Below, in pieces: positions 1-32,613 of a DNA stretch of 32,613 bases. Under the pieces are notes generated by a model. The model saw only the letters and a list, made by a program, of their open reading frames with translations. It was not told where the DNA came from and did not search any database. The translations under genes and the position numbers were made by a program. The stretch's first letter is position 1. The number at the start of each line of letters is the position of its first letter. The stretch is from Promethearchaeota archaeon (GTDB taxonomy: Archaea > Asgardarchaeota > Lokiarchaeia > Sigyniarchaeales > SOKP01), in the NCBI GenBank assembly GCA_048938005.1, contig JBHLMQ010000035.1, positions 1-32,613 of the forward strand, given 5' to 3'.

Positions 1-726
1 GGGTGAAAGACCCGCTTTAAACATTTTACGAAGAAAATCGAACGTTTGCTTAGAATCTGGATATTTCTTAATTACTTTTTCTGTAGCAGGCACATAATCT
101 GGACCGCGATATTCAGCAGGACGATTTCGTTCACAATCCATAATTGTGGAATTTACATATGATGGGCAAAATACAGAGATCTTTATTTTTGAATGTACTT
201 GTTCAAGTTCTCTGGCTAAAGCTTCAGAGAGGCCAACAACACCATGTTTTGTAGCAGAATAAATCCCAGTTTCCCCACCTGACATAAGTCCCGCAAGAGA
301 CGACGTATTTACTATATGACACTCATTATCTTGTTTAAGCATAATTGGGACAAAATTTCGAATGCCATGAATTACACCCCAAAAGTTTACATTAATAATC
401 CATTTCAAATCGGATAGAGAATGTTCCCATATAAAACCAGGCAAAACAACCCCTGCATTATTACATAATAAATGTACTTCACCGAAAGTATCTATTGTTT
501 TTTTCGCTAACGCTTCAACATCTTCCGCTTTTGTAACATCTGTTAATATTGATAACACTGATACTCCTAATGTTTTCAATTCATCTTCAGCTTTAGATAA
601 TGCGTCTGATTCAATATCAGCAAGTACGATCTTCATCCCTTCCTTAGCAGCTATATTAGCAATTCCACGTCCAATACCATTTGCGCCACCAGTAATAACA
701 GCTACTTTATCTTTAAAATCTTTCAT
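1..726 (-). CDS. Short-chain dehydrogenase/reductase (SDR), 3'-partial (runs off the window start)
   Basis: Not in the ORF track. Manual translation from the ATG at 726 gives MKDFKDKVAVITGGANGIGRGIA (TGxxxGIG), then NNAG and the catalytic YSATK (YxxxK). Confidence 0.93.
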   Translation of the reverse strand, partial: MKDFKDKVAVITGGANGIGRGIANIAAKEGMKIVLADIESDALSKAEDELKTLGVSVLSILTDVTKAEDVEALAKKTIDTFGEVHLLCNNAGVVLPGFIWEHSLSDLKWIINVNFWGVIHGIRNFVPIMLKQDNECHIVNTSSLAGLMSGGETGIYSATKHGVVGLSEALARELEQVHSKIKISVFCPSYVNSTIMDCERNRPAEYRGPDYVPATEKVIKKYPDSKQTFDFLRKMFKAGLSP

Positions 727-851
727 ATATATCTCACTCTAATTTCTTTATTATAAAATCAACATTGATTATTTATAGAAGATAATGATGTTATTTATAA
801 TGTTTATGTAAAAACTGTCAAAATTAAACAAGATAATAAGGAAGAAGAAAA

Positions 852-2072
852 TTACTTTAAATAATGCAATGCTGTCAATGCGTACATTTTAGTAGCATTA
901 ATTAAATCTTTAATGTAGACAAATTCATCGGCAGCATGAGCATTTGTATCGTTGCGACCTGTACCAATTAAGATAGTTTCAATCCCTCTTTCTTGAAACC
1001 AATGAGCATCGGTCGAAGGCATAAATAACTTAAATTCCCGTTCTTCATTATAGATTGCTTGAGCAGATTGTTGAACAGCTTTAGCAAAATCAGATTTACC
1101 ATCGATTACAAAGGGTTCCAGTGAAATAGGGATTTGTACTATGATATCCAGATAAGGATCTTCCTTCTTTAATTCCTCTACATAATCTAATATTCGTTTC
1201 TTGATGCTTGCAATATCTTGTTCCGGAATTGTGTTAACGCTACAATGAAGGTAACATTTATCGGGCACAGTAGTAATTTTATTTCCACCATGAATTTCTG
1301 CTAAATTTATGTAGCTAACTTTAGTTGTAAAACCCACTGGTAAAGCGTATTCAGTTTCTCTAGTCATAAATTCTTTATTTAAATCTGATAAGAAGTTCAT
1401 AATTTTCACCATTCTATCTATAGTATTTATTCCAGAATGTTTAGTACGGTAAGGAAGTGGTAGATCTGGAGCTCCCAAGCCATGTGCTTGTTTTCCAAAT
1501 ATAGTAATAGTTATATACATTGTTCCACCAGTATAACCAAAAGGATATTCTGCTGGAGCGTCTCCTAATAAGCAGACATCACCCTTTACTAATCCTTCTC
1601 CCAGCAAATACGCTGCACCTCTAAGTCCACCTAATTCTTCGTCACCTACAGCTGTTAAAATTAATTTTCCCTTGAGTTTAATTCCTACATCAATTAAAGC
1701 TTTAGCCGCAAATATTTCAGCAGTTACACAAGATTTATCATCACACGCACCACGTCCATAAATTTTACCATTAGTTATTTCACCACCAAATGGATCTTTC
1801 GTCCAGTTTTTAAAAGCTTGTACTGTATCATAATGGGCATTGAAAATCAATGTCTTTCCATTTCCCTCTCCTATCTCTCCTATAACATTTTTTCTCTTTA
1901 TCTGTGTTTTTAATCCGATTTTTTTCATTTTACTCTCAGTAAATTTAGCAATTTCTTGATATTTAGAGGGTGGATTTTCTGAGGGGATTTGAATACTTTT
2001 TTGATGAAATTTAATAATTTCATCCTTCATATCGTCTATTTTTTTAAGAATTAATTTCTCTAAATTCTCCAT
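852..2072 (-). CDS. M20 family metallopeptidase/deacylase (ArgE/DapE-like)
   Basis: Motifs FNAHYDTV, GRGACDDK, GDEE and C-terminal AHAADE; 406 aa. Confidence 0.9.
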   Translation of the reverse strand: MENLEKLILKKIDDMKDEIIKFHQKSIQIPSENPPSKYQEIAKFTESKMKKIGLKTQIKRKNVIGEIGEGNGKTLIFNAHYDTVQAFKNWTKDPFGGEITNGKIYGRGACDDKSCVTAEIFAAKALIDVGIKLKGKLILTAVGDEELGGLRGAAYLLGEGLVKGDVCLLGDAPAEYPFGYTGGTMYITITIFGKQAHGLGAPDLPLPYRTKHSGINTIDRMVKIMNFLSDLNKEFMTRETEYALPVGFTTKVSYINLAEIHGGNKITTVPDKCYLHCSVNTIPEQDIASIKKRILDYVEELKKEDPYLDIIVQIPISLEPFVIDGKSDFAKAVQQSAQAIYNEEREFKLFMPSTDAHWFQERGIETILIGTGRNDTNAHAADEFVYIKDLINATKMYALTALHYLK

Positions 2073-2212
2073 TTTTATTCCTATAAAGTTTCCTATAATA
2101 ATTCTTGTATAAAGAAAAATATAAAACTATAAAATTAAAAAACTATCTACCACATATTTAGATTGTTATTTCTAATAAAAAGAATCAATTTGAAAAAAGA
2201 ATAAAGTGATAT

Positions 2213-3223
2213 ATGATGGCAAAAAGAGTTGCAATCAACGGTTTCGGGCGTATAGGGCGCCTATTTTTTCGAGCAGTATACGATAATTTCTGGAATGATA
2301 TTGATATCGTGTCCATCAACGATCTTTTCGAAGCAAAATATTTAGCTTATGCGTTAAAATATGACTCTGTCTTCGGAAGATTTAAAGGAAACGTTGAGGC
2401 GAGAGATAAGTCCTTGATTATTCATGGTAAAGAAATTCCTATTACTGCTGAAAGAGATCCTGCGAATTTACCACATGCTAGTAATAATGTTGATGTAGCT
2501 GTTGAGTCAACTGGACGTTTTGTAGCTAGAGATGGTGCAAGTAAACATCTAACTGCTGGTGCGAAAAGGGTTTTGATCAGTGCTCCAGCAACAGATCCAG
2601 ATATTACAGTTGTATTGGGATGTAATGATGATAAATTAACAGCTGAACACAGGATAATCTCGAATGCATCCTGTACTACAAATTGCCTAGCACCAGTTGT
2701 TAAAGTTTTGAACGAAAATTTTAAGATTAAGTACGGGTTGATGACAACAATTCACTCATATACTAATGATCAAACAACGGCAGATATTGCTAGAGCAGGA
2801 ACTCCTGAAAAAATGATCCGTGGAAGAGCCGCTGCTCAAAATATGATCCCTACATCGACTGGAGCTGCGAAGGCAATTGGCTTAGTTTTTCCAGAACTGA
2901 AAGGAAAACTAGATGGTATTGCTGTAAGAGTACCCACACTTGATGGTAGCGTTGTTGATTTAAAAGCTGTAGTAGAAAATAGGTGCACTGCCGAGGATAT
3001 AAATTCTAAAATGCGAGAAGCTTCTAATAATAGTTTAAGAGGCATCTTAGAATATACGGAAGATCCTATTGTAAGTAGTGATATCATTGGCAATCCCCAT
3101 AGCTCAATATTTAACAGTCTTTGGACTAAGGTTGTTGAAGATCAAGTTTTTGTTTTGAGTTGGTATGATAATGAATGGGGCTTTTCAAATCGAATGGCTG
3201 AGTTAATAATTAAAAGGTTATAA
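2213..3223 (+). CDS. gap: Glyceraldehyde-3-phosphate dehydrogenase, type I (bacterial/eukaryotic class)
   Basis: INGFGRIGR, active-site NASCTTNCLAP, TTIHSYT, RVPT and WYDNEWGFS. Confidence 0.96.
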   Translation: MMAKRVAINGFGRIGRLFFRAVYDNFWNDIDIVSINDLFEAKYLAYALKYDSVFGRFKGNVEARDKSLIIHGKEIPITAERDPANLPHASNNVDVAVESTGRFVARDGASKHLTAGAKRVLISAPATDPDITVVLGCNDDKLTAEHRIISNASCTTNCLAPVVKVLNENFKIKYGLMTTIHSYTNDQTTADIARAGTPEKMIRGRAAAQNMIPTSTGAAKAIGLVFPELKGKLDGIAVRVPTLDGSVVDLKAVVENRCTAEDINSKMREASNNSLRGILEYTEDPIVSSDIIGNPHSSIFNSLWTKVVEDQVFVLSWYDNEWGFSNRMAELIIKRL

Positions 3224-3237
3224 ATATATAATCCATT

Positions 3238-3261
3238 TACTTCTTTTTTTTATTATTTTTA
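3238..3261. terminator. Oligo-T tract between convergent genes; probable archaeal-type terminator of gap
   Basis: T-rich run (ttcttttttttttattattttt) about 15 nt after the gap stop codon. Confidence 0.4.
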
Positions 3262-3816
3262 TTAAATTATAAAATTCAAATAAATCATTGTGAGGATTAA
3301 AGAACAACTAAATAGGATTATAAAAAGATTAGAACTCCAATGTTTAATCCTTTTTCTTATAAACATAAATCTAAATCCCACAGCAACGTGGATTATGATA
3401 CAAATTGATAGAAAGAAATCATAATAGATATGTGAATCAAACGGTATTACTATTCCTATGCTTTCAGCGTACCATTCATAGTAGCCTAAACCAGATAAAA
3501 CAACTAGGGCAGCTAAAATAATTATTACTCTGTTTGTGATTAATTGTATTAATCTTAATATGTAGATAGGGCGTGCTCTTTTATTTTTCAGGCCTCTAAA
3601 TATACGAATCCACCAGAGTTTCAAATATTTTTGTGAAAGAATGCAATGTATAATTAATAATCCCATTAAAATCCATTCAGAACCTAAGTGCAGAAAGGGG
3701 TAAAAATCATAAATTTCAAGAAATTTACGTAAAGCCACTATAATAAGTACTATAAATGAAGAAAAAGCAAGCAACCAAGAGATTTTCCTATGTATTTTTA
3801 ATCCTTGAATTTTCAT
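3262..3816 (-). CDS. Integral membrane protein with two H-x13-H helices (cytochrome b/DUF4405-like)
   Basis: About 5 hydrophobic segments; His pairs H43/H57 and H129/H143; 2-bp gap from the upstream methyltransferase. Confidence 0.6.
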   Translation of the reverse strand: MKIQGLKIHRKISWLLAFSSFIVLIIVALRKFLEIYDFYPFLHLGSEWILMGLLIIHCILSQKYLKLWWIRIFRGLKNKRARPIYILRLIQLITNRVIIILAALVVLSGLGYYEWYAESIGIVIPFDSHIYYDFFLSICIIIHVAVGFRFMFIRKRIKHWSSNLFIILFSCSLILTMIYLNFII

Positions 3817-3818
3817 AA

Positions 3819-4481
3819 TTAAATAACCTTTTTCTTAAAGTTCAATTGATAAACAAACCAATTCCCAAATTGTTCATTTAAATCAAAACCAGCTTCATCT
3901 GCCCACTTTTTTTCTGTTTTTCTTCGTGGGTAATCAGGATCGGGAAGCATTTCACTTAAAGATATCAAACCATCAGGTTTTAAAACTCTTTTAATTTCTT
4001 TAAGAGCTCTGACAGGTTCAGGAATTTCGGGAAGACAAGCAATCATTAGAACGCGATCAACACTTTCATCTTCAAATGAAAGATTATAGGCATCATCTAT
4101 TTTAGGAATGATATTTGTGATATTCTCCTTTTCAATTCTTTTCTTAAGTCGGTTAATTACAGATTCTTGTATATCTACAGCATATACCTTACCATCCGGT
4201 AAAACCCTCTTTGCAACCGCTTTTGTGTAACTCCCTTTTCCTGGTCCAATTTCTATAATAGTCATCCCTGGTTTTAGATTCATACGTTCTGCAATTTTTT
4301 CAGGTTTTTGGATAAACTTTCTTCTAATTGGATTATCGATAAAACGAGTCATAAACGCAGGAATAGGAAATTTATAATATCTTCGAATTATTCTTAGTAC
4401 AACAAATACAATAAAAAACAAAATACCTAGGATTATTAGAAATATTAAAAAAACAATCCATAGAATTGACCAGAAATCCAT
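3819..4481 (-). CDS. Class I SAM-dependent methyltransferase with N-terminal membrane anchor
   Basis: Motif I IEIGPGKG, VYAVDIQ, SVDRV and RVLKPDG; hydrophobic residues about 4-30. Confidence 0.9.
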   Translation of the reverse strand: MDFWSILWIVFLIFLIILGILFFIVFVVLRIIRRYYKFPIPAFMTRFIDNPIRRKFIQKPEKIAERMNLKPGMTIIEIGPGKGSYTKAVAKRVLPDGKVYAVDIQESVINRLKKRIEKENITNIIPKIDDAYNLSFEDESVDRVLMIACLPEIPEPVRALKEIKRVLKPDGLISLSEMLPDPDYPRRKTEKKWADEAGFDLNEQFGNWFVYQLNFKKKVI

Positions 4482-4572
4482 TGATATAAATCTCTAACAG
4501 TTCTAGAAAGATGAATTAATTAATTGTATAAAAGAATAATCCTTTTAAAGCTCTTTAAATAATTAATAAACC

Positions 4573-5511
4573 ATGGATCTTAGCGCGGGAAAACCTATTG
4601 AAATAACAGATAAAAGCTTATTTGATGAATATTTTCGCAAATATCCTCCGGAAACTTCTGAATTTACCTTTACAAATCTCTTTATGTGGAGGAATTACTA
4701 TAATTTCTTATTTTTAGAATTTAAAGAGCATTTAATCCTTTATTCTTTTGACTACTTGAAAAATAGAAAAAAGCCAATTAATACAGACTCTAAAATTTAT
4801 ATTTATTTGTTTCCTCCAATTGGCCCTAATCCCGAAAAAATTATAATTAAATTATTTGAAACACTTGGAAATGTAGAAGTTCATAGAGTCTCAGAGAATA
4901 TCTGTGTTAGTTTAAGAGAAAATGAGAAATTTTCTAAATTGAATTTGGACTGTCTTGAAGATCGTAATAATTGGGACTATGTCCATAACAAAGAAGAGAT
5001 TCTTAATTTAGCGGGAAATAAGTACAGACAAAATAGAAGATGGTTACAAAAATTCTTAAACAATTACGATTATGATTTCAAATTATTGACAGGAGATCTT
5101 GTTGAAAAATGCAAAGAGCTCCAATTGGAATGGTGTATAATGAGAGCTTGTACTGAAGATGAGAGTTTAGAGGCAGAACAAGAAGCTATATACGAAGCTT
5201 TAAATAATTTTGATACACTTGGATTTAGTGGCGGATTATTATGTGTGAATGATAAATGTGCCGCTTACACGTTCGGTGAAATGCTAAATAAAAACACTTT
5301 AGTGATACATATTGAGAAAGCTCATGCCGAATATGAGGGTTCTTATCAAGCAATCAATAATTTCTTTTTAAAAAATTGCTGCGTAGATGCGGTTTATGTT
5401 AATAGAGAACAGGATTTAGGAATAGAAGGGCTAAGAAGAGCAAAAGAGTCCTATAAACCTATCAAAATGGTAAAGAAAAGCATTATTTATCAAAAAAAAG
5501 TAATTAAATAA
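4573..5511 (+). CDS. DUF2156 / phosphatidylglycerol lysyltransferase C-terminal-like domain protein (stand-alone)
   Basis: SEFTFTNLFMW, DRNNWDYV, LAGNKY, IHIEKA and NREQDLGIEGLRRAKESYKP, typical of this family. Confidence 0.88.
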   Translation: MDLSAGKPIEITDKSLFDEYFRKYPPETSEFTFTNLFMWRNYYNFLFLEFKEHLILYSFDYLKNRKKPINTDSKIYIYLFPPIGPNPEKIIIKLFETLGNVEVHRVSENICVSLRENEKFSKLNLDCLEDRNNWDYVHNKEEILNLAGNKYRQNRRWLQKFLNNYDYDFKLLTGDLVEKCKELQLEWCIMRACTEDESLEAEQEAIYEALNNFDTLGFSGGLLCVNDKCAAYTFGEMLNKNTLVIHIEKAHAEYEGSYQAINNFFLKNCCVDAVYVNREQDLGIEGLRRAKESYKPIKMVKKSIIYQKKVIK

Positions 5512-5543
5512 GATTTATTGCTTTTAATAAAAGGAATATATTT

Positions 5544-6245
5544 TTATTTTTTATTTGTAAATCTTTTTAGCTCCATTTCTTCGAATAGAATTTTAACAGG
5601 TATGCCTATGTTATAAAAATAAATATATTTTTCTTGATTAGGGTTCTCCTTTTGCTCCTTAGCACACTGTTCCTCAAATTCCATACCTAATTTATAAAAT
5701 AGTTTTTGCCATCTCTTCCATTGATTCTCAGTTAGAAAAAAGCCCCCCATATAAAGAAGACTAATATCCTGTTTTGTGTAATTTGTCGTTGTATAAATTT
5801 GTTTAAAAAATTCTACTATATCATCAGAATCAGTCTCTTCTATATATTCACAGAATTTGATATATCTATCTATCATCTTTCTATTATATATTGCAAAAGA
5901 TTTTCTTGATTTAGCAATTTTTTGAACAAGTTCCTTATCTAAACCGTCTGAAAGATCATAACCCCATATTAAGGTTTTTTCATCAGCATCAGTAGTTAGA
6001 GAATAATAATGGGCCTCTATATTTGCCCTAATATGTTCTTTTTTAGAAATTTCAACAATTCCAAGCTCGATTAATTTTTGTAAATGAGGATGTATTGTAG
6101 ATTTTGACTTTCCTAATTTTTTCGCTAATTCGGTAAAACTTAATTCAGGATATACCTTCAATAGACCCCATATTCGCAATCGTATTCCCGTTAAATCTAA
6201 AATATCAATTGTTGGCTTTATTTGATTTTCTTCCATACCACCCAC
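5544..6245 (-). CDS. Winged helix-turn-helix transcriptional regulator (ArsR/HTH_20-like); true start may be the ATG at 6236
   Basis: RLRIWGLL..ELSFTELAKKLGKSKSTIHPHLQKLIELGIV; a GGTGG SD-like sequence lies before ATG 6236. Confidence 0.85.
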   Translation of the reverse strand: MGGMEENQIKPTIDILDLTGIRLRIWGLLKVYPELSFTELAKKLGKSKSTIHPHLQKLIELGIVEISKKEHIRANIEAHYYSLTTDADEKTLIWGYDLSDGLDKELVQKIAKSRKSFAIYNRKMIDRYIKFCEYIEETDSDDIVEFFKQIYTTTNYTKQDISLLYMGGFFLTENQWKRWQKLFYKLGMEFEEQCAKEQKENPNQEKYIYFYNIGIPVKILFEEMELKRFTNKK

Positions 6246-6361
6246 CTTTATGACAATTTAATGAATAATAAAATACAACTTTTTATTATTTACTACTCCT
6301 TTTTTTTTCTCTTTATTTATTTTAATAGAATCAATTCAAGTTTATAAGTATTATTAATAAT

Positions 6362-6633
6362 ACGAATAATGAAAAGTCGATTATATTAAAAATCTTATTG
6401 CTTCTATATTATTCTATTGGATTATATCGAATCGATTCATATAAATTTATATTTTTATTTTAAATTTATTAAAGTTATTTTGAAAATTCTGATTTCTATT
6501 ATTCGATTAATACCGAAATATTTAAATATAAATGTAATCTAATTTATAAATAAAAACGAATAATAAGGAATTCGATATTTTTTAATATATAATGATTTTT
6601 TTAAAATATACTAAAATTTAACGAATCGATTCG
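6362..6633. promoter_or_regulatory. Array of repeated operator-like motifs between the divergent regulator and the DUF998-like gene
   Basis: ACGAATAAT at 6362 and 6556; reverse copy ATTATTCG at 6498-6505; palindrome GAATCGATTC at 6429 and 6623 (12-bp CGAATCGATTCG at 6622-6633). Confidence 0.6.
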
Positions 6634-6689
6634 GAAAATCTAACAAAAATCAAATAAAGAAATCCAAGGTTTAATTAAAATAAAAGGAG

Positions 6690-7349
6690 TTGAAAAGAAT
6701 TATGGGATTTTTTGAAAAGTTTAATGGGGCATATTTTGCTTTTTTAGCATTAATAGCTACAGGAGTAGGTTTGTTAGTAGCAGTGATAATTTATTTACCG
6801 TTTAATCCTTCTTTTAGCATTTTTACGAATTATTCATGCGATTTACAGGCTGGACCAATTGGAGCTCAAATTTCATATTCCACAGGCATGGTTTTATTAG
6901 CAATCTTTACGATATTTCTTATGCTCTATATAACAAGAGATTTAAAGAAAAATGGTATTGATTATAAATTGACTTTGATATATATAATTACAGGAGTTAT
7001 AGGTCTAATCGGGCTAATAATAGTCGGAATTTTTCCTTTAAACCCAGCAATTACTCTCGCATATGAAATTCACAGAATAGCAGTTATCATTTTCCTTGGT
7101 TTTATGGCTTTTAATTTCATTTGGCTTGGATATTTACAATATACTAACACTGAATATTCTAAATTAATAGCAATCATTGCAATTTTATCAGGAATTTTTT
7201 CAGGTCTATTTTTTGGGGGCTTTATAATTCAGGAATATACACCGGTACCACGTAATGCGATAGTTTATCTTACTGAATGGACATATTATGCATTTCTCAT
7301 ACTTTGGTTAATAGGGCAGGGAATTTATTTTTGGAAAAAGGGAAAATAG
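6690..7349 (+). CDS. DUF998-like multi-pass membrane protein
   Basis: About 6 TM segments; FSIFTNYSCDL, GIFP and HRIA motifs resemble DUF998. Start is TTG 6690 or ATG 6702, after AAGGAG. Confidence 0.65.
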   Translation: MKRIMGFFEKFNGAYFAFLALIATGVGLLVAVIIYLPFNPSFSIFTNYSCDLQAGPIGAQISYSTGMVLLAIFTIFLMLYITRDLKKNGIDYKLTLIYIITGVIGLIGLIIVGIFPLNPAITLAYEIHRIAVIIFLGFMAFNFIWLGYLQYTNTEYSKLIAIIAILSGIFSGLFFGGFIIQEYTPVPRNAIVYLTEWTYYAFLILWLIGQGIYFWKKGK

Positions 7350-7490
7350 TCTTTAAACTAATTTAATTTTGGAAGCGAAATGTATGGATGGAGAATCTTT
7401 ATAACTCTGACTTACACTCTAAATATTACTGGAAACGTATAAGAAATAATAATGAAGGAGAAGAAGGGAAATTTTAATTTTAAATCAGGA

Positions 7491-7569
7491 TATAGAAAAT
7501 GGAGGAGTTGGGTTAGATAAAATACTTCCTGATGAAGCTACTACTAAACCAACAATCCTCCATTCTATA
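7491..7569. repeat. Imperfect inverted repeat (26-nt arms, 27-nt spacer) followed by a T-tract
   Basis: Left arm tatagaaaatggaggagttgggttag (7491-7516); reverse complement of the right arm (7544-7569) is tatagaatggaggattgttggtttag. Confidence 0.85.
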
Positions 7570-7675
7570 CTTCTTTTTTTTTATATTTAAAGTTTGATAT
7601 GTAATCCGAGAAAAAAAACACATAAAAAAATTAATTTTCTAAAATTAAATAAAATTAAAAAAAGGGAAAAAATTT

Positions 7676-8209
7676 ATGGAACAAAAAGCAATGAAGGGAG
7701 AAATTGATAAAAAGTTTGATGAAGCACTTAAACAATTTGAAGAGATATTTCCTAAACTAAATCCTACTGAAGGTGGCTGTGCGGAAGGCACATTAACAGC
7801 TATTTTAAATATACTAGGAATCCAAGATGGATTAATCAATAACATAATGATTCCTTTATCTGGTGGACTAGGTGGTTATAAGTCTGAAAAAGACTGGTAT
7901 GGCCCATGTGGGGCGGTAGTTGGAGGGTGTGCTGCAATAGGAGCAATTTTAGGAGGAAAAGGAAGAGAAAAGATGTCTAATGATTTAATTCCTGTTGCTT
8001 ATATGAAATCGGCACAATTTGCGAAAGAATTTGAGAAGGAATTTGGTTCAGTAATTTGCCCAAATTTATCTGGATATGATTTCAGTGAGCCAGATGCATT
8101 GACGAAATACATCGAAGATGGTACATGGGGAAAAAAATGTTATAAGTACGTTCTATGGGCGATCGACAACATAAGAAAATTAATGCACGAAGAATTAGTA
8201 AAATTTTAA
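7676..8209 (+). CDS. C_GCAxxG_C_C family putative redox-active protein
   Basis: GCAEG, GGLGG, GPCGAVVGG, EFGSVICP and KKC cysteine pattern. Confidence 0.88.
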   Translation: MEQKAMKGEIDKKFDEALKQFEEIFPKLNPTEGGCAEGTLTAILNILGIQDGLINNIMIPLSGGLGGYKSEKDWYGPCGAVVGGCAAIGAILGGKGREKMSNDLIPVAYMKSAQFAKEFEKEFGSVICPNLSGYDFSEPDALTKYIEDGTWGKKCYKYVLWAIDNIRKLMHEELVKF

Positions 8210-8288
8210 TAATAAATACTAAATTTTTTTTTTAATTTTTTGAATATTTTTAGTAATTTGGTAAATCTACGTAAGATATTTAATTATC

Positions 8289-8341
8289 AAGGAATTAAGA
8301 ATTAGATATCAAATTTTAATAAGGAATTAAAAATTGATATC
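8289..8341 (+). repeat. Imperfect direct repeat (about 21-22 bp, 32-bp period) upstream of the HerA-like gene
   Basis: aaggaattaagaattagatatc (8289-8310) and aaggaattaaaaattgatatc (8321-8341). Confidence 0.7.
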
Positions 8342-8405
8342 GCTTAGATTTATATTTTTAAAATTTCTAAGATCATTATAACTTAAATTTATTTATGTGG
8401 TATGA

Positions 8406-10064
8406 ATGTCAGAAGAAGGTACACAAGAAGAAAAACCAGTAGGCAGATTAACTGGTAAAACGACAACTCATACAGTAACAGTTTTATTTGAAGGTCCTTC
8501 AGTTGAAAGAAATAATTATTTAACTATTTATGGAGAAAAGGATGAAGAAGGGAAGAAGCCCCATTATGTACTTTACATAACCGATATGTGGACTGATGAG
8601 AAAGGACGTATGGCAAAGTTATCTGTATTAGGAGAAAGACCAAAAAGACCTTTTGAAATTGGTTCGGATGTCTTCATGGCAAAGGAAGAACAAATTTCAA
8701 AGATTTTAGGAATCTTCAATCCGCCAGAAGAATCTCTCTCTTTGGGAAAGCTTATCGGTTATCCTTATGAAGTTTATTTATTAATAAAAAATTTTGGCAG
8801 AATTTTCATTACCGGAAAATCTGGATCTGGAAAATCTTATACAATGGGAGTATTATGCGAGGAATTTCTTAAAAAGGGAATTCCAGTAGTAATATTGGAC
8901 AGACATGGAGAATATGGAGCTTTAAAGGTTGCTGGTGAAGATCTTCCGGAGGGTGAAAGTGAATTTGTGGATAGTATAATTGAATTTGCTGATTTAAAGA
9001 AAAATAAAGGCGGTGATGTTGATATTGAATACTTATTTTCATTAAAGCCTACGGATATTGTAGCGCCTAATCTTTGTACTGTAGTCAATTTGAATGGAAT
9101 GGCATTAGAAGTTCAAGAGGCTATAGCTGGCAAGTTACTAAAGAAACTTTATGATGCTAGCACAACAAGAAGTATATTTCCTTTCTACTTATTCTTAGAT
9201 GAAGCCCATTTATTTGCTGGAAAAAAACAGACAGAAACTTGTGAAGTAGTTAAATTATTTGCTCAAGAGGGAAGAAAATTCGGAGCTAATATAGTAATTG
9301 GAACGCAGCGTCCACAATTATTAGATACAACTATCAGAGCTCAAGCAGGTACTTGGGTTGTTCACAACCTTTCCGATATACGAGATATTGGAATAACAAT
9401 TTCCAGTGCTGAAGATTTAAGTAATGAAAATAAATCAGATATTTCTGGTTTAGATAAAGGGGAAGCTATACTCTGTGGGGAAGCTGTTAAGGGAATCCCT
9501 CTCTTTGTTAAGATAAGAAAGAGACGAACAAAGCATGGTGGAGTTAGTTTTAATCCGTTAGATTTCCTTTCAAAACAAACTGTAGAAGAATTACAGAAAC
9601 GAAAAGAAAGGCTTCTAGGAGGAAAATCTGCTGATGAATTAGAAACTGGTAAATCAATGTATGAGGAAATGTTGGAGCCAAAAAGAGCTGCTGATTATTT
9701 AGATGAAATTGCAGCATTAAAAGTTCGAATTCAAGAATTAGAAGATGAAGTATCCCGATTAAAACAAAAAGTTGCCGAAGTGAAAGAAGGGAAAGAAATT
9801 CCCCTTGTAGCAACTGATGAGGCTATAGAAGAATTACAGACCGAAATAAATGTATGGAAAGAAAAATATAATTTCTTGAAAGAGATGGCTGAGAAAGGTG
9901 GTGAAGATATTATACAGTTAGATGAAGATAGTGAAATGATATTAGATTTGAACAATAAAATAATCGAACTTGAAGCTCAGGTTAAAAAATATAAATCAAG
10001 GTCTGATGATGCACTAATATTAGCTGAAAAATCAATAGCAGAGTTAAAAAAGAGACGAAAATAA
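8406..10064 (+). CDS. HerA/FtsK-superfamily ATPase (DUF87-type) with N-terminal barrel-like region and C-terminal coiled coil
   Basis: Walker A GKSGSGKS, LDRHGEY, Walker B FLDEAH, EGRKFG and GTQRP; heptad-rich tail from about aa 430. Confidence 0.88.
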   Translation: MSEEGTQEEKPVGRLTGKTTTHTVTVLFEGPSVERNNYLTIYGEKDEEGKKPHYVLYITDMWTDEKGRMAKLSVLGERPKRPFEIGSDVFMAKEEQISKILGIFNPPEESLSLGKLIGYPYEVYLLIKNFGRIFITGKSGSGKSYTMGVLCEEFLKKGIPVVILDRHGEYGALKVAGEDLPEGESEFVDSIIEFADLKKNKGGDVDIEYLFSLKPTDIVAPNLCTVVNLNGMALEVQEAIAGKLLKKLYDASTTRSIFPFYLFLDEAHLFAGKKQTETCEVVKLFAQEGRKFGANIVIGTQRPQLLDTTIRAQAGTWVVHNLSDIRDIGITISSAEDLSNENKSDISGLDKGEAILCGEAVKGIPLFVKIRKRRTKHGGVSFNPLDFLSKQTVEELQKRKERLLGGKSADELETGKSMYEEMLEPKRAADYLDEIAALKVRIQELEDEVSRLKQKVAEVKEGKEIPLVATDEAIEELQTEINVWKEKYNFLKEMAEKGGEDIIQLDEDSEMILDLNNKIIELEAQVKKYKSRSDDALILAEKSIAELKKRRK

Positions 10065-10196
10065 TCAAAATTTGCTTTTTTTTTGGATAATGAATTTTTT
10101 CTAAATTTTTTTTTTAAATGAATAAAATTATTTGATTAATGAGTTTTAATTATCTCAAATTATTTATTTTCATAACTAATTTGAATTGTTTTAATC

Positions 10197-11276
10197 ATGA
10201 AAAGTGAAACATTAAATATTGAAAGTATTAAGAAATTACAACAAGAATTAGCTTCTTTGCTTGGTGTATCAGGACATGAAGAAGAAGTGAGAAATTTTAT
10301 TATTGAAGAAATCGAAAATCGAAATTTAGCAGATAAGTCATATATAGATCAGCTTGGAAATGTTTTAGCTATAAAAAAAGGAACAAATGAACAAAATAGG
10401 ATTTTATTAGATGCTCATATTGACGAAATTGGCTTTATGATTTCTCACATTGATAAGAAAGGGTTTTTACGATTCGTATCAATTGGTGGTTGGGACAGTA
10501 GAATTCTTTTAGGACAATCCGTTATCCTGAAATCCAGTAATGGTAAGTTATTCAATGGAATTATAGGGGCAAAACCCCCTCATATTACTTCAATTGAAGA
10601 ACGAAAGAAAGTCATTGATATATCTAAAATGTATATTGATATAGGTATGATTTCTGAGGAGGAAGTTCTTGATAGTAAGATAAATATAGGAACAGTGGGC
10701 ACTCTTTACAGTCCTTTCGTTGAATTACCTAATGGAATGGTTCGTGGTAAAGCTTTTGATGATCGTACTGGATGTAACGTTCTTCTCCACGCATTAATGC
10801 TTTTAAAAGAAAAAGAACACTCTGACACAGTACTATTTAATTTTGCGGTACAAGAAGAGGTTGGTGGACAGGGAGCAATAATTGGTACTTATAAATTGGA
10901 GCCAACAATGGCTCTTGCGATTGAAAACACAACGGCAGCTGATGTTCCTGGAATAGAGGAAGATAAAATTCCAGCATATATTGGAAAAGGACCTGCGATT
11001 ACAGTTGCGGATAAATCAATAATTTCAAATCCAAAAATCAACGAGAGGTTAATAAAAAATGCTGAAGATCAAAAAATTCAATATCAATTTAAAAAACCCA
11101 AGTATGGTGGGACCGATGCTGGTAAGATTCAGATATCACGTGGAGGGGTGCCAAGTTCAGTAGTATCTGTTCCATGTAGATATATTCATTCACCAAATTG
11201 CTTATTAAAACTTGAAGATATTTATCACACCATCCGATTAGTCGAAGCCTTTATACGAAATCCCGCAAATATATAA
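10197..11276 (+). CDS. M42 family aminopeptidase (TET/FrvX-like)
   Basis: GVSGHE, DAHIDEIG, KAFDDRTG, QEEVG, GGTDAG and RYIHSP. Confidence 0.93.
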   Translation: MKSETLNIESIKKLQQELASLLGVSGHEEEVRNFIIEEIENRNLADKSYIDQLGNVLAIKKGTNEQNRILLDAHIDEIGFMISHIDKKGFLRFVSIGGWDSRILLGQSVILKSSNGKLFNGIIGAKPPHITSIEERKKVIDISKMYIDIGMISEEEVLDSKINIGTVGTLYSPFVELPNGMVRGKAFDDRTGCNVLLHALMLLKEKEHSDTVLFNFAVQEEVGGQGAIIGTYKLEPTMALAIENTTAADVPGIEEDKIPAYIGKGPAITVADKSIISNPKINERLIKNAEDQKIQYQFKKPKYGGTDAGKIQISRGGVPSSVVSVPCRYIHSPNCLLKLEDIYHTIRLVEAFIRNPANI

Positions 11277-12758
11277 TCATTTTTCGAGAAATATATCTTC
11301 TTCTGAGATTTCATGACTTATAACCGGCTTAGTGATAAATTTTTTCTCTAATTTAATTTTTTTAAGAAAGAATAAACTAAGTAAGTAAAATATTCCCATT
11401 GAAGATAATGTAATGATAATTATTGTTGAGTTCTCAGCATTAGATCCTGTAAGAATTAGTCCTATTATTAAAGAAGCTAGTGATTGACCCGCTGCTATAA
11501 TGAAAGAACTTAAGCCAAAATAGGCTCCAGAAATATTTGAAACAGTTTCATCGAAATCTGTATCTTCTACTTTATCAGCAGCTTCATAAACTAAAACACT
11601 TGCTAAAGGGGGATCAAATAATCCTAATCCATACATTGAGCCTAAGATTGTACCCATAGTAAGTATGAATAAAATTAATTCAAATTCAATAGAAAGGAAT
11701 TCGATTAAAAACAATAATTCTAAAAAACAAGCAATAATAGAAGCTATAATACACACTTTATATGTTTTAAGTATTGAATTTTTTTTAAGTAATCTTCGCC
11801 AAATATAGAACCCTAATATCTTACTTAGAATTGAGACTCCTACATAAATATAAAATTTACTCCCAGTAAATATAAGTGTATAAGTTAGAAATGGAATCAC
11901 AATTACGCCTAATATTCTACCTGATATACTATTAAAGAACCTTACTGCTAGGTGTTTTCTGTATTTTTTATCCCGTAATGGTTCCCTCATTTGATGATAA
12001 AAAGTTCTTAAGGAAGTTCTTTTCTGTCTAATTTTTAGAGTTGGAGATTTATGGAAACTTTCATCGACTGAAAAAAATGTTATTATAATACTGAATAAAG
12101 CAAAAAGGGTAAAACCTGCCCCTATCCAAGGCATGTAAAAAAGGATCAATTGTCCTGAATGCTCCCACCATTTTACATTTTCGGGTTCCGGCAATATACT
12201 TTCAACAATTAGAGGTAGCATTAAAGCGAGTATTGAAGCAATAATTTGAAAAAATGTTGTAACTGCCGCAATTTTTTCTCTATTTTCATGAGTTTGTGAT
12301 TGTTCTGTTAGCATAGAGAGATGAACTGTTATTATCGATGATCCTGCTATTGATTTAATTATTAAAATGCTCCATAAGAAAACTGCTGTAGGTAAATATA
12401 ATGAATTATCTTGAGGACATTTAGGCGGCAACCAGATGATAATACTGGTTAAAATCCAAATGGGTAGACCATAAAAAAGAAAAGGTCGGCGTTTTCCAAA
12501 TTTTCCCGGCTTTTTATTGTCAGCAAGAATTCCAAAAACAATCGAGAAAATGGCAAAAATTATCAGTTGCAGGGAAATTCCCACTGACGTTAATACTGAG
12601 TCAAGATTAATTGTATAAACATAATATTGGAAGATAAAAACGCCAATGAACATATTGGTCATAATCATCCCGAAATTGCCAAGAGCATATCCAATAAGAC
12701 GTTTTCCATGTAATTCGCGTGGCGCCCCAACCATGATAATATAATTAATATATTTCAA
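11277..12758 (-). CDS. MFS transporter, glycoside-pentoside-hexuronide (MelB-like) type; start may be the ATG at 12734
   Basis: About 12 TM segments; GILADNKKPGKFGKRRPF loop; SGAYFG. Confidence 0.87.
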   Translation of the reverse strand: MKYINYIIMVGAPRELHGKRLIGYALGNFGMIMTNMFIGVFIFQYYVYTINLDSVLTSVGISLQLIIFAIFSIVFGILADNKKPGKFGKRRPFLFYGLPIWILTSIIIWLPPKCPQDNSLYLPTAVFLWSILIIKSIAGSSIITVHLSMLTEQSQTHENREKIAAVTTFFQIIASILALMLPLIVESILPEPENVKWWEHSGQLILFYMPWIGAGFTLFALFSIIITFFSVDESFHKSPTLKIRQKRTSLRTFYHQMREPLRDKKYRKHLAVRFFNSISGRILGVIVIPFLTYTLIFTGSKFYIYVGVSILSKILGFYIWRRLLKKNSILKTYKVCIIASIIACFLELLFLIEFLSIEFELILFILTMGTILGSMYGLGLFDPPLASVLVYEAADKVEDTDFDETVSNISGAYFGLSSFIIAAGQSLASLIIGLILTGSNAENSTIIIITLSSMGIFYLLSLFFLKKIKLEKKFITKPVISHEISEEDIFLEK

Positions 12759-12892
12759 ATTAACTTTTTTATTTCGAAATAAGAAGGTCTTTAATTCTAT
12801 TTCTATAAACTATTCATTTCAAAAAAATAAACATTAATAAGTTATAAAATCAAATTATTCAACTATTAAAATTTCATTAAAGCAATTTAACC

Positions 12893-14590
12893 TTGGCAAA
12901 GATGAAAAAAATTGATTTAACGAAAAAAAGAATAATTCTGTTGTGTTTATTTTTAACCCTTTTCATAATAGGAACAATTCTCATTTTTATAATACCAATA
13001 GGTGTAAAAGCCACATATAATCAAATTGTTCAAACTTCTGACGGGGTTACAATTTCTTTTAATGTTTTTGAGCCAAATACAGATGGATTGAATAAAAAAG
13101 CGATTATTATAGGACACGGAGTGATGTCAAATAAAGAGATGATGAAAGGCTATGCAATTGAATTTGCAGCTGCAGGGTTTGTCGCTATTCCTTTTGATTT
13201 TAGAGGACATGGACAGAGTACTGGCGACCATAGATCAGGATCATTAATAAACGACATACAAGCAATTATTTCTTATTTAGGATCAAGACCAGATATTGAT
13301 TCATCGAATCTTGGATATCTTGGTTATTCGATGGGGGGTGTAGGAATAGGAGTAGTCAATGAATCTACTAATTTCAAATGTTTTATAGGTGCTGGAACTC
13401 AGTTGCCAAAAAACCTTCGAAAGGGAAATTCTAGTGCGCCTTTAAATATTTTAATGATTCTTGGAAGATATGATGAAATAATAACATCAGATGATCTAAA
13501 ACAGGGATTATCTAATTATACAGGAATTCCCGCAACAGATCTTGATGTTAATAAATTATATGGGAGTTTTCAAGATGGGAATGCTTCTATGATATACTTA
13601 GATGATCTTTCTAACCATGTATTAGGTATTTGGGATCCAGACTTCATAAGAGAGTCTCGTGATTTTATTGCAAGTACATTTCCAGATGTAAGACCGGTTG
13701 ATGAGAATTTTGTCACAAATACGAGATTATTTATCCTCTCTCTGCAGCTATTTGGAGGATTTGGATTTTTTGTTCTTATAATCGATCCTCTTTCAAAATT
13801 AATATTAAAATCAAGAGAAGAAGAATTTTTCAAGCTGGATTTGGATGACAATAGTGCAATTAATATAGGAGGGAAGATAGTAGCAACTTCTTTGATACTT
13901 GGATTACCAGGAATAATTATTTTTATTCCAATTTTGTTAATATTATTTTTAGCGATTGCAGGATTTATTTCTGCATTATTATTCGGTCAAGCTTTTGCAA
14001 TTCTAATGTTACTCTGGCGAATAGGTAAAAAGAGAAATGTAGGATTAAAAGAAATAATAGAGAAACCATTTAAAACTTCAAGAAATAACATTCTTAGACA
14101 ATTTTTATTAGGCGCTATTTTAGCAGTAATACTAACTATTATAATTTATGTCTCCGGTGGATTAAATTATTTAGGTATGATTCCTTCATTGGTCAAAATT
14201 CCTTGGGTGCCATTATTTTTATTTATAAATTTCATTATATTCATGATATATGGGCTATTGTTTCATGGGATTTTCCAAAACAAATTTGAAAAAGGATTCA
14301 AACCACTAGTGAAAGCTTCATTAGCAATATTTGGATTTTTATTTCTGTACTGGTTTACATTTCTTTTTATCTTTTCACTTATTATGAGGAGTTTTTTTTA
14401 CTTTGGAAATTTCATACCCTTTGCGATACCATTATTTTTGATAAATTGTTTTCTGTCAACATTAATATATCAGAAAAGTGGAAATATAATTGCGGGAGCT
14501 CTCGTTAATACATTATTTTTTACATTACTAATTTGTACGATATCACCATATCAAAGTGGATTAGGTTTCATTTTAGGCTTTTTTCACTAA
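12893..14590 (+). CDS. Membrane-anchored alpha/beta hydrolase with a C-terminal multi-pass membrane domain
   Basis: N-terminal TM; GHG oxyanion motif, FDFRGHGQS, nucleophile GYSMG, GRYDE and SNH; about 8 TM segments after aa 275. Confidence 0.85.
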   Translation: MAKMKKIDLTKKRIILLCLFLTLFIIGTILIFIIPIGVKATYNQIVQTSDGVTISFNVFEPNTDGLNKKAIIIGHGVMSNKEMMKGYAIEFAAAGFVAIPFDFRGHGQSTGDHRSGSLINDIQAIISYLGSRPDIDSSNLGYLGYSMGGVGIGVVNESTNFKCFIGAGTQLPKNLRKGNSSAPLNILMILGRYDEIITSDDLKQGLSNYTGIPATDLDVNKLYGSFQDGNASMIYLDDLSNHVLGIWDPDFIRESRDFIASTFPDVRPVDENFVTNTRLFILSLQLFGGFGFFVLIIDPLSKLILKSREEEFFKLDLDDNSAINIGGKIVATSLILGLPGIIIFIPILLILFLAIAGFISALLFGQAFAILMLLWRIGKKRNVGLKEIIEKPFKTSRNNILRQFLLGAILAVILTIIIYVSGGLNYLGMIPSLVKIPWVPLFLFINFIIFMIYGLLFHGIFQNKFEKGFKPLVKASLAIFGFLFLYWFTFLFIFSLIMRSFFYFGNFIPFAIPLFLINCFLSTLIYQKSGNIIAGALVNTLFFTLLICTISPYQSGLGFILGFFH

Positions 14591-14692
14591 TAAAATTTAA
14601 ATTCCCTCTTTTTTTGATGTTATTAAATATTAAAAAAAGTACCAATAATAAACAATTAAAAATTTTAAATTATAGTATAACTTATTTTTTCA

Positions 14693-15733
14693 ATGATGTC
14701 CCAAGACCAAATCCTTTGTGTAACTTATTTTGATCAAGTTATTGGCCCTAACACATTATATTCTAGTAAACCGTTGTCAGAAATTTCAGATACACCAGAT
14801 GTAAATAGAATCCTCGAATTTAACGATGAGGAAGGCACATTCATTTTTGCTTACAGAAAATTTCAAACAGTTAATCATATTTTTTATATAGATTCTGAGT
14901 TAGCCCGAGGTGGAAAGGAATTATTGATGATTACTTATATGATCAAAACAGCAATTTTTAAGGATGAAATCGTGGATGTATTTAAATATCTAGACTCAAA
15001 AACACCAGTTTTAGAAGATTTTGCTTTAGAGATAAAGAAATTAGAGGAAATTTCGTCATTATTACATCTAAAGAAAAGCAGCCAATCAGATGAGTATGTA
15101 ATAGATTTAGCCGATGAAGAACTAAAAATCCGTTTCTTGGATATTTTCAATAGATATTTTCAAAAATTATCCCCTAAATACAAATTAGAAACCCCAATAA
15201 GGGATAAACGATTAATAAAAAAAGTTTTTATAATCGGGGCTCCGAGAGTTGGAAAGACAACATTTTTAAAGAACATAGAATTAATTCAATTCCTAAATGT
15301 CAAAAAAAATGACTTACCAACAAGGATCTATGAAGTAGTTATTGAAAATCTTGAGATTTTAAAATATGATGAAGGTATAAGCGAATTTGAGTGTAAAGAA
15401 TTTGAAACTTTAGAAAATTGTGTGAATATCTCTCAAGGTTTTATTCTTCTCTTTAATTTATCAGATAAAAACTCACTTATTAGAACCAAAGAAATTTTTC
15501 AAATTGTTGATAATACGCGCTTAGAATTGGAAACTGAATTAGCTCCAATATTATTAATTGGAAACAAATTTTATGATAAAGAAGACATAGAGCCAGAATT
15601 TGTCTATGCAACTTTCGAAGTAGAAGAATTGAAGGAGCTCGGTATTAAAATTAAATATTTTCCTATAAATATTTTGAAGGAAGATGAAAAAGTAATGGAA
15701 GCATTACGATGGTTAATAAAAAACATAATTTAA
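14693..15733 (+). CDS. Longin/uDENN (folliculin-like) domain fused to a divergent Ras-like small GTPase domain
   Basis: N-terminal YFDQVIGPNTLY and HIFYIDSELARG; P-loop GAPRVGKT (aa 182-189), GFILLFNLSD and PILLIGNKFYD. Confidence 0.75.
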   Translation: MMSQDQILCVTYFDQVIGPNTLYSSKPLSEISDTPDVNRILEFNDEEGTFIFAYRKFQTVNHIFYIDSELARGGKELLMITYMIKTAIFKDEIVDVFKYLDSKTPVLEDFALEIKKLEEISSLLHLKKSSQSDEYVIDLADEELKIRFLDIFNRYFQKLSPKYKLETPIRDKRLIKKVFIIGAPRVGKTTFLKNIELIQFLNVKKNDLPTRIYEVVIENLEILKYDEGISEFECKEFETLENCVNISQGFILLFNLSDKNSLIRTKEIFQIVDNTRLELETELAPILLIGNKFYDKEDIEPEFVYATFEVEELKELGIKIKYFPINILKEDEKVMEALRWLIKNII

Positions 15734-15871
15734 TATTTTTTTTAGAAAAAAGGTTTCTTAAAAACATCTCATTGTTAGATTCCCTATCCAACAAATCTTT
15801 TAAATTATTATTAATATAATAACTAAAAACAGTAAAGCATTCAATCTTTAACGACTAACAAAACTAGAAAA

Positions 15872-16222
15872 ATGGCATTGAAAGGTATCACATGGGGAAT
15901 TGTATTCTTATTAACTGCAGCTATTTATGCCTCAATCCCTACGTACTTGATAGTAAGGTATTGGGTGTGGTTAAACAGTTTTCCAGTCTATACATTATCG
16001 TTATTTACGTTGTTTTTATGGATTGTTGCAATAATAATTGTTCTAATATATATTGTAGCCATGATCCGGGCCTTCATTCAAAGGAATAATCAAGAAGGTC
16101 TAGGTATTCCTAAAGGGGTAAAGGGTTTCGGATTAATATCAACTGTAGTTGTACTTGTATTTATGCTAATTTGGTATTTAATATTTGGACAAATAGCTTT
16201 TTTCTCAATGGCCCCCCCTTGA
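15872..16222 (+). CDS. Small 3-TM membrane protein of unknown function
   Basis: 116 aa with three hydrophobic helices; fills the intergenic space. Confidence 0.7.
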   Translation: MALKGITWGIVFLLTAAIYASIPTYLIVRYWVWLNSFPVYTLSLFTLFLWIVAIIIVLIYIVAMIRAFIQRNNQEGLGIPKGVKGFGLISTVVVLVFMLIWYLIFGQIAFFSMAPP

Positions 16223-16259
16223 AAAATTAAGAAAATGCATACATTAGTGTCTTAAAAAT

Positions 16260-16622
16260 CTAATTAATAGAAATTGGATATGTTCCATATTTTTTTAATG
16301 TCTCATTCATTGCTAAATAATTATGCAATTTAACAGAGGGATTAATACTATGTCCAGAACTTAGAATAAATCCTCCTCCAGGAGCGAGTTTTTTAATGAG
16401 TTTTTTGGTATAGGTTTCAATAAAATTTGAACTTTTATCCGCAAGATCCTGAGGAGAAACATTACCAATAAAACATATTTTATCAGCAAATTTTTCATAT
16501 AATTCAAAAATATTATATTTTAGGTTCGTAGTTGTAGGCTCAATAGGATGAATTCCGTCTACACCTAAATTAATAATACTTTCAAATAATTGAAAAATAT
16601 CTCCACAACTATGTAATAGCAC
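16260..16622 (-). pseudogene. C-terminal fragment of a uroporphyrinogen decarboxylase / MtaA-CmuA methyltransferase family protein
   Basis: LLHSCG, GVDGIHPIEP, CFIGNV and GGGFILSSGHSI; only 120 aa, with an in-frame TGA 10 codons upstream of the GTG and no room for the N-terminal part. Confidence 0.7.
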
Positions 16623-16667
16623 TTTTAAGCCTCCTTTATTCTTTGGAATTCATAATTTATTTTTTCA

Positions 16668-17870
16668 TTAAGTTAATATTTTCAATAATTTGATAAAAAT
16701 ACCAGGATGTTTTAAAATAAATTTAATTAAAAACGGAAAAACTAATGGATTTTTTAATAACTTAAATATTACAATTTTAGGGAAATCCATATCCCCATAT
16801 AAAGAGATTAAATGTTCAATTTTACTTGTTTTAATTATTTGAAATAATTTTTCAAAATCTCTATTACTAAATTTTTCTAAAAACGCTCGAATTAAATAAT
16901 GAATTTTTAATTCTTTTCCAATAGTAGATATATATGGAGCTTCATAGTATTTTTTAATGAATCTCCTTGAAAAGTTGTTATATTTAAAACATTTTTGAAT
17001 ACAGATTGCCGCAAATTTAGCAGCTGTTAAAAGCATTATAATGCCACCACCTGTCGTAGCTTTAACTTGACAGGCAGAATCTCCTACCAATAAAACATTT
17101 TCAAAAGCAATTTTTTTCATTAATCCATATGGAATAAGTCCTCCTTGTTGGTCTATTTTATTTTGCATCTCTAAATTAAATTTTTTAAGAAAATGACGAA
17201 AATTTCTTGCTAAATTTTTTAAACAAGCCATACCAATCCGATAAATTTGATTTCCTTCAGGAACAATCCATCCAAATAATTCTTTCCATTGTGGGCTGAA
17301 ATACATTACTGCTTCATTTACGGGAAAACCGGACTCAATACGGATTTGTATAGCAAATAAATTTTTGTTAATTATACCAAAAGATTTAGCTACTAGTGAT
17401 AAAGGACCATCGCATCCTACTAATATTTTTGCTTTTAATTTTCTTTTTGAAGTTTCAATTAACACATGTTTTTGTATCCCTTCTTTAACATACTTAAAGG
17501 TTTTGAACTTCTCTCCAAAGACATAAGTTATATTCTTGTTTAGTTTTACCTTTTCATAAAATAAACGGTCCAAACCAATTCGATTTATTATATAAGGTTG
17601 TTCATTATCGGATAATTTAATATATTTTCCTGAGGGTGCAATAATTTTAGCTGTTTCCACACGATTTAAGATAAGTTCTTGAGGTAAATCAATTAATTTA
17701 CTTAATTTTTGCGAAACAATACCAGCACATTGGAGAGGGAGACCTATTTCTTTATGTTCTTCAATAACTATTATTTTTAAATTTGTTTTTGATAATAAAT
17801 AACATAAATAATTACCAGCAATGCTTCCACCAACAATACACACATCAAAAGTAGCTAAATCTCTATCCAT
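16668..17870 (-). CDS. Geranylgeranyl reductase family FAD-dependent oxidoreductase (DGGR-like)
   Basis: FDVCIVGGSIAG, IGLPLQCAG, VGCDG, FGWIVP and LVGDSACQVKATTGGGI. Confidence 0.88.
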   Translation of the reverse strand: MDRDLATFDVCIVGGSIAGNYLCYLLSKTNLKIIVIEEHKEIGLPLQCAGIVSQKLSKLIDLPQELILNRVETAKIIAPSGKYIKLSDNEQPYIINRIGLDRLFYEKVKLNKNITYVFGEKFKTFKYVKEGIQKHVLIETSKRKLKAKILVGCDGPLSLVAKSFGIINKNLFAIQIRIESGFPVNEAVMYFSPQWKELFGWIVPEGNQIYRIGMACLKNLARNFRHFLKKFNLEMQNKIDQQGGLIPYGLMKKIAFENVLLVGDSACQVKATTGGGIIMLLTAAKFAAICIQKCFKYNNFSRRFIKKYYEAPYISTIGKELKIHYLIRAFLEKFSNRDFEKLFQIIKTSKIEHLISLYGDMDFPKIVIFKLLKNPLVFPFLIKFILKHPGIFIKLLKILT

Positions 17871-17928
17871 TATAAAATTTAATGATAATAATCAATTAGA
17901 AGTTTATGGAAGGAATGTTAAAAATTTT

Positions 17929-18954
17929 TTATTTTATATATTTCATTTCTTCTTTAGGGATTGACCGAAATCCCAAGGATATCATCATTCCGTATATTAT
18001 AGCCAGAGATATAGAGCGAAAAATAGAATTATGACCAATTGATAAATCAGTTCTCGGAAGTAAATGTGGCATCATTTTATCGAGAATATATTTTGTTTCT
18101 GGCTTTTCTCTATGGTATTTCACAATCAGAGCTTTAAATTTCTTCATGAAGGATTCATGTTCTAAAAGAACCTCTCTAACATTACTTCTCCCATTTATAA
18201 CTCCGAAATGCCCAAATCCTGCCTTTAAAGGTATTTGTAACTTCTTTAGATTCTCTAAAGTTCTCATGTAAACTTCATGATTGTAATAAACAGGCATAGA
18301 TGTAGGCATTGTTAATAATTTTGAGGCATGATATACAGTACCTGCAGCTTCTCCTAAAAAAATAAAATCAATTAAGTTATTTTTTATCAGGACAGGAGTT
18401 TGATGATCTGGAGTATGCCCAGGTGTTTTTAATATCGCTAATTTTATTTCTGAACCATTGGTAATAAATGTTTCAATTAAATCTAGTTTATGAGGATTTA
18501 AATTAAAATTATTGCTTGGTTCAATGATCTTAAAAGCCATATCTTCAATGGGTCTCATTTCACCAACTAAATTTCCATATGTACTTCTTCCACGATTTAA
18601 ATGAAGTTCATAATCATTTAGAAGTGCCTTAGTCAGGTTATTAGTAAGAATTTTAACCTCTGGATTATATTTTTTTATTTCCTCGTATAATTTCCACATT
18701 CCCCCATTATGATCAAAATGATGGTGAGATGTTATTAGATATTTAAATGACGACAAGGGAATTTGATTTTTTTTAATATATCGTAATACCCTTTTAATTT
18801 CTAATGAAGATCCGCAATCAATCAAAATTGAACTATCATCAAATTCTCCAAGAAAAATAGATAACATCCTTGTCGTTGCATATGCTTTTGGGTCAATGTG
18901 ATGGAGATATTCATTGATCTTCCCTGATTTTAAAGTTATAACATCTTTATCCAT
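17929..18954 (-). CDS. Metallo-beta-lactamase fold hydrolase
   Basis: LIDCG, SHHHFDHNGG (HxHxDH), TPGHTPDH and GHFG. Confidence 0.9.
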   Translation of the reverse strand: MDKDVITLKSGKINEYLHHIDPKAYATTRMLSIFLGEFDDSSILIDCGSSLEIKRVLRYIKKNQIPLSSFKYLITSHHHFDHNGGMWKLYEEIKKYNPEVKILTNNLTKALLNDYELHLNRGRSTYGNLVGEMRPIEDMAFKIIEPSNNFNLNPHKLDLIETFITNGSEIKLAILKTPGHTPDHQTPVLIKNNLIDFIFLGEAAGTVYHASKLLTMPTSMPVYYNHEVYMRTLENLKKLQIPLKAGFGHFGVINGRSNVREVLLEHESFMKKFKALIVKYHREKPETKYILDKMMPHLLPRTDLSIGHNSIFRSISLAIIYGMMISLGFRSIPKEEMKYIK

Positions 18955-19050
18955 AAAAAAAATAATTAAAATTTAAATAATAAGTATTTTATTATAAGAA
19001 ATCAGTAGTCTTAGGGCTTTTATTATTAAAAATTTTTAAAAAAATTTTTC

Positions 19051-21249
19051 TTAAAGATTGAGTTTTTGTCTCCATATCTTCATTGTCAGCTTTAATTCTT
19101 CCCTTTCAGGGCGGCTTAATATGTCAGGATTGCTTTTAAGCTCAATACTTTCATTATGAATATTTTTTAACACGCTGTTATAACCCTCAATTTTAACATA
19201 TTCATTTTGAAATTTTTCAAGTGCTAATGAAATTTCCGTCCCAGTCATTTTTTCGAGATTATTGACGATCTCATTAAATTGATTTGATAAAATTGTCGAT
19301 TTTGGAGCTTCTATACGTTCTTTTTCTTCTACTTCTTCTTTAGGTGGAATTTTTATAATCTCCTCTTCTACAAAAGGTTCTTCTTTCAAGGGTTCTTCTT
19401 TCAAAGGTTCTTCTAGTACAGGTTTTTTTATTGTACGCATAACTTCCTTCCTAGCACCCACCCATGCATCTTCAAGAATTGGGACAAATATTTTGATATG
19501 TTCCTCAATTATACTTCCAATTCCTGCAATTTCAGTAACATATTCTCCCCGAAATTCAGTTTTAGAAAGGACGCATAATATTACCTCTTCATAGTCTTTG
19601 TTAATCCCCCAAAGATTTTGAAGAGCTCTATTTCTATAATCTACGTTATCCATATTATCCATTTCTCTCATAACTGCTTCATGTTCTGGTATGGTTGGAT
19701 CAATATAAGTGGCAACTCTGAAATTTATACGGGAAGGTCGGGCTTTAATTGCATCAATATCAATATCAGAGAGATTAGGAGCAACAATTAACACTCTCAT
19801 TTTAGCTTTTGCGATTTCATCATTAATATGAGCTTTAGCAGCTTCTGGAGAGCGAATAAACCAGATATCTTTCATTGTAATACCTCGTCTTCCTTTAGCT
19901 TGATCCCAAAATTCTCTAGTAGTAATTTCACTAACTTCTAATTTATTTAAAATATCTGATAATGTATTATCTAATGTGTCAACTATCCCCTTTCCAAAGA
20001 TATCTTTTATATTGCCAAATGATTCAAAAATCCCTCCAGAAAGCCCATCGATTTTCTCTTCTGCTAGCTTTACAGCTTTATTAAAATTATCAGAAAGTTC
20101 TCCAAATATTCTTTCTTTATCTGCTCCTGATTTAGAAGTAATTGATTCAATATTCTTAACGGCATCTTGAAGTGAATCTTTTAATTTTGAAATAATTTCT
20201 GTATTTAATCCTTCAGTTGCTTTTTTTAATTCATCTGCAAAAACAGTCTGACTAACACTCAATTGCACATTTAAATTGTCAGTAATGTCTTTTAGACGTG
20301 AAGCGATAACTTTATCAATGACATCACCTACAGCTTGCTGAATAACTCCTAACCGTAATTTCTGTAAATTTTCAGTAATAGTACTTTTAATATCACCGAA
20401 TTGATCCCTTAGATCATCAACTTGGTTTTTAATTATCTGGGATGTCTTTACATTAAGGTTTTGAAATTGCTTTGCTAAAGATCCAAGTTGATCATCAGAT
20501 AGAGTTTTTGTAATATCTCCTAATTGTGAGATATCGTCTGTAATCGATCTGATTTGATCAATTGCAGAAATAGTTTCATCAAATTCTTTCTTCTGAGCGT
20601 GGATTTGAGAAAGCATTTTTTCTTTCAAGTCAGTCATTACTTCACTAGAATCTTTTAGTTTTTCCATATCCTGGGCCTCTGTTTCAAGTTTTGCAAAAGA
20701 TACATCTAGCTGTTTCGGTATCCGTGACTTAATATCTGAAATATAAGAATAAAAGTTCTTTAATTGTGCAATTAAAGCAGCATAAGGCGGTAAAGCTTGA
20801 TAGTGAGGTGTTGCACCAATAATCTCTTTAAATAAACCTTTTTCAACAAATTTATCAGCAATTTTTTTGCATACTTCTTTTGGCCTGTTAATTAAAATTG
20901 CCATTTCCCCGACAGATACTGCTTCTCGACCTGTGGTTCGAAAATAGAGTTCAATTTCTTCATCAGATAAATCAATTTCACTTAATACTTGCCTTGTTAA
21001 CTCTTTTGAATAAGAAACATCTTTTTCTTTTTCTATTACATCCTTTATTTCAAAATTTTCAACTTCTAAATACTGGTTAATGAAGACAATTAATTTGTGA
21101 GCTGGTTCACCATGAATATCTTCTTTTCTAATAGGAAATTTTTTAATTTCTTTATATTCATCAACTGAAATCGGAAATTTAATTTCTTTTAGGCAAATTT
21201 TACATGTAATTGGAACTTCGACAACATCTTTATCTTTAAACAGATACAT
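19051..21249 (-). CDS. Multidomain TrmB-like regulator: putative Zn domain + TrmB wHTH + long helical region + TrmB/PLD-like effector domain
   Basis: C16xxC19 and H46/H51; LSDEEIELY..VSVGEMA..FVEKGLF..YQALPP; about 300 aa amphipathic helical stretch; DIWFIRS..EIAKAKMRVLIVAP. Confidence 0.6.
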   Translation of the reverse strand: MYLFKDKDVVEVPITCKICLKEIKFPISVDEYKEIKKFPIRKEDIHGEPAHKLIVFINQYLEVENFEIKDVIEKEKDVSYSKELTRQVLSEIDLSDEEIELYFRTTGREAVSVGEMAILINRPKEVCKKIADKFVEKGLFKEIIGATPHYQALPPYAALIAQLKNFYSYISDIKSRIPKQLDVSFAKLETEAQDMEKLKDSSEVMTDLKEKMLSQIHAQKKEFDETISAIDQIRSITDDISQLGDITKTLSDDQLGSLAKQFQNLNVKTSQIIKNQVDDLRDQFGDIKSTITENLQKLRLGVIQQAVGDVIDKVIASRLKDITDNLNVQLSVSQTVFADELKKATEGLNTEIISKLKDSLQDAVKNIESITSKSGADKERIFGELSDNFNKAVKLAEEKIDGLSGGIFESFGNIKDIFGKGIVDTLDNTLSDILNKLEVSEITTREFWDQAKGRRGITMKDIWFIRSPEAAKAHINDEIAKAKMRVLIVAPNLSDIDIDAIKARPSRINFRVATYIDPTIPEHEAVMREMDNMDNVDYRNRALQNLWGINKDYEEVILCVLSKTEFRGEYVTEIAGIGSIIEEHIKIFVPILEDAWVGARKEVMRTIKKPVLEEPLKEEPLKEEPFVEEEIIKIPPKEEVEEKERIEAPKSTILSNQFNEIVNNLEKMTGTEISLALEKFQNEYVKIEGYNSVLKNIHNESIELKSNPDILSRPEREELKLTMKIWRQKLNL
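19376..19414. repeat. 15-bp tandem repeat (about 2.6 copies) encoding EEPLK-EEPLK-EEP
   Basis: ggttcttctttcaag / ggttcttctttcaaa / ggttcttct. Confidence 0.85.
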
Positions 21250-21282
21250 TTTTCATAAACCTCTCTTTTTGATTTTTATTAC

Positions 21283-22536
21283 TCAAAATGTTACTTTTTC
21301 TGGATAGGTTATTTCTAATAAACTAAGAGCTTTCTTAGCAATTTCGTAAGTAATCCCCCCATCAGTTTCTTGATTTTTATATGCTGCTCTAATTTTAGGA
21401 AGTAAATATTCTGGAAATACAATCAATGGTTTAATATCGGTTAATAGACATATCCATTTTCTATTGTTTTCATCAGTAACTTCAGTGATAATATTTAAAC
21501 TCTTTAAATCATCTAATAAAATCTCAGTAACAGCAAATTCTGAAAATATTTTAGGAATTTTATCCATGGGATAATGATTATGTCTCATCAATATAAAAAA
21601 ATCATAAACATCAGGATTCAAAAGAATAGATGCTAATTTTTTTGTTTCTTCAATAGATTGGGTATAAGGATCATAATTTGCAAAGAAATCAATAACTTTT
21701 TGTTTAAATATTGGTAATAATTCATTCTTTGTTTCTTTAAAGTGGTTTAGCAAATTCTCATTAGGGATGCGAGTAAGAATAATATCCTTAATTAGAAATA
21801 AATACTCTCCTTGATGTGATAATTCCCCTGTTTTTTTATCTTTCTCTCCTTTTATCCAATCTCGGCGAATAATGTTCAATTCTAAAAATGGTTGAAGTAA
21901 TATATCTATATTTGCAGTAGAAGTCATTTTTTCTAAAATACTTTTCATTTCCTTTTTTGAAATAGGATACTCCCGTAAAATTTCCAAAATTTTTAATCGT
22001 TCATCACTGTTATAGATTAATGCGACTTTCTGAATTTTATCCAGGTTTGTTAATCGGTCTACTTGAAAAATTGTGAATTTAATTTCATTTTTCAATCTTA
22101 TATTTATATTTTCAATTAAGGAAAGCTGTTTTGAATTTCTAGCCCTTGTCAATTTATCAAAGATACTGTCTAATCTATTACCCATATCTTTGATTAGATC
22201 CTCAAATATAGCAATTTCATCATCCAATTCAAATATCGAAATTGCTAAATATTGTGTTCCGTCAGCAACTTGTTTAAAATAAGAAATTACTTGATAAGGA
22301 GTCTCTTTTAATCTTCCCTCATAAAAATTACTATAACTGTATTTGACCCCAAAAAGCCCTGTAGTATGTTGATAAAAAATCGCAAATATATCATTTTCAA
22401 CAATCAATTCCGAGAAATTAGTTTCATCAAATTTTTCTTCTCGGAATATTAATTGAATTGGGTCAAACTCCGGCTCAATTTCGCCTGTCTCTTTCTGATT
22501 AATTTTAAATTGAAATGTTAATATACCTTGAATCAC
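21283..22536 (-). CDS. Putative longin-like domain + two winged-helix repeats (NPRL2/NPRL3-like architecture)
   Basis: N-terminal strand/helix pattern fits a longin fold; two similar segments (ILEILREYP..LLQPFLELNII..YLFLIKDI and FFILMRHNH..LLDDLKSLNII..WICLLTDI); GTG start. Confidence 0.5.
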   Translation of the reverse strand: MIQGILTFQFKINQKETGEIEPEFDPIQLIFREEKFDETNFSELIVENDIFAIFYQHTTGLFGVKYSYSNFYEGRLKETPYQVISYFKQVADGTQYLAISIFELDDEIAIFEDLIKDMGNRLDSIFDKLTRARNSKQLSLIENINIRLKNEIKFTIFQVDRLTNLDKIQKVALIYNSDERLKILEILREYPISKKEMKSILEKMTSTANIDILLQPFLELNIIRRDWIKGEKDKKTGELSHQGEYLFLIKDIILTRIPNENLLNHFKETKNELLPIFKQKVIDFFANYDPYTQSIEETKKLASILLNPDVYDFFILMRHNHYPMDKIPKIFSEFAVTEILLDDLKSLNIITEVTDENNRKWICLLTDIKPLIVFPEYLLPKIRAAYKNQETDGGITYEIAKKALSLLEITYPEKVTF

Positions 22537-22871
22537 TCTTTTTTCCCTTTAAATATGTAATTAATAATGTATATAGTTAACTAATAACTAATTATATAAT
22601 TATAAGAATCTTATTTAATTAAATATGTAAGTAAATGTAGTTATTTATAGTAAATTTTTATTTTGATATTAAAAAATTGTAAGATAAAATTATATTTATT
22701 AATATTTATGAGAGATTAACTTTTATGTAAAAAACTCATTTATATTATATTTATACTAATCTTGAGACAATACAAATAAAGATAAATTAAATTATAAATA
22801 ATTCTTTCTTATATAACTTATTTAGCAATTAATTAAAAATAGATTTCTAAATTAATAGTGATATACCTAAA

Positions 22872-24593
22872 ATGAAAACGAAAAATAGTCTCAAAATAAT
22901 TATTTCCTTGTTGTTTGTTATACTTATTATTTCTTCATTATGTATGTTTATAGGAAAAAATAGTTCAAATAAAATTTATATTAATACAAACTCTTTTGAA
23001 GAACTTGAAACTTCTGGAACATCATACCATAACAATGAACCGTGGATTGTTAATCCTACATTTATACAACCAGTAGATCCATGGTATCCGACCATTGAGG
23101 AAGATGTTTCTGATGCTAGCACATCAACAAGTCCAAATCAAGCAAATTTTGTGGTTATTGGAAATTCAGGACAATATAGTTTTGCTGAAACACCCGATGA
23201 GACATGGAACGTTAGTTCTGATCCTAATTGGGGTCCGTTGCCTAATTTAGCATTATATGATAATAATTATAGTACTGATAAGTATGGGGCTTTTCTTACT
23301 TATAGGTGGGATGAAAATGGTATGGGAGGTCAGCTTGGACAACTTGTTAGTGTACAATGGAAAAAAAACATTCCCAACGTTCCAGTTAACATGTCAGATT
23401 ATATTATTACCTCTGCATCGCTTAAAGTGATTTTTAATGCAACAGTTCAAGCACTTGATCATACGAATGGTGGTATAGATTGCATTGGTGATTCAGTCGG
23501 TCAAATTGATAATGGTGATTTTGTAAGATTTTATACTACACTTTCTGATCCAAATAATATTAGCATAATCCCCCAAGCATATAATAAATCTAATAATAAT
23601 CCTCCTTATTTAGGTCTAGATGCTCGAGCTGATTTGGATGGAAAAGATCATTTTGCAGATACCATATTATCTCCTTCAGAAAGTTTCTTAATTGATGATT
23701 TGGAGAGTTTATTTAAATTGAATCATACCAGTCTTACAATTCTTATAGGAATTGATATTCACTGTGAAGATAATAATGCTGTTTATGATGATGATTATTG
23801 GGAAAAATTAAGAATTAAATACGTCAACCTAACATTCACCTATGAGAAAAGAATTGATCAGTTTACAGCTATCTCGTGGAATCAAGATTTGAATGCAGTT
23901 AATCGTACAAGAATTAACTCTACTATACAAATTATTGATGCTAATCTTAATTTTAAATTTAAAATCGATCAAAATTGGACCGAAGCCTCCCAAAATTCCC
24001 ATTTCCGAATTTTTATTGATGATAGAAAATCATGGACTAAATTTTTAATAGATTATGTTTATTCGCCAGAGTTTCAAGACGCAGAGATAGGCGGTATTGA
24101 CATTGTTTCGAAAATTTTACCATATGAAGAATTTACTTTATCAATTCAAGTGTTTTTAGCTGAAGATTTTGGATTAGCTCATAATATTACTATTTCAATA
24201 ACAGATGTCTATTTAAACATTTCTTGGATAGAATCATGGACCGAGCCCTCGATTCCTGAACCATGGATATTTGCCTTATTATTAATTTTAGTAAGTATAG
24301 GTGCAATTTCTTTAGGTGGTTATTTAATTGCATATCAAAGAGTTTTAAAATATCCTAGACCTGTAAGAAAAGTGAGAAAATTCAGGAGAACTCTTAATAA
24401 AAGTTCTGCTCCGGATGTAGCAATATTGCCAAGAGAAATAGCATTTAAGAAATCTTATAACAGAGAATTAGTTGAAACGTCTAAAGGACTGAAACTTAAA
24501 CCTAGTGAGTCAAAAGTAGCTAAAGTTATAGAAAAAGGTGAATTTGCAAAGCCACCAGAAACAACTTTTGAAACAAAAATAGATTCTGACTAA
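22872..24593 (+). CDS. Membrane-anchored surface (glyco)protein, one repeat module; probably prematurely terminated
   Basis: N-terminal TM/signal; beta-rich region with many N-x-S/T sequons; TM followed by KYPRPVRKVRKFRRTL; paralog of the next gene. Confidence 0.8.
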   Translation: MKTKNSLKIIISLLFVILIISSLCMFIGKNSSNKIYINTNSFEELETSGTSYHNNEPWIVNPTFIQPVDPWYPTIEEDVSDASTSTSPNQANFVVIGNSGQYSFAETPDETWNVSSDPNWGPLPNLALYDNNYSTDKYGAFLTYRWDENGMGGQLGQLVSVQWKKNIPNVPVNMSDYIITSASLKVIFNATVQALDHTNGGIDCIGDSVGQIDNGDFVRFYTTLSDPNNISIIPQAYNKSNNNPPYLGLDARADLDGKDHFADTILSPSESFLIDDLESLFKLNHTSLTILIGIDIHCEDNNAVYDDDYWEKLRIKYVNLTFTYEKRIDQFTAISWNQDLNAVNRTRINSTIQIIDANLNFKFKIDQNWTEASQNSHFRIFIDDRKSWTKFLIDYVYSPEFQDAEIGGIDIVSKILPYEEFTLSIQVFLAEDFGLAHNITISITDVYLNISWIESWTEPSIPEPWIFALLLILVSIGAISLGGYLIAYQRVLKYPRPVRKVRKFRRTLNKSSAPDVAILPREIAFKKSYNRELVETSKGLKLKPSESKVAKVIEKGEFAKPPETTFETKIDSD

Positions 24594-24695
24594 TTGATAA
24601 GCAAATCATTAGAAAAAAAAAAGAAAGAGCCTGATGATTTAGTTCAAAAATTACCTAAAAAACCTGATTCTTAAATATTTTTTCTTTGCAAAAAT

Positions 24696-24739
24696 ATTTA
24701 AATAAAGCCTTTAAAAGTGATATAAAATTTAAATAAAGC
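24696..24739 (+). promoter_or_regulatory. Duplicated 13-bp TATA-like element upstream of the 1188-aa gene
   Basis: atttaaataaagc at 24696-24708 and 24727-24739 (31-bp period); contains TTTAAATA. Confidence 0.45.
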
Positions 24740-24816
24740 AAATACTAAAGTAACATATTTACTCATTTAAACTAAATTTAATTTTGAAGAAAATCTAATA
24801 ATAGGTTGAAATTATT

Positions 24817-27800
24817 ATGAAATTAGAAAAACAAAAAGAAAGATTTTATTTCTTCATAATTATTATCTTATTTATCCTTTCATTTAATATATTTACATTA
24901 AACATAGTTTTTGGACAAAACTCTGCTAATATTGCCAAGAATTCTTTAAACACATTGGAAATTGAAAAACAAGGAAAGATACACACTTCAAGTGAAATTC
25001 CACATCAAAACATAGAATGGTTGAAAAACTCAGATTTTAATACAACTGAATATTGGGTTTCAAATATTACCGGAGATAGTAGAGATATCGATGCAAATAT
25101 TAACAATGATCAAGCAAATTATTATATTTTAGGTGATCAAGGAACATACTCAAATGTTTCTGGTACACCCACATCTAGTTACTGGAAGAATGTTACGAAT
25201 ACGAATTTTCCATCATTACCGTCTTTTCAAGAAATAGATGATTATGGTTGTCATGTTTATCATTCTTGGCAAGATCCAGAAGATCCATTCCAAATGGTAA
25301 GCATTCATTGGGATAGAAATATTACTTTACCCGATTTTTTTGACATTACTGACTATAATATTACTTCAGCTTCATTAACAGCAATAGTTAACGCCACAGT
25401 TACGCCTTATGGTACTACTCCGCTTTATCGAAGGGGGGTGGATGTCGAAGGTGATACTATTGATGGATCAGATCCAGACTTTCAGAGAGAATATGATTAT
25501 GTTAGGTTTTATGTATTAATTTCAGACTTACAAAAAAATTATACATACGAACTTGCATATAATCAAACTAAGAATCTAGGACAAGATAGTGGTCCCACAA
25601 TTTCAAATATGATAGATACAGAAATGTTTACTTATTCTGAGGAAAAAATTATATCACATTTAACAACAGTATTAGAAAAAGATCCTGATCATAGATCCTT
25701 TACGTTAACTTTAGGAATGAGAATTTATTGTGCAGATAATGGGATGGGAGATAACGACACCTGGAATTCCTTACGTATTAAATCCTGTAATTTCTCTTTT
25801 GCATATGAAAAAATTATTAACAAATTTTCTTATGCAGTGTGGGAACAAGAGAGCAACGAAATTAGCGGAAACAATGTACAAATTACTGATGCTATTCTTA
25901 ATTTCGACTATAAAATAAATCAAACTTGGTCAATGGCCCTATCTCCAAACTCCGAGATTCGAATATTAATTAATGGCAAACAACATACAGAAACATTAAG
26001 ACTCAGTAATGCCCCCCTAACCTTTCAGGAAGCAAAGGTAGGCGGATTTGATGTTTCTACTTTGATTTCTGCTTATATTAACATTTCTATTTCGATTCAA
26101 GTTTTTCTTGGTGATGAGTTTGGTTTGGATCAAGAAGTTAAAATCTCGATTGATAACGTATCTCTAAAAATTTCTTATTTTGAAATTTTTAGTGACGTTC
26201 TTCCAGAACCTCTTATATTTCGCATATTACTTATTGTCGCTCTTGTAGCATCCCTTATTCTAGGAAGTTATTTAGTTCTATATCAAAAAATATTGAAATA
26301 TCCAAAACCAGTTCGAAAAGTTCGAAAATATAAAAGAACTCTGAGAAGAAAAAAGGCCCCTAGCACCCCAATTTCCAGTCGTGAGAGAAGTTTTACTGCC
26401 TCATTTAATAAAGAATTGAGTACAACTGCGAGTTTAAGAAAAGGAAAACCAACAGAACAGAAAATAGAACCTACTAAAAAAGTAAGTACTGTACCTAAAA
26501 ACCCTTCAAGTAATAATGTTAATAACACCTCTGAAAAACTTGAAAGCAATAATAACACAAACCTATTTAAACACCCTACTAAAAGAAAAGATCAAAAAAG
26601 ATTTGAAAAACTAAAGAAGAGAAAACATATCTCTAAGAGTCTAAGCTTTTCTAAACATCAAAAGTTTTTTATTTTAATTATAATTCTACTCATTTTATTG
26701 CTAAATCCCTTTATAATCCGAATTGTTAATACTCAAAACTATAGTGAATTTAAGAATAATGAATTTAACTTCAAAGAAATACAAAATCCTGAAAGCTTAT
26801 CTCTTTCAGCTGTGAATTCTGTTACAAGGGAATGGCTACAAAATTCCGAATTTGATACATCAGAGCATTGGAATTTGCTAAAAGAAGAAACTGGGGATAA
26901 AGATGATATTGATGGTAATATAAGTCAAGGGCAAGCAAATTATAAAGTTTTAGGAGAAATAAGAACTTATTCGAATATATCTGGTCCACCTGATGATACA
27001 TGGACAAGAGTTGTCAATCCCAACTTTCCCGATTTACCTGATACAGCTCAAATAATAGACGGTTATGGATGTTATGTTTCACATGAATGGGCAGAAAGAG
27101 CCGATCAATCTCCTTCTGTACATTGGGATAAGAATGTTACTATGCCCGTTTCCATGTCTGATTATATAATAAAATCTGTTTCCCTTAATACAGTTGTAAA
27201 TGCTACAGTACAAGCAACCGGCGGAGGAAGTGGAGGAATTGAAGTTCCAGGAGACACTGTTACTGTTAATGCTACTCATGATTATGTAAGTTTTTATGTG
27301 TTATTATCTGATTTATCAAAAGAAAAGGTTTATAAAGTTGCATATAATCAAACTAAGAATTTAGGACAAGATAGTAATCCCACAATTACCAATATGCTAG
27401 ACACTGCTCTAACAAATGTACCTCAAAAAAGGTTAATTGAATACCTTACTTCAGTTTTAAGAACGGATAATCTCCACTTTACAATAACTTTAGGAATTAG
27501 AATATGGTGTGAAGATAACTTTAATTGGGATGAAGATGATTGGGTAGATTTATGGATTAAATCTTGTAATTTATCATTTACTTATGAAAGAAAGATAGAC
27601 CGATTCACTGCCATATCGTGGAATCAAGTTGGTGATGATATTTCTGGAGATAATATTCAGATAACTGAAGCAAATTTAAGATTTAAATATAAAATCGATC
27701 AATTATGGCCTGTATCAGCTCCATATTCTGAAATTAGAGTTTTAATTAATGATAATCCGCTCACGGGAACTGAACTTAAATTAAGTTCAGCTACACTTAC

Positions 27801-28383
27801 TTTTCAGGAGGCAAAAGAAGGAGGATACGATGTTACAACTTTAATTTCAAAAGATATCAATATATCACTCTCGATTCAAATTTTTATATTAGACGAATTA
27901 TTCTCTTTAGATAGGAATATAACTGTTTCAATAGATGATGTATTTTTAGAAATATCTTATGATGTTTTTTATAGAGATATTTTGGAAGAACCATGGTTTT
28001 TTACCACACTATTGGTAATTGCTAGTGTAATTACTGCAGGTGTTGGGGGATATCTTGTTGCATATCAAAAATATTTAAAGTATCCTAGACCTGTTAGAAA
28101 AGTAAGAAAATTCAAGCGAACTTTACGGAAGACAAAAGAACCTAATGTAATTATAATGCCTAGAGAAATTGCATTCAGACGAATGTATAGTCGAGAGATA
28201 AGTGGTAGTAGTATTAAATTGGCTAAAACAAAACCCTTAGAATCAACTCTACCCGAAAAATTAGGAGCTGAACCAGTAGAACCTACGATGGAACCAGAAG
28301 AACTTATAGAAAAATCAATAGAAAAAAAGACGGAACTAGATAAATTAGTTAAAGATTCAGTAGAAGAAGCCTCTAAAAAATGA
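24817..28383 (+). CDS. Large membrane-anchored surface protein made of two fused modules
   Basis: Two TM-ectodomain-TM-KYP(K/R)PVRKVRK units about 595 aa apart; shared AYNQTKNLGQDS, IKSCN and TFQEAK.GG.DV. Confidence 0.85.
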   Translation: MKLEKQKERFYFFIIIILFILSFNIFTLNIVFGQNSANIAKNSLNTLEIEKQGKIHTSSEIPHQNIEWLKNSDFNTTEYWVSNITGDSRDIDANINNDQANYYILGDQGTYSNVSGTPTSSYWKNVTNTNFPSLPSFQEIDDYGCHVYHSWQDPEDPFQMVSIHWDRNITLPDFFDITDYNITSASLTAIVNATVTPYGTTPLYRRGVDVEGDTIDGSDPDFQREYDYVRFYVLISDLQKNYTYELAYNQTKNLGQDSGPTISNMIDTEMFTYSEEKIISHLTTVLEKDPDHRSFTLTLGMRIYCADNGMGDNDTWNSLRIKSCNFSFAYEKIINKFSYAVWEQESNEISGNNVQITDAILNFDYKINQTWSMALSPNSEIRILINGKQHTETLRLSNAPLTFQEAKVGGFDVSTLISAYINISISIQVFLGDEFGLDQEVKISIDNVSLKISYFEIFSDVLPEPLIFRILLIVALVASLILGSYLVLYQKILKYPKPVRKVRKYKRTLRRKKAPSTPISSRERSFTASFNKELSTTASLRKGKPTEQKIEPTKKVSTVPKNPSSNNVNNTSEKLESNNNTNLFKHPTKRKDQKRFEKLKKRKHISKSLSFSKHQKFFILIIILLILLLNPFIIRIVNTQNYSEFKNNEFNFKEIQNPESLSLSAVNSVTREWLQNSEFDTSEHWNLLKEETGDKDDIDGNISQGQANYKVLGEIRTYSNISGPPDDTWTRVVNPNFPDLPDTAQIIDGYGCYVSHEWAERADQSPSVHWDKNVTMPVSMSDYIIKSVSLNTVVNATVQATGGGSGGIEVPGDTVTVNATHDYVSFYVLLSDLSKEKVYKVAYNQTKNLGQDSNPTITNMLDTALTNVPQKRLIEYLTSVLRTDNLHFTITLGIRIWCEDNFNWDEDDWVDLWIKSCNLSFTYERKIDRFTAISWNQVGDDISGDNIQITEANLRFKYKIDQLWPVSAPYSEIRVLINDNPLTGTELKLSSATLTFQEAKEGGYDVTTLISKDINISLSIQIFILDELFSLDRNITVSIDDVFLEISYDVFYRDILEEPWFFTTLLVIASVITAGVGGYLVAYQKYLKYPRPVRKVRKFKRTLRKTKEPNVIIMPREIAFRRMYSREISGSSIKLAKTKPLESTLPEKLGAEPVEPTMEPEELIEKSIEKKTELDKLVKDSVEEASKK

Positions 28384-28397
28384 TAAATCAAAGAGTA

Positions 28398-28955
28398 TCA
28401 ATCAATTTCATTTTTTAAACAAGCTAGTATTATAGCATTATGATATTTTCCTTGAAAATTCATATATTGTTTTAATATACCTTCTTCTTTAAATCCACAT
28501 TTTTCAAAGAGAGAAATTGATCTCTTATTAACTACAGCTATATATGCTTCAAGTCGGTTTATTTTCAGATGATTAAATGCGATGTTTTTAAGCAAATTTA
28601 TAGATCGTTCCCCCAATCCTTTACCCCAAAAAGAAGGAATTAACCATATTCCAACTTGGGACCGAAGATGCTGCCAGTTGACATTCCAAAGACTGATTGA
28701 GCCGATTTTTACCTTATTTGCTTCATGTAATTCAATTATATAATTAAATTGAAGATAATTATCCCAATATTTTAAATAACTACTAATTAACCTTTTAGTA
28801 TGTTCTAAAGTTCCTAAAGGACCTAATGACAGGTAATTTGTTATACCTTTTTCATTTAAACTTTTTAGAAAAAATTTTGCATCAGATTTAGAAATCTTTC
28901 TGAGAAATAGATTCTTATCGTTTATTTCTTCAATAATTTCTAAATCTAGTCTCAT
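28398..28955 (-). CDS. GNAT N-acetyltransferase, RimJ/RimL family
   Basis: LFLRKI, IGSISL, FWGKGLG and NKRSISLFEKCGFKEEG. Confidence 0.92.
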   Translation of the reverse strand: MRLDLEIIEEINDKNLFLRKISKSDAKFFLKSLNEKGITNYLSLGPLGTLEHTKRLISSYLKYWDNYLQFNYIIELHEANKVKIGSISLWNVNWQHLRSQVGIWLIPSFWGKGLGERSINLLKNIAFNHLKINRLEAYIAVVNKRSISLFEKCGFKEEGILKQYMNFQGKYHNAIILACLKNEID

Positions 28956-29051
28956 TCTCTGGAAATTATAATTATTTATCTCTTATATTGAAAATTTTAC
29001 TTATAAATATATAAAAAAAAGGATAAAAAAAATTGTATTGTTTTTGAGGGA

Positions 29052-29882
29052 TTACATTCCTCCAGTGTATTCTGGTTGCTTCTTTCTTAAGAAAGCATTT
29101 ATTCCTTCTTTAACATCACTGCTAGCTGAGTTTACACCAAAACCTAGTTGTTCAAAAATTACTCCAACATTTAATGCAGCTTGAGTTCCAAATTTAGTAG
29201 CTTTCTTAATTACGTATAAACTAGTCGTAGCAGCATGCCCCAACCATGATGCTTTTTCATGTATTAATTTTTCGAACTCTTCACCATCGTCGCTAATAAA
29301 ACTGACATATCCCCATTCTAACATCTGTTCAGCACTTATACGTTCACCAAAATAAATCATTCTTATAGCTCTATTTAGCCCAATACGGCGAGCCATTCTT
29401 TGAGTTCCTCCGTTAGCCGGAAAAATTCCTCTTAAAATCTCTGGAAATCCAAATTCTGATCTCTTTGTAGCTATGACAATATCACATACAAGAGTTAATT
29501 CGCAACCGCCTCCAAAAGCATATCCGTCGACAGCCGCTATTAAAGGTTTGGCAAAACCTTCAATCCAATCATAATATCTATGCTTTACATGCATTGCATG
29601 GGACATATGCACTGGTATATTCATTTTCACACCTCCGCCCATTCCTGACGCTAAATCAGCTCCCGAAGAAAAAGCTGGTTTTTTTGTAAAATCTTTAGTA
29701 CCTCTAAGCACGACACATCTTATACTGGAATCCAATTCCATCGGTTCAAGGGCTTCTACTAATTCCTTCAATAAAGGATTATGTAATGCATTCAGTTTAT
29801 CTGGTCTGTTTAAAGATATAACAGCGTAATTTCCTTCCTCATTCTTTTCTACAATTATATGTTCATATTTTTTTTCTGACAT
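29052..29882 (-). CDS. Enoyl-CoA hydratase/isomerase (crotonase)
   Basis: LNRPDKLNAL, FSSGADL, AVDGYAFGGGCEL and FGFPE (both catalytic Glu present). Confidence 0.93.
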   Translation of the reverse strand: MSEKKYEHIIVEKNEEGNYAVISLNRPDKLNALHNPLLKELVEALEPMELDSSIRCVVLRGTKDFTKKPAFSSGADLASGMGGGVKMNIPVHMSHAMHVKHRYYDWIEGFAKPLIAAVDGYAFGGGCELTLVCDIVIATKRSEFGFPEILRGIFPANGGTQRMARRIGLNRAIRMIYFGERISAEQMLEWGYVSFISDDGEEFEKLIHEKASWLGHAATTSLYVIKKATKFGTQAALNVGVIFEQLGFGVNSASSDVKEGINAFLRKKQPEYTGGM

Positions 29883-30052
29883 TTAATCTAACCTCTTTTC
29901 TAATGGTTTTACAATCCTTAAAATTTAGATTTAAAGATAAGTAGTAATATTTTTTCTAAAATTAAAAATTTTCAAATTGACATTCTCATTTCTTTAAAAA
30001 ATTAACTTGAAATTAAAAAAAAAAAAGAAAAAAAAGAGCATTTAAGATTGTT

Positions 30053-31225
30053 TTATTTCATGTCAACCCATTTACCAGATTTCAACAATTCACATGGTTT
30101 AAAATATTCTTTACCTGTAAGCTCAACAAGTTCATTTAAGACTTCAACTTGTTTCTGCCATGTATTTACGTTTGGAGCCATCGGACCAGGCATATTCATC
30201 CCTGCCATTAAGGTTTTATCAATTACTTCCCAACTAGTTGTTACTCCTTCTTCTAAAAGTCTGCATGCCTCATTTAACATAATAGCAATTGGATATTTCA
30301 TCTTATAAATTCTTGCTTTGCCAGCACTTTTATCTGGTTCAGGTCTACCTTTAGACCAGTCTCGAAATCCTTGACCCGTTTTCATACCCAGTTTCCCTTC
30401 ATTAAATAGTTTAGTTATTACTTTCCCCGGAGCAAAATCGGGTGAAAGGGTTTGAGAATAATAAACTTGGCCATGATATAGAACATCAATACCTACATAA
30501 TCAGCTAGTACTGTTATTGACATAGGACCAGTTCGGGCATCATTATCAAGTTGGTCCCATGAAATTCCTTCTTCAGCGCATTTGTCAAAAACATAATTTT
30601 GATATATTTGAGGTGGTGCCGTTACTCTATTACAGATAAATCCTGGTCTATCCTTTAATACTTTTGCGATATACCTTTCTCCTCTAAGGCAAGGGATAGA
30701 TTTTGCGAATTCCGTTCCTATATTTATACTTTCATCAGAAGAATGTTCGCTATAAATAACTTCAATCAATCTCATTAAGGGTACAGGATTAAAAAAGTGC
30801 ATTCCAATACATTTATCTGGCCTCCCTGATTCTTTTCCAATATCCGTAATACTCATTGTAGATGTATTTGAAGCAAGAATACAGTGAGGTGGAGCATTTT
30901 CTCCACAAGTTTTAAAAACCTGTTGTTTTACATTCATCTTTTCGATGACTGCTTCAATCATTATATCAGCATCTTTTACTGCTGATGCTAAATCTGTCGA
31001 TTTTTTACAATTTGCCAAAAAATCAGCAGCAGTTTTACCTCCGGGTAAAGTTCCCTTCGCTTCGAGCTTTTTCATTCCTTCCTCGATTTTATTCCACCCT
31101 TTATCAACAAACTCATCGTTTATATCGACCATTGTGACATTATAGCCGGCCATTAAGGCCATCTGACCAATTCCATGACCCATTTGCCCAGCGCCTACCA
31201 CAACTAAATTTTTAATATCAGCCAT
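30053..31225 (-). CDS. 3-hydroxyacyl-CoA dehydrogenase (start corrected to ATG 31225; 390 aa)
   Basis: VVGAGQMGHGI, EAVIE, LASNTS, GMHFFNP and PGFICNR; second C-terminal domain NEACRLLEEG; GAGG upstream of ATG 31225. Confidence 0.93.
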   Translation of the reverse strand: MADIKNLVVVGAGQMGHGIGQMALMAGYNVTMVDINDEFVDKGWNKIEEGMKKLEAKGTLPGGKTAADFLANCKKSTDLASAVKDADIMIEAVIEKMNVKQQVFKTCGENAPPHCILASNTSTMSITDIGKESGRPDKCIGMHFFNPVPLMRLIEVIYSEHSSDESINIGTEFAKSIPCLRGERYIAKVLKDRPGFICNRVTAPPQIYQNYVFDKCAEEGISWDQLDNDARTGPMSITVLADYVGIDVLYHGQVYYSQTLSPDFAPGKVITKLFNEGKLGMKTGQGFRDWSKGRPEPDKSAGKARIYKMKYPIAIMLNEACRLLEEGVTTSWEVIDKTLMAGMNMPGPMAPNVNTWQKQVEVLNELVELTGKEYFKPCELLKSGKWVDMK

Positions 31226-31557
31226 TTTATTTTTCAACCTCTTAAAATTAAATTGGAAATTATTTTTATACATTGTTAAATTCAACATATATTATAATTT
31301 TTTTTTATCTTTGATTATCAAATTGGAAAAAAAAATGATTTAATTTTATAATTAATATAATCATTTTCAACATTTTTTATGAAAAAAATTTAGTCAATAT
31401 CATTTATCCTAATTAAAATTAGAGCTAATTGCATTTTGAAAGATAATAGATCAATTCAATTTAATTTCAATTGATAATCAAAGAGAATTTATAGACTAAT
31501 TTTTTTTGCACAGTTAGGAATCTACACATTTAATAATATTTTTAAAAAAAAAGAGGT

Positions 31558-32613
31558 TTGAATTATAAAAATAGCAAAAGTTAAAGGTATTGAAATAAAG
31601 CTCCATTTATCAACATTATTAATTATAGCATTAGTGGGTTTTTATTCAATAGGTTTTTATCTTTCTTTAGTATCTAATGCAACCATAGTCGATTTAATAA
31701 TTGTTGGATTAATTAATGGAGTAATTTTATTGCTCTCAATTTTGATTCATGAATTAAGTCATTCAATAATGGCACAAAGATATGGACTAAATGTTTCGGA
31801 AATTGAACTTTATTTATTTGGTGGCGTTTCGAAAATTGAGGAAGAACCAAGAACACCAAAGTCTGAAATGATCATCTCAATTGTTGGTCCATTAACAAGC
31901 TTATTTATTGGTATAGGACTATTGTTGTTATTTTTCTTGCCTATAAATCTTCCTCCCATCATAGCGGTTACATTATTATATTCTGGTATATCAAATATAA
32001 GTTTGAGTATTTTTAATTTACTTCCAGCTTTTCCAATTGATGGAGGGAGAATATTGCGAGCTTTTTTATGGAAACGAAAAAATAATAGATTATCTGCAAC
32101 AAGAACAGCTTCGAAAGTTGGGTCTTTTTTTGGTTATGGCTTAATGATTTATGGATTTCTCCAGATATTTGCTATTGGATTATTTAATGGAGTTTGGTTA
32201 ATATTAATTGGCTCATTCTTGAATTCTTCTGCAAAACAATCATACATTCAGACAAAAAATGAAGTTATTTTATCTAATATCAGTGTGAGAGACATGTTTA
32301 GTGTGCCAAATCTGCAAATCCCTTTTAACTTAACACTCGATGTGGCAATAAGAGAATTCTTTATTCCTTACAAGAAATCTTATTTCCCAGTTTTTCAACG
32401 AGATGAAATCATAGGGATAATTCATATTGAAGATATTAAGAGAATACCCATAAAGCAAAGATCAGAGATCATAGTAGGATATTTAATGAGAAGACTTTCC
32501 GAATTTCCATCTATAGATGTACAAGAATCAGGAAAAGAAGCATTAAAGAAGTTTAAGAAGATAAATAAAGGTCCACTAATTTTAATTGTGAAAGGAAATA
32601 ATGCTGAAGAGTT
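31558..32613 (+). CDS. Site-2 protease (M50) with C-terminal CBS-like region, 3'-partial
   Basis: Not in the ORF track. Manual translation from TTG 31558 gives MNYKIAKVKGIEIKLH.., ILIHELSHS (HExxH), LFGGVS, VGP and FNLLPAFPIDGGR; the frame stays open to the window end. The exact start is uncertain. Confidence 0.9.

Follow-up and report, generated by a model that had tools for sequence, protein, structure and literature searches.

Does an archaeon carry, on a single chain, both a longin with the arginine finger of human folliculin (FLCN) and the small GTPase on which that finger acts? The question is raised by a gene in a stretch of 32,613 nucleotides (the window), which is contig C61 of a Promethearchaeota draft genome (3.72 Mb in 101 contigs; 95% complete, 7% contaminated). 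A first-pass annotation of this DNA described an FLCN/SMCR8-like longin fused to its own small GTPase – hence either a one-chain GAP-GTPase or a GAP acting in trans – and saw in it a possible prokaryotic antecedent of the FLCN/SMCR8/GATOR family of GAPs. The matter bears on where the lysosomal nutrient-signalling GAPs (FLCN-FNIP, GATOR1 and C9orf72-SMCR8) come from.

The gene and its homologs

The list of open reading frames and the translation define a protein of 346 aa (346 codons plus stop). The protein is soluble and is built of two domains: a GAP-type longin, followed by an Arf-derived G-like domain (Table 1). The feature had previously been ended at position 15200, a span that takes in the longin and the linker; the gene, however, continues to 15733.

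Table 1. Features of the 346-aa protein and its gene (positions in the window) and GP/ARG longins elsewhere in the same genome (contig:positions).
Feature	Position	Strand	Basis or remark
Whole gene, two domains and short linker	14693..15733	+	ORF list, translation, homologs
Longin domain, aa 1-165	14693..15187	+	AlphaFold2 model, Foldseek
G18-P19 (GP motif), start of strand b2	14744..14749	+	model, homolog conservation
A71-R72-G73-G74, b4-b5 loop	14903..14914	+	model, conservation; R72 = 14906-14908
Linker, aa 164-175	15182..15217	+	full-length model
Arf-family-derived G-like domain, aa 176-346	15218..15730	+	Pfam Arf, Foldseek
P-loop GAPRVGKTT, aa 182-190, kept	15236..15262	+	sequence, homolog columns
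G3/switch II site, DEGIS, aa 226-230	15368..15382	+	without DxxG Gly, without catalytic Gln
Cys pair C234 and C243, stretch replacing switch II	15392..15421	+	homolog columns
G4 site, NKFY, aa 291-294	15563..15574	+	guanine-specifying Asp of NKxD absent
W340, last helix	15710..15712	+	at least 90% conserved in A1, near and far rows
GP/ARG longin, 324-aa frame, decayed P-loop	C23:13990-14961		own genome
GP/ARG longin, 401 aa	C90:64917-66119		own genome
GP/ARG longin, 269 aa	C23:39846-40652		own genome
GP/ARG longin copy interrupted by TGA and TAA stops	C17		own genome
Paralog P0243, 492-aa frame, GP/ARG longin and RagA-type G domain	G000:C9:40802-42277	minus	

A word-indexed search returned 289 homologs at E≤1e-3, most of them about 345 aa long and the best 94% identical; where these are named, the labels are those of MAG proteins from Promethearchaeota, Loki-, Thor-, Hod-, Hermod- and Odinarchaeota. 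An exhaustive search of cluster representatives gave 122 matches at E≤1e-3, of which 28 reach E≤1e-30. The set of close homologs used below (n = 119) comprises the members of P0001-P0121 with a length of 330-365 aa; two sequences below that range were left out. All 119 are full-length and 59-94% identical, which rules out a spurious open reading frame. Of the 40 genomes sampled from the organism's own family (f1), 29 have a full-length ortholog (E≤2e-55); among the 201 genomes sampled from the phylum, this single-sequence query found no full-length match at that threshold outside the family.

Two alignments served for comparisons of wider range. The first, A1, has 62 rows: 31 near rows (28-100% identical, the 346-aa protein included) and 31 far rows (16-23% identical). 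The second, profile A2, represents the N-terminal longin of the protein's own family in 19 rows; longins of the A2 type are present in 84 of the 201 phylum genomes at E≤1e-6.

The N-terminal half is a longin with two invariant motifs

The AlphaFold2 model of aa 1-165, calculated from an alignment of 73 rows, has a pLDDT of 87.2 and a pTM of 0.86. It consists of strands b1 (aa 6-14) and b2 (18-24), helix a1 (37-43), strands b3 (48-54), b4 (57-67) and b5 (75-85), and helices that extend after b5 to aa 159: the fold, as modelled, is that of a longin (b-b-a-b-b-b, then C-terminal helices). Foldseek places the longins of GATOR1, FLCN, FNIP2 and SEAC among its best matches, and the closest solved structure is PDB 8yqg, a dimeric Loki longin according to the title of the entry. 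Model and structural matches agree with the first-pass expectation that the N-terminal domain would fold as a longin of the FLCN/SMCR8/NPRL2 type. GAP longins of this type work as longin-longin dimers with a second subunit. Complex prediction with two copies of aa 1-165 gave scores of 0.19 and 0.01, set against a mark of 0.42 and obtained without controls; these scores do not weigh either way on dimerisation. In the ESM Atlas, the best scores for aa 1-165 (0.84-0.86) lie under the level above which a match is more than a mere lead; in one of the clusters matched, Pfam NPR2 is found on 19% of members.

The three sequence blocks from which the likeness to folliculin had been read are all present (aa 7-25, 14711-14767; aa 46-52, 14828-14848; aa 61-73, 14873-14911), and R72 is encoded exactly where the first-pass annotation had put it. 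Two short motifs stand out in the longin. G18 and P19, the 'GP motif' at the start of strand b2, are each found in 119/119 close homologs, and GP is present in 61 of the 62 rows of A1 (near 31/31, far 30/31). R72 and G73, in the b4-b5 loop, are likewise each found in 119/119 close homologs, with RG in 60 of the 62 rows (near 29/31, far 31/31). Judged by its position and conservation, R72 is a candidate arginine finger. Both sites agree with the places given to these motifs in FLCN, SMCR8 and NPRL2 in the relevant passages of PMC12290439.

The invariance of the two motifs bears on one alternative explanation of the protein, namely that the longin is GEF-like or an adaptor, as most longins are, that R72 and GP have structural or binding roles, and that two 'dead' domains together form a scaffold. 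We regard such a non-catalytic platform as unlikely: GP and Arg are kept in every one of the 119 orthologs, and those parts of PMC12290439 that treat the motifs report their combination as specific to the catalytic subunits of eukaryotic longin GAPs – GAP-active longins – and as absent in FNIP2, NPRL3 and non-GAP longins.

R72 and arginine 164 of folliculin

The 346-aa protein does not rise above the cut-off of either of two curated family models: Pfam Folliculin (PF11704) has no match on it at E≤10, and Pfam NPR2 (PF06218) has none anywhere in its genome. Among the 19 members of A2, two reach Pfam Folliculin, weakly (E 0.031); there are two weak matches to Afi1 as well. PDB sequences searched with A2 (hmmsearch) gave no folliculin, the only match being a designed bundle of helices (E 0.68), and a phmmer search of the PDB with the longin of a paralog (P0243) gave no match. 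Because these direct searches found no folliculin, an intermediate profile was used.

Pfam Folliculin matches at E≤1e-3 are found in 50 of the 201 phylum genomes – above the curated cut-off in 32 – and in 0 of 14 control genomes. The intermediate profile, A4, is made of 13 Asgard longins that match this model, 12 from loci across the phylum and one from the paralog on contig C9 of the genome under study (L023); GP and RG are invariant across all its rows, none of which is shared with A2. When A4 was compared to the PDB, human folliculin provided the top two matches (E 0.0027 and 0.0029), the next ones, at E≥0.015, being coiled coils that match the tail of helices. The Arg that all rows of A4 share aligns with residue 164 of the folliculin chain (counted from the printed start, 146). 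The GP block of folliculin pairs with that of A4 at -2.6 bits, which alone is not significant.

The members of A4 were picked by a model derived from folliculin, and a match of A4 to folliculin is therefore no surprise; the step that is independent is that from A2 to A4. Here hhalign gave a probability of 97.6% and an E of 3.3e-12 over 108 columns, with the two GP motifs in register and R72 opposite the invariant Arg. By this chain of alignments (A2 to A4 at E 3.3e-12, then A4 to folliculin at E ~0.003) R72 corresponds to R164 of human FLCN, as had been proposed, and the likeness of the longin to folliculin, measured on sequence, exceeds chance. On fold and alignment, the N-terminal half is a 'GAP longin' of the folliculin/SMCR8/NPRL2 type in which both signatures of the catalytic pocket are kept.

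The C-terminal half is an Arf-derived domain that has lost G3, G4 and G5

A Ras-like domain had been reported behind the longin, and one is there. Pfam Arf matches aa 177-345, marginally (E 6.2e-5; 23.0 bits vs a cut-off of 22.3), and the best Foldseek matches of aa 176-346 are Sar1, Arl1, Arf1 and GerdArfR1, with TM scores of about 0.6 (normalised to the target). Six far rows were scanned: their E-values for Pfam Arf are 2e-22 to 8e-38, those for Gtr1_RagA much poorer. Arf-family proteins bear a C-terminal WL signature, and a conserved Trp (W340) stands in the last helix here. An N-terminal amphipathic helix for membrane binding is another feature of the Arf family: it is absent before the G-like domain, where the 165-residue longin and the linker stand. 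The ArfR preprint used such a helix as a criterion.

The nucleotide-binding motifs have met with different fates. The P-loop is kept: among the 119 close homologs G182 is found in 119, G187 in 119 and K188 in 114, while position 189 is a Thr in 69 of them, a Lys in 42 and a Ser in 5. Of the 31 near rows, 20 have a canonical P-loop (GxxxxGK[ST]), the 346-aa protein having GAPRVGKT, and many far rows carry the Arf-type GLDxAGKT. At G3, D226 is found in 100/119 close homologs, the Gly of DxxG in a single near row (1/31), and DxxGQ in 0/31 near rows vs 22/31 far rows. At G4, N291 is found in 119/119 and K292 in 112/119, and position 294 is occupied by H (41), S (21), Y (19), N (11) or F (8): NKxD is present in 1/31 near rows vs 29/31 far rows. 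For G5 (S[AS]x) the figures are 0/31 and 27/31. On its sequence, the C-terminal half is an Arf-derived, pseudoGTPase-like module, with fold and P-loop kept, and DxxGQ, the Asp of NKxD and G5 lost.

We considered whether the G-like half might be a remnant in decay, and rejected the idea. Conservation averaged over the columns is 0.73 in the G-like domain and 0.79 in the longin; the two halves thus differ little, which marks the G-like half as functional and not decaying. The state of its motifs warns against the names 'GTPase' and 'ADP-ribosylation factor-like', which are in use for close homologs.

The idea that the longin is fused to its own small GTPase is not supported by these observations, the losses being common to the gene and to its orthologous group; nor is the one-chain GAP-GTPase, in which an Arg finger would need a canonical GTP switch to act upon. 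A version of the latter nevertheless deserves consideration, in which the G-like domain binds GTP via its P-loop, R72 works in cis or within a dimer, and the Gln is dispensable. Some GTPases (Rap) do function without the catalytic Gln. The retention of G182, G187 and K188, of N291 and K292, and in most orthologs of D226, is in keeping with such an arrangement, as is the fact that far relatives pair the same longin with intact Arf motifs, which makes it plausible as an ancestral state. The near rows, however, have all but given up the Gly of DxxG and NKxD, and have neither DxxGQ nor G5; the Ser/Thr position of the P-loop is a Lys in 42 of the 119 orthologs. The full-length model adds a further objection: its pTM is 0.54 (vs 0.86 for the longin alone), with no confident packing of the two domains and, in the linker, the sole stretch of pLDDT <50 (aa 164-172). 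Because G3, G4 and G5 are lost throughout the orthologous group, a self-contained GAP-GTPase switch is improbable here.

A cysteine pair and the gene neighbourhood

In place of switch II lies a stretch with two cysteines, C234 (117/119 close homologs) and C243 (119/119). The two occur together in 24/31 near rows and in 0/31 far rows, and in some orthologs a third Cys is present in a CxxC arrangement. The pair invites another explanation – that the two residues make a reversible disulfide or bind a metal, and that the domain senses thiol redox and not nucleotide – and the position of the pair at the lost switch II is in its favor.

The gene neighbourhood speaks on both sides of this explanation. 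Upstream of the gene an S33-type hydrolase with a membrane domain on the same chain is encoded, and downstream a membrane protein of 116 aa; these two neighbours are conserved in 4/4 same-genus loci and in 0/10 loci of other genera, synteny around the gene being confined to the genus. In 7-8 of the 10 other-genus loci redox genes are found within ~6 kb, most of them on the other strand: a gene for a ferredoxin-thioredoxin-reductase-like protein (FeThRed_B-like), two glutaredoxin-like genes, an FMN reductase gene and CCG-domain genes. These neighbours, however, are on the other strand or separated from the gene, and form no operon; they are absent in the organism's own genus, the redox clusters having no members from the four same-genus loci. 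Moreover, the common synteny is weak evidence, because the loci that have redox neighbours are kin. A redox-gated regulator is accordingly very improbable, the least likely of the explanations set out here. Among the loci compared (4 same-genus, 10 other-genus), no conserved neighbour with a small GTPase, roadblock or longin was found.

Paralogs in the same genome

Searched with the A1 profile, the genome gives 77 matches, most of them on the G-domain part alone and one of them the paralog P0243; it contains ~70 G-domain loci, Arf-like and Rag-like among them. It also has several further longins with GP and ARG (Table 1). The paralog P0243 is of particular interest: its GP and ARG align in register with those of the 346-aa protein, and the same type of longin is thus found on a single chain with an Arf-type domain in one case and with a Rag-type domain in the other. 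The G domain of P0243 (Pfam Gtr1_RagA, E 4.7e-26) has an intact P-loop, with DIGGQ and HKFD legible, and is followed by ~90 residues. P0243 is the sole match to Pfam Folliculin in its own genome (19.6-21.1 bits, under the cut-off of 23.3); its counterparts in sister genera, frames of 470-500 aa, exceed that cut-off.

A proposed GAP subunit acting in trans

The reading that we prefer, and to which we give a probability of about one half, is that the longin serves in trans as the GAP subunit for an Arf- or Rag-like GTPase, and that the pseudoGTPase module docks or regulates. With its Arg finger, the longin would be the GTPase-activating subunit for another small GTPase; the pseudoGTPase-like domain would be a docking or regulatory module and not the substrate; possible clients would be found among the ~70 G-domain loci of the genome, Arf-like and Rag-like ones included. 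We infer that a trans-acting GAP fits the evidence better than a cis GAP-GTPase.

Relatives in which the same longin is followed by an Arf-type G domain with its motifs intact point to an ancestor that may have been a tethered pair of GAP and client. This can be extended to a broader evolutionary reading, which we put forward tentatively and consider rather doubtful: that Asgard Arg-finger longins are covalently tethered to both of the G-domain families that their eukaryotic descendants regulate; that the pairings predate eukaryotes; and that the 346-aa protein is a later stage, with a client turned pseudoGTPase – possibly thiol-sensing – and a GAP pocket kept for action in trans. In such a scheme the Arf-type fusion of the 346-aa protein would compare with SMCR8-C9orf72 acting on Arf, and the Rag-type fusion of P0243 with FLCN acting on RagC/D. 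Being small and soluble, the fusion proteins would be tractable objects on which a minimal longin-GAP mechanism could be tested.

Relation to known systems

Among the closest known systems is the longin of human FLCN, the catalytic subunit of the FLCN-FNIP2 GAP for RagC/D (PDB 6ULG, 6NZD, 8DHB). Besides the missing match to Pfam Folliculin, there are further differences. In FLCN the longin is followed by a DENN domain, in place of which the 346-aa protein has its Arf-like domain (neither DENN nor the C-terminal domain of NPRL2 follows its longin); the spacing from GP to Arg is >100 residues in folliculin (GP block at 4-19, Arg block from 146) vs ~50 here; and FLCN has its FNIP partner, whereas no FNIP-like partner has been identified for the 346-aa protein. 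A DENN domain is not universal in the family, the yeast Lst7 being longin-only according to the preprint 10.1101/2020.04.16.045708. In a figure legend the same preprint places R147 of SMCR8 in the bL4-bL5 loop, and in its running text calls the loop of FLCN b6-b7.

SMCR8-C9orf72 (CSW), a GAP for Arf and Rab, is likewise longin-based and has its Arg finger between strands b4 and b5, the place of R72 in the 346-aa protein. It acts on Arf-family GTPases, as stated in the account given in PMC8213707, and the 346-aa protein ties the same kind of longin to an Arf-family domain.

Neither the longin-Arf architecture nor the GP/Arg-finger motif in Asgard longins is new. As to the motif, PMC12290439 (Traffic 2025) describes, in the passages concerned, Asgard longins of the FLCN/SMCR8 type with GP motif and Arg finger, and proposes that they share ancestors with the GAP longins of eukaryotes and may have GAP activity; these longins and the 346-aa protein are alike in the two motifs, their structural places and the phylum. 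Those passages mention no fusion to a G domain, and the list of sequences in Data S1 may include the family of the 346-aa protein. The paper asks whether ArfR or Rag proteins partner the Asgard GP/Arg longins; the fusions described here would be an answer, encoded in the genome, to that question of GAP targets. The general idea of a prokaryotic antecedent of the FLCN/SMCR8/GATOR GAPs, which the first-pass annotation had advanced as a candidate, stands in broad terms in PMC12290439 and in the Liu et al. 2020 preprint, and was thus already in circulation.

As to the architecture, PMC4917890 (2016), citing its ref 23, speaks of Lokiarchaeum longins fused to Arf-like GTPases; PMC10933270, in its account of MK-D1, of GTPases fused to longin or lying between longin and roadblock domain; and the Liu et al. 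2020 preprint, in the relevant part, of longin-GTPase fusions and of NPRL2/FLCN-like longins. These lokiarchaeal fusions share with the 346-aa protein an N-terminal longin and a C-terminal Arf- or Rag-like G domain, and the passages that report them are silent on an Arg finger or GP in the fused longin and on loss of G motifs.

What is apparently new is the presence of both features in one protein, together with the decay of the G domain. Neither a statement that the Arg-finger longins are those fused to Arf- or Rag-type G domains, nor one of a conserved Asgard group with a decayed G domain (a pseudoGTPase), was found in print by a search to which subscription journals and supplements were mostly closed. 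The publication behind PDB 8yqg, 9m28, 8zla and 8yl2 was likewise not found, and work on a Loki Rag-like GTPase and longin may exist in print.

Among the longer relatives of the 346-aa protein, Pfam scans find sensor modules that follow the longin-Arf unit: in P0166 (1119 aa) these are PAS and GAF together with the ATPase domain of a histidine kinase, in P0181 (1772 aa) PAS and GAF.

Longin relatives elsewhere in the genome

As judged from its sequence, P0243 (locus L023), a paralog of the main gene product in the same draft genome, is a single chain joining a folliculin-like longin with a Rag-like GTPase. The longin has both the GP and the ARG motif and scores just short of the Pfam Folliculin cut-off (19.6–21.1 bits vs. 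23.3), a cut-off passed by frames of 470–500 aa from sister genera. The G domain is intact and of RagA type (Pfam Gtr1_RagA, E 4.7e-26), and approximately 90 further residues lie beyond the two domains.

The long frame on C47 begins with a longin that has neither GP nor RG – and in this resembles FNIP2 and NPRL3, non-catalytic partners whose longins are without an Arg finger – followed by an Arf-like G domain that has a canonical P-loop, DIPGK and NKID, and then by a second longin-like stretch in which RG is present. A relative of similar length, P0166, bears PAS, GAF and histidine-kinase ATPase domains. The additional longin copy on C17 is broken by two stops, one TGA and one TAA, of which one falls directly past the GP block and the other directly ahead of ARG. 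Either this copy is a pseudogene or the assembly is wrong here.

Features in the window and, on contigs C9, C17 and C47 of its own draft genome (G000), outside it
Feature	Location	Strand
Cys pair C234 + C243, expected switch II position	window 15392-15421	+
120-aa ORF, partial match to Pfam URO-D	window 16260-16622	-
732-aa ORF	window 19051-21249	-
417-aa ORF	window 21283-22536	-
573-aa ORF	window 22872-24593	+
1188-aa ORF	window 24817-28383	+
P0243, 492-aa frame	G000:C9:40802-42277	-
Extra GP/ARG longin copy	G000:C17:66156-66656	+
Longin/Arf-like frame, 1128 aa	G000:C47:70-3453	+

Cysteines and neighboring genes

At the lost switch II of the main gene product, C234 is kept in 117 of 119 orthologs and C243 in all 119; in some orthologs a third Cys accompanies a CxxC. 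At 7–8 of 10 loci from other genera, the ortholog has, no farther than about 6 kb away, genes of the thioredoxin-reductase-like, glutaredoxin-like, FMN-reductase and CCG-domain kinds.

A Pfam scan (E≤1e-4) found nothing for four long window ORFs (732, 417, 573 and 1188 aa). The 120-aa ORF matches only the C-terminal third of the uroporphyrinogen decarboxylase family URO-D (positions 241–346 of 346) and appears to be a gene fragment or a truncated copy; same-genus loci hold a counterpart of equal length.
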